Shown: positions 1 to 64,000 of the stretch, one piece after another | How positions within the stretch are numbered: position 1 is the stretch's first letter | How the letters are laid out: each line of letters begins with the position of its first letter | Assembly (NCBI GenBank): GCA_022447925.1 | Contig: JAKUTS010000001.1 | Location: 79,892 to 143,891 of the forward strand | Reading direction: 5' to 3' | Length of the DNA: 64,000 nt | Source of the DNA: SAR202 cluster bacterium | GTDB taxonomy: Bacteria; Chloroflexota; Dehalococcoidia; Lucifugimonadales; UBA2962 | Notes under the pieces: generated by a model | The model's input: the letters and a program-made list of their open reading frames with translations, nothing else | What the model was told of the DNA's origin: nothing | Database searches by the model: none | Program-made: the position numbers and the translations under genes

Positions 1-213
1 AAACGCATAGGGAATGCCGTTATACGTAATCAAATGAAGCGCAGGTTGCGCTCTATTGTATGTCGATTAGATTATGTTGGAGGATGGGATGCTGTATTAA
101 TAGCACGGAAAGGCTCTATAGGCTGCAATTATAAGGAAATTGAAATATCGGTATCGAGGTTATTAATAAAATCTGGCATAGCTGCTAATCGACTGGAATC
201 TAAAAAGATATAA
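1..213 (+). CDS. rnpA: RNase P protein component, 5'-truncated by window edge
   Basis: Frame-1 ORF is open from base 1 to TAA 211-213. Translation KRIGNAVIRNQMKRRLRSIV... carries the basic RNase P protein signature (GxAVxRNxxKRRxR). It lies directly upstream of yidD/yidC as in the canonical operon. Confidence 0.85.
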   Translation, partial: KRIGNAVIRNQMKRRLRSIVCRLDYVGGWDAVLIARKGSIGCNYKEIEISVSRLLIKSGIAANRLESKKI

Positions 214-218
214 ATGCG

Positions 219-428
219 ATGAAAAAGTTAACGCTAATTATAATAGGGTTTTATCAGCAAAACATCTCCCCATATTTAGGGGTTAGGTGTCGGCATGTGC
301 CAACATGTTCAAATTATGCATATGAAGCTATATCGAAACATGGGGTAATGATAGGTTCGCTGATGACCGGTTCTCGGCTACTTAATTGTCGTCCTTTTGG
401 TAAAACTGGATATGATCCAGTGCCATAA
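219..428 (+). CDS. yidD: membrane protein insertion efficiency factor YidD
   Basis: 69 aa with the typical YidD sequence (FYQxxISPxLGxxCRxxPTCSxYAxEAIxxHG...GxRLLxCxPF...GYDPVP). Position between rnpA and yidC fits. Confidence 0.9.
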   Translation: MKKLTLIIIGFYQQNISPYLGVRCRHVPTCSNYAYEAISKHGVMIGSLMTGSRLLNCRPFGKTGYDPVP

Positions 429-450
429 TTAAAAAAATGGATTTACACTT

Positions 451-1626
451 TTGAATCAGAAAAATTTAATCAGTATTAAGTTTCAATCAGGATCATTCAG
501 ATCAATACATCTGTTAATCCTTATATTGACAGGTATCGTCATGTTCGCCTGTGTTCCAGGAGGTGCATGTGGTGGGATTGCGCGGCCTGAAGGTTGGTCT
601 AGCGGGGTAGTAGAGGACAACATTCTTTATACAGGCACGATGCAGGGTGAAATTATAGCAATAGATGCCGTGTCTGGTGATTATATTTGGCATTTTGAAC
701 CCTCAATTGGTGAAGAAAAAAACCGAGCCTTTTATGGAGATCCCATAATTGTAGGTGATTTAATTTATGTAGCAGGCTATGACGGTTATTTGTATGCTCT
801 ATCTAAATCCGATGGTAGTTTATGGGAGCAGCCAATCCCAATTGGTGAAAACAAAGATAGCGTGGTTGGCGGCGCAGAATATGTGGATGGACTATTACTA
901 GTTGGTTCATCAGATGGATACGTTTATGCATTTGACATTGAAGATAATTCGAGTGCTTGGAGCTTTGAAACGGGATCAAAGATCTGGACTAAACCTTTAA
1001 TCCAAGATGGATACGCATTTTTTGGATCGTTGGATAAAAACTTTTATGCCCTGGATGTAGATGATGGTTCACTAGTTTGGAGTTTCGAAACTGGGGGCGC
1101 GATAATTACTCCTCCCAGTAAAGTAGGCAGTACTGTTTTATTTGGTAGTTTTGATGGAGTCTTTTACGCATTGGAAGCTGAATCTGGGAAGGAATTGTGG
1201 CGATTTACAGATGCCGAGGGTTGGTATTGGGGTAAACCTGCAATTACTGAAACACATGTGTACGCGCCTTCTCTTGATGGAAATTTATACGCAATAGATG
1301 TTCAGAATGGGAGATTACAATGGAAAGTTGAAACAGATGGTCCAATAATAGGAGCGCCATTAATCTTTGAAGAATGGATTATATTTGGCTCTAATGATGG
1401 AAAGCTTAGGGTGGTTTCAATGAAAACGGGAGCCAGTCAAAAGAGGTGTAATATAGGACATGATTTGCGTACTAGTATTGTAAAGGGAGATGGGGCTATT
1501 TATATGGGCGTGTCTAACCGCTCCATTATTGCTATAAATATAAAAAATAATGGCGATCCGGATGAGAAATGGAATTATATTACTGAGGATCACAATATTG
1601 ATCTTGATCGAGCTAAAGCATGTTGA
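451..1626 (+). CDS. PQQ-like (BamB-type) beta-propeller repeat protein, N-terminal signal/anchor with possible lipobox (VMFAC)
   Basis: Repeated blades of the form GxxYAxDxxxGxxxW (YVYAFDIEDNSSAWSF, FYALDVDDGSLVWSF, FYALEAESGKELWRF, LYAIDVQNGRLQWKV). Hydrophobic N-terminus. TTG start. Confidence 0.8.
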   Translation: MNQKNLISIKFQSGSFRSIHLLILILTGIVMFACVPGGACGGIARPEGWSSGVVEDNILYTGTMQGEIIAIDAVSGDYIWHFEPSIGEEKNRAFYGDPIIVGDLIYVAGYDGYLYALSKSDGSLWEQPIPIGENKDSVVGGAEYVDGLLLVGSSDGYVYAFDIEDNSSAWSFETGSKIWTKPLIQDGYAFFGSLDKNFYALDVDDGSLVWSFETGGAIITPPSKVGSTVLFGSFDGVFYALEAESGKELWRFTDAEGWYWGKPAITETHVYAPSLDGNLYAIDVQNGRLQWKVETDGPIIGAPLIFEEWIIFGSNDGKLRVVSMKTGASQKRCNIGHDLRTSIVKGDGAIYMGVSNRSIIAINIKNNGDPDEKWNYITEDHNIDLDRAKAC

Positions 1627-1647
1627 TGCCAAGCGAGGATTTGTAAA

Positions 1648-2562
1648 ATGGAATTTTTAGGCGGCATCTGGAATGGAGCAATTATCAGGCCTATGATAAA
1701 TAGCCTGGTGATTCTCTATGAGGTGGCATTTTCTAATTTCGGAATTTCCATAATACTTTTCACTTTGATAATACGGGCAATCCTGTTTCCGTTAACTGTC
1801 AAACAAAGCAAACAAATGAAAGCGATGCAAGCAATTCAGCCAAAGCTTAAATCAATGCAGGAAAGATATAAAAACGATCGTCAAAAAGTATCCCAGGAAA
1901 CGATGCGTATATATCGGGAAAATGGTATCAACCCACTCGGGTGTCTGGGTCCGATGTTTATACAATTCCCAATTTGGATCGGTTTATATCAAGCTATAAT
2001 ACAAACACTTCCATCCACGCCGGAGCGATTAGCAACTCTTTCTAACAAACTCTATTGGTGGCTTCCTTCAGTACATAAGGCCGTACCAATAAACGGAGAC
2101 TTTCTGGGGCTTGATTTAGCAGTTCCAGATCCAACTAGAATAATCCTTCCTGTATTGGTTGGTGTGTCAATGTTTGTCATGCAAAAAATGACAACTATGC
2201 CGTCAACTTCTCCGCAGCAAGATTCGACAAATCGCATGATGTTGTGGATGATGCCCGTTATGTTTGGGTTTTTTACGATACAATTTCCAAGCGGGTTAGC
2301 AATTTATTGGATAGTTTCAAATATAGTTGGAATTATTATCCAGGGATTTGTAACAGGATGGGACCCAATACTTAAAATACTAAATTTTCAGGTTGTATCA
2401 CAACCTTCTCCTGCAGCAGCATTAGTTTCTACAGGAGATGAAGAGGTAGGTAATGAAAAAGAACACTATAGTGACGACGGCGAGGACCGTCGAAGACGCA
2501 ATCGAGTTAGCTCTAAAACAGCTAGACGTAAATCGAGAAGAAGTAGAAATAGACGTCGTTAG
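1648..2562 (+). CDS. yidC: membrane protein insertase YidC (short Gram-positive/Oxa1-like form) with Arg-rich C-terminal tail
   Basis: 304 aa, multi-TM. Conserved YidC core motifs are visible (LFPLTVKQSKSMKAMQAIQPK, ...NPLGGCLPMxIQxPIWIGLY, FPSGLAIYWIVSNIVGIIQ). Tail reads RRRRNRVSSKTARRKSRRSRNRRR. Confidence 0.9.
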   Translation: MEFLGGIWNGAIIRPMINSLVILYEVAFSNFGISIILFTLIIRAILFPLTVKQSKQMKAMQAIQPKLKSMQERYKNDRQKVSQETMRIYRENGINPLGCLGPMFIQFPIWIGLYQAIIQTLPSTPERLATLSNKLYWWLPSVHKAVPINGDFLGLDLAVPDPTRIILPVLVGVSMFVMQKMTTMPSTSPQQDSTNRMMLWMMPVMFGFFTIQFPSGLAIYWIVSNIVGIIIQGFVTGWDPILKILNFQVVSQPSPAAALVSTGDEEVGNEKEHYSDDGEDRRRRNRVSSKTARRKSRRSRNRRR

Positions 2563-3118
2563 CAGAGGAAAAGCTGGCTTACTTGGGATTGGCTTTGAAG
2601 AAGCTCAAGTGAGAGTTAGCATAGTTGATTTTGGCCCTGATGAAATTGCGGGCGACGTTGTTAAAACAGTGTCGAACGTTTTGGATAATTTATTAAACTT
2701 GATGGGTGTGGATGCTGTATCGACGCTAAGGCGTGCTATTGGAGAAGACGATGGCGGGCCGGTATTTAATGTGGAAGGCGAGGATTCAGGACTTTTGATT
2801 GGCCGAAGAGGCGAAACTTTGAGAGGTTTGCAATTTCTGGTGAATTTTATGTCTAATATTGAACTTGGATTTAGGCCAGATGCAATAATTGATGTAGGTG
2901 GATATCAAGAGCGAAGAAAAAAATCACTTCAGAACATGGCAAGAAATGTATCGTTAAAAGTTGCTCAGAGTGGAAGATCTGTAACTCTTGAGCCAATGAG
3001 CGCCTACGATCGTAGGCTAGTGCATCTGGCTTTATCAGATAACCCTGAAGTTGTTACACAGAGTGTGGGCTCTGGGGCTGATAGGCAGATTGTAGTAAGT
3101 CCTGCGGATATAGATTAG
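2453..3118 (+). CDS. jag: Jag/KhpB-type RNA-binding protein (Jag_N + KH + R3H)
   Basis: N-terminus ...TARTVEDAIELALKQLDVNREEVEIDVV matches the Jag_N domain. KH-like GRRGETLRGLQFL is present. C-terminal R3H-like PMSAYDRRLVHLAL is present. GAGG lies upstream of the ATG, and the gene follows yidC. Confidence 0.85.
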   Translation: MKKNTIVTTARTVEDAIELALKQLDVNREEVEIDVVSRGKAGLLGIGFEEAQVRVSIVDFGPDEIAGDVVKTVSNVLDNLLNLMGVDAVSTLRRAIGEDDGGPVFNVEGEDSGLLIGRRGETLRGLQFLVNFMSNIELGFRPDAIIDVGGYQERRKKSLQNMARNVSLKVAQSGRSVTLEPMSAYDRRLVHLALSDNPEVVTQSVGSGADRQIVVSPADID

Positions 3119-3140
3119 TAATACTTGGAAACAATTTGAT

Positions 3141-3926
3141 ATGGCAAGTGAATCAGATTTAGAATTTACAAACTTTTCTACTGTTCATTGTTCTATTAAA
3201 AATCATGTTGGCCTTATTAGAATTCAAGGAAAAGATGGGTCAAATTTAATTAATCAACTAATGGTTGCTGAATTAAAAGAAGCAATTAACAGTTTCGATG
3301 ATAACCCTGCAGTTCGCGCGATTATCTTGTCTTCTAAGGGCAGTAACTTTTCAGATGGTTCAGCTCTACAAGGTTCATGTAAAAACGTTGATTTGAACTC
3401 TCATCGTATAGCGTTACACCTCGCTAATACTAGAAAAATCACTATAGCATCTCTTCGTGGTAACGTTTTGGATCAAGGACTCGAATTGGCTTTAGCTTGT
3501 GATATTCGGTTTGCAGACAGAGAATCAATATTTGGTTTAACTAATATTAAATCTGGTCTTATGCCATGGGACGGCGGTACGCAAAGGCTTACCCGTATAA
3601 TAGGCCCCTCAAGGGCTTTATACATGATGCTGACTGGAATAACAATTGATGGAGTTAAGGCGTTGGAATATGGCCTAGTCTCTGATATCACATCTGATCT
3701 TACTGATGAAGAATTATCTCTACAATTTGGTTTAATCATCTCGAATCATGGCCCTATAGCAGTGCAATATTTAAAAGAGGCGGTTAATTCGGGTTCTGAT
3801 CTTAATATCGAAGAAGGAATGCGACTCGAACTCGATTTAGCCACGTTGCTCCATTCAACTAATGATAGAGCTGAAGGGCTGCGTGCCTTTGCGGAAAAAA
3901 GGAAGCCGGAGTTTCAGGGTGACTGA
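3141..3926 (+). CDS. enoyl-CoA hydratase/isomerase (crotonase) family protein
   Basis: 261 aa with crotonase-fold pattern (VGLIRIQ..., AVRAIILSSKGSNFSDGSAL, GLELALACDIRFA, WDGGTQRLTRIIG, C-terminal DRAEGLRAFAEKRKPEF). Confidence 0.8.
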   Translation: MASESDLEFTNFSTVHCSIKNHVGLIRIQGKDGSNLINQLMVAELKEAINSFDDNPAVRAIILSSKGSNFSDGSALQGSCKNVDLNSHRIALHLANTRKITIASLRGNVLDQGLELALACDIRFADRESIFGLTNIKSGLMPWDGGTQRLTRIIGPSRALYMMLTGITIDGVKALEYGLVSDITSDLTDEELSLQFGLIISNHGPIAVQYLKEAVNSGSDLNIEEGMRLELDLATLLHSTNDRAEGLRAFAEKRKPEFQGD

Positions 3927-4647
3927 TAAATCCATTATATATAACAAAAGAGACTCGATTGTTAGCATAAAATTGAACAGACCGAAATCAATAAATGCAA
4001 TTACCCAATCTATGAGAGATTTGATTTTTGATGCTTTAACCGCTTATTCATTCGATGAAGAGGCTAAAGTTTGTGTTATCTATGGAGCAGGAGATAAAGG
4101 CTTTTGTTCCGGTGCTGATCTAATTGAGTTTGGTAAGAGTAGGTCTCAAACAGAATCCAGGAAAATCAGGAAGCAACGAGATCTCTGGGGACTATTAAGT
4201 CAGATTAAAAAACCTTTGATAGCTGCGGTGCATGGATATGTTATCGGAGCCGGCCTTGAGATAACTTCTTTGTGTGACATCAGAATTTCTTCTCCTAATG
4301 CTGTGTTTGCGATGCCGGAGGTGGCACATGGCTTTATACCTGGTGCAGGTGGAACACAAAGCTTTCCAAGGGCAATTGGCAAAACTCATGCCATGAGACA
4401 GTTTCTAGGTAATCGAAGTGACCGTATGAATGCTCAAAGAGCTTACGAGCTTGGTTTGGTGCATAAAATTGTCGCTATCGATGATTTATTAAAAACAGCA
4501 TTTGATGTTGCTGGAGGACTTGCCGTAAATGATCTGAAGATACTAACTGCCATGAAAACGGCAGCAATTGATGGTTGGTATATGCCGATTTCTCTTGGGC
4601 TCGATCTAGAAAAAAGATTAATGGAAAAGGTCAAATCAAATAACTAA
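3919..4647 (+). CDS. enoyl-CoA hydratase/isomerase (crotonase) family protein
   Basis: Crotonase motifs are present (VSIKLNRPKSINAI, GAGDKGFCSGADL, GAGLEITSLCDIRI, PGAGGTQSFPRAIG). The ORF is open from 3862. I prefer GTG 3919, which has GGAG 7 nt upstream and forms a GTGACTGA overlap with the upstream stop. Confidence 0.75.
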   Translation: MTDKSIIYNKRDSIVSIKLNRPKSINAITQSMRDLIFDALTAYSFDEEAKVCVIYGAGDKGFCSGADLIEFGKSRSQTESRKIRKQRDLWGLLSQIKKPLIAAVHGYVIGAGLEITSLCDIRISSPNAVFAMPEVAHGFIPGAGGTQSFPRAIGKTHAMRQFLGNRSDRMNAQRAYELGLVHKIVAIDDLLKTAFDVAGGLAVNDLKILTAMKTAAIDGWYMPISLGLDLEKRLMEKVKSNN

Positions 4648-4649
4648 AG

Positions 4650-6194
4650 ATGAACTTTTCAGAAACTCTTTCAATAGTATCTGAAATTATGCCCGATAGG
4701 GTTGCTACAGTATTTGATAAAGACTGTACTTCATATGCCAAATTAAGCCATGAAGCAGATCTTATTGCATCGGGATTAATTTCAATTGGCATTAAACCGG
4801 GCGATAGAGTTGCATTTTTGGACGTTAATACAGATAGACAGATCAAATTAATTTACGGAATTGCTAGAGCTGGAGGTGTATCTGTACCGATAAATTACCG
4901 AGCTAAATCATCAGAAATAGAATTCTGTATAAATGACTCAGGAGCTTCGGCAATTGTGGTCGGCTCGGATTATCATGAAATGGTTTTATCTATCAAAGAT
5001 AACATAAATTGCCAGCTCAAATTGATTTCGTTTCAAAGCCACGGATATGCTGACAATTGGATTCCCTATGGAAATATCTTCAAAGAGCAAAACGATTCTT
5101 ATCCCCAAACGAACCCGAAAGACCCTGCGATAATACTTTACACTTCCGGCACTACTGGTCGCCCCAAAGGCGTTTTATTAACCCATCAATCTTTATCAGC
5201 CAGTCTACTAAATAATATTTTTCCTGATATTGAAAATAATGAAGTAGTTTTGCTAAGTATGCCGCTTTATCATGTTGCAGGAATACATATTTTACTAGCT
5301 TCACTTTATGAAGGCCGCAAGTTAGTGATTCAGAGGCAATTCCAAGCTAGAGAATGGCTTGAATTAATCGATGAGCATAAAGTTTCTAGGGCGACTTTGG
5401 TTCCCACAATGCTTAAGATGATTCTAGAAAATGACTTTTTCAATAAAGCTAATCTATCTAGCCTTGGGATGATCACATACGGTGCCGCCGTTATGCCGCT
5501 AAGTGTGATTACCGAAGCTATTCAGAGATTACCTCTAGTTGGCTTTATAAATGCATTTGGTCAAACTGAGTCGGGGTCTACAATCGCTGCTTTGACTCCT
5601 GAAGATCATACATTGACTGGCACTTCATTGCAGGTTGAAAAGAAACTAAGTAGATTGAGCTCTATTGGGAAACCTTTAGAAGGAGTAGAGGTTCGTATTT
5701 CTGCTAATCAAGTAACAGCGCCGCCTGGTCAAGTTGGAGAGATATTGGTTCGTTCTGATCAGATTATGGATAGATACTGGAACGACAATTCTTTATCCTC
5801 TTCAGTAATTGATGAAGGATGGTTGCATACTGGAGACATGGGTTACATGGATGAGGAAGGATATATTTTTCTTCAAGGGAGATCAAAAGACTTCATCAAA
5901 CGGGGAGGCGAACGTATTTCACCAAATGAAATTGAAAGTGTTCTATTAACCCATCCTGGTGTCGATGAAACTGCAGTAATTGGAGAGCCAGATATTCATT
6001 GGGGCGAAATTGTCGTAGCTTTTGTTATCAAGTCAGATAACTTGAATGTTACAGAAAAGGATCTCATATTACATTGTAAAAATTTTTTAGCGAGCTTCAA
6101 AAAACCCGAGAAGATCATCTTCATTGAGACAATGCCTAAAAACTCATTAGGTAAAATTTTAAAAACAGATCTAAAAAAATTATATTTGGATTAA
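4650..6194 (+). CDS. AMP-dependent acyl-CoA synthetase/ligase
   Basis: AMP-binding motifs YTSGTTGRPKGV, ...GQTE..., HTGDMGYMDEEGYIFLQGRSKDFIKRGGERISPNEIE and C-terminal PKNSLGKILK. Confidence 0.9.
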   Translation: MNFSETLSIVSEIMPDRVATVFDKDCTSYAKLSHEADLIASGLISIGIKPGDRVAFLDVNTDRQIKLIYGIARAGGVSVPINYRAKSSEIEFCINDSGASAIVVGSDYHEMVLSIKDNINCQLKLISFQSHGYADNWIPYGNIFKEQNDSYPQTNPKDPAIILYTSGTTGRPKGVLLTHQSLSASLLNNIFPDIENNEVVLLSMPLYHVAGIHILLASLYEGRKLVIQRQFQAREWLELIDEHKVSRATLVPTMLKMILENDFFNKANLSSLGMITYGAAVMPLSVITEAIQRLPLVGFINAFGQTESGSTIAALTPEDHTLTGTSLQVEKKLSRLSSIGKPLEGVEVRISANQVTAPPGQVGEILVRSDQIMDRYWNDNSLSSSVIDEGWLHTGDMGYMDEEGYIFLQGRSKDFIKRGGERISPNEIESVLLTHPGVDETAVIGEPDIHWGEIVVAFVIKSDNLNVTEKDLILHCKNFLASFKKPEKIIFIETMPKNSLGKILKTDLKKLYLD

Positions 6195-6203
6195 TTAAGA
6201 TTA

Positions 6204-7463
6204 TCAGTCAATCTTGTCAAAACCGGTATATTCTCTTAAAACCTTTGGGATGATTATAGAACCATCGCTTTGTTGATAATTCTCAATTATTGCGATTAAT
6301 ATTCGCGGTATAGCTAACCCCGAGCCATTCAAGGTGTGAGGATATATTGGCTTTGATCCAGATTCTGGTCTATATCTTATTTTAGCCCGCCTCGACTGAA
6401 AATCATCACAATTGGAACAACTACTAACTTCTAACCAGTCTTCGCTACCGGGTGACCATACCTCTAGGTCAAAAGTTTTCACAGCAGAAAAACCCAGGTC
6501 TCCAGCACAAAGCTCAATAACCCTATATGTTAGTTCTAACTGACTTATAATTTCCTCGGCATTAGCTACCAGTTTTAAAAGTTCTTCATCAGAGTCGAGA
6601 GGGCTAACAAATTTATACATTTCAACTTTATCAAATTGATGTACTCTCTTAATGCCTCTTGTTTGACTTCCGGCAGCAGCTTTTTCCCGTCGAAAGCAAG
6701 GAGTATGAGAGACAAATTGAGAAGGTATTTGATCCGGATTCAATATTTCATCCCTAAACATGCTAGTTATGGGTACCTCAGCAGTTGGTATTAACCACAA
6801 ATCATCTTCTTGATCGTGATACATGGTTTCACTAAATTTTGGAAGATGCCCGCTTCCAGTGACGGTTTCACTATTCACTAAATAAGGCAAATATAATTCT
6901 TGGTATCCATGTTTCTCGGTGTGAGTGTTTAACATCCAAGATATTAGTGAGCGCTGTAGCTTTGCAGCCTTACTATTAAGCACATAAAATCTTGATCCAG
7001 ATATTTTTGCTGAAGCTGACAGGTCGATTAGTCCTAATCTTTTCGCTATTTCCCAATAGGGAGCAGGACTTTTGATAGATTTAATCGAACCTTGTACAGT
7101 GCGAACAATTTGATTTGACGACTCATCCTTACCATCTGGCACATTATCCCTAGGGATATTTGGCAACGTCAACATTATGGTATGAATCTCTTGTTGAGTA
7201 GACTTGTATTCAGCTTCCAGTTTTTTCACTTTTTGGCCTAGGGTTTTCATCTCAACGATTAATTCTTTACTTGGATTTTTTTTAAGGCCAATTTGTTGGT
7301 TGGATTTTTTTCTATCCGACCTTAAATTATCTAATTCTTTTTGAATCAATTTCCGTTTATTGTCTAATGAAACCAACTCATCTATACTGAAGGTGTCTCC
7401 CCGGCGTTGAATAGCATTGCGAACGTTTTCTGTGTCCGCCTGTATAAGTTCTATATTTAACAT
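6204..7463 (-). CDS. serS: seryl-tRNA synthetase
   Basis: 419 aa with an N-terminal coiled-coil arm. Class II motifs are present (LIPTAEVPIT, FRREAGS..., TLNGSGLAIPRILIAIIENYQ). Confidence 0.95.
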   Translation of the reverse strand: MLNIELIQADTENVRNAIQRRGDTFSIDELVSLDNKRKLIQKELDNLRSDRKKSNQQIGLKKNPSKELIVEMKTLGQKVKKLEAEYKSTQQEIHTIMLTLPNIPRDNVPDGKDESSNQIVRTVQGSIKSIKSPAPYWEIAKRLGLIDLSASAKISGSRFYVLNSKAAKLQRSLISWMLNTHTEKHGYQELYLPYLVNSETVTGSGHLPKFSETMYHDQEDDLWLIPTAEVPITSMFRDEILNPDQIPSQFVSHTPCFRREKAAAGSQTRGIKRVHQFDKVEMYKFVSPLDSDEELLKLVANAEEIISQLELTYRVIELCAGDLGFSAVKTFDLEVWSPGSEDWLEVSSCSNCDDFQSRRAKIRYRPESGSKPIYPHTLNGSGLAIPRILIAIIENYQQSDGSIIIPKVLREYTGFDKID

Positions 7464-7484
7464 TTTGATTTAATTAAATTTCAC

Positions 7485-8642
7485 CTAACCTAACTCTTCT
7501 TGCAGCCTTTTGAGTATTAATTGTTCATCCCCGTCATCTACAGTTTGTATTCGTATTATGACCGAATCTGGAACATTATCAGTTCTTAAATGGATTATAG
7601 GTTCGCCGTTTTCAAGTAAATCTTGTAATTCATCAGCTGATAAATTACAAGATTTCTTGTCGATTATAAGCCTTAAACCTTCGACCATTCCCTTGTCTGG
7701 AAAATCAGCTACGGTTATACCTGGAAGTTTTGCTATTTCATCGCGAATCTTGTTTAGTCTGGCTTCATAATTAGCTAAACGCGATTCATGGTCCATTTTA
7801 AGCCACTCTTGTAGTGCAACAAAAGTTCCCACAACCGTCTGGCGGTCCATTTTAATAGAGCGACCAAAAACCCGAGTATGTTCATATTCGAATCCAACGA
7901 AACTTAACCTATATGCAAGTCGCATTAGATGTTTATTAGCGCCTAACAGCAGGCCACTAGTATTTAAACCCTCAAAGTATTTTCCACCGTACCCGACCAA
8001 ATCGGCCCCATTTTGTGCATAGTGACTTAATCGATCTGTTGGATATACTTGACCAGCTGCATCTATCAATAGAGGTAATTTATTCCTATGAGCTAATTTG
8101 ACTAATTTGTTAAATGCAACGATATCAGTTCTTTGCTCTCTTTCACTTGGATCATCATATAGCCCTCCAGCTAGATAATGAATACCAGCTGTTTTTTCAT
8201 TTATTGCTTCTTCAATATCTTTTTCTGTAGTGTTTTGTTCATTGCCAACTTCAATTAGCTTGCCGCCGGGTACAGTCACAGCCTTGTCATAGCTTACCCG
8301 TAATTGTTTTTGTATTATGAATTCATTTGGCAGTCCGGTTACATCCGGTAATTGTTCAATATCATCTTCATTATTTCTTGTAATGCATGCCGCAGCTCCG
8401 AGTGAAAGTGCCGCGGAACATCCTGGGGTTACCATAGCGAAAGGGACATTTAACATTTCTGCGATTCGTTCGCCAGAAACCTCAACTAATTCACTCATTT
8501 TTACGTAGTCTAAAGAGGCATCCTCCATTGCTTCTTTAACAATCCTAGAAGGGTTGTTGCCACCAATTGCAGTTGGATGGCCATGGGCATTTATGACGGG
8601 TTTAATCCCTAAAGTTTTGTATATTTTGCTCTGTCCAGCCAT
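7485..8642 (-). CDS. SelA-fold / DgaE-like PLP-dependent enzyme (aminotransferase class V-fold); not a canonical SelA
   Basis: The N-terminus IYKTLGIKPVINAHGHPTAIGGN resembles the SelA/DgaE core start (xPVINxxG). A putative PLP-Lys context GYGGKYFEG is present. At 385 aa it is shorter than SelA and lacks SelA's N-terminal extension. Confidence 0.6.
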   Translation of the reverse strand: MAGQSKIYKTLGIKPVINAHGHPTAIGGNNPSRIVKEAMEDASLDYVKMSELVEVSGERIAEMLNVPFAMVTPGCSAALSLGAAACITRNNEDDIEQLPDVTGLPNEFIIQKQLRVSYDKAVTVPGGKLIEVGNEQNTTEKDIEEAINEKTAGIHYLAGGLYDDPSEREQRTDIVAFNKLVKLAHRNKLPLLIDAAGQVYPTDRLSHYAQNGADLVGYGGKYFEGLNTSGLLLGANKHLMRLAYRLSFVGFEYEHTRVFGRSIKMDRQTVVGTFVALQEWLKMDHESRLANYEARLNKIRDEIAKLPGITVADFPDKGMVEGLRLIIDKKSCNLSADELQDLLENGEPIIHLRTDNVPDSVIIRIQTVDDGDEQLILKRLQEELG

Positions 8643-8666
8643 TTTTAATTTATTAACCTTTCTTCG

Positions 8667-9677
8667 TTATTGGGCGAATGCCTTTATGGTGTTTAAATAA
8701 TCAACTTTTATATTGTCGCTAACTCCAAAAGGGGCTAGCACGGGAAGGTTGAGACCAAGTGAAGCCCTCTTTGCAAGTTGATCATAACAATCGGCCGGAC
8801 TTCCAACCATTGCCACTTCTTTTTCCATGTTTGTTGATATCGATGATATCGCTTTATCTATGTCGTTAGAATTTAAAGCTGATTCTGCAGAAAGCATTTC
8901 TTTTTCAAATCCGCATGAGATAAAGAAACTTCGATAATTAGGATGACGAGAATACTGGGCTATTTCTCTTTTGAGTTTTTTTCGGGCAGTATCAATATCT
9001 TTAGACCCCACATAAGTTCTAATGTAACCAGCTATGTCTGGGTTTGCTTTATTTTTAGCCGTATTGTTTGCAGATTTAAATATTCGAATAAAATCTTTTA
9101 ACTTGCTTACTGCAGTCCAATTTAATAAAACTCCATCAGAAATATTTCCCGAGATACGAATCATTTTTGGCCTTAGGGCAGCAAGATATATTGGCACACA
9201 AACGTCTTTAGCTGCTAGCCCAAGTCTAGCATTTTTAACCTGGAAATGTTCACCGGCTACACTGAAGGATTCTCCATTTAATAATTCTCTAATGATGTTA
9301 ACTGTTTCTTCGGTTCTCCCAACAGGATCCTGGAACGCGCCTCCATGAATATTTTCCACTACTAATTTATGCCCGATTCCTAATCCTAATGAAAAACGAT
9401 GATTGGTCATTCTATCTAAGTTTGCTGCTGTCATGGCCATCAAAGTTGGAGTTCTCGAAAAAATTGGAAGGATACCAGTTCCTAGTCGGATAGTTTTTGT
9501 AATCGATGACAGATATCCAATGAGGGAAATCGAGTCATAACCTCCGCCTTCAGGTATCCAGACTGATTCGAATCCAGCACTCTCGGCTTTAACGACGATT
9601 TCTGTAATATCATCCATTGATAATCGAGGGTCGTTTTCGATTCTCAGTCCGAGACGATTTCCGTTTAAAGTGTTCAA
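8667..9677 (-). CDS. LLM-class (luciferase-like) flavin/F420-dependent oxidoreductase
   Basis: 336 aa TIM-barrel LLM pattern (AESAGFESVWIPEGGG, RLGTGILPIFSRTP, FSLGLGIGH). Confidence 0.8.
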   Translation of the reverse strand: MNTLNGNRLGLRIENDPRLSMDDITEIVVKAESAGFESVWIPEGGGYDSISLIGYLSSITKTIRLGTGILPIFSRTPTLMAMTAANLDRMTNHRFSLGLGIGHKLVVENIHGGAFQDPVGRTEETVNIIRELLNGESFSVAGEHFQVKNARLGLAAKDVCVPIYLAALRPKMIRISGNISDGVLLNWTAVSKLKDFIRIFKSANNTAKNKANPDIAGYIRTYVGSKDIDTARKKLKREIAQYSRHPNYRSFFISCGFEKEMLSAESALNSNDIDKAISSISTNMEKEVAMVGSPADCYDQLAKRASLGLNLPVLAPFGVSDNIKVDYLNTIKAFAQ

Positions 9678-9695
9678 AGGTTGAATCCGATTTTA

Positions 9696-10223
9696 TTAAT
9701 CAATTTTTCTAGCTATTGTCATCGTATTTATTCGACACATAAATTTAATTTCTGATTGTACATTGAATCCGGCTTGATTGATCATTTGCTTTAAATCATG
9801 CTGAGTAATTCCCCATAGCTCATGTTCATGATGATCCCTTTCGATTTGATCTGGATCGGAGCCAGACCTAAGTCTATGCCATATAAAGGACACCCGTGGA
9901 GGAATCATTGTGATTATTAATATTCCATTAGTTGAGAGCAGCCGATATGCTTCTTTTAGCAGATCATCTCGGTTCGGAATATGATTTAATGCGGCAATTA
10001 CTGAGATAGTGTCAAAGCTAGAGTCTTCGAAAGGTATATTTGACGAGTCATCGATGATTAAATCTACATCTCCCCAATCATAAACATCTACTCCCGTGCC
10101 TTTACCATTATAAGATCTCACTAATTGATTATTGCCGCAGCCAATATCTAATAGTCTTCCAGTGACATAAGGAAGAACAACTTTGACACGCCAATTTCTT
10201 AATAATTTTGTTAATGAATACAA
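9696..10223 (-). CDS. class I SAM-dependent methyltransferase
   Basis: Motif I LLDIGCGNN and post-I acidic residue are present. 175 aa, Methyltransf_11-like layout. Confidence 0.75.
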   Translation of the reverse strand: MYSLTKLLRNWRVKVVLPYVTGRLLDIGCGNNQLVRSYNGKGTGVDVYDWGDVDLIIDDSSNIPFEDSSFDTISVIAALNHIPNRDDLLKEAYRLLSTNGILIITMIPPRVSFIWHRLRSGSDPDQIERDHHEHELWGITQHDLKQMINQAGFNVQSEIKFMCRINTMTIARKID

Positions 10224-10514
10224 ACTAACTTACCCTTAATATTTTTTTAACTCACTTTGACGCAATCACCTTTAATGAATGTCAAATTATCGTATTTATT
10301 AAATAGGTGGCTACAATAGGTTATCTTTACAAGACAATAGTATCTAGCTGCCCACTATAATTTTGTTTATTATTGATCGTATACTAACAAAATGCCCCAT
10401 TGTTTATAAAATAAAATCCTATTATTTTCGAGGTTTGAAAAAACAATGTTTAGAAACAGCTTGAGATGAGTTGTATTGTAATGATGTTAATAAATATCAC
10501 CACATATAGTTTCA

Positions 10515-11969
10515 ATGATTAGGCCCATTGTGTTGGCTGGAGGTTCAGGCACAAGGCTTTGGCCTTTATCTCGTGAAGAGTTCCCAAAGCAATTCCTTAA
10601 ATTGGCGACCGATCGTACTATGCTTCAAGAAACAATATTGCGACTAGATGGACTTAATAAAAACTGTAATAGCTTGCCTCCAATCGTTGTTTGCAATGAA
10701 AAACATAGGTTTTTGATAAAAGAACAACTTAAAGAAGTGGATAAATTTCCCGACGCAACAATACTTGAGCCAGTTGGAAAAAATACCGCACCCGCCTTAA
10801 CTCTAGCAGCACTTTGGGCATTAAAAGATGATCAAGAATCGATATTACTAGCATTACCGGCTGATCAACATGTTGATAAACCTGAAGTCTTTCATGATGT
10901 AGTAAAACAGGCGGAACCCCTTGCTGATCAAGGATATTTTGTAACTTTTGGCGTGCCCCCTGATTCGCCTGAGATTGGTTTCGGCTATATTAAAACTACT
11001 CCAATGCCGGTTGATTTTGACAATGGCCAGAACAATGTTATGAGAGTTGATAAATTCGTAGAAAAACCTAATTTGGTAAAGGCTAAGAAATACTTGGACT
11101 CAGGGCAATATTTATGGAACAGTGGAATGTTCATGATGAAGGCCAGTATATGGCTAGATTTAGTTAATCAATTTTGTCCTGATATTAGCAAGGCCTGCAC
11201 TGAAGCGTTTGATAAAGGATCAACCGATGGGGATTTCTTCAGACCCGACAGATTAAAGTTTAAAGAATGCCGATCCGATTCGATTGACTATGCTGTTGCT
11301 GAAAACATCGATGTGAATCATGGAGATCCGTGCCCAGTAGTTTTCGAGTATAAATCTGGGTGGTCTGATCTTGGAACATGGACTGCAATCGCTGATAAGC
11401 TTAGTGCTGACAATCAGAATAACGTTATTAAGGGAGACGTTCTTTCAGAGGATGTTTCTAACTCAATAGTTTTTTCAGAAGGACGTTTATTAGCAGCAGT
11501 AGGTCTTGATAATGTTGTTATCGTCGAAACACCTGATGCAATATTAGTAACTTCTAAAGAGAACATTAATGATGTAGGTAAATTGGTTTCAAAAATTCGT
11601 GATTCTGGTCGAACAGAACATTCTAAACATCTAAAATCTCATAGGCCATGGGGAACTTATGAGATTTTAGATGAAGGTAAGGGTTTCCAGGTGAAACATT
11701 TAAGAATTAATCCAGGTCAGTCGATATCTTTACAGCGTCATAAACATCGTGCAGAACATTGGGTTGTGGTTAAAGGACACGCAACAGTGGTAGTTGGCAA
11801 TGATTCTTATGAACTGGTCGAAAATCAATCAACATATGTTCCTAAGGGTGTAAAACATCGATTGCTTAATCCCGGCAAAGAACTTTTAGAAATTGTTGAA
11901 GTACAGTCAGGCGAACTTATCGATGAAGAAGACATTGAACGCTTTGAAGACAGTTACGGTCGCGCTTGA
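10515..11969 (+). CDS. manC: mannose-1-phosphate guanylyltransferase / mannose-6-phosphate isomerase (bifunctional type)
   Basis: N-terminal nucleotidyltransferase motif LAGGSGTRLWPLSR. C-terminal cupin RPWGTYE...QRHKHRAEHWVVVKG. 484 aa. Confidence 0.9.
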   Translation: MIRPIVLAGGSGTRLWPLSREEFPKQFLKLATDRTMLQETILRLDGLNKNCNSLPPIVVCNEKHRFLIKEQLKEVDKFPDATILEPVGKNTAPALTLAALWALKDDQESILLALPADQHVDKPEVFHDVVKQAEPLADQGYFVTFGVPPDSPEIGFGYIKTTPMPVDFDNGQNNVMRVDKFVEKPNLVKAKKYLDSGQYLWNSGMFMMKASIWLDLVNQFCPDISKACTEAFDKGSTDGDFFRPDRLKFKECRSDSIDYAVAENIDVNHGDPCPVVFEYKSGWSDLGTWTAIADKLSADNQNNVIKGDVLSEDVSNSIVFSEGRLLAAVGLDNVVIVETPDAILVTSKENINDVGKLVSKIRDSGRTEHSKHLKSHRPWGTYEILDEGKGFQVKHLRINPGQSISLQRHKHRAEHWVVVKGHATVVVGNDSYELVENQSTYVPKGVKHRLLNPGKELLEIVEVQSGELIDEEDIERFEDSYGRA

Positions 11970-12805
11970 TAGTAGATTCTCACGTACATATTTTTCCTCC
12001 TGATTTTATTCGTGACAGGAAATCGCTGTTAACTATGGACCAAACATTTAGCGAATTATATTCTGATACTCGCTCTAAATTGGTGACAGCAGAAGACCTT
12101 ATTTGCCTGATGGATGAAAACGGTATCGATGTATCTGTGGTTATGGGGATCGGTTGGACTAATTCTATTCTCGCTGAAAAATCCAATCAATATATAGCTG
12201 AATCTTGTGAGCGGTTTCCTGATCGCCTAATAGGATTTGGCTCCATTGATCTTTCTTCTGCATATGTATTCGACCAGGTTAGATATTTGACTGAGATAGG
12301 CCTGAAAGGAATTGGTGAACTACATCTAGATCATCAGCTATTCAAACAAGGCGGATATGAACTGATCACTCCGATCATCCAGGAAATAAGATCCCACGAT
12401 CTTGTTTTAGCAATACATTGCTCTGAACCAGTCGGGCATTTATACCCGGGCAAAGGCACTAATACTCCAGAAAAACTAGAAACTTTATTAAATTTATCTC
12501 AAGGAGTAAACGTTATACTTTCTCATTGGGGCGGAGGCATGCCATTTTATGGCTTAATGCCGGAAATACGGAAATTATTAGAATCCGTGTTTTTTGACAC
12601 TGCTGCCTCACCCTTTTTGTATGACCGCACAATATTTCAAATTGTAAGCGATATAGTTGGCGCAAATCATATTCTTGCAGCAAGTGACTACCCCTTGCTT
12701 CAGTTCTCACGCATAATAAGTGAAATTGAACAAAGCAGTATGTCTAACCAGGATAAGAAACTTATTTTGGGGGACAACGCAAAAACACTTTTTAATTTGG
12801 CTTGA
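11966..12805 (+). CDS. amidohydrolase-2 type metal-dependent TIM-barrel hydrolase
   Basis: N-terminal VDSHVHIF metal-binding motif, internal HCSEP and SHWGGG, late D (ASDYP). TTG start overlaps the manC stop (TTGA). Confidence 0.7.
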   Translation: MIVDSHVHIFPPDFIRDRKSLLTMDQTFSELYSDTRSKLVTAEDLICLMDENGIDVSVVMGIGWTNSILAEKSNQYIAESCERFPDRLIGFGSIDLSSAYVFDQVRYLTEIGLKGIGELHLDHQLFKQGGYELITPIIQEIRSHDLVLAIHCSEPVGHLYPGKGTNTPEKLETLLNLSQGVNVILSHWGGGMPFYGLMPEIRKLLESVFFDTAASPFLYDRTIFQIVSDIVGANHILAASDYPLLQFSRIISEIEQSSMSNQDKKLILGDNAKTLFNLA

Positions 12806-12929
12806 CACTATGTTCGTAAATATAAAATTGCCTTTGAAAAAAAGTGACAGTTCAATAATCGACATGGAGTGCTATACTTTCTGCACATAGTGTTTTATTT
12901 GTTAATCAGTAGATAAGGGGTAAACGAAG

Positions 12930-13145
12930 ATGGGTTCTGAATTTCCAATATGTAAAGCGTGTGATAATAACGGCAATCTGCTTCCGCTGTCTGATTTCGG
13001 CAGTCAAGGGGCTCCAATACACTATAAAGCTTGGGTATGTAGCGTGCCGAGTTGTGGGTACAACATAAAAATACGCAATGGTGATGTTTATATAAACGAA
13101 CCGATAAGCAGCGGAGACAGTCACGTTCCAAGAACTCGGGGTTAA
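12930..13145 (+). CDS. small putative zinc-ribbon protein (CxxC ... CxxxxC), function unknown
   Basis: 71 aa with Cys pairs CKAC and CSVPSC. AAGGGG lies about 9 nt upstream of the ATG. The competing antisense ORFs look compositionally non-protein-like. Confidence 0.45.
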   Translation: MGSEFPICKACDNNGNLLPLSDFGSQGAPIHYKAWVCSVPSCGYNIKIRNGDVYINEPISSGDSHVPRTRG

Positions 13146-13285
13146 AAACAAATTTAATTCTATAAGGAACTCGGCAATATTTAATTACTAAGTAGCTTGG
13201 AAATATGTATATTTTGCTCTTGGTGATGGAGATAAATTGTGCCAATTAATTATCTGATTAATTCAATCTTCAATGTGGTTATGGC

Positions 13286-14116
13286 TTGAATAAACGTTTA
13301 AGTTTAGGCTTGACTTTGATGGCGGTCGGGGTAGTTTTTCTATTGCTTATAGGCGGCTATTTAATTTATAACGTTAATGAGAAAGCCGGCTTAGAGCAAT
13401 TAAATGTAAGGCTTAATACCAACGCAATTACTGAAAGTATTGCAGTTACTATAGACGATCAAGATAATCGAAAGCTATCAGTAATTGATTTGCCCATCCA
13501 TTTTTCTAACATGCACTTTGGAGTTTTATTTCATCCGAAATATTGGCACGATCCTATCAAAACCGGCTCTGACTTAAGGCAAGTTACAGGTATGACAGTA
13601 GGCTTTGAATCAGTATCATCTTCAGAGGATTTCGTACTATCAGATCCAAAAGGAACCGCTATTAGAATTTTGATACCTGTCTTGAATGTTGACTCAACTG
13701 TAAACGAATTGGGAATTATTGATCTCGGAGATAGTAAAGAATATGAAACTCCTGATAATACGGTAGGTCACATTCCAGAGACTGCAGATCCAGGTGAAAT
13801 AGGTAACGGATGGTTTTTCGGTCATCTTGAGAGTCCCTTCAGCGGTGAAGGAAATGTCTTCAGTCGGCTACCCGAAATACCTGAAATGTTACGTGAGATT
13901 AATGAGATAGGTGAGGGTGGAATAGACATAATATTTGTTAGCAGTACGGGCGAATATTTATATCAAGTAACCTCATCAAAAGTATTGCATGCCGACCAAT
14001 TGAAGTTATCTGGAGCAGACGACTCACTTATCAGTCTGGTCACCTGCATTCCTAGGCTCGAATACTCTCATCGCCTAATAATCGAAGCGGTTTTAGTAGG
14101 TGTAAACACTTATTAG
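13286..14116 (+). CDS. sortase-family transpeptidase with N-terminal membrane anchor
   Basis: N-terminal TM segment (LTLMAVGVVFLLLIGGYLIY). Catalytic pattern NGWFFGHLE (His), LISLVTC (Cys of the TLxTC motif) and downstream SHRLII (Arg). TTG start. Confidence 0.7.
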   Translation: MNKRLSLGLTLMAVGVVFLLLIGGYLIYNVNEKAGLEQLNVRLNTNAITESIAVTIDDQDNRKLSVIDLPIHFSNMHFGVLFHPKYWHDPIKTGSDLRQVTGMTVGFESVSSSEDFVLSDPKGTAIRILIPVLNVDSTVNELGIIDLGDSKEYETPDNTVGHIPETADPGEIGNGWFFGHLESPFSGEGNVFSRLPEIPEMLREINEIGEGGIDIIFVSSTGEYLYQVTSSKVLHADQLKLSGADDSLISLVTCIPRLEYSHRLIIEAVLVGVNTY

Positions 14117-14117
14117 T

Positions 14118-14999
14118 TTAAGAAACCGATAAAGTATCTCTTAAAAGCTGAACGAAGGCTTTGGTTGGAGTAGACATTGTCTTTCCTCTTAGATTGACAA
14201 TTCCTGCCTGTTCTACTGGAAGCATATGTGCAAGCCCAACCACTCCAAAAGATTCATGGTCGGTCGGGTCAATTGCTAAACGTGGACCAACTGATATGCC
14301 CATTCCAAGTGCTACGTAACGTTTAATCATATCCATACTGTCTAATTCAACAATGATTTCGTAGTCTAGACCTCTTCGTCTAAATTCAGTTTCAAGCATT
14401 AATCTAGTATATGTACCTCTCCCCATCATAATTAACGGCCAAGATGCGATTTCATCTAATGACGTAATTGTTGAGTTTAATAAGGGGTGATTCAAGGGTG
14501 TTATCAGTACTCTTTCGTATGCAAACAATGGTTGAAACTCAAAATCAACACCTCTTTCGGGACCTGGAACTAGGCCTATATCAACCGTGCCTTCCTCTAC
14601 CATGTTTAAAACCTCATCTCTTCTCCCGGATAATATTCTTAGATGACCGTGAGGGTGTATCCTTAGAAAGATTTTTACAACTTGTAGCAATTTATGGGGT
14701 ATTATGTCGTGAGTTGCCGCTACTCTAACCGGACTGACTTGTTCAGCTATACCCGTTTCATCTAATAAAGAGTCTATACCATCTAAAAGTGGCTTCGATA
14801 AATCAGCTAGAGTGGTCCCAGCAGCGGTTAACTGAATTGGTCTTTTTATTCTATCGAATAGTAGAGTGCCCAGCTCCTGCTCGAGTTTTTTAATATGAGT
14901 GGTTGCTGTCGGTTGACCAATACTTAGTTCCTCTGCTGCTTTTGTGATACTTCTTAACCGGGCCGCTGCGACAAAACTTCGTAGCTCTCTCAATTCCAT
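14118..14999 (-). CDS. LysR-family transcriptional regulator
   Basis: N-terminal wHTH MELRELRSFVAAARLRSITKAAEELSIGQPTATTHIKKLEQELG, followed by a LysR substrate-binding domain. 293 aa. Confidence 0.9.
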   Translation of the reverse strand: MELRELRSFVAAARLRSITKAAEELSIGQPTATTHIKKLEQELGTLLFDRIKRPIQLTAAGTTLADLSKPLLDGIDSLLDETGIAEQVSPVRVAATHDIIPHKLLQVVKIFLRIHPHGHLRILSGRRDEVLNMVEEGTVDIGLVPGPERGVDFEFQPLFAYERVLITPLNHPLLNSTITSLDEIASWPLIMMGRGTYTRLMLETEFRRRGLDYEIIVELDSMDMIKRYVALGMGISVGPRLAIDPTDHESFGVVGLAHMLPVEQAGIVNLRGKTMSTPTKAFVQLLRDTLSVS

Positions 15000-15136
15000 A
15001 TTAAACCCACCTCCATTATCATAAAAATTAATATTGATTATATTATATTATATATATTAATGATGTTGTGTTTGTCAGATACTTAATTTAAAGGTCGTCA
15101 TATTACTGGAAAGTTAAGCAAGCAAAGGAAAAATTA

Positions 15137-15289
15137 ATGACAAAAATATTCAGAAATGTTAGAAAGCGCTCAAACCTAAAATCGGGGTTTGATTTTTATA
15201 TGAGATCTCTTAATGGTAGGCGCACAAATTGTGGCCCAACCGCTGACGAGGCCAGGAAAGATTTTAGGAGATTTCAGCACTTAATTTAG
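15137..15289 (+). CDS. hypothetical small basic protein (50 aa), N-terminal half L34-like
   Basis: ATG 15137 is preceded by AAAGGAAAAATTA. Translation is MTKIFRNVRKRSNLKSGFDFYMRSLNGRRTNCGPTADEARKDFRRFQHLI, ending at TAG 15287-15289. The ORF is below the length cutoff of the supplied track and is followed by a terminator hairpin. Confidence 0.35.
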   Translation: MTKIFRNVRKRSNLKSGFDFYMRSLNGRRTNCGPTADEARKDFRRFQHLI

Positions 15290-15313
15290 AATAACATATA
15301 TCCGATTTGGAGT

Positions 15314-15370
15314 AGCTCATATCGAGACCCAATGATATTCTTCATAAAGGGCGATATGAGCTTTTTTATT
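15314..15370 (+). terminator. rho-independent terminator-like hairpin + U tract immediately upstream of the ftsY RBS
   Basis: GCTCATATCG (15315-15324) pairs perfectly with CGATATGAGC (15352-15361). Inner CCC/GGG and ATGA/TCAT pairings extend the stem. TTTTTTATT follows, then AGGAG (15371-15375) and the ftsY GTG at 15385. Confidence 0.55.
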
Positions 15371-15384
15371 AGGAGCAATTTTGA

Positions 15385-16332
15385 GTGAACAAAGAGCATG
15401 AATGTGGCGGTACAAACAACGGGACTGAGTCACTCAGTCGAAGCTTGGGACACAGATGGTTCTCGAAGGTAAGTTCACTTTTTAAAGGCAAAACGCTTAA
15501 TGATGATATATGGGATGAATTAGAAGAAGCGTTAATACTTTCTGATGTTGGTGTGTCTATAGCCTCATGTATGCTTGATAAAGTTAAAACTGAAGCTCAG
15601 GCAACATCAATGCATCAACCGAGTGAGGTCCTTGGAATTTTAAAGTCTCAAGTAAGGTCACTTCTCGCTCATGGAGTTGATTATTCGGCATTAATTAAAT
15701 CTCTTCATCCTTCCGGTGCTAATAATCCCATTGTGATTTTGTTTGTTGGAGTTAATGGGGTAGGAAAGACGACAACTCTAGCAAAAATGGCACGGATGTA
15801 CATTGATTCGGGACATAATGTGATTATTGGAGCTGCAGACACGTTCAGAGCAGCTGCAGTGGACCAGATCAAAATTTGGGGAGAAGGGCTAAAATTAGAT
15901 GTGATTGCACATTCCCAAGGATCAGACCCCAGTGCAGTTGTTTTCGATACGATAGAGGCAGCAAAAGCACGGAAGAAAGACGTGGTTCTAATTGATACTG
16001 CAGGTCGAATGCACAATAGTATAAATCTCATGGATGAGCTGAATAAGATGTCTCGAGTGGCTGCAAAGACTGGGGTTGAAAAACCCAAAACAATTTTAGT
16101 TCTGGACGCATCTACTGGCCAAAATGGATTGCAACAGGCGAGATCTTTCCTAGGATCAACAGGATGTGACGGCATTGTATTAACAAAACTCGATGGTAGC
16201 TCAAGAGGAGGGGTTATCCTGTCAGTTTATACTGAATTTCAAATGCCTGTTATATATATAGGGACCGGGGAAAAAATACAGGATTTACAATTATTTGACC
16301 CAAATCAATTTGTTGAGGATTTATTTTCCTAG
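15385..16332 (+). CDS. ftsY: signal recognition particle receptor FtsY
   Basis: SRP-GTPase NG domain with GVNGVGKTTT (G1), DTAGR (G3) and TKLDG (G4). 315 aa, GTG start. Confidence 0.95.
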   Translation: MNKEHECGGTNNGTESLSRSLGHRWFSKVSSLFKGKTLNDDIWDELEEALILSDVGVSIASCMLDKVKTEAQATSMHQPSEVLGILKSQVRSLLAHGVDYSALIKSLHPSGANNPIVILFVGVNGVGKTTTLAKMARMYIDSGHNVIIGAADTFRAAAVDQIKIWGEGLKLDVIAHSQGSDPSAVVFDTIEAAKARKKDVVLIDTAGRMHNSINLMDELNKMSRVAAKTGVEKPKTILVLDASTGQNGLQQARSFLGSTGCDGIVLTKLDGSSRGGVILSVYTEFQMPVIYIGTGEKIQDLQLFDPNQFVEDLFS

Positions 16333-16450
16333 CCTTCATGAAATAACCTCTCTGATTTATAGATTTACGTACCATTCATAAATTAAATCGGATATTCAAT
16401 GTAAACTAAAGGCACATTTTTACTTATTGTTTTAATGCCGGAGGAAATAT

Positions 16451-18838
16451 TTGAGTGAACCTTTAATTTGGATCCTCATGATTGAACTTATAGGGATAGT
16501 TGCGTTTCCTATAACCTTTTTGCTGTGCAGGTGGCTGCCCGATAGGGGTATTGCATTGTCTATCCCGATGGGTTTGGTTATTGCAGCATATTTGTCATGG
16601 GTTTTGAGTTACACTGATATCGTCCCGGCAAGTGGCTTCGGACCAGCTCTATCGATAATAATTATCGCTATTCCATCTATCTACATATTTTCGCGTTACA
16701 GAAAAGAAATTATTGAACATCTACGAAGCCATGTTTGGTTGATTGTAGTTACACAATTGATATTTTTAGCACTATTTTTCTTTTGGACTCTTTATAGATT
16801 TTACGATCCGTCAATATCTCATACAGAGCAGCCGATGGATATGGCCTTCTTGAGCGCATCCATGAGAACTGATTTTGCCCCTCCAGAGGATCCATGGCTC
16901 AGAGGTGAGTCGATTAGCTATTACTATTTTGGCTATTGGATCGTAGCCTTTTTCGCTAACCTGGTGAATACAAAAGCTAGCATCGCTTATAATTTAGCAC
17001 TTTCTTTAATTCCTGCCATAACATCTGTGGGAGTAATCGGATTAGTATATAACATCATAAAAATTGATGGAGGCAAAATTAAATTTGCCATATTGGCGGG
17101 ACTAATTTCATCGATTGCTCTCCTAGCAGCCTCTAACTTAGAAGGAGCATTGGAATTTCTTAGATTTAATGGTATTGGTAGCGAGTCGTTTTGGGATTGG
17201 ATTTCAATTGATGGCATTACTGGACCTATAGTTAATCTAACGGATAGCTGGCGACCTACGGAATTTTGGTGGTGGTGGCGAGCAACTCGAGTTATAAATG
17301 TATTTGAAAATGGAGTGGGACTCGATTATACAATTCATGAATTTCCTTTATTCTCGGGCTTACTAGGAGATTTGCATCCACACTTTTTGTCTCTGCCGTT
17401 CGTGACCTTATTTTTGGGCTTGGTTGCTAATTTTGTTGTGAGTTCACGAACCATGATGCCTGGAGTTAGTCTTATATCTAATTTACCGATTAAAAAAGTA
17501 GTAATCGCTTATGCTACAGCTTTTAGGAATAATGGCCCTCAACTTATCTTTTTAGGGTTTATTTTGGGAGCCCTTGGCTTCATTAATGCCTGGGACTTAC
17601 CTATATTCGGTTTAGTTTTTGTTGGGGCTGTGTTTTTTAAAATCTATAAAGATCAGGGCGATTCAATTACAGAAATTGTCATTAGAGCCTTACCAATATT
17701 CGTAATCGTATTTTCAGCGACATTGTTACTATATGCCCCATATTATTTTTATTTCCAAAGTCAATTTTCCGGCCTGTCTCCCGTAACAGATATTACTTCA
17801 AGACCCATACATTTTTTCATTGTTTGGGGATTATTTATGATGTTAGTTATTCCATTTGTTTTATATGTTTTTGCCAAGTCAAAATTAAGATATGGATGGT
17901 TTAATAAAATCTGTATAGCGGCTTTAATCGCGATACTGCCGTTCGTATTCTGGTTAATTTTGATTGCGTGGACTGGCAGTTCAGAGGTTATGATACTGAG
18001 TCGATTTATTAAATTGCTACCCATTATGATAGTTATATTTATGTCTGCTTATTCCGTGTTGTATATGCTTCGAGATGGCCTGATTGGTGGATCTAAAACA
18101 GTAGGACTGGCTTTAACTATGATTTTAGTTTGTGCAAGTTTTACTTTAATAATGATTCCAGAGTTGATTATAGTTAGCGACCAGTTCGGGAGCAGGATGA
18201 ATACTGTGTTTAAATTGTATTATCAGGCATGGATACTACTGTCGATTTCTTTTGGAACTGCAGCGTACTACATTGGTTATTTATTAATAAAATCTAATGG
18301 AGTACAAAAATTGATAGCAGCCAGTTTCGGTTGTGTTTTAGTTGTTTTACTTTCAATCTGTTTATACTATGCTCCGGCAGCAGCATTTACAAAAGTTGAT
18401 ACAAGTGACATCAAAAGCTTAGATGGATTGGATTACATAAAAAACAAAAACCCGGATGAGTTGGCGGCAATCAACTTTTTAATTAATTCATCTAATAAAC
18501 ATGATGCATTAGTTGAAGCAGTCGGGACATCTTATAGCGAATATGGCAGAATTTCTTCTAGTACAGGAATACCGACAATTCTGGGTTGGCCCGCACATGA
18601 AATACAATGGAGAGGTTCTGATTTAGGTTTATCTCAGCGTGCGAATGATGTTGAGAGGATTTATCAGGGTTTAGATCCCAAAGAGACATATGCCTTATTA
18701 GACAAGTATAACGTGAATTATATATATGTTGGACCACGAGAGCGGCGAAAATATGGAATTAGCGGGCTTGAGAAATTTGAAACTTTTATGATTAAAGTGT
18801 TCGATGCTGACACCGTAGCTATTTATAAGATTAGGTAA
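16451..18838 (+). CDS. DUF2298 / Chlor_Arch_YYY (TIGR03662-type) polytopic membrane protein
   Basis: 795 aa and highly hydrophobic. Carries the diagnostic motif GESISYYYFGYW (YYY at nt 16919-16927). The soluble C-terminal domain ends NVNYIYVGPRERRKYG. GGAGG lies 5 nt before the TTG start. Confidence 0.85.
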   Translation: MSEPLIWILMIELIGIVAFPITFLLCRWLPDRGIALSIPMGLVIAAYLSWVLSYTDIVPASGFGPALSIIIIAIPSIYIFSRYRKEIIEHLRSHVWLIVVTQLIFLALFFFWTLYRFYDPSISHTEQPMDMAFLSASMRTDFAPPEDPWLRGESISYYYFGYWIVAFFANLVNTKASIAYNLALSLIPAITSVGVIGLVYNIIKIDGGKIKFAILAGLISSIALLAASNLEGALEFLRFNGIGSESFWDWISIDGITGPIVNLTDSWRPTEFWWWWRATRVINVFENGVGLDYTIHEFPLFSGLLGDLHPHFLSLPFVTLFLGLVANFVVSSRTMMPGVSLISNLPIKKVVIAYATAFRNNGPQLIFLGFILGALGFINAWDLPIFGLVFVGAVFFKIYKDQGDSITEIVIRALPIFVIVFSATLLLYAPYYFYFQSQFSGLSPVTDITSRPIHFFIVWGLFMMLVIPFVLYVFAKSKLRYGWFNKICIAALIAILPFVFWLILIAWTGSSEVMILSRFIKLLPIMIVIFMSAYSVLYMLRDGLIGGSKTVGLALTMILVCASFTLIMIPELIIVSDQFGSRMNTVFKLYYQAWILLSISFGTAAYYIGYLLIKSNGVQKLIAASFGCVLVVLLSICLYYAPAAAFTKVDTSDIKSLDGLDYIKNKNPDELAAINFLINSSNKHDALVEAVGTSYSEYGRISSSTGIPTILGWPAHEIQWRGSDLGLSQRANDVERIYQGLDPKETYALLDKYNVNYIYVGPRERRKYGISGLEKFETFMIKVFDADTVAIYKIR

Positions 18839-18845
18839 GTTCTCT

Positions 18846-21056
18846 TTGAATAAAATTTTAACAACAGATGCCAACAGGTTAAAAACTAAGCTATCTATTC
18901 GAGTATATATTCAGATATTTCTTAACCTACTAAAAACGATCATACAAAGTTTTAAGACCAATCGAATTGAGGTATTAGCCTATTTCACCCTGGTTGTTGG
19001 CGCAGGCATAATGCGTTTTTGGGATTTGGGATCCAGGGCCTTACATCATGATGAAAGCTTGCATGCTTATTTTTCATGGCAATTATCTATTGGAAATGGC
19101 TATGTTCATAATCCTATGATGCATGGCCCGCTCCAATTTGAACTCAATGCTGTACTTTTCTATATTTTTGGAGTTACAGATGTTACAGCGAGGAGCTTAT
19201 ATGCTGTATTCGGAGTTTTATTAGTCGTTTGCCCTTTACTGTTGAGAGATAAACTGGGCAGAGCGGGTTGTTTTATCGCAGCGCTCTTACTAGCTTTTTC
19301 TCCGGCACTGCTATACTTCAGTCGATTTGCCAGGAACGATATTCTTATAGCTGTGTGGACGTTTGCTCTAATAGCGTTTCTATGGCGTTATTTGGATTCC
19401 GGAAAAAACAGATATTTGTTTGGGACGGCCTTTGCTTTGGCTTTATCATTTTCATCTAAAGAAAGCACTTATTTTACCGTAGCTATTCTTTCTATATATT
19501 TGGGATTTATTTTGATCCGAAGAAACTTACATTTGATATATAGACAAAATAATCTTTATGGAATTCCAATCATACAAGTCATTCTAATATTAGTTAATTC
19601 ACTTTATACAAATCTGAAAAGGTCTATATCACTCCGAAATAGTTCCCGTGAAACAGTATTTTTAATTGTCTTATGGAGTATCTCTCTGCCACTTTGGTCT
19701 GGTTTTATTTCTATTTTTCAAATCGCTGGTTCTAATCTAGTACTTGCTTCTGAAATTGGACCAAATATTGGATCCCCGTCTGGTGGTGGGTTATTAATTG
19801 CAGGTATATTAATAGGAATTTGCTTTTTGGCCGGCTGTATTATTGGTCTTCGCTGGAATTGGAAGGCATGGATAATATGCGCGTTAATTTTTTATGTTCC
19901 GTGGATATTGTTCCACACTACTTTTTTGAACAATATGAACGGTGTTGGATCCGGATTATGGCAATCTCTTGGATATTGGGTAGTACAACAGGGGGAAAGT
20001 CGAGGAAATCAACCAGCATATTACTATTTGCTAATCGTCATGCTATATGAATTTCTGCCGTTATCAGTTTCGCTGACATCGGTTATCTACTATTTCAAGA
20101 AGAAAGAACCATTTGCTAAATTCTTAATATTTTGGTCAATAGCCACCTTATTAATATATACAATAGCCAGCGAGAAAATGCCCTGGCTTTTGGTTCATAT
20201 AGCCTTACCTATGATAATTCTGTCCGGAAAGGTTCTGGGCGACTACTTTAAAAACGAAACAGTATCAAAATTTATTAACGTAAAAAACTGTTCCCTCGCT
20301 TTATTAACGTTAGCATTCTTGTTTTTTGCCTGGAGGTTGGCGTTTTGGGGGGTAGACGGAAATCCTGACAATTTGTGGATTCTATTTTTATTAATTATTG
20401 GTCTAGTTTTAGTCATGTTGGGAGTTGGGTTGTTTCTAAGATTTGACCTTCACAAAACCTCGATTAAGGTGATTGGCTTGAGTGTGATTTTGATTCTGTT
20501 TGGTTTAACTGTTCGCAGCGGAGTTATAGCCACATATAAAAACGGAGACATTCCTGTAGAAATGTTGGTTTATACTCAGACTTCCCCTGATGTGCCGTCA
20601 TTAGCGAAACATATAGCTACCATAGAGGAAAAAAATGAGAGTAAGCCCACAGTTGATGTCGATTCTACCAGTGGTTTCCAATGGCCATGGGCATGGTATT
20701 TAAGAGATGTCGCCCTAGCCGGTTACCCTCAGTATGGGCAACATTCACCTTCTAGCATGATGGAACAGGAAGTTTTAATAATTCACTCTCAAAACAAATT
20801 AACGGTTCAGGAACCTTTAAAAGAAAAATACGGAGAGGGTATTCGGTTTAAGCATCGATGGTGGTTTCCCGAACATACTTATAGGGACCTTAGTTTAAAA
20901 AAGATACTTCAATCGATATTTGATCGGCATTCATGGGTAAGGTCTATGGATTATTTTATATATCGTGACCTTAATCATAATTTGTCGAGTGAAGATGCAT
21001 ATGTATACTTTGATGACTCTGAGATGCGAAAATTTAGTTCCCTTGAATTAGAATAA
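18846..21056 (+). CDS. TIGR03663-type membrane protein (PMT/ArnT-like, GT-C-like N-terminus)
   Basis: 736 aa polytopic protein. The N-terminal loop RFWDLGSRALHHDESLHAYFSW resembles the family signature. It is the known genomic partner of Chlor_Arch_YYY proteins. Start codon is uncertain. Confidence 0.8.
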   Translation: MNKILTTDANRLKTKLSIRVYIQIFLNLLKTIIQSFKTNRIEVLAYFTLVVGAGIMRFWDLGSRALHHDESLHAYFSWQLSIGNGYVHNPMMHGPLQFELNAVLFYIFGVTDVTARSLYAVFGVLLVVCPLLLRDKLGRAGCFIAALLLAFSPALLYFSRFARNDILIAVWTFALIAFLWRYLDSGKNRYLFGTAFALALSFSSKESTYFTVAILSIYLGFILIRRNLHLIYRQNNLYGIPIIQVILILVNSLYTNLKRSISLRNSSRETVFLIVLWSISLPLWSGFISIFQIAGSNLVLASEIGPNIGSPSGGGLLIAGILIGICFLAGCIIGLRWNWKAWIICALIFYVPWILFHTTFLNNMNGVGSGLWQSLGYWVVQQGESRGNQPAYYYLLIVMLYEFLPLSVSLTSVIYYFKKKEPFAKFLIFWSIATLLIYTIASEKMPWLLVHIALPMIILSGKVLGDYFKNETVSKFINVKNCSLALLTLAFLFFAWRLAFWGVDGNPDNLWILFLLIIGLVLVMLGVGLFLRFDLHKTSIKVIGLSVILILFGLTVRSGVIATYKNGDIPVEMLVYTQTSPDVPSLAKHIATIEEKNESKPTVDVDSTSGFQWPWAWYLRDVALAGYPQYGQHSPSSMMEQEVLIIHSQNKLTVQEPLKEKYGEGIRFKHRWWFPEHTYRDLSLKKILQSIFDRHSWVRSMDYFIYRDLNHNLSSEDAYVYFDDSEMRKFSSLELE

Positions 21057-21157
21057 TCAGATTATGTTTCAAATAGAGTGCTAAATTGTGTAAGGAAATT
21101 CGTAAAGCAATTTAAAAGTTCTGGCAGTCTCTTAATCGAAAAGTATATTCATAAATT

Positions 21158-22225
21158 ATGTTGAATCGTTATAAAACTTGGATTGGAATCGGACTAACTG
21201 CAATCTTGCTCATTGCTTTTCTGCTTACGGTCGATGTGGTTAAGATGTTTGATTCTTTGGTAGAAGCTAATTATGTTTTCATTTTACCAGCTATCGCGAT
21301 GTATTTTATATCTCTTTTGTTCAGAACATTGAGATGGAAAATGTTGTTAAGACACATGCAGGATATTGGTATGTCCAGGCTATATCCTGTTGTGGTTGTT
21401 GGATATATGGCCAATAATATTTTGCCAATGAGATTGGGTGAATTTGTTAGAAGTTATTATCTCAAAGAGCGTGAGGGAATAACTGTAAGTGCTGCACTAG
21501 CGACTGTACTTGTGGAGCGAGTGATTGATGCACTCACACTGTTAATTTTTATTGTTGCAATTGCCTTTATTGTTCCGCTAGGAGTAGGAGGTGTCGTAGA
21601 AGGATTAGGTGAGAGATCGGGAATTGCATGGCCGTTGATAGTTTTAGGTGCAACAATTCCATTCATACTGTGTTTCACATTGTTTATGCTTGTAGCTCGT
21701 TACCCTGAATTCACTTTGGCAATCACAGCCAAAGTTCTTTCTAGACTTCCTGTCAGGATAAAATCAGCATTAAATAATCTAGCTGAAACGTTCGTGGTAG
21801 GCCTATCGGCATTAAAAAACCCTCAGTTAATAATGGGAATGTTTATTGTTTCTATTCCTATCTGGCTGTTCGAAGCAGCGCTTTTTTACTTAATAGGCAT
21901 TTCGTTTGATTTCCAAAATAACTTAGGAGGTCATGTTAATTTAGCGCTAATTTCTGTTCTAGTGACAGCAATTACAAATATTGGAGCTTCAGTCCCTGCT
22001 GCACCAGGAGGTATTGGCTTATTTGAAATAATTGCTAGAGAAACGTTGGTTTTGATACCTTTAGGTATAATCGATAGGTCCGTAGCTGCTGGATATGCAG
22101 CAGTTGTTCATGCTACTTTACTTATACCTATTATCGTGGTCGGGCAGATAATATTGTGGTGGGACAACATATCACTTAACCGGTTATGGATTATGGGGAA
22201 AAATAATAAAGAGGATATGGATTGA
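21158..22225 (+). CDS. flippase-like / LPG-synthase-TM (UPF0104, TIGR00374-type) membrane protein
   Basis: 355 aa with about 8 TM segments. Motifs LRWKMLL and NNILPMRLGEFVRSYYL are present, with a Gly-rich late segment AAPGGIGLFE. Confidence 0.75.
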   Translation: MLNRYKTWIGIGLTAILLIAFLLTVDVVKMFDSLVEANYVFILPAIAMYFISLLFRTLRWKMLLRHMQDIGMSRLYPVVVVGYMANNILPMRLGEFVRSYYLKEREGITVSAALATVLVERVIDALTLLIFIVAIAFIVPLGVGGVVEGLGERSGIAWPLIVLGATIPFILCFTLFMLVARYPEFTLAITAKVLSRLPVRIKSALNNLAETFVVGLSALKNPQLIMGMFIVSIPIWLFEAALFYLIGISFDFQNNLGGHVNLALISVLVTAITNIGASVPAAPGGIGLFEIIARETLVLIPLGIIDRSVAAGYAAVVHATLLIPIIVVGQIILWWDNISLNRLWIMGKNNKEDMD

Positions 22226-23559
22226 AAGTAGGAATTATTGGAGCGGGAGCAGCCGGCTTAGCCGCAGCTTACGATCTGGCTCTTGCAGGTATAGAAGTAG
22301 TCGTATATGAAAAAGCTTCATTCGTTGGGGGTCAAGCGTCAACATTTGACGTCGAATCTACACCTTTAGAGCGTGGATATCATCACTTATTTACTTCTGA
22401 TACTGACATATTATCGTTGATGACGGAAATTGGTCTTGCTGATCGTATGGAATGGCATGAGTCCAAAGTTGGTATTTTTTATGGCGGCAAAATATTTAAT
22501 CTTGTTACGCCTATGGATCTTTTAAAGTTTTCCCCTTTAAGTATTATTGATCGAATACGTATGGGTTTAGTAACCATGATTTTGAAAACCAAAACAGATT
22601 GGAAAGCTCTTGAAAATGTAACTACTGATGAATGGATAAAAACCTGGGCTGGTAAAAGAGTCTATGAAGTAGTTTGGGGTCCTCTTCTACGTGGAAAATT
22701 TGGAGATCGACATTATAAAGAAATTGGCATGCCATGGTTTTGGGGGAAAATACACACTAGGTTTGCTTCACGTGGCAAGAGTATGGCTAAAGAGCTTTTA
22801 GGCTACCCTAAAGGGAGTTTCGGCGAAATTTTTGACACTTTGGCAAAAAGAATTGAGTCAATGGGGGGTAAAGTAAAATTATCTACAGGCGTTAAAAAGA
22901 TAATTATTAAGGAAGGAAAAGCCGTGGGTTTATTAATAGAATCTGATTCTGACCCCAAGAGAGAATTTACTGAAACATTTGATGCAATTTTGTCTACAAC
23001 GCCATCATTCGTGTTCCCAAAACTTGTGCCAAAAATGCCTAAAGAATATGAGAATAGGCTTACAAAGGTGCAGTACATGTCAGCAGTACTTATCATATTA
23101 ATACTAGATCGACCTCTGACTAATGTTTATTGGCTTAACGTGGCTGATCGATCAATACCGTTTGTCGGACTTATCGAGCATACAAATATGATAGATTCCT
23201 CTCTGTATGGAGACAAACATATTGTCTATTTATCAAATTACCTTAATATAGACCATCCTCTTTACAAAATGGATCATAAGCAGCTGCTAGCAGAATATTT
23301 GCCACATATAAAAAAGATTAATGCTGATTTTAATGAATCATGGATTGTCAAAACCTATTATCACAAAGTCGGAGCGGCACAACCGATAATCGGAGTTAAC
23401 TACTCACAACGTATTCCAGATCACAGAACTCCTTTCGAAAGGTTATATTTAGCCAATACTACTCAAATATACCCTGAGGATAGAGGTACTAACTATTCAG
23501 TACGCATGGGTCGTGAGGTATCAAAATTATTGTTGAAAGACTATAGTCTCGCCAAGTAG
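22222..23559 (+). CDS. FAD/NAD(P)-dependent oxidoreductase (amine-oxidase / CrtI / PPOX-like fold)
   Basis: N-terminal Rossmann KVGIIGAGAAGLAAAYDLALAGIEVVVYEKASFVGGQ. 445 aa. TTG start overlaps the upstream stop (TTGA), with AAAGAGGA upstream. Confidence 0.8.
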   Translation: MKVGIIGAGAAGLAAAYDLALAGIEVVVYEKASFVGGQASTFDVESTPLERGYHHLFTSDTDILSLMTEIGLADRMEWHESKVGIFYGGKIFNLVTPMDLLKFSPLSIIDRIRMGLVTMILKTKTDWKALENVTTDEWIKTWAGKRVYEVVWGPLLRGKFGDRHYKEIGMPWFWGKIHTRFASRGKSMAKELLGYPKGSFGEIFDTLAKRIESMGGKVKLSTGVKKIIIKEGKAVGLLIESDSDPKREFTETFDAILSTTPSFVFPKLVPKMPKEYENRLTKVQYMSAVLIILILDRPLTNVYWLNVADRSIPFVGLIEHTNMIDSSLYGDKHIVYLSNYLNIDHPLYKMDHKQLLAEYLPHIKKINADFNESWIVKTYYHKVGAAQPIIGVNYSQRIPDHRTPFERLYLANTTQIYPEDRGTNYSVRMGREVSKLLLKDYSLAK

Positions 23560-23641
23560 AAATGCGTTGTTGCGGCAATGTCTTTCTGGTAGGATCTGCT
23601 GGTAGCATTTGTGAATCATTTATCAAATTAGGAGATCAGGC

Positions 23642-24172
23642 TTGTCATCGGATGTAACGCCTAAAATAGACCCTACGCCAGATTCAGAAAAACAAGATCT
23701 CAAGGATCGTATAAATAAAGCTGTAACCACTCAGAAGAGACCAACTGTTACAGTACTTTCATCTTTACTATCTATAGAAGATGAAATGGGTTATATTCCT
23801 GCAGAAGCAATATCTATAGTTGCTGAATATAACAATTCGACTATCAATGAAGTTTGGGGAGTAGCCTCCTTTTATCCAAATTTTCGATTTGAACCGCCTT
23901 CTGAAAATACTGTAGAGGTATGTTGGGGGCCATCTTGTCATTTAGTGGGGGCAACAGATGTTATTAAGTCTGTGTTAGATGAATTGGAGCTTGATGGAGA
24001 AGGAGACACCCCAGATAAAATGGCAACCTTCAAGTTCAATACATGTTTAGGTGCTTGTCCTCAAGCTCCGGTAATGAGTATAAATCACCGAATGTACGGG
24101 AAAGTGTCAGCTAAACAAGCTAAAACTTACATTTCAGCGTTGAGAGAAGATGTAAAAGGCGCACACAAATGA
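23642..24172 (+). CDS. NuoE/FdsG-like thioredoxin-fold [2Fe-2S] subunit
   Basis: Cys pattern CWGPSCH...CLGACPQAPV is typical of NuoE/24-kDa subunits. AGGAGA lies upstream of the TTG start. Confidence 0.8.
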   Translation: MSSDVTPKIDPTPDSEKQDLKDRINKAVTTQKRPTVTVLSSLLSIEDEMGYIPAEAISIVAEYNNSTINEVWGVASFYPNFRFEPPSENTVEVCWGPSCHLVGATDVIKSVLDELELDGEGDTPDKMATFKFNTCLGACPQAPVMSINHRMYGKVSAKQAKTYISALREDVKGAHK

Positions 24173-25953
24173 GCTCCTATGAAGCACTAAAAACATTAGC
24201 CGATTCTAGGTGGGCAGAACTTACAGAGGGAAGCGTGCCTTGGATCAAAATAGGCATGTCTATGTGTTGTGGTCAAGCTTCTGGAGCATATGAAACACTT
24301 GATGCGATTAAAGAGGCATTAAATTCAGATGGGATTGAGGCAAATATCAGCGAAGTTGGATGTTTAGGGATTTGTTATGCATCTCCGGTGGTAGATATTT
24401 TATTGCCCAATAAACACCGTGCTGTATACGGTAATGTAACTCCAGATTTAGTGAAGGATCTAATTGATAGGTGCTTGGTTAAAGAAAGAATTCCTAAGAA
24501 AAACTTACTAGGCGTCGTAGATGTAGGTGGTACTAAGCTGAATGGCTTGCCCGAATTTAATGAACTGCCTCAGATTAAACTTCAAAACCGTATTGCCCTT
24601 CGAAATGCCGGGCATATTGACCCGAAAGATATATATCAGTATATAGCTCGAGGCGGCTACTTAGGATTGAATAGATCTTTATCCGATCTTAAGCCCGAAG
24701 ATGTAATCGAAGAGGTTAAATCTTCAGGGCTAAGAGGGCGCGGAGGTGCAGCATTCCCAACAGGTGTTAAGTGGAGCTTTATGACCAGAGGAGAGAAACC
24801 GAAATACATTCTCTGTAATTGTGAAGAGGGTGACCCCGGAGCCTTTAATGACAAATCTATTCTGGAAAGTGATCCGTATACTACCATTGAAGGCATGACG
24901 ATAGCTGCTTACGCTACTGGTTCCACAAATGGAATAATTTTTATAAGGCATGGTCATGATGGACCAATTAATACTACAGAAGACGCAATAAAACAGGCAT
25001 ATGAAGCTGGCTTATTGGGCAAGAACATACTCGGATCTGACTTCAGTTTTGATTTAGAAGTGTCATTAACAGGAGAATCGTATGTTGCTGGTGAGGAAAC
25101 AGCTCTTATGGAAGCAGTTGAAGGTAAAAGATCAATGCCGCGAGCAAGACCGCCTTTTCCGGCAGCATTTGGTGTTTGGGGACGTCCAAGCACTATTAAT
25201 AATGTAAAGTCTCTTTCTTATGCTCCATCTATCCTTGAACATGGATCCGAGTGGTTTTCATCTATTGGAGTAAACAAAAGCACAGGTACTGCGATTATAT
25301 GCCTGAGCGGCAACATAAAATATCCGGGTTTATATGAAGTTCCAATGGGCTTAACTATCGGTGATGTAATCGATAGTATTGGTGGGGGAGTGCCCAATGG
25401 TCGTAAATTAAAAATGTTACAAACTGGAGGCCCTCTTGGGGGTGTCTTAAGTTCGGATTCTCTTGGAATAACTTTAGATTTTGATGAGATGCGAGATGCT
25501 GGAGCGATACTTGGTTCAGGTGGGATAATAGTTGCAGATGATCGAACATGTGCAGTCGATCTTACTAGGATTCTTGTTGCTTTTTGTCAGTTTGAATCAT
25601 GTGGAAAATGTTTTCCTTGTCGCCTGGGTACCACTAATCTGTTAGAAATTGTTGAGAGAATGGCATCTAACAAAGCCAAATTAGGTGACGTCGAATTGAT
25701 GAAGCAGATCGGACAAACAATGCAAGCAGGTTCGTTGTGTGGGCATGGGCAATTAGGATTCAATCCAATTGATTCAGCAATGAAGCACTTTCAAGAAGAT
25801 TGGAGTGCTTGTGTTGATGAAGGGAAGTGTTTAACAGGGTCATGTAATAAACCGTATTTTACGCCGATAAATACTAGGCCATTTGCAGATGCTCCTATCA
25901 AAAATACGGTTCCAATTCATATTGCAAACCAAGTTGGAGAAAAACATGAGTGA
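24169..25953 (+). CDS. NuoF/FdsB-like NAD(H)-binding FMN + [4Fe-4S] subunit with extra N-terminal [2Fe-2S]-like domain
   Basis: Motifs GLRGRGGAAFPTGVKW (FMN/NADH site), CNCEEGDPGAF and ESCGKCFPCRLG...SLCGHG (N3-type cluster). The N-terminal domain has CCG...CLGICY. Confidence 0.85.
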   Translation: MSSYEALKTLADSRWAELTEGSVPWIKIGMSMCCGQASGAYETLDAIKEALNSDGIEANISEVGCLGICYASPVVDILLPNKHRAVYGNVTPDLVKDLIDRCLVKERIPKKNLLGVVDVGGTKLNGLPEFNELPQIKLQNRIALRNAGHIDPKDIYQYIARGGYLGLNRSLSDLKPEDVIEEVKSSGLRGRGGAAFPTGVKWSFMTRGEKPKYILCNCEEGDPGAFNDKSILESDPYTTIEGMTIAAYATGSTNGIIFIRHGHDGPINTTEDAIKQAYEAGLLGKNILGSDFSFDLEVSLTGESYVAGEETALMEAVEGKRSMPRARPPFPAAFGVWGRPSTINNVKSLSYAPSILEHGSEWFSSIGVNKSTGTAIICLSGNIKYPGLYEVPMGLTIGDVIDSIGGGVPNGRKLKMLQTGGPLGGVLSSDSLGITLDFDEMRDAGAILGSGGIIVADDRTCAVDLTRILVAFCQFESCGKCFPCRLGTTNLLEIVERMASNKAKLGDVELMKQIGQTMQAGSLCGHGQLGFNPIDSAMKHFQEDWSACVDEGKCLTGSCNKPYFTPINTRPFADAPIKNTVPIHIANQVGEKHE

Positions 25954-28699
25954 AGATCTAGTCATCAATATTGATGGTAAAGAGATTAAAGCTAAGCCTG
26001 GACAAATGATTCTTCAGGCAGCAATGGACGCTGGAGTTTACATTCCATATCTATGTTACTACCCTGGCACTAAACCTTTCGGTGCGTGCCGTATGTGTGT
26101 TGTGTCAGTCGATGGTGTCCGAGGAACTCCGGCATCTTGTACAACACCAGTTAGTCCAGACATGATTGTAAAAACTGATACAGCTGAGATTGTTGAGCTA
26201 CGGAGAGGCATCATGGACTTGCTTCTGTCTGAGCACCCACATGGATGTTTAACATGCCATAGGATCGAGTTATGTGGACCAACAGATGTATGTTTGCGTC
26301 ATGTATCAGTAAATGATCGTTGTGTTACATGCCCAAAGAACGAGAGATGTGAATTAAAAGACACTGTTCGTTGGTTAGAGATGGACATGGAAACTCCGCT
26401 TACATACCAGAATCGGCAGATACCTTTGAAGACAGCTGATCCATTCTGGGATATGGACATGAACTTATGTATTGTTTGTGGGCGTTGTGTCAGAGTATGC
26501 GATGAGATTAGAGGTGATAGCGCTTTAACATTTTTAAATCGAGCAGGAAAGACCGTAATCGGTACCTCTCAAGGCACCTCATTGCTCGAGTCAGGTTGTG
26601 AGTTTTGTGGAGCTTGTATTGATGCTTGTCCAACTGGAGCATTAGTCGAACGGGATTACAAATGGGATAAAGCAATAAAGACTGTGGAGTCAGTCTGCCC
26701 TCATTGTCCCGTTGGATGTAGCATGAAGCTCGAAATAAATAAAAGAGACAAACTTATTCGCGCAATTCCAGACAGTCAATCGTCAGTTAATAGAGGTCAA
26801 TCTTGCTACAAAGGAAAATTTGGGAACAATTTTGTTAACAGTAAAAAAAGAATAAAAGCTCCGATGATTAGAAGTGAGGGGGAATTAAAGGAAGTAGGTT
26901 GGAATGAAGCAATTTCAACGCTTACTGAAAAACTTGATCCCTATAGAAATAATAACGAATATTATTTACTACAATCTCCGAGATCAACTAATGAAGAAGC
27001 TTTCATATCTCAAAAATTTGCACGTAGTGTTATGGGTACAAATAATGTAAATGTATCTTCGAATACTAGGCCTGAATTGGTTGAATATTTGGGTCAAATG
27101 CTTGGAAATTATGCCGGAACAAATTCCATTTGGGATCTCGAAAAGTCGCAGGCATTTCTGGTTGTTTCAGCCAATATGACAGAACAGCATAATGTAGCTG
27201 CATTACCAATAAAACAGGCAGTTAAAAATGGATCTGATCTTATTGTTATTGATCAACGAGAAACTGAATTGACCAAAATCGCGTCTATTTGGCTAAGGCC
27301 AAAGCCAAACACCGAGACCGTTCTCATTGGTTCAATTCTAAAAGTTATTATTGACGAAACTTTAGATGATCATGATTTCATAAATGATTACACTGACGAT
27401 TCGGAAAAGATGAGGAAATCTGTCGTTTCATTTGACATTGTTAAAGCAGAGAATATAACTGGAATACCAGTAGATGAAATAAGAAAGACAGCGCGGATCA
27501 TTGCACATGCCAAGCCCCTTTCCGTGCTCTATGCACTTGAAACACTTAATGAGGCAGTTAGACCTGATTGTGTAAAGGCTCTGATAAATTTATCGATGGC
27601 TACAGGAAATATAGGAATTGTAGGCGGAGGCTTATATCCATTGCTTAATGGAGCCAACGAACAGGGCGCTAAGGACTCAGGATGTATGCCTGATAAGTTG
27701 CCTGGGTATATAGATTTAGATAATGATCTTCGAATATCAGAATATGAAAAAATGGCTGGCTATTCGGTTCCAAAAACTCCAGGATGGTCTATAGATGAAA
27801 TGGCCGGTGCAGTAAAGTCTGGTCGATTAAAAGCTTTACATGTCATCGGTGATAGCCCTTCACTAGTTAACGGTGAATTAGCTGAATTGGTCAATTCTAT
27901 AGATAAGCTAGAACTATTGATTGTGCATGCTTCTTTAGAAAATGAACTTACAGCAAATGCCGACATTGTTTTACCTGCAGAAACTTTTGCTGAAGCTGAG
28001 GGGACCTACACCAATTTAGAGAGAAGAGTGCAGATATTAAATCCGGCTATATCGGCGAAAGGCTATCAAACGCCGAGTTGGAGTGTTTTGAATCAAGTAG
28101 CAAATGCATTGAGTGTAAGTGGTTTTGAATATCAGACATCGATGCAAATATTTGACGAGATTCGCCGTCAGTCAGATGTATACAAGGGTATTTCATACGA
28201 AAAATTAAAAAGCACCTCAGGTGTTCAGTGGCCATGTTCACATAAAGAATCGGATGGGTCATCAACCCTATATTCCAAACAAAAACCTGATATTAAAAGA
28301 AGCAGATTTGTAAGTGTAGAATTACAAATTCCTACTGATTCTGATAATACAAATTACGGTTTTATTTTAGCTGAAGGAAGGGTCCTTCTGCAGTCGGAAC
28401 GTACATTTGAACTAGTAAAAAATAACAAAAGAAATGAGATATCTCGGGAAGAAATCTTAGAGATTCATCCCAAAGATGCAGAAGGTTTAAATCTTAAAGA
28501 AGGAGACCTTGTTGAGCTTGAGAGGGATGATATAAAAGTAAAATTGAAGGTTCATATTAACGGGATACAGCAGGGCTTGGTTGCTACTACTGAACTATTT
28601 GGATCATACGCTGGAAGGTTAGATTTAACTTCTGATCCCGACCCTGTATTAAATTCAAAGAACCTATCTTTGATTCCGGTTAAATTAAAAACCGTATAA
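25946..28699 (+). CDS. NuoG / formate-dehydrogenase-alpha-like Fe-S + molybdopterin-domain subunit (catalytic Cys/Sec position not conserved)
   Basis: N-terminal [2Fe-2S] (CYYPG...CRMCVV). His-ligated cluster HPHGCLTCHRIELC. Two ferredoxin-type CxxCxxCxxxCP motifs. Mo-domain cluster CPHCPVGCS...CYKG. Preferred start is ATG 25946 (GGAGA 5 nt upstream, ATGAGTGA overlap with nuoF-like stop) rather than the track's 25883. Confidence 0.85.
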   Translation: MSEDLVINIDGKEIKAKPGQMILQAAMDAGVYIPYLCYYPGTKPFGACRMCVVSVDGVRGTPASCTTPVSPDMIVKTDTAEIVELRRGIMDLLLSEHPHGCLTCHRIELCGPTDVCLRHVSVNDRCVTCPKNERCELKDTVRWLEMDMETPLTYQNRQIPLKTADPFWDMDMNLCIVCGRCVRVCDEIRGDSALTFLNRAGKTVIGTSQGTSLLESGCEFCGACIDACPTGALVERDYKWDKAIKTVESVCPHCPVGCSMKLEINKRDKLIRAIPDSQSSVNRGQSCYKGKFGNNFVNSKKRIKAPMIRSEGELKEVGWNEAISTLTEKLDPYRNNNEYYLLQSPRSTNEEAFISQKFARSVMGTNNVNVSSNTRPELVEYLGQMLGNYAGTNSIWDLEKSQAFLVVSANMTEQHNVAALPIKQAVKNGSDLIVIDQRETELTKIASIWLRPKPNTETVLIGSILKVIIDETLDDHDFINDYTDDSEKMRKSVVSFDIVKAENITGIPVDEIRKTARIIAHAKPLSVLYALETLNEAVRPDCVKALINLSMATGNIGIVGGGLYPLLNGANEQGAKDSGCMPDKLPGYIDLDNDLRISEYEKMAGYSVPKTPGWSIDEMAGAVKSGRLKALHVIGDSPSLVNGELAELVNSIDKLELLIVHASLENELTANADIVLPAETFAEAEGTYTNLERRVQILNPAISAKGYQTPSWSVLNQVANALSVSGFEYQTSMQIFDEIRRQSDVYKGISYEKLKSTSGVQWPCSHKESDGSSTLYSKQKPDIKRSRFVSVELQIPTDSDNTNYGFILAEGRVLLQSERTFELVKNNKRNEISREEILEIHPKDAEGLNLKEGDLVELERDDIKVKLKVHINGIQQGLVATTELFGSYAGRLDLTSDPDPVLNSKNLSLIPVKLKTV

Positions 28700-28805
28700 T
28701 AGAAAAGAAGCAAATAAACTTCTAATCATTTTGCTAATCACTTTTTGACACTCTAATTTAGGGCGTCAGAAAAATTTCTTTTTAAATATTATGTGAGAGT
28801 TATTA

Positions 28806-29588
28806 GTGACAAATATAAAAGAGCCAGTAAAAAATTTCAAAAGTCAAAAAAAATTATTGAATGTTAAGGTCACAAAAAGACAAGACATTACTAATGATTT
28901 GTTAAAAATTTGGATTGAAAAACCTGAAGGATATACATTTAAACCTGGACAGTACTGCACGATAGGAATAAATGGTATTGAAAGGGCATATTCTATAGTT
29001 TCGGCACCTTATGAGCGCGACATTGAATTATTTGTGGAGTTAGTACCTGAAAATGAAGGTGGTGTTTTAACTCCATTAATATGGGATTTAGTTACTGGAG
29101 ATACAGTTACAATGCGACCAAGGGCAAAGGGCATTTTTGTTTTCAACAGTCAATGGAGAAAACATTTGTTAGTTGCTACCGTTACAGGCGTGGTTCCATA
29201 TGTAAGTTTTGTTAGAGATTACATAAAAAAAATTGAAAATCAGGAAGTAGAATCCATTCAACACGAAATGCACATATTAATGGGTGCTAGTTATCTCGAT
29301 GAATTTACATATGACATAGAACTGGAGGCTGCTGCTTCTAAATACCCTGGTTTAGTGACATTTGTGCCTACTGTAAGTAGACCGGATGAGCAAAAGAATG
29401 CATCATGGGTAGGGGCGAGCGGCAGAGTTAATGCAATTGTAGAAGACTACGTAAATGATAATGATCTTTCATCCGAAGATACTTTAATATATGCATGTGG
29501 CCATCCAGGGATGATCGAAGATGTTAAGGAGAAAATGGTTCCACTTGGCTTTACGGTTGATGAAGAGAGGTTTTGGAAGGAAGATTAA
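28806..29588 (+). CDS. ferredoxin-NADP(+) reductase family flavoprotein
   Basis: FAD-binding RAYSIVS (RxYS) motif, an NAD(P)-binding TGVVP segment and C-terminal YACGHPGMIE. 260 aa, GTG start. Confidence 0.8.
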   Translation: MTNIKEPVKNFKSQKKLLNVKVTKRQDITNDLLKIWIEKPEGYTFKPGQYCTIGINGIERAYSIVSAPYERDIELFVELVPENEGGVLTPLIWDLVTGDTVTMRPRAKGIFVFNSQWRKHLLVATVTGVVPYVSFVRDYIKKIENQEVESIQHEMHILMGASYLDEFTYDIELEAAASKYPGLVTFVPTVSRPDEQKNASWVGASGRVNAIVEDYVNDNDLSSEDTLIYACGHPGMIEDVKEKMVPLGFTVDEERFWKED

Positions 29589-29690
29589 ACAAACTTCCTC
29601 ATGTGAAAATCAGGCGATTTAATCTGTAAACATATTAGTCAGTTCTACAAGTTTTTTGTCTACTGATATCTACACAGCTACAATGACTAA

Positions 29691-32270
29691 ATGACTACAC
29701 CAGCACGTCTTCAATATCTTAATATTAAAAAACAATATTCTGAAGAAATATTGTTTTTCAGAATGGGTGATTTCTATGAGACATTTGATGATGATGCTGA
29801 AATTGTATCTCGGGTATTAGAAATAGCTCTAACGTCTAGGGAATTTGGCAAGAGTAATCGTATTCCAATGGCAGGTATTCCCTATCACGCATTAAATAAC
29901 TATCTTGGGAAATTGATACAAAAAGGTTATAAAGTAGCTTTGTGTGAACAGGTTTCTGAAGTTGGAGAATCTAAAGGACCGGTTGATAGAGCAGTTGTTA
30001 GAGTTGTCACTGCTGGGACTATTATCGAAGATAATATGCTGGACCCTAAAACTAATAATTATTTAGCTGCAATTATTCTAGGAGATAAACAAGCCGGGCT
30101 CGCGTATACAGATATCACTACAGGTCAATTTTTAACATCGCAAATCCCAATTGATAAATTAGAGGCTCAACTAACAACATTAAATCCTAGAGAAATCCTG
30201 GTTAGCGACAGTAATGGATTAAATTTTGGAGATCTATCGCTTAGTAGTTTGCCAAATGTATCTGACAGTATAGAAAATTCAACCAAAGCTTTGAAAATTC
30301 ATTTTAAAGTTCATTCATTAGATTCATTTGGTATTAAAAATTCCCCACTAGCAATTCGTGCGGCAGCAGGAATATTGGCATATTTGCAGAAAAACCAACC
30401 GGATGCTCTTTCAACAGTACATGCCATAAAAAGTTTTTCAATCGACACGCATATGGTTTTAGACCGGCAAACTAGTCATAATTTAGAACTGTTTCAAAGT
30501 GGAAGATGGGGTGATCAGCACACTAGCTTGTTTATTGTATTAAATAAAACTTTTACACCAATGGGAGCCAGGTTGCTAAAGGAATGGATTAGTCGTCCGT
30601 TAGTTGGAATTAACCCGTTGGTAACAAGACAGAAAACAGTAGATTGGTTTTACACGAGTTCACAAGCACGTGAGAAAGTCGCATCTTTGCTAAGACGGAT
30701 TTCGGATATCGAACGTTTAATAAATAAAACTAAATCTGGCTCTGCTAATCCCAACGATTTAATAGCAATTAAGGATAGTCTGGCTAAAATACCAAAAATT
30801 AAAGAAATTTTAGTTGATACAACTATTACGGAGATTAATAGCATTTCGGATCAATTATCTGATCATCAAGAAATAATTAAGTTGATCGAAAAATCTATTC
30901 TTGAACAACCGAGCCAGACTGTAGGTGATGGGAAAGTAATAAAGTCAGGATATTCAAATGAATTAGACGAAGTTAGAGCTGATGCGGGATCTGCAATTGA
31001 CTATATTTCCAGGCTAGAAACCGATGAAAGACAACGTACTGGTATTAAATCGCTCAAGGTAAGTTATAACAAGGTGTTTGGGTATTATATAGAGGTCAAT
31101 AAAAGCCACATATCCAAGGTGCCATCTAATTATATTAGGCGGCAAACTCTTACTAGTTCAGAGCGGTATATAACTCCTGAGATGAAAGAATATGAATCTA
31201 GAGTTTTATCTGCTAAAGACAAGATAAACGAACTCGAAAAAATCATATATAGGCAAGTTTGTGTCGATGTTTCGCAATCATATGAAAATATTCTTGATAC
31301 TGCTGCGGCTATTGCTAATATCGATGTGGTTCGCTCTTTAGCGGAAGTGGCTGTGTTGAATAAATACGTAAAGCCGACATTAAATAATGAAACCTCTATT
31401 GTGATTAAAGATGGTAGGCATCCAACTGTAGAAAAACTAGTGCCATATGGAGAATTTGTTCCTAACAATGCTGATTTATCTAATGATGATGCTCAACTGA
31501 TCGTTTTAACTGGGCCAAATATGTCTGGTAAATCTACGTATATTAGGCAGGTAGCATTAATAGTTCTTATGGCGCAGATTGGTAGTTTTGTTCCGGCTAG
31601 TGAAGCTGAAATTGGGTTAGTTGATCGAATATTTACACGTGTCGGATTGAATGATGATATAGCTTTAGGTCAATCGACCTTTATGGTTGAGATGGTGGAA
31701 ACTGCATCAATCTTAAATCAAGCAACAAGTAAATCCTTAATAGTGCTAGATGAAGTCGGCCGCGGTACATCTACTTATGACGGGTTGGCAATAGCTCAGT
31801 CAATAATCGAATATATTCATTGTAACTCTGAGTTGAAATGTAGAACTTTATTTGCAACTCATTATCATGAATTGATTAGCATGGCAGAAGAGTTTCCTCG
31901 AATAAAAAATTATAATGTGCGGGTTTCTGAGAATAAGGATGGAGTGGTATTTTTACACAATATTGTTCCAGGTGCCGCGACACGTAGTTATGGAATTCAT
32001 GTGGCTAAATTGGCAGGGTTGCCGAAAGAAGTTGTAAAACGAGCTGGTCTTATATTAGATCAATTAGAGTCAGTCGATACATCTTCATATAAAAGTAGCG
32101 ACATAATTAATAATGGCCAGCTATCATTTGAATTTTCCGAGTCTAAATTACTAGAAATTCTAACAAGCTTGAATCTTGAAACGATGACACCTTTAGAAGC
32201 TATTACTAAGCTGTATGAATTAAAAGAAGTAGTTAGTCAAAATGAAGAAGATAGGCAGATAAAATTCTAA
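29691..32270 (+). CDS. mutS: DNA mismatch repair protein MutS
   Basis: N-terminal TPARLQYLNIKKQY...FFRMGDFYETF mismatch-binding motif. Walker A GPNMSGKST. STFMVEM, DEVGRGTSTYDG. 859 aa. Confidence 0.95.
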   Translation: MTTPARLQYLNIKKQYSEEILFFRMGDFYETFDDDAEIVSRVLEIALTSREFGKSNRIPMAGIPYHALNNYLGKLIQKGYKVALCEQVSEVGESKGPVDRAVVRVVTAGTIIEDNMLDPKTNNYLAAIILGDKQAGLAYTDITTGQFLTSQIPIDKLEAQLTTLNPREILVSDSNGLNFGDLSLSSLPNVSDSIENSTKALKIHFKVHSLDSFGIKNSPLAIRAAAGILAYLQKNQPDALSTVHAIKSFSIDTHMVLDRQTSHNLELFQSGRWGDQHTSLFIVLNKTFTPMGARLLKEWISRPLVGINPLVTRQKTVDWFYTSSQAREKVASLLRRISDIERLINKTKSGSANPNDLIAIKDSLAKIPKIKEILVDTTITEINSISDQLSDHQEIIKLIEKSILEQPSQTVGDGKVIKSGYSNELDEVRADAGSAIDYISRLETDERQRTGIKSLKVSYNKVFGYYIEVNKSHISKVPSNYIRRQTLTSSERYITPEMKEYESRVLSAKDKINELEKIIYRQVCVDVSQSYENILDTAAAIANIDVVRSLAEVAVLNKYVKPTLNNETSIVIKDGRHPTVEKLVPYGEFVPNNADLSNDDAQLIVLTGPNMSGKSTYIRQVALIVLMAQIGSFVPASEAEIGLVDRIFTRVGLNDDIALGQSTFMVEMVETASILNQATSKSLIVLDEVGRGTSTYDGLAIAQSIIEYIHCNSELKCRTLFATHYHELISMAEEFPRIKNYNVRVSENKDGVVFLHNIVPGAATRSYGIHVAKLAGLPKEVVKRAGLILDQLESVDTSSYKSSDIINNGQLSFEFSESKLLEILTSLNLETMTPLEAITKLYELKEVVSQNEEDRQIKF

Positions 32271-32329
32271 AATTCTGTATTTAAATGAATTAGTGAAATA
32301 AGATAACGCAATATAGGGAGTCTAGTTTA

Positions 32330-33124
32330 ATGAATATACAAACATTTCCGACCAATCCAAAAGCAATTAGAGATTTAATTAGGAATGGTGAGGTGGATAA
32401 GTCCACAGCGGGTATGGCTCCTGGATATGTTCAGGCAAACTTGGTTATTGTTCATAAAGATCTTGCTTTTGAATTCTTGCTCTTTTGTAATCGTAATCCT
32501 AAACCATGTCCAGTTCTGGAAGTTACTGAAGTAGGTTCATATGAACCTGTAATATTGGCTCCCGGATCAGACCTGAGGTATGACATACCAAAGTACCGAG
32601 TATATAGGCATGGCGAGTTAGAAGCTGAAGTTACGGATATCGCTGAATATTGGACTAGCGACATGGTAGCTTTTCTTACTGGATGTAGTTTTGGGTTTGA
32701 AACGGCTTTGATAAGGGCGGGTATACCTCTTCGGCATATTGAAACTGAAACTACTGTTCCAATGTTTATTACCAATATACCTACCAATTCAGCAGGATCT
32801 TTTTCAGGGCCAATGGTTGTATCAATGAGGCCTATAAAAAAAGACCAGGTTGTTAGATCAGTTCAGGTTACATCTCGGTTTCCATCGGTGCATGGAGCCC
32901 CAGTGCAGATTGGCAATCCTAAAGAAATTGGTATTGAGGATATTAATAAACCTGATTTAGGAGAACCGATTGAAGTAAAAAGTGATGAGGTGCCGGTATT
33001 TTGGGCTTGTGGAGTTACTCCGCAAGCAGTAGCTATGAATTCTAAACCTGATTTAATGATTACTCATGCTCCGGGGTACATGTTTATTACCGACGCTATT
33101 GATGAAGAATACTCAGTGTTGTAA
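32330..33124 (+). CDS. DUF1445 / UPF0317 putative hydro-lyase (D-glutamate cyclase-like domain)
   Basis: Signature IRDLIRNGEVDKSTAGMAPGYVQANLVIVHKDLAFEFLLFCNRNPKPCPVL matches the UPF0317 family N-terminus. 264 aa. Confidence 0.85.
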   Translation: MNIQTFPTNPKAIRDLIRNGEVDKSTAGMAPGYVQANLVIVHKDLAFEFLLFCNRNPKPCPVLEVTEVGSYEPVILAPGSDLRYDIPKYRVYRHGELEAEVTDIAEYWTSDMVAFLTGCSFGFETALIRAGIPLRHIETETTVPMFITNIPTNSAGSFSGPMVVSMRPIKKDQVVRSVQVTSRFPSVHGAPVQIGNPKEIGIEDINKPDLGEPIEVKSDEVPVFWACGVTPQAVAMNSKPDLMITHAPGYMFITDAIDEEYSVL

Positions 33125-33153
33125 TCGAATTAAGAAAACTAAGAGGGTTAAAT

Positions 33154-34008
33154 ATGGAAACGATTGAAGATATTATTTTAGATCACGACAGGAGAGGTAT
33201 CTCGTTATTAAGAGAACACTTGCCAATAAACTTTTGTGGCTCGGCTGCAGAAATTTTATCAGAAAATTCAGGCACAGTATTTATTGTAACGGGCTTTTAT
33301 ATTCTTGCAGCTGAGGCTACTGAAACCGATGGCCCTCCTGGTGCAGTAGTGATTGGAGAGGCCTTATCGAAGTTGGACTACAAAGTGGTTTATATATCTG
33401 ATTTGTATACCACACCACTTATTCGGTCAGTCGTTGGAAATTCAGCAGAAGTAATAGATTTTCCTATATTTTCAAACGAAGAGAGTAATAATTTTGCAAA
33501 TGAATTGTTAAAAACACATCGCCCTTCTGTAGTTGTTGGTATAGAGAGATGCGGGTTTACTGACGAATATAAATTTAGAAATATGCATGGCAAAGATATA
33601 TCGGAGTACAACGCGAAGACAGATTATCTTTTTACAAACCATCAAAATACCGTTGCGGTTGGAGATGGAGGCAATGTGGTAGGCATGGGTAATTGCGATC
33701 AGATAATTGCCAATAACCCAAAGATACTAATTGAGAAACCATGTATTACTAAAGTAAACGAACTTATTGTTGCAAGCACCTCTAATTGGGGAGGATATGG
33801 TTTAATCGCAGCTTTATCGGAGAAAAAAAATATTAATTTACTTCCTTCAATTCAGAGAGAATTGGAGATTTTAGATGGATTTGTAGAGGCTGGAGCAGTT
33901 GATGGGGTTTCTCAAAAACAAGTTAGCAATGTTGACGGGTTCTCTACAGAGGAAAACAGCGCCATCTTGGAGCGACTCCATAATTATCTTCAGTCAATTG
34001 GTATATAA
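33154..34008 (+). CDS. DUF4392 domain protein (second D-glutamate cyclase-associated domain)
   Basis: Motifs DHDRRGISLL, FIVTGFYI and TETDGPPGA, later VGDGGN, typical of DUF4392. 284 aa. Confidence 0.8.
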   Translation: METIEDIILDHDRRGISLLREHLPINFCGSAAEILSENSGTVFIVTGFYILAAEATETDGPPGAVVIGEALSKLDYKVVYISDLYTTPLIRSVVGNSAEVIDFPIFSNEESNNFANELLKTHRPSVVVGIERCGFTDEYKFRNMHGKDISEYNAKTDYLFTNHQNTVAVGDGGNVVGMGNCDQIIANNPKILIEKPCITKVNELIVASTSNWGGYGLIAALSEKKNINLLPSIQRELEILDGFVEAGAVDGVSQKQVSNVDGFSTEENSAILERLHNYLQSIGI

Positions 34009-34021
34009 ATAAATACCAATT
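33996..34021. terminator. AT-rich hairpin between convergent genes (candidate bidirectional terminator)
   Basis: AATTGGTAT (33996-34004) pairs with ATACCAATT (34013-34021) around an 8-nt loop that contains the DUF4392 stop codon. It lies between convergent DUF4392 and rpsT. The stem is weak (AT-rich). Confidence 0.35.
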
Positions 34022-34038
34022 CCGAACGTCAATCAGAA

Positions 34039-34302
34039 TTACGATTTTTCTTTCTTGGCTGCGGCCAGCTGAGTCATAATGCGTGATTTGCGTCTAGATG
34101 CGTTAGATTTATGGATCGCGCCTTTTTTAGCCGCTCTGTCTAGAGCTGAAACAGCATCTTGCACAAACTCTTGAGCGTTATCAAGTTCATTGGATTCAAT
34201 GGAGCTTCTTGCTGATGCGATTAAATTTTTAGCTTTAGTTCGTAGAGGTGCGTTGCGTAAAGTTCTGCGAACCGACACGCGATGTGATTTTTTACTTGGC
34301 AT
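34039..34302 (-). CDS. rpsT: 30S ribosomal protein S20
   Basis: 87 aa, basic and helical. Sequences SKKSHRVSVRRTLRN...RTKAKN...AKKGAIHKNKASRRKSR are typical of S20. Confidence 0.95.
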   Translation of the reverse strand: MPSKKSHRVSVRRTLRNAPLRTKAKNLIASARSSIESNELDNAQEFVQDAVSALDRAAKKGAIHKSNASRRKSRIMTQLAAAKKEKS

Positions 34303-34321
34303 TAATAAATACTCCGAATTA

Positions 34322-36565
34322 TTATTTATTAGAGGTAACTGATTGATCAGGCGATCTAATTATATTGGTAACACCCTTTACTCCCTCTAGCTTTGAGAAC
34401 ACTTTGTTTAATTCATCTATGCCTCGAGTGTATAAGGTCATAGTAATGATACTACGATCTGCGACTTCGCGCGTTTCGCAATTGGCTATATTAACACGAT
34501 GTTCAGAAACAAGAGCAGTAATATCTTTGAGAAGCCCTACTCTGTCATAAGCATCAATTTGTATATCGACGGGATATAGCTTTCTAGCTTGACCCCAATC
34601 GACTTGTATTAAAGTCTCTTGTACGTTTTCATTCTTAATATTAGGGCAGTCAGTGCGGTGTACTGTAACACCCCTGCTACGGGTGATATATCCAGCTATA
34701 TTGTCGCCTTTAATTGGGTTACAACATTGTGCCATTCTGGTTAATAAGTCACCTACTCCCAATACGTCTATCCCACTGGTGGGACCAATTGGCTTCACTT
34801 GATTTGATGATGATTCATCTGTGCTAGTAGTTAATTTTGCTGCTATTTGAGATACAGTAACTGAGCCTGTGCCGATTGAATGGTACAATTCATCTGAAGA
34901 ATCCATTCCCATAACTTCCGATATCTCATTTAACTTCAAGTCAGTGGTCAATCTGCGAACTTGTTTGCTGTAGAGTTCTTTACCACGTTGTATATTAATT
35001 CTTTGTTCTTGCCTATTAAACCACTGTCTGATTTTTTGTCGAGCGGAATTCGTTTTTATATACTCTAAGTTAGGATTTAACCAATCAATACTGGGACCAC
35101 GTTCAGTTTTGCTTGTAACAATTTCGATGCTATCTCCGTTTTTTAGTTTATATTGTAAAGAAACTAATTTGCCATTTATGTGAGCACCAACACATTGGTG
35201 GCCAATGTCAGTGTGGATTTGATAAGCAAAATCCAATGGAGTTGAACCAGAGGGCAGTTCTTTTAGATCTCCCTTTGGGGTATATACATAAACTTGATTA
35301 TCAAATATGTCGGTTTTGAACGATTCGATGAAGTCCTCAGCCCCACTTACGTCTCTTTGCCAATCGAGCAGTTGGCGTAGCCATATCATTTTTTTATCAA
35401 ATTGAGGATCAGAATCCTTGCCCTCTTTATATAGCCAGTGAGCAGCAACTCCATATTCAGCTAATTCGTGCATTTCTGAAGTCCTGATTTGAACTTCTAC
35501 AGGGAAAGCTCCTTTGCATAATACTGCTGTATGAATAGATTGGTATAAGTTATCTTTTGGGTTTGCAATATAATCGTCAAATTGATCACGTAATGGACGC
35601 CATAGTGAGTGTACTACTCCCAGAGCTGAGTAACAGTCATTTACGCGATTAACAATAACCCTAAGTGCAAAAAGATCGTATATATCTCCGATCGTCATAT
35701 TTTGATCTTGATATCGTTGTATTTTTTTATGAATAGAGTAGATATGTTTTGGTCTGCCGGTTACAACAGCTTCAATTCCAGAATCCTTCAAAGATTCTGT
35801 AAGTCGGGCGCGGATTCCATCTATGTATTCTTCCCTTGAAGTTCTTTTAGATCTCAGTAATTTAGAGATTTTTTTATAATCAATGGGATTTAGATGTTGG
35901 AAAGCGAGGTCTTCTAGGCGCCATTTTATTTCCCAAATACCAAGCCTATGTGCAAGCGGGGCATATATATCCAGTGTTTCCTGCGCTATAAAAATCCTCC
36001 GATTTTTAGGCAGTGCCTTTAATGTGCGCATGTTATGTAATCTGTCAGCTAGTTTTATTAATACGACTCTAATGTCCTCTGCCATCGACATAAGTAATCT
36101 CTTCAGATTTTCTACTCGCGCCATTTCTTTTGCGGAATAGAAATCTGGATTTATAGGCGAATTTTCAATTTTATTTATTTCGGTTTGATCTGCAAACGGA
36201 AGGCTGATATTTTCAAAGTCGGTTAAAGATACTGCTCCCTCATTATTTAGAGATTCCTTTTTGGTTAATTTAGTTACTCCAGAGACAAGGTTCGCTACCT
36301 CTAATCCGAATTTGTTTTCTAATTCAGCATAAGACACATTGCAATCCTCCATTACGTCATGGAGTAGTGCTGCTGCGAGTGCCTTTGAATCAAGTTTAAG
36401 TTCTGCTAAATATATCGCTGTCTGAAGTGGATGCTCTATGAATGGTTCACCTGAGCGCCTAGTTTGACCACTATGAGCTTCCTTAGCAAACTCATATGCA
36501 TTAGCAATTAGGCCTAGTTGCTCTTTAGGTATATACTTTCCAGCTTTTTTTAATAGGGTGTCCAT
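34322..36565 (-). CDS. relA: bifunctional (p)ppGpp synthetase/hydrolase RelA/SpoT (Rel)
   Basis: HD hydrolase domain (HPLQTAIYLA..., LHDVMED), synthetase core (GRPKHIYSIHKK..., DLFALRVIV, QIRTSEMH), TGS (VYVYTPKGDLKELPSGSTPLDFAY) and C-terminal ACT. 747 aa. Confidence 0.95.
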   Translation of the reverse strand: MDTLLKKAGKYIPKEQLGLIANAYEFAKEAHSGQTRRSGEPFIEHPLQTAIYLAELKLDSKALAAALLHDVMEDCNVSYAELENKFGLEVANLVSGVTKLTKKESLNNEGAVSLTDFENISLPFADQTEINKIENSPINPDFYSAKEMARVENLKRLLMSMAEDIRVVLIKLADRLHNMRTLKALPKNRRIFIAQETLDIYAPLAHRLGIWEIKWRLEDLAFQHLNPIDYKKISKLLRSKRTSREEYIDGIRARLTESLKDSGIEAVVTGRPKHIYSIHKKIQRYQDQNMTIGDIYDLFALRVIVNRVNDCYSALGVVHSLWRPLRDQFDDYIANPKDNLYQSIHTAVLCKGAFPVEVQIRTSEMHELAEYGVAAHWLYKEGKDSDPQFDKKMIWLRQLLDWQRDVSGAEDFIESFKTDIFDNQVYVYTPKGDLKELPSGSTPLDFAYQIHTDIGHQCVGAHINGKLVSLQYKLKNGDSIEIVTSKTERGPSIDWLNPNLEYIKTNSARQKIRQWFNRQEQRINIQRGKELYSKQVRRLTTDLKLNEISEVMGMDSSDELYHSIGTGSVTVSQIAAKLTTSTDESSSNQVKPIGPTSGIDVLGVGDLLTRMAQCCNPIKGDNIAGYITRSRGVTVHRTDCPNIKNENVQETLIQVDWGQARKLYPVDIQIDAYDRVGLLKDITALVSEHRVNIANCETREVADRSIITMTLYTRGIDELNKVFSKLEGVKGVTNIIRSPDQSVTSNK

Positions 36566-36751
36566 ATTGATGCAAGGCGTTTTCTGTTAATCCTCGTTAT
36601 TATTCGAGAATCACTTCGATTTCATATATTAAGAATAGTCTATTTAGCTAAATTTTAATATCTTTTTACTCTTTGAACTGAGATCGTATTCGGCGATAAT
36701 CGAATTAATTGCTATTAAAAATTAAGTTAAATCTTAAGGAAATCGATCACG

Positions 36752-38008
36752 ATGATCTTTCAGGCACCCCGCGGCACATATGATCGTATGCCCGATCAAC
36801 AGCGACTTTGGCAGCGGATCAATAAAGTTTTAGAGGAATTATCTAATTCATACGGGTATGACCGCATTGATACACCTATTATTGAAGACGCCAAGTTGTT
36901 TTCAAGAGGAGTTGGAGATGTTACAGATATTATGGAAAAGGAGACTTACACTTTTCCTGATAGAGGTGGAGATCTACTGACTCTCAGGCCAGAAGGAACG
37001 GCTCCGGTCTGCAGAGCTTATATAGAACACGGTATGCATAATTTGCCCCAACCGGTCAGGCTTTATTATTTTTGTCCAGTTTTCAGATATGAAAGACCGC
37101 AGTCAGGAAGGTATAGGCAGCATCATCAATTTGGAGTTGAGGTTTTAGGATCTGATGAACCTGAGGTAGATGTCGAGGTTATTGAACTGGCGTGGAACTT
37201 ATTGAAGCGATTAGGTATTTCAGATATAAAACTTAAAATCAATACGATGGGTGATAGTGACAGCCGGGAATTATATGTTTCAAAACTACAGGATTATCTG
37301 AAATCTAAAATAGATCAGATACCGGAATCGATTAAGGAAAGGGTATCCTCAAACCCATTACGTGTTCTTGATTCTAAAGATCCAAAAATGGTTGAAATAA
37401 ATAGGGAAGCTCCGAAATCCGTTGATTACATTAATTCACAATCCACTGAACATTGGATGACTTTAACAAGGAATCTGGATGTTCTGTCTATTCCATATGA
37501 GGTAGACCATACATTGGTTAGAGGCTTTGATTATTACACTCGGACTGTATTTGAAGTAGTACCTTCTGTGGAGAAGAGCCAAAACACTCTGATAGGGGGT
37601 GGAAGATATGATGGATTGATCAAAATGCTTGGTGGAAAACCAACTCCCGGTATTGGATTTGGCATGGGACTTGAGCGTGTTATCTCAGCTATTAACAAAA
37701 CGTCACATGAGTCAGATTTGAATGATTACATGAAGCTTTTAGTGGCACATATTGGAGATGCAGCTAAAGAAAGAGCAGTGGTATTAAGTTCGAGAATAAG
37801 GAATGCTGGAATTCCGGCTGTGTTGGCTCCAACTAGGGGTATTAAAAGTCAGCTGAGATACGCAACGTCCATATCGGCAACACATACAATAATTATTGGT
37901 GACAAGGAATTACAGAATCATGAGGTGGTTTTAAGAGACTTCTCAACGCATTCACAAGAAACTATATCAGAGGCTAATCTTATTCAAGTCCTCTTAAATA
38001 TTAATTAA
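36752..38008 (+). CDS. hisS: histidyl-tRNA synthetase
   Basis: Class II motifs TLRPEGTAP, FRYERPQSGRYRQHHQFGVE and GGGRYDGL, with a C-terminal anticodon-binding domain. 418 aa. Confidence 0.95.
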   Translation: MIFQAPRGTYDRMPDQQRLWQRINKVLEELSNSYGYDRIDTPIIEDAKLFSRGVGDVTDIMEKETYTFPDRGGDLLTLRPEGTAPVCRAYIEHGMHNLPQPVRLYYFCPVFRYERPQSGRYRQHHQFGVEVLGSDEPEVDVEVIELAWNLLKRLGISDIKLKINTMGDSDSRELYVSKLQDYLKSKIDQIPESIKERVSSNPLRVLDSKDPKMVEINREAPKSVDYINSQSTEHWMTLTRNLDVLSIPYEVDHTLVRGFDYYTRTVFEVVPSVEKSQNTLIGGGRYDGLIKMLGGKPTPGIGFGMGLERVISAINKTSHESDLNDYMKLLVAHIGDAAKERAVVLSSRIRNAGIPAVLAPTRGIKSQLRYATSISATHTIIIGDKELQNHEVVLRDFSTHSQETISEANLIQVLLNIN

Positions 38009-38058
38009 CACTTTTAGTAATAAACTAATTACACCATTGAAATCGTATTACGCACAAA

Positions 38059-39129
38059 ATGTTAGAAAAAATACAAACAATTAAGATCCGAATTAGTGAG
38101 CTTGAGACAATGCTCGCAGATCCTGATTTAGTAAGCGATTTCAGTAAGTCTCAAGGCTTATTAAGAGAACACGCGATGATCAAACCTTTGGCTGAATTAT
38201 CGGAAGAATTCACAAGCGTTGTTGAGCAGATAGATCAGCTCATATCAATTATAAAAAACGATAGTGACAAAGAAGTCGTTGAACTAGCTAATTTAGAATT
38301 ACCTGAGCTTAAGGAAAAGAAATTAAATCTTGAACAAGAATTGAGAATAGCTTTACTTCCTAAGGACCCTAATGACTTCAAGAACGTTATTATGGAAATC
38401 CGAGCTGGTACAGGAGGAGAAGAAGCCTCTCTTTTTGCTGCAGATTTATATCGAATGTATTCACGTTATTCCCAAAGAAGGGGTTGGCCGTTAGAGATTT
38501 TATCAACCAGTGAATCAGAAGCCGGTGGCGTGAAGGAAGTCGTAATTCAAATAAAAGGCGATGGAGCTTTCAGTATTTTGAAACATGAAAGTGGTGGGCA
38601 TAGGGTACAGAGAGTGCCAGTGACAGAATCTAGCGGACGAATCCATACTTCTGCAGCTACTGTCGCTGTCTTGCCCGAAGCAGAAGAAGTAGACGTAGAA
38701 ATAAGAAATGAAGATCTACAAATCGATATATTTCATGCCAGTGGGCATGGTGGGCAAAGCGTTCAGAAAGTCGCCACTGCTGTACGAATTAAGCATGTGC
38801 CTACTGGTATTTTAGCTATTTGCCAAGATGAACGATCTCAGCACAAAAATAAAGAAAAAGCAATGGCAGTCTTAAGATCAAGAGTCTATAAACAGGAATT
38901 AGAACGTCAACAGAAGGAAATTAGTGAAGACAGGAAATCGCAAGTGGGTTCAGGTGACCGTTCTGAAAGAGTGCGTACCTATAATTTTCCGCAGCAAAGA
39001 GTGACTGATCATAGAACTAATATGTCCCAATATAACATTGCTGAAGTGTTAGATGGTGAACTTGATCCATTTATAAATGGCCTCATTGATCGGGAACAAC
39101 AAATTAAGCTTGAAGAATCAGGAATTTAA
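38059..39129 (+). CDS. prfA: peptide chain release factor 1
   Basis: PxT discriminator context RVQRVPVTESSGRIHTS. GGQ motif SGHGGQSVQK. 356 aa. Confidence 0.95.
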   Translation: MLEKIQTIKIRISELETMLADPDLVSDFSKSQGLLREHAMIKPLAELSEEFTSVVEQIDQLISIIKNDSDKEVVELANLELPELKEKKLNLEQELRIALLPKDPNDFKNVIMEIRAGTGGEEASLFAADLYRMYSRYSQRRGWPLEILSTSESEAGGVKEVVIQIKGDGAFSILKHESGGHRVQRVPVTESSGRIHTSAATVAVLPEAEEVDVEIRNEDLQIDIFHASGHGGQSVQKVATAVRIKHVPTGILAICQDERSQHKNKEKAMAVLRSRVYKQELERQQKEISEDRKSQVGSGDRSERVRTYNFPQQRVTDHRTNMSQYNIAEVLDGELDPFINGLIDREQQIKLEESGI

Positions 39130-39979
39130 AGACCAAACGATACGAAGCTTATGGCTAAAAGGTGTTGATCAGTTAAAGAAGTATTCAATAACTGATAGTG
39201 CCCTTGAATGTGAATTATTAGTAAGATCCGCCCTTGGTTATACTAAGAGTGAGTTCTACTCCCATTTGCCAGACACAGTAAATGAACATGAGATGATTTT
39301 AATTAATCAATTGATCCAACGAAGACTGATCGGTGAGCCAACTCCATATATTTTAGGTACTAAAGAGTTTTATGGTATTGACTTTAATGTTTCCAAGGAT
39401 GTGTTGATTCCAAGGCCAGAAACCGAACTATTAGTTGATTTAGCACTTGCTCAGAATAAAGAGGGATGTTTGATTGCTGATATAGGCACTGGAAGTGGTT
39501 GTATAGCAGTTTCGATAGCTTCACATTTGCCCAACCTTAAGATAATCGCTGTAGATAAAAGTATTGATGCATTAAGGATGGCAAGGAAAAATATCATGAT
39601 GCATGACATGATGGACAGAATTGACCTGGTTAATTCAGACTTATTAACAGCTTTTAAACCGGGTTTAAAGTTTGATTTAATTGTTTCGAACCCGCCTTAT
39701 GTTCCTAAAGATATTTATGAAACATTAGATAAAGAAATTCAACTTGAACCAACGATAGCATTAAATGGTGGGACTGATGGATTGGATATTATTCGTTGTC
39801 TGCTTCAACAAGCAAACACAATGCTTTCGGATGGAGGGAGTTTGCTATTTGAGGTTTTTTCTGACAATTCAAATGAAGCATTTAGGTTAACCTCAGAATT
39901 AATACCTATGTCTAGGGTAACTATGCACTCTGACTTATTGGGTTTGCCTAGGGTAATTGAAGCTCAAAAAGTGTTGTGA
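39077..39979 (+). CDS. prmC: release factor glutamine N5-methyltransferase PrmC
   Basis: SAM motif DIGTGSGCIA and catalytic NPPY (VSNPPYV). Follows prfA. The real start may be an internal TTG (about 39110) rather than ATG 39077, which overlaps prfA by 53 nt. Confidence 0.88.
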   Translation: MASLIGNNKLSLKNQEFKDQTIRSLWLKGVDQLKKYSITDSALECELLVRSALGYTKSEFYSHLPDTVNEHEMILINQLIQRRLIGEPTPYILGTKEFYGIDFNVSKDVLIPRPETELLVDLALAQNKEGCLIADIGTGSGCIAVSIASHLPNLKIIAVDKSIDALRMARKNIMMHDMMDRIDLVNSDLLTAFKPGLKFDLIVSNPPYVPKDIYETLDKEIQLEPTIALNGGTDGLDIIRCLLQQANTMLSDGGSLLFEVFSDNSNEAFRLTSELIPMSRVTMHSDLLGLPRVIEAQKVL

Positions 39980-40003
39980 TATTGGAAATATATTACTTTG
40001 TAA

Positions 40004-41143
40004 CTAACTTCCACCCATTTGGAAGTACTTACCCTCAGTTTTTATTGATGGGGCTATTATCATTTTTGCTTTTTGCATTTCTCTAATGTTAAATGCTCCT
40101 ACCATACCCATACATTCTTCCAATGCCCCAATGAGGTTTTGTGTGCCATTAGTTTTTGAAGTGGGGCCGAAAAGGATTTGCTCTAATGGTCCTTGAGTTC
40201 CAACATTTACTCTTGTTCCCCTGGGTAGTCGGGGATGTGGCCCAGCCATTCCCCAGTTGAAACCGCCACCAGGGGCTTCCTCTGATTGTGCTAAAGGAGA
40301 ACCTATCATTATCGCATCTGCTCCTGACACGAATGATTTACATACATCTCCACCTGTGCGTATGCCGCCGTCTGTGATTACTGGTACATATCTGCCAGTT
40401 TTCTTTAAATATTCGTCTCTTGCTGCTGAAACCTGTAATGTTGCTGTAACTTGAGGAACTCCGACACCAGTTACTTCTCTGGTTGTACAAGCAGCTCCTG
40501 GTCCTACTCCAATTAGTACTCCGTGAACTCCGGTTTCCATTAATTCCAATGCAACGTTATATGAAACACAGTTGCCTACTATTACAGGTATATCAATTAA
40601 TTCAAGCAATTCAGAGAATATTAAACCTCGCTTAGATTTCGATACATGCCTTGCAGTAGTAACCGTGGATTGAACGAAAACCATGTCCGCGCCAGCCTCG
40701 GCGGCAATTGGAGCCAGTTTCTTAGTGCTAGCAGGAGTTATTGACACAGCACATCGTGCTCCTGTTGCTTTAACTTCTTCTACACGCTCACCAACTAAAT
40801 TAGTATCGACTTTACCGGAATAAACTTCTTGGAGCACAGAAGTTACATCTTTATCTGAGGCATCAATAATTCTTGATAGGGCTTCGGACGGGTTTGCATA
40901 TCTTGTCTGTATACCCTCTAAATTCATTACCGACAATCCTCCGGCTTTTTCCATATGTCCGGCAAAGTTCGGTGAACCGATCGCATCCATTGCAGATGAT
41001 ATAACAGGTATTTTGAAAGTATGATTATTTATGGAGAATTCTGTATTTGTTTGATCAGGGTTAATCGTGATTTCGCCAGGCGCTATAGCTACTTCATCGA
41101 ATCCATATGCTCGGCTGAGTTCCTTAATTTGCGGAACAGACAT
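40004..41143 (-). CDS. GuaB3-type IMP dehydrogenase-related protein (no CBS insert)
   Basis: N-terminus ...RAYGFDEVAIAPGE, TIM-barrel IMPDH/GMPR-like core (GVGPGAACTTREVTGVGVPQ, DGGIRTGGD). 379 aa. GGAGGGG RBS. Confidence 0.8.
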   Translation of the reverse strand: MSVPQIKELSRAYGFDEVAIAPGEITINPDQTNTEFSINNHTFKIPVISSAMDAIGSPNFAGHMEKAGGLSVMNLEGIQTRYANPSEALSRIIDASDKDVTSVLQEVYSGKVDTNLVGERVEEVKATGARCAVSITPASTKKLAPIAAEAGADMVFVQSTVTTARHVSKSKRGLIFSELLELIDIPVIVGNCVSYNVALELMETGVHGVLIGVGPGAACTTREVTGVGVPQVTATLQVSAARDEYLKKTGRYVPVITDGGIRTGGDVCKSFVSGADAIMIGSPLAQSEEAPGGGFNWGMAGPHPRLPRGTRVNVGTQGPLEQILFGPTSKTNGTQNLIGALEECMGMVGAFNIREMQKAKMIIAPSIKTEGKYFQMGGS

Positions 41144-41327
41144 TGATTACCCCTCCAATGATTGTTATTTCTTTCAATAATAAAATAGATATAATCAAGG
41201 ATATTCCCACGTGAGAAGGATGGTCAACAGCAAATTTGTAAAAAATGGATCATTGCTAGTTGAATGTCAGATAAAAGGGCCAACCAACGATACATCTTGT
41301 AGAGATAGTAATGCATACTAAGGAATC

Positions 41328-42458
41328 ATGTTAAAACTTGAAACACAGGTAAAAAAATTAGGACTAAAGTCAGGATTCGATTTGGTAGGAATCACGTCTG
41401 CGGAGAAGTTTGTGCGCGATGAAGAAGTTAGTATTGCTCGAGTTAGGTCTGGCTTGATGGATGGATTACCTTGGTATACAGAGGATCGAGTTAAAAAAGC
41501 TAATGATCCAGCCATGCTGCTTGAGGATGCACGATCTGTAATTTCGTTGGCAGTTTCGTACAACACGAAAGAGAATAAGAATAAAAATAAAATAACGGGA
41601 AAAATTGCAAGATATGCCTGGGGAGAAGATTATCATGCTGTAATCAAAGAGAGATTACGCTTTTTTGTGGCTGAATTAAAATTATTGGTTGGAGAAGATG
41701 TCAAAACGCGAATTTTTGTGGACGATGGTCCGATGAATGATCGTGCTGCAGCAGAAAGAGCAGGAGTCGGTTGGTTTGGTAAGAACACAAATATATTGAC
41801 TCAAAACTACGGTTCATGGGTATTTTTATCTCAAGTTATTACGGATATTGAGTTGGTTCCTGATTTACCATTAGATAAAACGTGTGGGACCTGTGTGATT
41901 TGTATAGAAGAGTGCCCAACTGGCGCAATTGTAGCTCCATATGTAATTGATAATACAAAATGCATATCATTTCTGACGATTGAACTTAGAGGCCCAATCC
42001 CGAGAAAACTTAGACATTTAATGGGAGACTGGATATTCGGATGTGATATATGTCAAGACGTATGTCCGGTTAACCGCAAAGCAGTGATTTCTTTAGATCC
42101 TAAATTTACTAGGCTGCATGATTTTTCTGCTTTGGATTTAGTGCCCTTGTTAGATTTGACCGAAATGGAATTCAATAAGATATTTAAAGGTAGCGCTATT
42201 AAAAGGGCCAAGATATCTGGTTTTCAGAGAAACGTATGCGTTGCTTTGGGTAATATTGGTGATCCCATTGCTGTTCCTGTATTAAGCAAAGTCATTCAAT
42301 CAGATTATCCTGATTTAGTTCGTTCCCATGCTGCATGGGCCCTTGGTCGTATCGGGGGCAACAATGCTTTGGAAATGTTAAACAGCCAGGCAAATTTGGA
42401 GCAAAGCAAAGATGTGTTAGAGGAAATCCGAGAAGCAATAGGTTCAGCAGTATCCTAA
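41328..42458 (+). CDS. queG: tRNA epoxyqueuosine(34) reductase QueG
   Basis: Motifs YAWGEDYH and GWFGKNTN, two ferredoxin-type clusters (CGTCVICIEECPTGA, CDICQDVCPVN), and C-terminal HEAT-like repeats (VRSHAAWALGRIG). Confidence 0.9.
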   Translation: MLKLETQVKKLGLKSGFDLVGITSAEKFVRDEEVSIARVRSGLMDGLPWYTEDRVKKANDPAMLLEDARSVISLAVSYNTKENKNKNKITGKIARYAWGEDYHAVIKERLRFFVAELKLLVGEDVKTRIFVDDGPMNDRAAAERAGVGWFGKNTNILTQNYGSWVFLSQVITDIELVPDLPLDKTCGTCVICIEECPTGAIVAPYVIDNTKCISFLTIELRGPIPRKLRHLMGDWIFGCDICQDVCPVNRKAVISLDPKFTRLHDFSALDLVPLLDLTEMEFNKIFKGSAIKRAKISGFQRNVCVALGNIGDPIAVPVLSKVIQSDYPDLVRSHAAWALGRIGGNNALEMLNSQANLEQSKDVLEEIREAIGSAVS

Positions 42459-42476
42459 AAAATAGTAAGTGAGCAG

Positions 42477-45326
42477 ATGTTAAATATTGATAACAGGATA
42501 TCCCCATTAAAAGAGACTTGGGTCGCAATTGATACAGAAACCACCGGACTTTCTGAAGATAAAGATTCAATTATAGAAGTAGGGTGCGTAAAATTTGTTG
42601 GCGACAGACATGTGGAAACATATAAGTCACTCGTGAATCCTTTGTCTATATTGAGTGATTTCACAATAAATTTCACTGGAATAACTCAAAATGATGTTAA
42701 TAGCGCACCTGTGTTTGAGGACATAATAGAAGACCTTAGGGAATTTATTGGAGATGCACCCGTAGTAGGACATAATATTCAGTTTGATCTGGGCTTTTTA
42801 AATAAAAGTGGTCTCAAAATCGACAATCCTGTTGCTGACACCTGGGATATGGCTTACGTTCTATTACCTAGGATCACTTCTTACTCACTTTCAAATATTG
42901 CGATGGATTTGGGTATAGCACATGATAAAGCGCATCGAGCCCTCGAGGATGCAGCTGTAACAGCCCATGTTTTTAATTATTTATTGAAGTCTGCTGACAA
43001 ATTGGAAGACGATATTTTATTTGAATTAAGTAGAACTGCGACTCAAGGTGGTTCCAGATTGAATTATGTTTTATCGGGTCTTATTGCAAACAGAAATAGG
43101 TCTGAAATTAAATCCCAACAAGTAATTGGGTTTGATGTGGAGAAAATTCGCTCAAGACTAGCTAAAGAGTCTTCAATAAAAAAGGTTGAACAAATCACTC
43201 CGGTAGATCTAAAGTTAATTGAGTCTGCTTTGTCAGCGAAAGGCAGTTTGTCGCACTCAATGTTGAGATTTGAAGAAAGACCTGAGCAAATGACGATGGC
43301 AAAAACAATAGCTGAGACCATAAACTCAGGCATTGGAGATAACCAAACCCGATTGATTGTTGAAGCTGGCACGGGAGTAGGCAAGTCCTTGGCTTACCTT
43401 CTACCATCTGTTATTTATGCATTAAAAAACAATAAAAGAATTGTTGTATCGACCAACACTATTAACTTACAAGAACAATTATTAACAAAAGATATGCCAT
43501 TAGTAATTGAAGCCTTAAAAAATGTAGATTCGATAAACGTTGAAAAGCTAAGGTTTACTCAGTTAAAAGGAAGGGACAATTATCTTTGTCTAAATAAACT
43601 TTTACGTATGAGATTAACTGATAAACCAACTTGGACAGAAGGACGTTTAATATCTAAGGTTCTGGTTTGGGTGCGAGATACAGTAACTGGAGACAAATCT
43701 GAATTAAATTTGGGATCTCGTGGGGCTTCAGCCGTGTGGGGGAGGCTATCTGCGCAAGGAAGTGCACTTTGTAAAGGAATAAGTGGTGCATGTTTTCTAA
43801 GAAGCGCTAGGGATAAAGCCTCCTCGTCACACATCGTGATTACAAATCATTCTTTACTAATGGCCGATATAGCGTCTGACGGTTCGATATTGCCGGATTA
43901 TGACATTTTAATAATTGATGAAGCTCATCATCTTGAGGATTCTGCTACTAGACAACTTGGTTTTGAATTAAATGGAAACAGCATAAACGACCACTTGACA
44001 CAGATAATGGCTGAAACTGGAGCATTAAATACAGGATTAAAACTCTTCAAGGAAAATAAACTCAGTTTGAGTCGAATACAATCCCTAGGGAAAATATTGA
44101 CAGATATTTCAGAGTTTATTCCCAAAACTCGTGAATATACCGCCAGCTTACTTTCTAGTATCGAAAAGGTTGGTAGTGAAGCGCAGAATAGCACCTCATA
44201 TAACACCAATATTATTCCTGATATTAGAATTACTTCAGGTATTAGATCTCAGCCAGCATGGTCAGAGATTGAAATAGATTGGCAGAAGATCGACCTAGCA
44301 TTAATTAAAGTAGATGAATTACTTAATCATGCTCTTATTGCTTTAGAGGGCACTAATCATGAAGCATGCGACAGAGTTTTGGATGAAGTAATCGAACTGA
44401 TCCAATCGAATCAACAATTAAGAGGTCATCTTGAAGAATTCGTTATTCATCCTTCTAAAGATGGAGTTTATTGGGTATCAAATGCTTCTTCAAATCGTAG
44501 TTTTAAAGATAGAAACATATCAATACAATCAGCTCCCTTATATGTTGGTGATGTTTTATCTGAGTCAGTTTATTCAAAAACGTCTACAGTAATTATGACA
44601 AGTGCAACATTGGCAACTGGAAACAACTTTGAATATGTCACAGAAAGGACTGGGTTTCAAGATTCAACGGAATTGCTGCTTGGTTCCCCATTTGATTATG
44701 CTACCAACTCAGTATTATGCGTTCCAGAGGATATGCCTGAACCAAATCTACCTAATTATCAAGACGCCATAAATAATGCTATAACTAACTCTGTAGTCGC
44801 TTCTCAAGGAAAAGCGATGGCTTTATTTACCTCGTACAGTTCATTAAATAAAACATACAAGGATATTAAAGAAACACTGAAATCGCATGACATACAGGTT
44901 TTGGCACAAGGCATAGATGGGAATCCAAATAAAATTGTGAGCCTTTTTCAGAATAACCAAAGATCATTGTTACTCGGTACGTCTAGTTTCTGGGAGGGTG
45001 TAGATCTTCCAGGCGAATCGTTACAGCTCCTTCTACTGACGCGCTTACCATTTAATGTTCCAACTGATCCAATTTTTGCAGCCAGGTCAGATTGGTTTCA
45101 GGAACCATTCAAAGAATATGCGGTTCCTCAAGCCGTAATTAGATTAAGACAGGGATTTGGCAGATTGATAAGGACAGAAACAGATCGAGGAGTTGCTGTA
45201 GTATTAGACAAAAGGATTCTTTCAAAAGGTTATGGAAAGGTATTTTTGGAATCTATGCCACCAGCCCATGTTGTTAAGACTACAACTTTAGAGATGCCTA
45301 AGCTGATCGAACAATTTTTGAGTTAA
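42477..45326 (+). CDS. dinG: DinG-family ATP-dependent DNA helicase fused to N-terminal DnaQ-like 3'-5' exonuclease domain
   Basis: Exo motifs VAIDTETTGL, GHNIQFDLGFL and HRALEDA. Helicase Walker A GTGVGKS, DEAHHLED box, and C-terminal SFWEGVDLPG...QGFGRLIR. 949 aa. Confidence 0.85.
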   Translation: MLNIDNRISPLKETWVAIDTETTGLSEDKDSIIEVGCVKFVGDRHVETYKSLVNPLSILSDFTINFTGITQNDVNSAPVFEDIIEDLREFIGDAPVVGHNIQFDLGFLNKSGLKIDNPVADTWDMAYVLLPRITSYSLSNIAMDLGIAHDKAHRALEDAAVTAHVFNYLLKSADKLEDDILFELSRTATQGGSRLNYVLSGLIANRNRSEIKSQQVIGFDVEKIRSRLAKESSIKKVEQITPVDLKLIESALSAKGSLSHSMLRFEERPEQMTMAKTIAETINSGIGDNQTRLIVEAGTGVGKSLAYLLPSVIYALKNNKRIVVSTNTINLQEQLLTKDMPLVIEALKNVDSINVEKLRFTQLKGRDNYLCLNKLLRMRLTDKPTWTEGRLISKVLVWVRDTVTGDKSELNLGSRGASAVWGRLSAQGSALCKGISGACFLRSARDKASSSHIVITNHSLLMADIASDGSILPDYDILIIDEAHHLEDSATRQLGFELNGNSINDHLTQIMAETGALNTGLKLFKENKLSLSRIQSLGKILTDISEFIPKTREYTASLLSSIEKVGSEAQNSTSYNTNIIPDIRITSGIRSQPAWSEIEIDWQKIDLALIKVDELLNHALIALEGTNHEACDRVLDEVIELIQSNQQLRGHLEEFVIHPSKDGVYWVSNASSNRSFKDRNISIQSAPLYVGDVLSESVYSKTSTVIMTSATLATGNNFEYVTERTGFQDSTELLLGSPFDYATNSVLCVPEDMPEPNLPNYQDAINNAITNSVVASQGKAMALFTSYSSLNKTYKDIKETLKSHDIQVLAQGIDGNPNKIVSLFQNNQRSLLLGTSSFWEGVDLPGESLQLLLLTRLPFNVPTDPIFAARSDWFQEPFKEYAVPQAVIRLRQGFGRLIRTETDRGVAVVLDKRILSKGYGKVFLESMPPAHVVKTTTLEMPKLIEQFLS

Positions 45327-45333
45327 CAAGATT

Positions 45334-46257
45334 TTGTTAATTAGAATTGAGTCGGCCTTTAATCTGGAATCAACATTAGATAGTGGTCAGGCATTTCGAT
45401 GGAAAAATCGAGGTGACTATTTTGAAGGCGTGGTAGACCAATCTATTATTCTCCTAAAACAAGTTGTCGACGGACTGGAATTTGAATCTTTTCCTCAAGC
45501 TGAAAAAGAGATTGAGTCTAAGCTGAAGTATTATCTGTCTTTGCATGATGATTTGGAAATTATATTGAAATCAATTGCTGTAGATCGAAACATCCAATCG
45601 TATATTGATCAATACAAAGGTATGAGAATCTTGAAACAAGATCCTTGGGAATGTCTAATTTCATTCATATGTTCCTCTAATTCTAATGTGTTGAGGGTCA
45701 AGCAAAATGTTGAAGATATGTCTGCAGCTTACGGAGAAAAGATTGAAGCTTTTGGAAGCATAAGACACACTTTTCCCTCCCCGCAACAATTGGAAAATGC
45801 CAGTATCCCTATTCTTAGACAGCTTAAGCTCGGTTATAGAGCAGAGTATATCTATGAAGCTGTAAAATTGGTCTCACAACATGTAATCAACCCATGGGCA
45901 TTATTAGAAGAACCTTATGAAGAAGCCCTAATGACCCTAACTAAGATACCTGGTATTGGGGATAAAGTCGCGAATTGCATAATGTTGTTTTCTATGAGTA
46001 AGGATGACGCTTTTCCTGTCGATGTTTGGATTGATCGAATTATTAAAGAACTTTATCCTGAAGAACTAGATGATTATATTCAAAGAAAATATTCAAATCA
46101 GTTGGCAAATAAAAAGAGAACTAAAAATAGGCTCAAAACCCCTTCGGTGAATAGAATGATTATAAAAGATTGGGCTAGGGAATATTTTGGGGATTATGCT
46201 GGATGGGCCAATCATTACATGTTTCACGAGAGACGTAAAAGATTACTGCGCAGTTAA
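45334..46257 (+). CDS. ogg: 8-oxoguanine DNA glycosylase/AP lyase (OGG1-type, HhH-GPD)
   Basis: N-terminal LDSGQAFRW. HhH-GPD IPGIGDKVANCIMLF with the catalytic-type Lys, plus downstream FPVDVW Asp. TTG start. The 3' end overlaps the convergent SDR by 15 nt. Confidence 0.8.
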   Translation: MLIRIESAFNLESTLDSGQAFRWKNRGDYFEGVVDQSIILLKQVVDGLEFESFPQAEKEIESKLKYYLSLHDDLEIILKSIAVDRNIQSYIDQYKGMRILKQDPWECLISFICSSNSNVLRVKQNVEDMSAAYGEKIEAFGSIRHTFPSPQQLENASIPILRQLKLGYRAEYIYEAVKLVSQHVINPWALLEEPYEEALMTLTKIPGIGDKVANCIMLFSMSKDDAFPVDVWIDRIIKELYPEELDDYIQRKYSNQLANKKRTKNRLKTPSVNRMIIKDWAREYFGDYAGWANHYMFHERRKRLLRS

Positions 46258-47004
46258 AGCTCCATCTATAGATAGACACGAACCGGTGACATATGATGAT
46301 GCATCAGACCATAAAAATGTAACTAATCCAGCAATACTTTCTGGAGTTCCTAATTGTTTGATTGGGTGAAAATCTCGTGCTTTTATCCACGCTTCAGAAT
46401 TTTTACCATATGTTTGATTGAACATAGGAGTTTCCACACCGCCAGGACAAACGGCATTTATGCGGATTCCTTTATCGGCGTAGTCTAAAGCAGCGCTTTT
46501 TGTCAGTCCGTTCAAGCCATGTTTATTAGCAGTGTAAGTAGTAAAACCTTTTGTGCCAATTAACCCATTTGCAGAGGACATATTGACAATGCTTCCGCCA
46601 CCTTTAGATAACATATGTTGAATTTCATGCTTCATGCATAAAAATGGCGCAGTTAAATTTACTGACATCATATGATTCCAAATATCAGAATCGATTTCGT
46701 GTATAGGTAATTGTGGTCCGCCTGTGGCTGAGTTATTACAAGCCAAATCAACTTCGCCGTATTTTTCTATCGTTTTTTCAAACAAACTGTCAATTTGTTT
46801 CGGATCTGACATGTCTGCCTTTATGAAAAACGCCTCTCCACCCTTACTTAAAATGTAATCAACTGTTTCTTTGCCAGTTTTTTCGTCTCGCGCTCCTATT
46901 ACAATTTTTGCTCCTTCACTGGCCGCTCTAATTGAAATTGCTTTTCCAATTCCAGAGTTGCCACCAGTTATCAACGCTACTTTATTTTTTAATAATTCTG
47001 TCAC
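46243..47004 (-). CDS. SDR-family oxidoreductase
   Basis: TGGNSGIGKA (TGxxxGIG), NNSA, S...YxxxK (YTANKHGL). 253 aa. Confidence 0.85.
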   Translation of the reverse strand: MTELLKNKVALITGGNSGIGKAISIRAASEGAKIVIGARDEKTGKETVDYILSKGGEAFFIKADMSDPKQIDSLFEKTIEKYGEVDLACNNSATGGPQLPIHEIDSDIWNHMMSVNLTAPFLCMKHEIQHMLSKGGGSIVNMSSANGLIGTKGFTTYTANKHGLNGLTKSAALDYADKGIRINAVCPGGVETPMFNQTYGKNSEAWIKARDFHPIKQLGTPESIAGLVTFLWSDASSYVTGSCLSIDGALTAQ

Positions 47005-47058
47005 TGTTTTCTCTTGTGTTTTAATTTTAGATAACTTGTTAAATTAATTAGCTTTTCA

Positions 47059-47823
47059 TCATCGAGCGAGCATTCCTGCATCTACTGGCATAGTAGCCCC
47101 GTGTACGAAAGAAGCATCCTTTGTACATAGCCATACAACCATCTCCGCAACTTCTTCCGCTGTGCCATATCTTTTCATCGGCACGGTTGACTTCCATTCT
47201 TCATATAATTCTGGATGATCATCCCAAAATGGTTGGTTGATTTGTGTATCAATGATACCTGGGGCTACAGAATTAATTCGAATTCCTTTGGCACCATATT
47301 CAAGTGCAGCGCTCTGTGTAAAGCCAACAACTGCGTGTTTACTTGCCACATATATAGATAAACCAGCACCTCCAACCAGACCTGCTTGTGAAGCTGTATT
47401 TACGATACAGCCGCCTTGTTGCTCCAACATTATTGGAATTTCATATTTCATGCATAACCAGACACCTTTAGAGTTTATGTTCATAACTTTGTCATAATCT
47501 TCTTCGGTGCATTGATCTATTGGTTTATCAAACAGTCCAATGCCAGCGTTATTAAATGCAAAATCTAATTGATTATGTGACTTTATGATTTGCTCCATTA
47601 GTGCTTTTACTTCTGATCCATTTGACACATCGGTACGGATAAAATGAGCTAAGCCTCCATTTTCTATAATCTTAGATGCTGTTTTATTTCCGGATATTTC
47701 ATCCAGATCAGAACAAATTACCGTTGCACCTTTTTCAGCAAACTTCATGGCACTTGCTCTGCCGATACCGTTTGCTGCGCCGGTTACTAAAGCAACTTTT
47801 CCAGAAAATTGTTTATCTGCCAC
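47059..47823 (-). CDS. SDR-family oxidoreductase
   Basis: TGAANGIGRA, NNAG, YVASKHAV catalytic tetrad pattern. GTG start with GAAAGG upstream. 254 aa. Confidence 0.85.
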   Translation of the reverse strand: MADKQFSGKVALVTGAANGIGRASAMKFAEKGATVICSDLDEISGNKTASKIIENGGLAHFIRTDVSNGSEVKALMEQIIKSHNQLDFAFNNAGIGLFDKPIDQCTEEDYDKVMNINSKGVWLCMKYEIPIMLEQQGGCIVNTASQAGLVGGAGLSIYVASKHAVVGFTQSAALEYGAKGIRINSVAPGIIDTQINQPFWDDHPELYEEWKSTVPMKRYGTAEEVAEMVVWLCTKDASFVHGATMPVDAGMLAR

Positions 47824-47863
47824 TTTTTACCTTTCCGTCCATCTTTATTTGCTAATGGGCTAT

Positions 47864-48136
47864 TTATTCTTGCTCAGTAAATAACTCTGACCTTATCTGG
47901 TCAACTAATATTGACTCTTCGGGAAATTCCCCTGTTTCTAGCTTTGAATACATTAGTTTATCGCCGACAGAAACTTCGAAAGCTCCCCCGTCAGCTGGAA
48001 TCAACGAAATGCCACTTATATCCCATGAACATAAGTTCATTAGTTGCTTTGACAGGCTAACTGCCTGTGGAACATAATCTCAGGGAACACAGTATTTAAT
48101 ACTAATTAGTGGTCTCGATTTTACATCGCCTAGCAT
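47864..48136 (-). CDS. SelW/Rdx-family thioredoxin-fold selenoprotein candidate; in-frame TGA (48080-48082) read as Sec in a CxxU motif
   Basis: Hand translation of the minus strand gives MLGDVKSRPLISIKYCVPUDYVPQAVSLSKQLMNLCSWDISGISLIPADGGAFEVSVGDKLMYSKLETGEFPEESILVDQIRSELFTEQE. A strong RBS is present (TAAGGAGAAATTTATG). Rdx hallmarks are visible: I-x-YC-x-x-C/U near the N-terminus, LIPxxGGxFEV, and FPE. The ORF is missing from the track because of the TGA. Confidence 0.75.
48052..48068 (-). promoter_or_regulatory. candidate bacterial SECIS hairpin
   Basis: On the mRNA the sequence is UGA, then 11 nt, then ACAGGC-AGUUA-GCCUGU (6-bp stem). The apical loop contains GU and starts 17 nt after the UGA, which is within the range described for bSECIS elements. 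The fold was judged by eye only. Confidence 0.45.
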
Positions 48137-48211
48137 AAATTTCTCCTTACGCTTGTGACTCATATGTTTAATTAAATTCCAATTTTTAAGTTTAAAATCA
48201 CACCGGTATAC

Positions 48212-49198
48212 TTACAATAGAGCTTTAACAAGTTTAGTGAATCTTTCCATCTTAAATAGAGTTTCATCTATATCTTTTCCTTTGTAGTCCAGTGTTAAAT
48301 AACTGATTCCAATTTCTCCGAGGTTATATATGTCTTCTGCAACTTGTGATGGTTCCCCGGTCAACAATCTCCTATTTCCATTTTCATCAAATGTTGTATC
48401 TGTATCCGAGTACCACATTTCAGCACTTAGAGCTACATCTATCGTATTAATATCTCGATTAGCATCATCTAGCTTGAAGTTCAATTTGCTAATGCCCTCT
48501 TTTAAACGATCGATCGTGTCTAGTGGATATTGTGGATTATTTCCAAATGGGTACCATACATCTCCATAATTTGCCGCTCGCCTAATTGCAGCCGGGCTCT
48601 CCCCGCCAATCCATATTGGAGGATAAGGTTTTTGAATAGGTTTGGGGGCAAAGTAAATGTCTGAAAAAGATACATAATTCCCTTTAAACCTAGGGTTTGT
48701 ACTGCCCCATAGTTCCTTAAAAGCATTGATATATTCGTTAGTTACGGCACCGCGTTTTTTAAAGGTATCTAGGCCTAGTGCCTCAAATTCCTCTTCCATC
48801 CATCCAGCACCACAACCCACAATTAACCGACCGTTAGAAAGGACGTCGATTGTGGCCAATATCTTCGCTGTCAGAACTGGTTGACGATATGGCAATATAC
48901 ACACTGAACTTAAAAGGTTGATTTTGTTTGTATGGGCGGCTAAATAAGACAGTGTAGTAAGCTGCTCGAAATGTAATCCTTGATCATCTTCCCCCTGACT
49001 TTCTTTGCTTGACCATTCTCCTAGGAAAGCTCCGGAGTCACTGTATGGGTAGCTTGATTGAATTGATCTTGGAACAACTAGGTGGTCACCTATATGTAAA
49101 TAATCAAAACCTATTTGTTCTCCATGTTTAGCTACCCGAGCTAAATTGTCGGCACCGGCAAAAACACCAGATGTAGGAACTTCGAAACCGAAATTCAC
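48212..49198 (-). CDS. LLM-class F420-dependent oxidoreductase (Rv2161c/TIGR03619-like)
   Basis: Motifs MNFGFEVP..., GFDYLHIGDHLVVP, SSYPYSDSG, GRLIVGCGAGWMEEEF and PPIWIGGESPAAIRRAA. GTG start overlaps the upstream stop (GTGA). Confidence 0.85.
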   Translation of the reverse strand: MNFGFEVPTSGVFAGADNLARVAKHGEQIGFDYLHIGDHLVVPRSIQSSYPYSDSGAFLGEWSSKESQGEDDQGLHFEQLTTLSYLAAHTNKINLLSSVCILPYRQPVLTAKILATIDVLSNGRLIVGCGAGWMEEEFEALGLDTFKKRGAVTNEYINAFKELWGSTNPRFKGNYVSFSDIYFAPKPIQKPYPPIWIGGESPAAIRRAANYGDVWYPFGNNPQYPLDTIDRLKEGISKLNFKLDDANRDINTIDVALSAEMWYSDTDTTFDENGNRRLLTGEPSQVAEDIYNLGEIGISYLTLDYKGKDIDETLFKMERFTKLVKALL

Positions 49199-50193
49199 TT
49201 TTTCACCTGGGAAATCACTTCTGTGTAAAATGCGTCCATGCGTTCTTTAGATTCTCCCGTTGATGATGAAAGTAGATCAAACCCAAGGACATCAATCAGA
49301 AGATAATCGACACCGACTTCTTCGAGTTGACTAATGTCAGATGCTATTTGATTAAAGTTGCCGGTCAAAATAGTTCTATCACCACTTTCAGACGTATGAG
49401 CTTTTCTTTCATCGTACCAGCTGGCTGCATATGCTAGAGATATTCTGTCAGGATCTCTGCCAGCTTCATCGGCATTTTGCTTAACTATTTCAAAGTAACT
49501 ATAAAGCTTTTCAGGTTTTTGTAGCCTGTATTTTGGGTTATTACCTATTGGATACCAAACATCAGCATACCTGCCAGCTCGCCTCAATGCAGCAGGACTT
49601 TCTCCGCCAGTCCATATTGGTGGGTGTGGTTTTTGTGCTGGTTTTGGTTCGAAAGCTATATTGCTAAAAGAGACATGGTGTCCTTTAAAGTTCGGATTAT
49701 TAGATGTCCACATTTCCTTAAATGCGGAAATATATTCATCCGTAACTCGACCTCTTGAATCATAGGTATTTAATCCCAGGGCTATGAACTCTTCTTCCAT
49801 CCAACCTGCTCCAAGGCCTACTAGTAATCGACCTTTGGACAGCACGTCAACGGTTGCTAATACTTTACCTGCATGTATAGCTGATCTATATGGAGTTACC
49901 ATAACACTGGTTAACAGCTGTGCTTTAGATGTTGCTCCAGCAATGAATGCGAGGGTTGTTAATTGTTCTAAACAGTCGCCAATAAATTCGCCCCCCGGAA
50001 ATTCCCCGGAGTCTGTATAAGGGTAACTTGATGATATGTACCTAGGCACCACTATATGATCTGACACAGCCATAAAATCAAATCCTAAACATTCACCTTG
50101 CGTGGCAAGGCTGGTAAGCCCTTCTCTAGTTGAGAGGGGGCCTCTGTTAGGGAGTACAAAACCAAATTTCATGCTATTAGATCGATCCAACAA
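49195..50193 (-). CDS. LLM-class F420-dependent oxidoreductase, tandem paralogue of the downstream gene
   Basis: Same motif set (MKFGFVLP, GFDFMAVSDHIVVP, SSYPYTDSG, GRLLVGLGAGWMEEEF, PPIWTGGESPAALRRAG). The track start is TTG 50193. ATG 50172 (MKFGF...) matches the paralogue's N-terminus better. Confidence 0.85.
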   Translation of the reverse strand: MLDRSNSMKFGFVLPNRGPLSTREGLTSLATQGECLGFDFMAVSDHIVVPRYISSSYPYTDSGEFPGGEFIGDCLEQLTTLAFIAGATSKAQLLTSVMVTPYRSAIHAGKVLATVDVLSKGRLLVGLGAGWMEEEFIALGLNTYDSRGRVTDEYISAFKEMWTSNNPNFKGHHVSFSNIAFEPKPAQKPHPPIWTGGESPAALRRAGRYADVWYPIGNNPKYRLQKPEKLYSYFEIVKQNADEAGRDPDRISLAYAASWYDERKAHTSESGDRTILTGNFNQIASDISQLEEVGVDYLLIDVLGFDLLSSSTGESKERMDAFYTEVISQVKK

Positions 50194-50212
50194 TAATGCT
50201 AGATTTAGATAC

Positions 50213-50269
50213 TGTCAACGCCTTGACACTTAAGAACACTAGTGCTAAATTTATACAGAACATACGTGC
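50213..50269 (+). promoter_or_regulatory. lexA promoter region with two Cheo-box-like LexA operators; back-to-back -35 hexamers
   Basis: TGTCAAcgccTTGACA palindrome at 50213-50228, which reads as divergent -35 boxes. For lexA: -35 TTGACA 50223-50228, 17-nt spacer, -10 TAAATT 50246-50251. GAACACTAGTGC (50234-50245) lies in the spacer and GAACATACGTGC (50258-50269) lies just downstream of the -10. Confidence 0.5.
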
Positions 50270-50349
50270 GCAAACTGCATGTCAGCTTTAATCAGCTCTA
50301 CAAAATAACTTTAATTTGATACTAAATTCAAATCAAATAAGGAAAAAAA

Positions 50350-50994
50350 ATGATTAAGAAGTTATCGGAAAGACAAGAGAGTATTTTGACATATATAAAG
50401 GATTTTTTGGATGAACATTCATATCCTCCAACAGTAAGAGATATACAGACCGGCTGTAATATCAGCTCTACTTCCGTTGTCGACTATAATCTTCGCATCC
50501 TGCAGCGAGATGGATATTTAAAACGTGAAACTGAAGTTTCAAGAGGAATAGAGCTATTGGGATCAAATAAACCCAAAATTCAAGATTTTGTTTCAGTGCC
50601 TATATTAAGTAATATAGCAGCTGGAGAACCCCTTTCTGTTAACACTCAAGACAATTGGAATCATGAAAATACAGAAACAGTAGACCTGCCCAATTTTTTG
50701 GTTGATGGAAAAGATGATGTTTTTGGTGTACGAGTAAAGGGACAATCCATGATTGACGCTTTTATAACAGATGGCGATTTGGTTTTATTAGAGCCAACAA
50801 ATAATGCAGTCAATGGTGATATGGTGGCTGCATGGATTCAAGATAATCAAGAAGTAACCCTTAAACATTTTTATTTAGAAAATGGAACGGTTAGATTACA
50901 GCCTGCGAACCCTACTATGGACCCTATATATGTTCCCGCGGACAAAGTTTCTGTGCAGGGCCGTGTTGTAGGGGTGATACGCTCGGTTAATTGA
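50350..50994 (+). CDS. lexA: SOS repressor LexA
   Basis: N-terminal wHTH (LSERQESILTYIKDFLDEHSYPPTVRDI). Ala-Gly cleavage site context NIAAGEP. Ser/Lys dyad (VKGQSM ... TLKHF). 214 aa. Confidence 0.95.
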   Translation: MIKKLSERQESILTYIKDFLDEHSYPPTVRDIQTGCNISSTSVVDYNLRILQRDGYLKRETEVSRGIELLGSNKPKIQDFVSVPILSNIAAGEPLSVNTQDNWNHENTETVDLPNFLVDGKDDVFGVRVKGQSMIDAFITDGDLVLLEPTNNAVNGDMVAAWIQDNQEVTLKHFYLENGTVRLQPANPTMDPIYVPADKVSVQGRVVGVIRSVN

Positions 50995-51020
50995 TTCGGA
51001 ATTGTAAACACCTAAAGAGT

Positions 51021-51797
51021 TCATAGCATATCGGCGCTCTCCGCAGCACGGTTCCTTAATGATCTTCCTAACTTAGCTAACCATATGCCGGCTTCGAATA
51101 ATACGATTATAGGCACAGCAACTAACGTTTGGTTGATTGGATCAAAAGTAGGGGTTATTAATGCGCCCAATACAAACGCAATTATAATTGCGTATTTTCG
51201 TCTATGAGCTAGCCACTCTGGGCTCACAATTCCCAAGCGCGACAGAAAAAACAATACTACTGGGGTTTCAAATACTACGCCCATCCAAAATAACAAAGAT
51301 AACATTAAGTTAACGTAAGTGCCTATTCTAGGCATTGGAGTAGCTATTTCACTTCCGAAGTTTAGTAAAAAGTTAACTGCTGGAGGGAATATAATCCTGT
51401 AGCCAAATCCAGCACCTATAACAAAAACAATTAAACTTACTGGTAGCAGAATATATAGATAACGACGCTCATTGGGTTTTAATCCAGGTGCTAAGAATAG
51501 GATGACTTGGAATAGCACGAAAGGCAAAGATGCAGTAACTCCGACAGTTAGGGAAGCCTTCATAGCTATTCCAATAAACTCAGTTAAATCGAGATAGACT
51601 GGTTTACCTTGTGGAACGTTGGCAAATCCTTGAGCAGGCTCCATTAATAACGTTAGTATCTGAGCATGGAAGACAAATGCCAATGCTGTTGTTAAAAAGA
51701 TAAATCCAGCTGACCACATCAGTCTTTTACGTAGCTCTACTACGTGTTGGCCGATGTTCATTTCGTTAGGATTTGCCAAATGACTCATCCTTTTCAT
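51021..51797 (-). CDS. tatC: twin-arginine translocase subunit TatC
   Basis: Six-TM protein with the HVVELRKRL N-terminal motif and LTPTFDPINQ loop. An alternative start is ATG 51761 (MNIGQHVVELR), 4 nt after the tatA stop. Confidence 0.9.
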   Translation of the reverse strand: MKRMSHLANPNEMNIGQHVVELRKRLMWSAGFIFLTTALAFVFHAQILTLLMEPAQGFANVPQGKPVYLDLTEFIGIAMKASLTVGVTASLPFVLFQVILFLAPGLKPNERRYLYILLPVSLIVFVIGAGFGYRIIFPPAVNFLLNFGSEIATPMPRIGTYVNLMLSLLFWMGVVFETPVVLFFLSRLGIVSPEWLAHRRKYAIIIAFVLGALITPTFDPINQTLVAVPIIVLFEAGIWLAKLGRSLRNRAAESADML

Positions 51798-52083
51798 TTT
51801 TGTCAGCTGATTTAGAAGTATTGGATTCCGTTAATAAGGAAGTTGGGTTTTCTAAATCATCATCAGCTACTTCATCTAATTCCACTAACGACCTTAAAGA
51901 CTTAATTGGTTTTTCGTTTCCCTCAGTAATAGAATTTTGAAGTTCAGATCCCATTTTCCGAGCGTCACGAACAAACTTTCCAATTTCTTTTCCCATTCCT
52001 ATCATTTTGGTGGGCCCTAAAATTAGAAACGCAATTATAAAAATAGTTAGTATCTCGAGGGATCCCATCCCAAGAAAATTCAT
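51766..52083 (-). CDS. tatA: twin-arginine translocase TatA/E-family subunit
   Basis: N-terminal TM plus hinge plus amphipathic helix (LEILTIFIIAFLILGPTKMIGMGKEIGKFVRDARK), with an acidic tail. Confidence 0.85.
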   Translation of the reverse strand: MNFLGMGSLEILTIFIIAFLILGPTKMIGMGKEIGKFVRDARKMGSELQNSITEGNEKPIKSLRSLVELDEVADDDLENPTSLLTESNTSKSADKNEKDESFGKS

Positions 52084-52123
52084 GTGCCCTCCAGTGCTTT
52101 TCTAATAGCTCGACCTCGTTGGT

Positions 52124-52756
52124 TTAGCAATCTCCGCAAGAAAGCAGTTTAATGCTTTTAGCAAAATCTGACGATATTTTATCAATTTGTTGCTTCAAGG
52201 CACATATTGGCAACCCAACCACGTTTAAATAACATCCATCTATTTTCCTAGCAGGTTGAAATTTCTTGTCTTGAATTGCATAACCACCTGATTTGTCAAA
52301 GACAGTACCAGTTGCAACGTAGTTGTTAATTTCCTCGTCACTGTAATTTCTAAAATTAACTCTAGTAATTGTGCTAACAACTATGGGATCTTCGATTGCC
52401 AGTATGTTTATTGAAACTGATGTTGAAACTATATGGTCTCTATTCCTGAGCTTAGAGAGCATTTTGATGGCTTCAATTTTTGAAGATGGTTTAAGTAAGA
52501 TATTTCCATCTACCGAGACTGCGGTGTCTGCACTCACGCAAAACTTGTTTGGATATTTGTCAATGTAGATCGACTTAACTTTTTCTAAGGCGATTCTTGC
52601 TGTGTAGGCTTGAACTGATTCGTTTTTATCAGGCGAGTCTTCTTTATAGCCCGATGGTTGTATAGCAAAAGAATTCGGCCAAGCATTTTCAATGATCTCA
52701 ATGCGCCTTGGAGATTTAGAAGCTAATACTAAAATAGGGCTAGATGAATTGGTCAT
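52124..52756 (-). CDS. maf: Maf-family nucleoside triphosphate pyrophosphatase
   Basis: N-terminal LASKSPRR motif, ...ADT.V..., GGYAIQ. 210 aa. Confidence 0.85.
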   Translation of the reverse strand: MTNSSSPILVLASKSPRRIEIIENAWPNSFAIQPSGYKEDSPDKNESVQAYTARIALEKVKSIYIDKYPNKFCVSADTAVSVDGNILLKPSSKIEAIKMLSKLRNRDHIVSTSVSINILAIEDPIVVSTITRVNFRNYSDEEINNYVATGTVFDKSGGYAIQDKKFQPARKIDGCYLNVVGLPICALKQQIDKISSDFAKSIKLLSCGDC

Positions 52757-52781
52757 AGGAAATATTGTGCCATACAGAAAT

Positions 52782-53981
52782 CTACAAATTGGAATTTAAT
52801 GTTACAACGCACTCTACATGGTGGGTCTGAGGAAACATGTCTATTGGCTGGACATCAATAACTGAATATCCTCCTTTAACAAGGTATGACAAATCACGAG
52901 CTAGTGTTGTCGGGTCGCATGATACGTAAACAATTCGCTTTGGCAGTTTAATTAAAATAGATTTTAAAACTTCTATATGACATCCATATCTGGGTGGATC
53001 TAAAATCACCGCATCTGGCTTAAAAGGAAGATTTAGGATGGCGTCCTCTGTTTTGGATTCAATATACTCTATATTATTTAGACCTGCTAAATTAATTTTC
53101 GCATCTTTGATTGCTGCCCCAGATTCTTCGATCGCAATTACTTTTGATGCTTCTTTCGAAACTACAGCAGAGAAAGTACCAACACCCGCATAGGCATCCA
53201 CTACGTTACTTGAGCCGCTCAGATTACAATTTTGTTTAACAATCTTTCCGAGCGTTTCAGCCTGTAATGTATTAACTTGGAAAAATGATGGTGAAGCTAC
53301 TCTGAAATAACGGTTATGCAATAATTCACGATAATGGGTCTGGCCTGTCATCATTTCTACTTGTGGATTTTTAATTATGGGTTGAATTAGCCATTCATTT
53401 GTATTGATTCCATGTCTTACACTCAATTGGCTCGTCTCTCCAACTTTGCCTTGCAATAGAGTCAAAAGTTTATTGATGCCTGCAGTCATTAATTTGCAGC
53501 TGTCTATAGCTACAAACCGACGTGTGATCCGGTTCACAAATCCTAATTCACCCTCTTTCCTGACTGTAAATCTTGCATGATTTCTATAGTTGAATATGTC
53601 AGGGCTAGGCAAAGTTGGCTGAACATTTAATTCTGAAAGTTCAGCATATGCTTGGAATTGATTTTTTACTTCATTGGCTTTAATAATCAATTGATATGAA
53701 TAATCAATATGCTGCCACTGACACCCGCTACACGGTCCAAAATAGGGGCAAGGAGGCTCGATTCTATGTTCTGATCTAACTATCACATCTAAAACAACTC
53801 CAAATGTGATTTCCTTACGCCTTTTGTTATATCGATGGATTCCAACGAGTACTTCCTCATTTGGTATGCCTCCGAAAACTTTTATTTCAACATTCTCATA
53901 TAGGGCGCTTGTGTCTCCAAGTGAATCAAACTCGCCTAACTTTAGACGTGCTGTTTCTGTATTTTCAAATGTATCAAGCAA
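52782..53981 (-). CDS. TrmA/RlmD-family RNA (uracil-5-)-methyltransferase with Fe-S Cys cluster
   Basis: N-terminal TRAM-like region, CPYFGPCSGCQWQH cluster, SAM motif DAYAGVGTFS, DPPRYG, and catalytic-type Cys in YVSCDPTTLARD. Confidence 0.8.
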   Translation of the reverse strand: MLDTFENTETARLKLGEFDSLGDTSALYENVEIKVFGGIPNEEVLVGIHRYNKRRKEITFGVVLDVIVRSEHRIEPPCPYFGPCSGCQWQHIDYSYQLIIKANEVKNQFQAYAELSELNVQPTLPSPDIFNYRNHARFTVRKEGELGFVNRITRRFVAIDSCKLMTAGINKLLTLLQGKVGETSQLSVRHGINTNEWLIQPIIKNPQVEMMTGQTHYRELLHNRYFRVASPSFFQVNTLQAETLGKIVKQNCNLSGSSNVVDAYAGVGTFSAVVSKEASKVIAIEESGAAIKDAKINLAGLNNIEYIESKTEDAILNLPFKPDAVILDPPRYGCHIEVLKSILIKLPKRIVYVSCDPTTLARDLSYLVKGGYSVIDVQPIDMFPQTHHVECVVTLNSNL

Positions 53982-54056
53982 TGTTTATTAGCACTTTCTT
54001 TAACGAAATTAATAACATTACTTTACATAGAAATACAGCGTCAGACTACAAAGTTA

Positions 54057-54965
54057 GTGCCATGTTTTGATAATATGATTGGTATGGTTGAATTAACTGA
54101 AAAGAGAACGCCTAGACGCTTGCCCTCTTGGCTGAAGGTTAAAGCTCCAGGTAGTGCAAAATACTTAGAGTTAAAACAGTTATTAAAGGAAGGCGCCCTT
54201 AATACAGTATGTGAAGAGGCGCATTGCCCAAATATTGGTGAATGTTGGACCCTCGGAACAGCTACTTTTATGATATTGGGTGACACTTGCACTCGGGCAT
54301 GTGCGTATTGTGCGGTAAATACAGGTAAGCCTCAGGAACCAGACTTATTTGAACCTGCTCGTCTTGCCCAAACCGTCGAAAGAATGAAATTGGAATATGC
54401 TGTCATAACATCTGTTGATAGAGATGATTTAAAAGACGGCGGAGCATCCTTTTTTGCTTCTTGTATACGTCTTATTAATAAACGAGTGCCTGATTGCAAG
54501 GTGGAAGTATTGATACCAGATTTCAATGGAGATCAAAGTGCGCTCAAAACTGTTATGAATTCTGAACCTAGCACCTTAAACCATAATATAGAGACTGTTC
54601 GCAGAATCTTTCCTAAAGTAAGACCGAAGGGCGACTATGACATGTCTCTTAAATTGCTTGAGAAGGCGAAAATTCTTAAACCTGACATTCCGACAAAATC
54701 TGGAATGATGGTAGGTTTAGGTGAAACTTACAGTGAAATTAGTGAAACCTTGAGGGATTTGAGAAGTTCTGATTGTGATTTATTAACCGTCGGACAGTAT
54801 TTACGGCCTTCTCAAAAACATTGGCCAGTAGTCAAATGGTATACAAATACCGATTTCATGAAAATAAAAGAAGAAGGATTATCTCTTGGGTTCAAGCATG
54901 TCGCAGCGGGACCTTTGGTGCGCAGTTCTTATCATGCAAATGAGCAGCATGAAGCTGCACTATAA
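54057..54965 (+). CDS. lipA: lipoyl synthase
   Basis: Auxiliary cluster CEEAHCPNIGEC. Radical-SAM CTRACAYC. C-terminal RSSYHA. The start could be one of the downstream Met codons (MIGMVEL...). Confidence 0.95.
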   Translation: MPCFDNMIGMVELTEKRTPRRLPSWLKVKAPGSAKYLELKQLLKEGALNTVCEEAHCPNIGECWTLGTATFMILGDTCTRACAYCAVNTGKPQEPDLFEPARLAQTVERMKLEYAVITSVDRDDLKDGGASFFASCIRLINKRVPDCKVEVLIPDFNGDQSALKTVMNSEPSTLNHNIETVRRIFPKVRPKGDYDMSLKLLEKAKILKPDIPTKSGMMVGLGETYSEISETLRDLRSSDCDLLTVGQYLRPSQKHWPVVKWYTNTDFMKIKEEGLSLGFKHVAAGPLVRSSYHANEQHEAAL

Positions 54966-54971
54966 CGCTTT

Positions 54972-55388
54972 CTAGTTTAGCGTGTACGGCATCATCCAGC
55001 CGAAAACACCTGCGAATATCAATATAATTGGTAATGCTTTTACGAGCACAGTTTTATTCATATATGCAATGATTAATATCGTTGAGGCAGGAAAGATAAG
55101 AGTCACCAAAGTAAAAACCAAGTTAGGACTTCCAAGTCCATTCGCAGGATTTATTTTTTCTAACAACACAAATGCTGCGCCATGAATTATTCCCACAATA
55201 GACCACATAATATAAATAAGGCCAATCATTATAAGAACAAAAAGTGTAGGGCTTCGTCGAGTATTGACATATTTTATTACTTTAGACTCAGCAGTTATAT
55301 ATTTAGTGAATATCAATGCGCCTCCTGAAACAAACACTGAAGCCATTAACAAGCCTAAAAGTGCACCGGCAATTATTGCTTCAATCAT
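54972..55388 (-). CDS. small 4-TM membrane protein, function unknown
   Basis: 138 aa with four hydrophobic segments. The ORF fills the lipA-ispE gap. No recognisable motif. Confidence 0.5.
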   Translation of the reverse strand: MIEAIIAGALLGLLMASVFVSGGALIFTKYITAESKVIKYVNTRRSPTLFVLIMIGLIYIMWSIVGIIHGAAFVLLEKINPANGLGSPNLVFTLVTLIFPASTILIIAYMNKTVLVKALPIILIFAGVFGWMMPYTLN

Positions 55389-55394
55389 TAATGC

Positions 55395-56264
55395 TTAGTT
55401 CCATTCAACTGCCTTAGTTGGCTCTACTACGTACGATTTGAAACCTGTTTTTTTATTTAGTAACAACGAAAGGGCAGTAGCTATTTCTCTGGATTCAACA
55501 AGAGTGAATAATGATGGTCCAGCCCCACATATATGAATTTCTTCACTCCAAATCTCTGAAAATATTTGGAGCGTTGATTTTAATTCAGGAAACAATTCAC
55601 TTGAAATCGGATCAAAAACATTGAACAGTAATTCAGGGGGAATGTCACCCCTGCTTCTTATTCTCGATTCAAGTTTCCGAGTCAAAGCCCCTTTTGTGTA
55701 ATGACTAGATGTCACTTTGCTAAACATAAGCCTAGTCTTGTTATTAATTGGTATATCAGGCGATAGGATCACAGCATATTTTATGTTTGCCTGTGGTAGC
55801 GTTCGTATAATATCCCCTTTCCCTTGTACCATTGCAGTGCCATTATGCAAGAAAAATGTTATATCAGAGCCGAAAGATCTTGCGATAGGGCTTAACTGAT
55901 CAATCTTCAATCCCAATCCCCATAATTTATTTAAGCCAATCAAAGTAGTGGCTGCGTCGCTACTACCACCTCCAAGCCCAGCTGCAACTGGTATATTTTT
56001 AGACAGAGTAATTTTTGCTCCTGTTGATATTTTGTACTGATTCCGCAAAGCGTTAGCGACCAAGTATGCTAGATTGGACTCCTTTTTGATTAGTATGTTC
56101 GAGCAAAATATCTCTAATTCAGAGGATTCTTCTATTTTGATTTCATCACATAGATTTACCGAGACAATAATTGATGTTAAGTCATGAAACTGATCAGGCC
56201 GTTTACCCAAAATCTCTAATGTCAAATTTATCTTAGCAGGAGCAAGTAGGTTTAATTGACTCAA
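55395..56264 (-). CDS. ispE: 4-(cytidine 5'-diphospho)-2-C-methyl-D-erythritol kinase
   Basis: N-terminal APAKINLTLEILGKR and GHMP-kinase motif PVAAGLGGGSSDAA. 289 aa. Overlaps the rsmA stop by 4 nt. Confidence 0.9.
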   Translation of the reverse strand: MSQLNLLAPAKINLTLEILGKRPDQFHDLTSIIVSVNLCDEIKIEESSELEIFCSNILIKKESNLAYLVANALRNQYKISTGAKITLSKNIPVAAGLGGGSSDAATTLIGLNKLWGLGLKIDQLSPIARSFGSDITFFLHNGTAMVQGKGDIIRTLPQANIKYAVILSPDIPINNKTRLMFSKVTSSHYTKGALTRKLESRIRSRGDIPPELLFNVFDPISSELFPELKSTLQIFSEIWSEEIHICGAGPSLFTLVESREIATALSLLLNKKTGFKSYVVEPTKAVEWN

Positions 56265-57061
56265 AACTTAACTCCCATCTCATAAAAAATCATATATAGT
56301 TTTTCCCAGTCTGATATTGATAAAACTTGAGGTCTAGATTTCGAATCGATTCCGGCTGTTTCCAAAGCGTCCACAATTTTCACTTTAGATAAGTCCGTAG
56401 CGTTTTCAAAGCAATTATGTATTTGTTTTCTGGGTGCAGAAAAACCGGCCCTAACCATTGCTAGAAAGTCGGATTTTGGAAATTGATTTGTTGAAAGTTT
56501 ATTATGTGGTGTCAAAGATATGACCGTTGATTTTACTTTTGGCTTTGGACTAAATACTGAGGGACCTACCGTGAAAAGTTTTTGGATTGAACATTCTGAT
56601 TGAAACTCAACTGAAAGATAACCCATTTTACCGGGCTGAGCAGCAATCAGGTCGGCCACTTCTTTTTGCAACATTGCAGTAATTAAACAGGGTTTATGAT
56701 TCAAATTTACGTAATGTCGGATAATAGGTGAAGCAACGTTATAAGGCAGATTTCCGATCATTTTGTAGCTAGTGGTTGGTGTGATTAATGTTTCTATATT
56801 GAAGTTTAATGCGTCATCATTTACCACGGTTACATTAGGTTTTGACTCAAATTTTAATTGCAATCTTTTTGATAGAAGATCATCCATTTCTATGCAAATA
56901 AGAGTTTTAACTTTATTGGCTAGAATGTCGGTTAAAACACCTTTGCCAGGGCCTATCTCTACTACTGTGTCATTGTGTGAAGGGGAAATAGCATCAACAA
57001 TGCGATCCGCCACACTTATATCTACTAAAAAATTTTGCCCAAGGGACTTCTTCGCTTTCAT
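56261..57061 (-). CDS. rsmA: 16S rRNA (adenine1518/1519-N6)-dimethyltransferase
   Basis: Motifs KKSLGQNFL, VVEIGPGKGVLT and GNLPYNV. 266 aa. Confidence 0.95.
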   Translation of the reverse strand: MKAKKSLGQNFLVDISVADRIVDAISPSHNDTVVEIGPGKGVLTDILANKVKTLICIEMDDLLSKRLQLKFESKPNVTVVNDDALNFNIETLITPTTSYKMIGNLPYNVASPIIRHYVNLNHKPCLITAMLQKEVADLIAAQPGKMGYLSVEFQSECSIQKLFTVGPSVFSPKPKVKSTVISLTPHNKLSTNQFPKSDFLAMVRAGFSAPRKQIHNCFENATDLSKVKIVDALETAGIDSKSRPQVLSISDWEKLYMIFYEMGVKF

Positions 57062-57118
57062 TACTCACTTGTTTTAAGGCTAAAAGCTTTCTTTTTGGAA
57101 CATCTACGAAACTTTGGT

Positions 57119-57387
57119 GGCTGCGCACCCACTGTCGATCTTTTCGATGTCACTTAAATTAATAGACCGACTCAAGTCAGGCGATCCCACGGCACCCGAA
57201 ATGACTTACTTGCCGCTGCTTCCTTCCGGACCTGACGGGGTTCGGTAAGCTTTCGTCGCGTAGGACCCAACTCTCAACATCGAACCAAAAAGACATTGGT
57301 GAATCAAATTGACCTTCATAGGGAATTCAGTCTCGCTGTAGCGGATTGCGAGTATAGGGCACCGCTAGCTCCCCACCTAGCACAGCC
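57119..57387 (-). ncRNA. ffs: signal recognition particle RNA, long (Alu-domain-containing) bacterial form
   Basis: The minus strand contains GUCAGGUCCGGAAGGAAGCAGC, identical to the conserved domain IV 5' strand of 4.5S/SRP RNA. The partner strand GGGUGCCG is present. The predicted ends pair (5' GGCUGUGC / 3' GCGCAGCC). Length is about 269 nt. Ends are uncertain by about 10 nt. Confidence 0.9.
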
Positions 57388-57393
57388 AAGTTA

Positions 57394-57423
57394 ATCTTAA
57401 GGCTCAGTGATCTGTTTGTGCAA
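57394..57423 (-). promoter_or_regulatory. sigma70-like promoter for the SRP RNA
   Basis: Minus strand reads TTGCAC (57423-57418), 18 nt, TAAGAT (57399-57394), 6 nt, then G at 57387, which coincides with the predicted SRP RNA 5' end. Confidence 0.5.
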
Positions 57424-57493
57424 CCCGTTTGAATAGCCAATTAATCTCATCAGTGTAATTGAAATTTAAGAATTAAATAACAAGTTATTGTTT

Positions 57494-59338
57494 TTACCTC
57501 TCAATTTTTAATATTGAAAGGAAGGCTTCTTGTGGTATTTCTACACGGCCTACTTTTTTCATTCGCTTCTTACCCTCAGCCTGTTTTTCTAACAACTTTC
57601 TTTTTCGGGTAACGTCGCCACCATAACATTTAGCTAGAACATTTTTGCGTAAGGCACGGACTGTCTCTCTTGCCAGTATCTTGTTTCCTATAGATGCTTG
57701 AATTGGAACTTCGAATAGTTGTCTAGGGATGAGGTCCTTTAATTTTGCTGTCAAATCCCGGCCATGTTGGTAGGCATTTGTTTTATGAGACACAAATGAC
57801 AGTGCATCCACTGTTTCCCCATTAACTAGGATTTCTAGTTTGACTAGCTTTCCTGGCCTATAATCTGACATAGAATAATCCATCGATGCATATCCCTGTG
57901 TACGAGATTTTAACTGGTCGGCGAAGTCGATCAAAACTTCTGATAGCGGAACTTTATATTCGAACATTACTCGATGTCCCTGTGCCACTCCAGGATCGAA
58001 ATCATCTCCGGAAGATTGAATGTATTCCATTTTTTCAAGCTCACCCCTACGACCGTTGACTAGTTCCATAATTGTTCCTATATAACTGTCGGGTGCCAAT
58101 ATATTTAAATTTAACCAAGGTTCTTTTATTTCAGATATTGTTTGCGGAGCAGGCATCTCGGCCGGATTATCAATTTCTAAGGATGAACCATCGGTTAATG
58201 AGATCTGATATGCTACTCCAGGAGCAGTTGCAAGTAGGGTTAAGTTATATTCCCTTTCTAATCTTTCCTGAATTATTTCCATATGAAGTAATCCTAGAAA
58301 TCCACATCTAAAACCTGGCCCTAGCGCTGTTGATTGCTCTGGTTGATATGTTAAAGCAGCATCATTTATCGCTAATTTTTCTAATGCGTCTCTAAGATCA
58401 GAATAGCTCTCCCCATCGGCAGGGTATAACCCTGCAAAAACCATTGGTTTTGTTGCATGGTAAGTTTCCCAAGGTGATGCGGATCCGTTAAAAAGTGTTG
58501 TTATAGTGTCGCCCACCGGCGCATCCCCAACTTGCTTGAAACCAGTGGCAATATAACCTACCTCTCCCGTATTCAAATGTTCTGTTGGAGATTCCTTTGG
58601 GCTAAATGCTCCAACTTCCAGTGATTCTCCAGTGGTTCCTTTAGCCATTAATTTTAGTTTGGAACGTGAAGGAATAGATCCGTCAAATACTCTCACGTAT
58701 GCAATAACACCTTTATACGGATCGTATTTCGAATCAAAAATAAGCGCGCGCAATGGTCCAGTCGAGTCACCTTTCGGTGACGGTATTCTATTCACGATTG
58801 CATCCAATAAATCACGAACCCCATCTCCAGTTTTACCGGAAACATAAATAACTTCGGATTCATTGAACCCGAAGCTTTCACATACTTCGGACGCTACTCG
58901 CTTTGGTTCTGCTGCATCAAGATCGATTTTATTTATTACAGGTATAATTTTTAAATCGCGTTCTATTGCCAAATATACATTTGCTAAAGTTTGTGCCTGA
59001 ATTCCCTGTGTGGCATCAATAACCAGAAGAGCTCCCTCGCAGGCAGCTAAAGATCTAGAAACTTCATATGTGAAATCTACGTGCCCGGGGGTGTCTATAA
59101 GGTTTAGTTGAAAGATCGACTTGTCAGTTGACTGGTGTGATAGGCGTACGGCTTGGGCCTTTATGGTAATACCCCTTTCTCTCTCTAGGTCCATCGTATC
59201 AAGATGTTGTTCCAAGAGGTCTCGTGAACTTACGGCGCCGGTTTCCGCAATTAACCTATCTGCAAGAGTGGACTTGCCGTGATCAATGTGAGCTATGATA
59301 CAGAAATTACGGATGTTGGAAATGTGTGTCGATGTCAT
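57494..59338 (-). CDS. lepA: translation elongation factor 4 (LepA)
   Basis: Motifs IRNFCIIAHIDHGKSTLADRL, DTPGHVDF and NKID, with the LepA-specific C-terminal domain (...YGGDVTRKRKLLEKQAEGKKRMK). 614 aa. Confidence 0.97.
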   Translation of the reverse strand: MTSTHISNIRNFCIIAHIDHGKSTLADRLIAETGAVSSRDLLEQHLDTMDLERERGITIKAQAVRLSHQSTDKSIFQLNLIDTPGHVDFTYEVSRSLAACEGALLVIDATQGIQAQTLANVYLAIERDLKIIPVINKIDLDAAEPKRVASEVCESFGFNESEVIYVSGKTGDGVRDLLDAIVNRIPSPKGDSTGPLRALIFDSKYDPYKGVIAYVRVFDGSIPSRSKLKLMAKGTTGESLEVGAFSPKESPTEHLNTGEVGYIATGFKQVGDAPVGDTITTLFNGSASPWETYHATKPMVFAGLYPADGESYSDLRDALEKLAINDAALTYQPEQSTALGPGFRCGFLGLLHMEIIQERLEREYNLTLLATAPGVAYQISLTDGSSLEIDNPAEMPAPQTISEIKEPWLNLNILAPDSYIGTIMELVNGRRGELEKMEYIQSSGDDFDPGVAQGHRVMFEYKVPLSEVLIDFADQLKSRTQGYASMDYSMSDYRPGKLVKLEILVNGETVDALSFVSHKTNAYQHGRDLTAKLKDLIPRQLFEVPIQASIGNKILARETVRALRKNVLAKCYGGDVTRKRKLLEKQAEGKKRMKKVGRVEIPQEAFLSILKIER

Positions 59339-59424
59339 TATTCTAATAACTGAATTCTTTTTTTTATTTAAGTTGTTGAACTGGAGTTAATAGAGAGCTT
59401 ATTATTGGTACAATTATTTTAAAC

Positions 59425-59506
59425 TGGGGAAGGAGGGACTCGAACCCACACGCCTTACGGCACATGATCCTAAATCATGCTCGTCTACCAATTCCGACAC
59501 TTCCCC
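59425..59506 (-). tRNA. tRNA-Leu (anticodon UAG), CCA not encoded
   Basis: Minus strand reads GGGGAAGTGTCGGAATTGGTAGACGAGCATGATTTAGGATCATGTGCCGTAAGGCGTGTGGGTTCGAGTCCCTCCTTCCCCA. It has a 7-bp acceptor stem, anticodon arm CATGA-TTTAGGA-TCATG, a long variable arm and a GGTTCGAGTCC T-loop. A TATAAT box lies at 59524-59529 upstream. Confidence 0.95.
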
Positions 59507-59609
59507 GAATTGATACTAATGTGATTATATCTTTGAGAGTCGAGCTAAGCACAATAAAAATAGGTTGTTTTAAAATATCTAAATCAATTTTTCGGGAAAA
59601 TATTATTAA

Positions 59610-60392
59610 ATGATTCCTATGCTACTCATGGGCTTATGCCAAGGTTTATTCGAGTGGTTGCCAGTTTCCTCAGAGGGGATGATAGCAACTATATATTCAT
59701 TTGTTTTTGAAAAAAGTTATCAAGAGTCCATACAGTTTGCACTATGGTTGCATTTGGGAACTGTACCTTCTGCTGTAATTGTTTTTAGGAAATCCTTGTG
59801 GAATCTAGCTGCAGAATTCACTAATTCAGATCGCGAGTATTCATCTAAGCTGAGGTTTCTGATCATCTCAACCTTAATAAGCGCTCCCATTGGTTTTGGC
59901 ATATACCTTGGAGTGGATGAGCTAACACAGGTTGCAGGAAGTTTATTTATGGTTTTTGTTGGAGTAGCTATGATCATGACAGGTTTAGTTCAATTGAGAT
60001 ACAGAGTTTTCAACCCTCAACCTAAATCTGAACTGAATTTTATTGATGGTATTTTTGCCGGGATTGCACAAGGAATATCCGTGATTCCCGGATTAAGCCG
60101 ATCTGGCATGACAATATCCGTATTAACTCTTCGCGGAGTAGATCGCAGAGAGGTTTTGGCGCTTAGTTATATTATGGGCATTCCTGTAAGCTTAGGAGCA
60201 GCTTTATGGATAGGTATTACACAGGGATTCACGTGGTCTATCGGAGCCCTATTATCTGCGTTAATCGCTTTTGTAATTGGGTTATTTGCTATTAAGTTAT
60301 TAATATTTGTATCTAATAAGGTAAATTTAGGATTATTCATCATTGTTACCGGATTATTGATAATTGCAGGAGGCATATTTACAAATGTTTAA
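59610..60392 (+). CDS. uppP: undecaprenyl-diphosphate phosphatase (BacA/UppP family), divergent at the conserved His position
   Basis: Motifs QGLFEWLPVSSEG ((E/Q)xxxE...PxSS) and PGLSRSGMTIS (PGxSRSxxT). 260 aa, about 8 TM segments. Confidence 0.85.
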   Translation: MIPMLLMGLCQGLFEWLPVSSEGMIATIYSFVFEKSYQESIQFALWLHLGTVPSAVIVFRKSLWNLAAEFTNSDREYSSKLRFLIISTLISAPIGFGIYLGVDELTQVAGSLFMVFVGVAMIMTGLVQLRYRVFNPQPKSELNFIDGIFAGIAQGISVIPGLSRSGMTISVLTLRGVDRREVLALSYIMGIPVSLGAALWIGITQGFTWSIGALLSALIAFVIGLFAIKLLIFVSNKVNLGLFIIVTGLLIIAGGIFTNV

Positions 60393-60438
60393 TTGCAAAT
60401 ATGACCACCGTTATGGCACTATAAAATAGTTAATAGAT

Positions 60439-60570
60439 ATGAGCGATACAATAAACGAAATAGGTACAAGATTAATATGCTCCTCGTGTGCAGCAGAGTT
60501 TGTTATTACAAGGCCAGGAAATGGAGAATTGACTTGCTGTGAAACTACACTTAAGGTGAAGGAAAGTTAA
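60439..60570 (+). CDS. desulforedoxin-like small Fe/Zn(Cys)4 protein (43 aa)
   Basis: Translation MSDTINEIGTRLICSSCAAEFVITRPGNGELTCCETTLKVKES. The CxxC-15 aa-CC spacing is identical to desulforedoxin (C-x2-C-x15-C-C). There is no clear RBS. The ORF is below the track cutoff. Confidence 0.5.
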   Translation: MSDTINEIGTRLICSSCAAEFVITRPGNGELTCCETTLKVKES

Positions 60571-60713
60571 TGGCAACTCAGCTTGGCAAGCGCTACAGAT
60601 CAATTGAAACTGGAGTCACATTATTATGTGTAAAACAGGGGAGCGGAGATCTGAAATGTAACGGCCAGCAGATGGTAGTTCAAGAACCAAAACGGTTACC
60701 ATCATCTGACTAA
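60570..60713 (+). CDS. degenerate desulforedoxin-like paralogue (47 aa) retaining one of four ligand Cys
   Basis: Translation MATQLGKRYRSIETGVTLLCVKQGSGDLKCNGQQMVVQEPKRLPSSD. TAATG overlap with the upstream ORF and a GAAGGAAAG RBS. It aligns to the upstream ORF with SxxT in place of CxxC and KC in place of CC. Confidence 0.4.
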   Translation: MATQLGKRYRSIETGVTLLCVKQGSGDLKCNGQQMVVQEPKRLPSSD

Positions 60714-61895
60714 TTAAAATTCTATAATTACCGGTGAAGTTTGCATTTCAGTAGTGGGTATAGGGCCATCCTCAGATAGAAATACATCTATTTCAGACCT
60801 TACTCCAAATTCAGGGAGATAAATTCCTGGTTCTATAGAGAAACAAATGCCCGGTATGATATTTCTTGTATCGTATGTTTCGTAAGAATCAAGGTTAACT
60901 GCGTTAGAATGGATTTCTTTTCCGATGCTGTGTCCAAGTCGATGTTTAAAATATTCGCCATAACCGGCCTTGAATATATATTCTCGTGCAATCTTATCTA
61001 TCTCATAACCTTTTACAAGTCTTCCTTTTTGATGTGCGTTTATAAGGTAATCTAGTGCACAGTCTCTAGCTCCAATCACAATATCAAATACATTTTGATT
61101 CTTTGTTGGAATTTTATTTCCTACGTAGCCAGTCCAAGTAATGTCAGCTGCCATGCTACCTTCTTCTGCCAAGCTGGACCATAAATCTATTAATACCCAA
61201 TCAGACTTTTGTATTACTGAAGAGTTTTCTTTATCAGGCTCGTAATGAGGATCAGATGAGTGTGAATTGGTTGCTACAACAGGCCCGTCTGTGATTTCCA
61301 TATTTTCCTCAATGAATCTGGATCTAATAAATTCTGCAACTTGAAACTCAGTTACTTTATTACTTAAATTATCTCCAATATAACTAAATGCTTCATAAAC
61401 AATTTGAGTAAGCAAGCTGGAAGCTTTTTCATGAGATTTTAAATCATTATTGGACCAAACTTGAGTAGAATATTGAAATAAGTCTGCTGACGAAACAACT
61501 TCGACACCTGCCTGTTTGACTAATTCTATTGTGCCAGCATCTACCCTTGACACTCTGGGAAGTTCGCAATTAGGTGAATATTCCATCGCAATCGTTTTTG
61601 AATGCCTTAATGTTTCGCCTAAAACATCTATCATCTCGACGCGACTAGACCAGGATAACTTTGCAATGTTGGTTTTTGGAAATCTTTCAATGTCAACAGT
61701 ACTTGAGAGTATCAAGGGGTCACTATTTACGGGTATCCAAAACCAGTAAGGGCGTGTCATATTCGGCACATGTCCAATTGTATCTTCCATTACGGGGTTG
61801 GAATAACGATAATCATATATTAACCAACCATCTATTGAATTTGACGACATAAATTCCTTAGATTTTAAGACTGTGTTTTCTATAGATTGACTCAA
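60714..61895 (-). CDS. M24-family Xaa-Pro aminopeptidase/dipeptidase
   Basis: Pita-bread fold metal ligand motifs (DLWSS...D, HRLGHSIG, FSIEPGIY, SEIDV). 393 aa. Its stop abuts the convergent small ORF with zero spacing. Confidence 0.85.
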   Translation of the reverse strand: MSQSIENTVLKSKEFMSSNSIDGWLIYDYRYSNPVMEDTIGHVPNMTRPYWFWIPVNSDPLILSSTVDIERFPKTNIAKLSWSSRVEMIDVLGETLRHSKTIAMEYSPNCELPRVSRVDAGTIELVKQAGVEVVSSADLFQYSTQVWSNNDLKSHEKASSLLTQIVYEAFSYIGDNLSNKVTEFQVAEFIRSRFIEENMEITDGPVVATNSHSSDPHYEPDKENSSVIQKSDWVLIDLWSSLAEEGSMAADITWTGYVGNKIPTKNQNVFDIVIGARDCALDYLINAHQKGRLVKGYEIDKIAREYIFKAGYGEYFKHRLGHSIGKEIHSNAVNLDSYETYDTRNIIPGICFSIEPGIYLPEFGVRSEIDVFLSEDGPIPTTEMQTSPVIIEF

Positions 61896-61910
61896 CTGAT
61901 TAATATCCTT

Positions 61911-62534
61911 TTAATTTAAATTGTCCCAGCGATTTCTGTAAGCCATATTGTATTCATTTGGAGTATTTAAATCTAAACTAATTTCATTAGAATCAATTGG
62001 AATTCTTTTTACGCTTTTTTCATTTCTAATTATCACATCTCTAATTCCTTGTTTTTCTTCTGTAATTGACAACAGTTCTGATTTCAGATCAGCAGAGAAT
62101 ATTATTGGATGGCCGCCCTTACCGAGATAAGTTGGTGATGTGATTTGCCTTTTATCCCAACTATGAGAGTCTATTACTTTGTTGATTAAGGATGCTGATC
62201 GAGGTTGATCTATAGCTATTAGTAAAATTGCTTGGGCATCCTCTTTAACTAGCTGCAGGCCAGCTTTAATGGACCCTGATTTCCCATTCTTGTATTGTTT
62301 GTTTATTACGTAATCCACTTTATCGCCTGATATGTAATTGACAATTTTATCTGCCTGATGGCCCAAAACAACAATGATTTGATCAACATTGGAAGCTGAT
62401 AACTGCGATACTTGGTATTCGATCAATTTGACGTCTTTACCCAAATTGATATCTGGCCATTTAAGTAACGGTTTAGGTCTTCCCATTCTTGACGATTCAC
62501 CTGCACTTGTTAATATTGCTGTGATCATTGACAA
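61911..62534 (-). CDS. MobA/MocA-like nucleotidyltransferase (molybdenum cofactor cytidylyl/guanylyl-transferase family)
   Basis: N-terminal ILTSAGESSRMGRPKPLL motif (LAAGxSxRMG.xK) and DQP (AIDQPR). 207 aa. Lies downstream of xdhC. Confidence 0.75.
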   Translation of the reverse strand: MSMITAILTSAGESSRMGRPKPLLKWPDINLGKDVKLIEYQVSQLSASNVDQIIVVLGHQADKIVNYISGDKVDYVINKQYKNGKSGSIKAGLQLVKEDAQAILLIAIDQPRSASLINKVIDSHSWDKRQITSPTYLGKGGHPIIFSADLKSELLSITEEKQGIRDVIIRNEKSVKRIPIDSNEISLDLNTPNEYNMAYRNRWDNLN

Positions 62535-62579
62535 GTCTTTTTTAATGTTCTAGGAGTAAATATTTTTAACGTTGCTGAG

Positions 62580-63725
62580 TTAATTGAGGACTTTAGCTTG
62601 TTTCGAGAATATTTTTTCAACTAGTTTTTCATCCAGTTTCATGTTTTTCCCACTACCGCCTAACCTGAACATCAACATTTCAGCTAAGATGCTAATAGCT
62701 ATTTCATCTGGAGTTCTGGCATTTATTTCAATCCCAATTGGTGCTCGTAGTTCCGTTATTCTGTCTTTGGGGATTCCCATTTTGACTAAGTCTTCATAGA
62801 TAAGAATAATTTTACGTTTGGAGCCAAGGAGACCAACATAACTGGCCGCGGTTTTAGCAGCAGAGGCAAGAGCATCACTGTCATATCTGTGACCACGGGT
62901 CGCTACAACTATGAAAGAATTTTTTGTTATATTTATTTGTTTTAATGCATCTTCAGGTTGCATTGCAATAGTTTGTTTTGATTCAGGGAATCTTTCTTTG
63001 TTGGCAAATTCGATTCTATCGTCGGTTACATAAACATGGAATCCCAGTTTGTCCGCCAGAGAAGAGATTGCCTTGGAGACATGTCCGCCACCAACTAGAA
63101 TCAATTTTGGTGGACTGGTGTATCCTTCAATAAAATATTCAGTGCCATTTTCAGTCACCACGTATTCATTAGCTCCATGAACCATCAGTTGCCTGCTTCT
63201 ACTTATTGCATCATTATCGATAGCTTGCGATCCTAGACTACCAGTTGTTGATCCGTCTTCTCTAATGAATAATTTCCTCCCAGTTTCAGTACCAGAACCC
63301 AGTGGCAATAGATTTTCTCCAGGATTACTAATTAATGTGGCTAGGGCAACTGGAGACTTACCGGAATACGCATCATCGATTTCTTTTGTAAAACCCAATA
63401 CCTCATCCGGTTCATATATTGGATCGATCATAAAATACATGCTCCCACCGCATACAAGCCCCTCTTCTGCGGCAAGATCTTCGTTTAATTGGTATTCACG
63501 GAATTGACTAGGCCCAAAAGTTTTTAATAACTCTTTTGCTGCAAACCATATGTCTCCTTCGACACATCCTCCTCCAAGAGTTCCAACACCGCTCCCATCT
63601 TCTCTAACTAATAGTTTAGCTCCTGGCTTTTGCGGGGTGGAACCTTTAGTTTTTACAACCGTAGCCAATACAGCCTTTTGCCCTTCTCCTAATAATCTTT
63701 TGGTTTCTCTAAATACGTCTTTCAT
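62580..63725 (-). CDS. xdhC: XdhC/CoxI-family molybdoenzyme maturation factor
   Basis: N-terminal XdhC_CoxI domain (ATVVKTKGSTPQKPGAKLLV...GGCVE). C-terminal Rossmann-like domain (LILVGGGHVSKAI, ATRGHRYD). 381 aa. Confidence 0.85.
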   Translation of the reverse strand: MKDVFRETKRLLGEGQKAVLATVVKTKGSTPQKPGAKLLVREDGSGVGTLGGGCVEGDIWFAAKELLKTFGPSQFREYQLNEDLAAEEGLVCGGSMYFMIDPIYEPDEVLGFTKEIDDAYSGKSPVALATLISNPGENLLPLGSGTETGRKLFIREDGSTTGSLGSQAIDNDAISRSRQLMVHGANEYVVTENGTEYFIEGYTSPPKLILVGGGHVSKAISSLADKLGFHVYVTDDRIEFANKERFPESKQTIAMQPEDALKQINITKNSFIVVATRGHRYDSDALASAAKTAASYVGLLGSKRKIILIYEDLVKMGIPKDRITELRAPIGIEINARTPDEIAISILAEMLMFRLGGSGKNMKLDEKLVEKIFSKQAKVLN

Positions 63726-63778
63726 CTACTTAATTGCACTCTTTGGCACTATTTTCCTTATTACATAATCCATAAAAA

Positions 63779-64000
63779 TTAATTTTGAACGAGTTGTTCC
63801 AATTTCTTAGAGCTTCGACACGGACCTACAACGGCTATATTAAGATTTGTAAACTCAAATACACTCTTTGAAATCCTATTTACATCCTCAGGTGTAACAG
63901 AGTTTAACCTATATATTGCTGTTTGAGGGTCTATTATCTCATTTAATAGCATTTCTTGGATACCAAACCAGCTCGCAACAGACCTGCTATCTTCCATTCG
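63779..64000 (-). CDS. M16 (pitrilysin/insulinase) family peptidase, C-terminal fragment; 5' part beyond the window
   Basis: The minus-strand ORF is open to the window edge. The tail ...IYRLNSVTPEDVNRISKSVFEFTNLNIAVVGP resembles the C-terminal end of M16 inactive-domain sequences. Confidence 0.6.
   Translation of the reverse strand, partial: RMEDSRSVASWFGIQEMLLNEIIDPQTAIYRLNSVTPEDVNRISKSVFEFTNLNIAVVGPCRSSKKLEQLVQN

Follow-up and report, generated by a model that had tools for sequence, protein, structure and literature searches.

The 64-kb window, which is the whole stretch of SAR202 DNA analyzed here, very probably carries a functional gene for a 90-residue SelW-like (Rdx) protein of thioredoxin fold with the active-site motif Cys16-x-x-Sec19. 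The in-frame TGA at codon 19 of this gene almost certainly encodes selenocysteine, a residue whose identity we infer. SAR202 belongs to the class Dehalococcoidia of the phylum Chloroflexota. In the standard bacterial model, the UGA at codon 19 would not be read as a stop during translation. Instead, the stem-loop located 11 nt downstream would function as a bacterial SECIS and would recruit SelB together with GTP and Sec-tRNA(Sec). Selenocysteine would then be inserted, and 71 more codons would be translated up to the TAA. The features on which this reading rests are as follows.

47864..48136, minus strand: complete SelW-like (Rdx family) selenoprotein gene, 90 residues plus TAA, matched by Pfam and TIGRFAM
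48148..48143, minus strand: ribosome-binding site AAGGAG, 6 nt before the ATG, read from the sequence
48080..48091, minus strand: redox motif Cys16-Val-Pro-Sec19 (TGT GTT CCC TGA), aligned with CTQC of solved Cys-form Rdx proteins
48068..48052, minus strand: SECIS-like stem-loop ACAGGC-AGUUA-GCCUGU, 6 bp, 11 nt after the UGA, -8.4 kcal/mol as a local fold
47864..48040, minus strand: 58-residue ATG-started fragment, the ORF-caller output that replaces the full gene
49195..50193 and 48212..49198, minus strand: two luciferase-like monooxygenase (LLM) genes directly upstream, PF00296
47059..47823 and 46243..47004, minus strand: two short-chain dehydrogenase (SDR) genes directly downstream, PF13561/PF00106

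The preliminary description of this DNA placed a 91-codon minus-strand frame between an SDR gene and an LLM gene, with a ribosome-binding site ahead of it and one TGA inside it, and stated that ordinary ORF callers miss the gene. Each of these points is reproduced. The frame extends from the ATG at 48136..48134 to the TAA at 47866..47864 (91 codons counting the stop) and takes up the 388-nt space that separates the SDR start at 47823 from the LLM stop at 48212. The AAGGAG element is found where it had been proposed, and the sole internal stop is the TGA of codon 19 at 48082..48080, which is confirmed base for base. With this codon read as selenocysteine, the product is MLGDVKSRPLISIKYCVPUDYVPQAV...IRSELFTEQE. 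The mechanical ORF list gives only the 58-residue piece, whose ATG at 48040 has no ribosome-binding site before it, and public gene calls contain comparable short fragments of 58-62 residues (P0013-P0023). For a relative with 86% identity, NCBI/JGI already name the 62-residue fragment 'putative selenoprotein, Rdx family' or 'selenoprotein W-related protein'. A longer version of the gene starting at the in-frame ATG 48163, 27 nt upstream of 48136, was rejected; this ATG is not conserved in the relatives, and thus 48136 is the likely start. For annotation, the locus currently appears as an intergenic gap or as a meaningless 58-residue fragment, and calling the full gene requires a transl_except at codon 19.

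The read-through product is a member of the Rdx (SelW/SelT/SelH) family. Profile searches, performed with the TGA read as Cys, match Pfam Rdx PF10262 with an E-value of 3.3e-18 and 66.1 bits (cutoff 22.6) over positions 2-73 of the 74-position profile. The 58-residue fragment spans only profile positions 31-73. NCBIfam TIGR02174 CXXU_selWTH is also passed (57.3 bits versus a cutoff of 34.2), so that both profiles, each above its cutoff, bear out the family assignment of the preliminary description. The Campylobacter-type subfamily was rejected, with the equivalog NF041051 SelTWH_Campy falling below its cutoff (65 versus 88). A profile of the family itself matches the solved bacterial Rdx structures 2fa8, 2obk, 2oka, 2p0g, 3dex and 2ojl with E-values of 1e-14 to 2e-18, of which 2fa8, 2obk, 2oka and 2p0g are at 1e-15 to 2e-18, and also matches MIEN1 (E 2e-13) and mouse SelW (E 1e-6). 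In the two alignments inspected, those with 2fa8 and 2obk, the TGA column coincides with the second Cys of CTQC, as expected from the earlier proposal that the TGA falls where the family has Cys or Sec.

The predicted structure is consistent with this assignment. An AlphaFold model was built on the relative P0001, which is 97% identical and has W at the Sec column, and it is a low-confidence model (pLDDT 63). Its predicted elements follow the order b1 (11-15), a1 (19-35), b2, b3, b4 and a2, which is the thioredoxin-like Rdx order, and the model superimposes on 2obk, 3dex, 2p0g and 2fa8 with TM scores of 0.65-0.76 and a probability of 1.00. C16-V-P-U19 is located directly after the predicted strand 11-15, at the start of the predicted helix 19-35.

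How well is the TGA maintained in other genomes? The nearest genome loci come from the SAR202 MAGs OSU_TB35 (98%) and NAT137 (97%) and from the Dehalococcoidia MAG UBA1152 (86%). TGA occupies the CxxU column in all nine genome loci, which represent at least four phyla and comprise SAR202, Rhodopirellula, another Planctomycetota MAG, Alteribacillus persepolensis DSM 21632, Verrucomicrobiales and an unclassified MAG. Public gene calls led to 15 SAR202-type loci in metagenomes, and the codon is TGA in 15/15 of these, as it is in 80/80 additional loci from marine and soil metagenomes. Across more than 100 independently assembled loci, neither TGC nor TGT occurs at the Sec codon. Four public protein sequences (P0001-P0003 and P0008) display W at the Sec column, but the DNA beneath them has TGA; the W stems from gene calling under code 4, in which TGA stands for Trp. 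The homologue alignment shows TGA in every fetched locus and Cys in the solved Cys-form homologues.

Selection acts on both sides of this codon. In a simplified Nei-Gojobori count over 12 distinct SAR202-type sequences, codons 1-18, which precede the TGA, have a pN/pS of 0.05-0.27 among SAR202 lineages, and codons 20-85, which follow it, have one of 0.00-0.26. The TGA is retained across all 12 sequences despite synonymous divergence up to saturation, and the adjacent Val17 codon varies among GTT, GTA, GTG and GTC. Equal purifying selection on the two sides of the TGA indicates that both halves are translated in one frame, which speaks against a stop at the TGA and against a pseudogene or sequencing error. 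The preliminary description had pointed to protein-like sequence for 71 codons past the TGA and had named homologues that stop at the TGA, or are not conserved past it, as grounds for abandoning its reading. The purifying selection on codons 20-85 substantiates the former, and the homologues are conserved beyond the TGA.

Several individual loci deviate from the common pattern. In the Verrucomicrobiales MAG CPC300, the motif is encoded by TGA GGA ATG TGA (L008:5015-5026 and L009:333-344), which gives UxxU in place of CxxU. Two contigs of this MAG carry it in identical form, perhaps through duplication in the assembly, and no further UxxU case occurs among the 80 metagenome loci. In the GOS survey, UxxU is reported only for a Prx-like family (PMC2398784). 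The locus beneath P0008 (L020:154-411, on a contig of 528 nt) is identical to the SAR202 type in its first 43 residues and only distantly related in the remainder, and it is probably a chimeric assembly.

The mRNA downstream of the UGA contains the 6-bp hairpin that had been described from the sequence, 11 nt after the UGA and with G and U in the apical loop AGUUA. Folding of this region gives a z-score of -2.3 against dinucleotide shuffles for a 66-nt segment, which is only modestly unusual by itself, and 2.65% of 2000 synonymous recodings drawn with the codon usage of the window fold equally well. The position of the hairpin is nonetheless conserved in the family, and the stem has undergone compensatory changes. 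In two relatives with 69% protein identity (L018/L021), the stem is CCAAGC...GCUUGG, in which two pairs are changed on both sides (A-U to C-G and G-C to A-U) and three of the four changes are synonymous.

Among 77 distinct sequences, perfect 6-bp hairpins cluster at two registers, numbered in nt after the U of the UGA (alignment columns 18-37 correspond to nt 15-34). The window-type register, with a stem from nt 15 and a 5-nt loop, is adopted by 21/77 sequences, and the alternative register, with a stem from nt 20 and a 3-nt loop, by 37/77; at other independent positions, a perfect 6-bp hairpin is found in at most four sequences. All sequences without a perfect hairpin in either register reach 5/6 pairs in one of the two. 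In a 72-row alignment, 81% of the cells pair in the window register and 85% in the alternative register, compared with 17-44% in controls slid by 1-3 columns, where the range for the window register is 17-43%, and the observed covariation score was reached by 0/500 shuffles. The loop always has a G, which is followed by U except in 16 sequences of the alternative register. Across all loci, the two registers are mutually exclusive and lie 3-5 nt apart, with the loop at nt 21-25 (window) or nt 26-28, and a few sequences are able to form either hairpin. Two loci (L019/L031) are SAR202-like in the C-terminal half but diverge in the N-terminal half and use the other register, and they may be recombinant or chimeric assemblies. 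At a permissive threshold, Rfam gave chance hits only for the hairpin region, and no family covers the hairpin. A second hairpin approximately 42 nt past the UGA (AUGAAC-UUAU-GUUCAU) was rejected, as it is not conserved in the related locus L003.

In the SECIS of E. coli fdhF, the stem-loop starts approximately 11 nt past the UGA, and its apical loop has G and U near nt 22-24. The hairpin geometry of the present family resembles both this element and the bSECISearch model. The window stem starts at a similar distance and shares the loop G and U, but at 6 bp it is shorter than that of fdhF and no bulged U is evident, and the family uses two registers 3-5 nt apart. The encoded protein differs in the same segment: in the Sec forms, the Sec is followed by a common (N/D/G)-Y-x-P-x-A-V-S-L, whereas the Cys forms 2fa8 and 2obk have W-L-L-R-A. 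The hairpin lies in the mRNA for this stretch, and the RNA structure probably shapes the protein sequence just after the Sec.

TGA is otherwise an ordinary stop codon in this DNA. The 52 ORFs of the window, which has a G+C content of 38%, end in TAA (29), TGA (14) or TAG (9), and the frequency of TGA indicates that it serves as an ordinary stop in this organism, in line with the earlier argument against a TGA=Trp code. The TGA codons at 3924, 24170 and 25951 end Pfam-supported genes. Genes terminated by TGA include serS, lexA, tatC, ksgA and those for an enoyl-CoA hydratase, a NuoE-like protein and a NuoF-like protein. For serS, the enoyl-CoA hydratase, NuoE-like and NuoF-like, the Pfam/NCBIfam matches reach the profile end. 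A six-frame scan of the window revealed no other credible in-frame TGA.

These observations bear on four other readings of the codon. If the UGA simply terminates translation, the locus yields only an 18-residue peptide, or a separate protein truncated at its N-terminus and started at ATG 48040, and would represent a relic left after loss of the Sec machinery. This reading could draw on the 58-62-residue fragments delivered by ordinary gene callers and on the lack of sel genes and tRNA-Sec in the window and 10 kb past each end. It is, however, quite unlikely given that purifying selection acts on codons 1-18 as strongly as on the rest, that the TGA is kept throughout the 12 distinct SAR202-type sequences and that the hairpin has compensatory changes. 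Moreover, the fragment matches the second half of the Rdx profile only, being without strand b1 and the redox motif, and its ATG lacks a ribosome-binding site. We regard as very improbable a read-through in which near-cognate or suppressor decoding places an ordinary residue (Trp, Cys or Gly) at the UGA. The translation of the codon as W in some public gene calls (code 4) accords with such decoding, but the codon sits on the redox-active second Cys of the CxxC motif in Cys-form relatives, a conserved stem-loop follows at SECIS distance, orthologues are physically linked to selD and selA, and TGA is a normal stop in the window.

The remaining two readings have a negligible probability. A lone in-frame stop in one sequence looks like a nonsense mutation or a base error, and the locus could accordingly be taken for a pseudogene or for a Cys-form Rdx gene in which TGC or TGT was misread. 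All of the more than 100 independently assembled loci, however, have TGA at the same codon and none has TGY, so that the sequencing error that the preliminary description had itself considered is excluded. A genetic code with TGA as a sense codon (code 4 or 25) would account for this single codon and nothing more, and it conflicts with the 14 ORFs that end in TGA and with the absence of any other credible in-frame TGA in the six frames.

Where does the machinery for selenocysteine insertion reside? Neither selA, selB, selD nor tRNA-Sec is present in the 64-kb window or in the 10 kb past each end, and no other selenoprotein gene was found in these approximately 84 kb, including the intergenic gaps and the regions upstream of ORFs. 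Two candidates for the machinery were rejected. A 614-residue GTPase considered as SelB is LepA. A 385-residue ORF at 7485-8642 (minus strand) considered as SelA reaches only 25 bits with TIGR00474 and instead belongs to the DgaE family (TIGR01437, 181 bits against a cutoff of 385; PDB 8t7j and 7lc0 at E-values of approximately 1e-32 to 1e-33). This relative of DgaE-family ammonia-lyases, a PLP enzyme, lies directly upstream of serS (6204-7463, minus strand), and the pairing is kept in two related contigs (L108 and L109). The only tRNA in the window is a tRNA-Leu (59425-59506, minus strand), located upstream of the lepA-linked SRP RNA region, and a bacterial large SRP RNA (57121-57385, minus strand, 174.5 bits) lies downstream of lepA; both are ordinary housekeeping genes. 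The release factor encoded in the window is RF1, which has no bearing on UGA. A cluster at 23642-28699 (plus strand) encodes NuoE-like, NuoF-like and FdhA-like molybdopterin oxidoreductase subunits and resembles an NAD-linked formate dehydrogenase. Its FdhA-like large subunit has no in-frame TGA and is thus not a Sec form, although the organism appears to use selenocysteine.

Outside SAR202, orthologues of the gene are found next to the selenium machinery. In Alteribacillus persepolensis (L005:3829-6738), the orthologue is located between a divergent Sec-form selD (…AG-U-GCK…) and selA (TIGR00474, 554 bits). Of the non-SAR202 metagenome loci (from L038-L100), 60 have a 3' flank of 300 nt or more, and in 22 of these selD or selA directly follows the orthologue on the same strand, with selD in 18 loci (nearly all of them Sec forms, ..SCAG-U-AGK..) and selA in 4. 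This linkage hints at a role of the SelW-like protein in selenium metabolism, and no description of it was found in the literature searched. Two sponge bins with SAR202 as the nearest 16S relative carry COG3276 SelB (PMC5649159, Table S4). The COG1921 'SelA' counts in the sponge bins of the same study were set aside as weak evidence, since this COG probably also counts DgaE-like paralogues of the kind found at 7485-8642. Together with the selenoprotein-rich Dehalococcoidia MAGs mentioned below, the linked orthologues and the SelB-bearing bins support Sec decoding in this genome indirectly.

In the window, the gene has a different setting. The SelW-like gene is separated by 75 nt from the LLM gene before it and by 40 nt from the SDR gene after it, and all five genes share one strand. 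The order in the window and in SAR202 relatives is TatC, LexA / LLM, LLM, SelW-like, (Zn-ADH in some), SDR, SDR / OGG. The additional Zn-dependent alcohol dehydrogenase gene stands between the SelW-like gene and the first SDR gene in SAR202 relatives at 86-90% identity (L010-L017 and L023) and is missing from the window (47824-47863) and from the loci L001/L002. A promoter and terminator scan gave nothing above chance. The SelW-like gene is probably co-transcribed with the two LLM and two SDR genes.

The fold family, the motif and the recoding mechanism are already well known, and the protein belongs to the commonest selenoprotein type of marine bacteria; as a selenoprotein, the find is ordinary. 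Bacterial SelW-like CxxU selenoproteins were described by comparative genomics (Zhang and Gladyshev; PMC1794560), and they constitute the most abundant selenoprotein family of the GOS data, with 427 Sec versus 56 Cys forms (PMC2398784). The window protein resembles these catalogued members (PMC1794560, PMC2398784) in fold family, in CxxU after strand b1, in a length of approximately 75-90 residues, in an in-frame UGA with a stem-loop after it in the coding sequence and in the marine setting. Nothing essential differs; what distinguishes the window copy is its SAR202 host and its place in an LLM/SDR oxidoreductase cluster rather than beside selD/selA.

The Cys-form Rdx proteins (Atu0228 2fa8, 2obk, 2oka, 2p0g, 3dex and 2ojl) give the same full-length sequence and fold match with the motif at the same place, but they contain CxxC (CTQC) and the W-L-L-R-A segment instead of CxxU and its Sec-form sequel. 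Animal SelW, SelT, SelH, SelV and MIEN1 share the Rdx fold with CxxU or CxxC, and 2npb and 2ljk were matched, but they are distant in sequence, as the E-value of 1e-6 given above for SelW indicates. Eukaryotic Sec insertion also employs a 3'-UTR SECIS and SBP2, whereas the window gene has its hairpin in the coding region.

Judging from its motif and fold, the product is likely to be a small selenol/thiol oxidoreductase. A more specific role than that of a generic antioxidant is conceivable, though we hold it to be doubtful: the Sec-only SelW-like branch might act as a selenium- or selenide-handling partner of selenophosphate synthetase and, in SAR202, might have been transferred to an operon of flavin monooxygenase and dehydrogenase genes, where its selenol would make it a dedicated redox partner for the oxidation of recalcitrant organic matter. 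A partnership with selenophosphate synthetase would explain the frequent place of the gene directly before Sec-form selD or beside selA.

The new aspect is the SelW-like copy in SAR202, a clade for which a literature search that joined SAR202 with selenoprotein or selenocysteine found nothing specific. In the dark ocean, SAR202 ranks among the most abundant bacterial groups. Marine Dehalococcoidia MAGs are already counted with the selenoprotein-richest bacteria, and two Dehalococcoidia MAGs belong to the top ten for selenoprotein genes in BSepDB (PMC13326102). The gene described in the present study implies that this SAR202 lineage would decode UGA as selenocysteine and so would need selenium.
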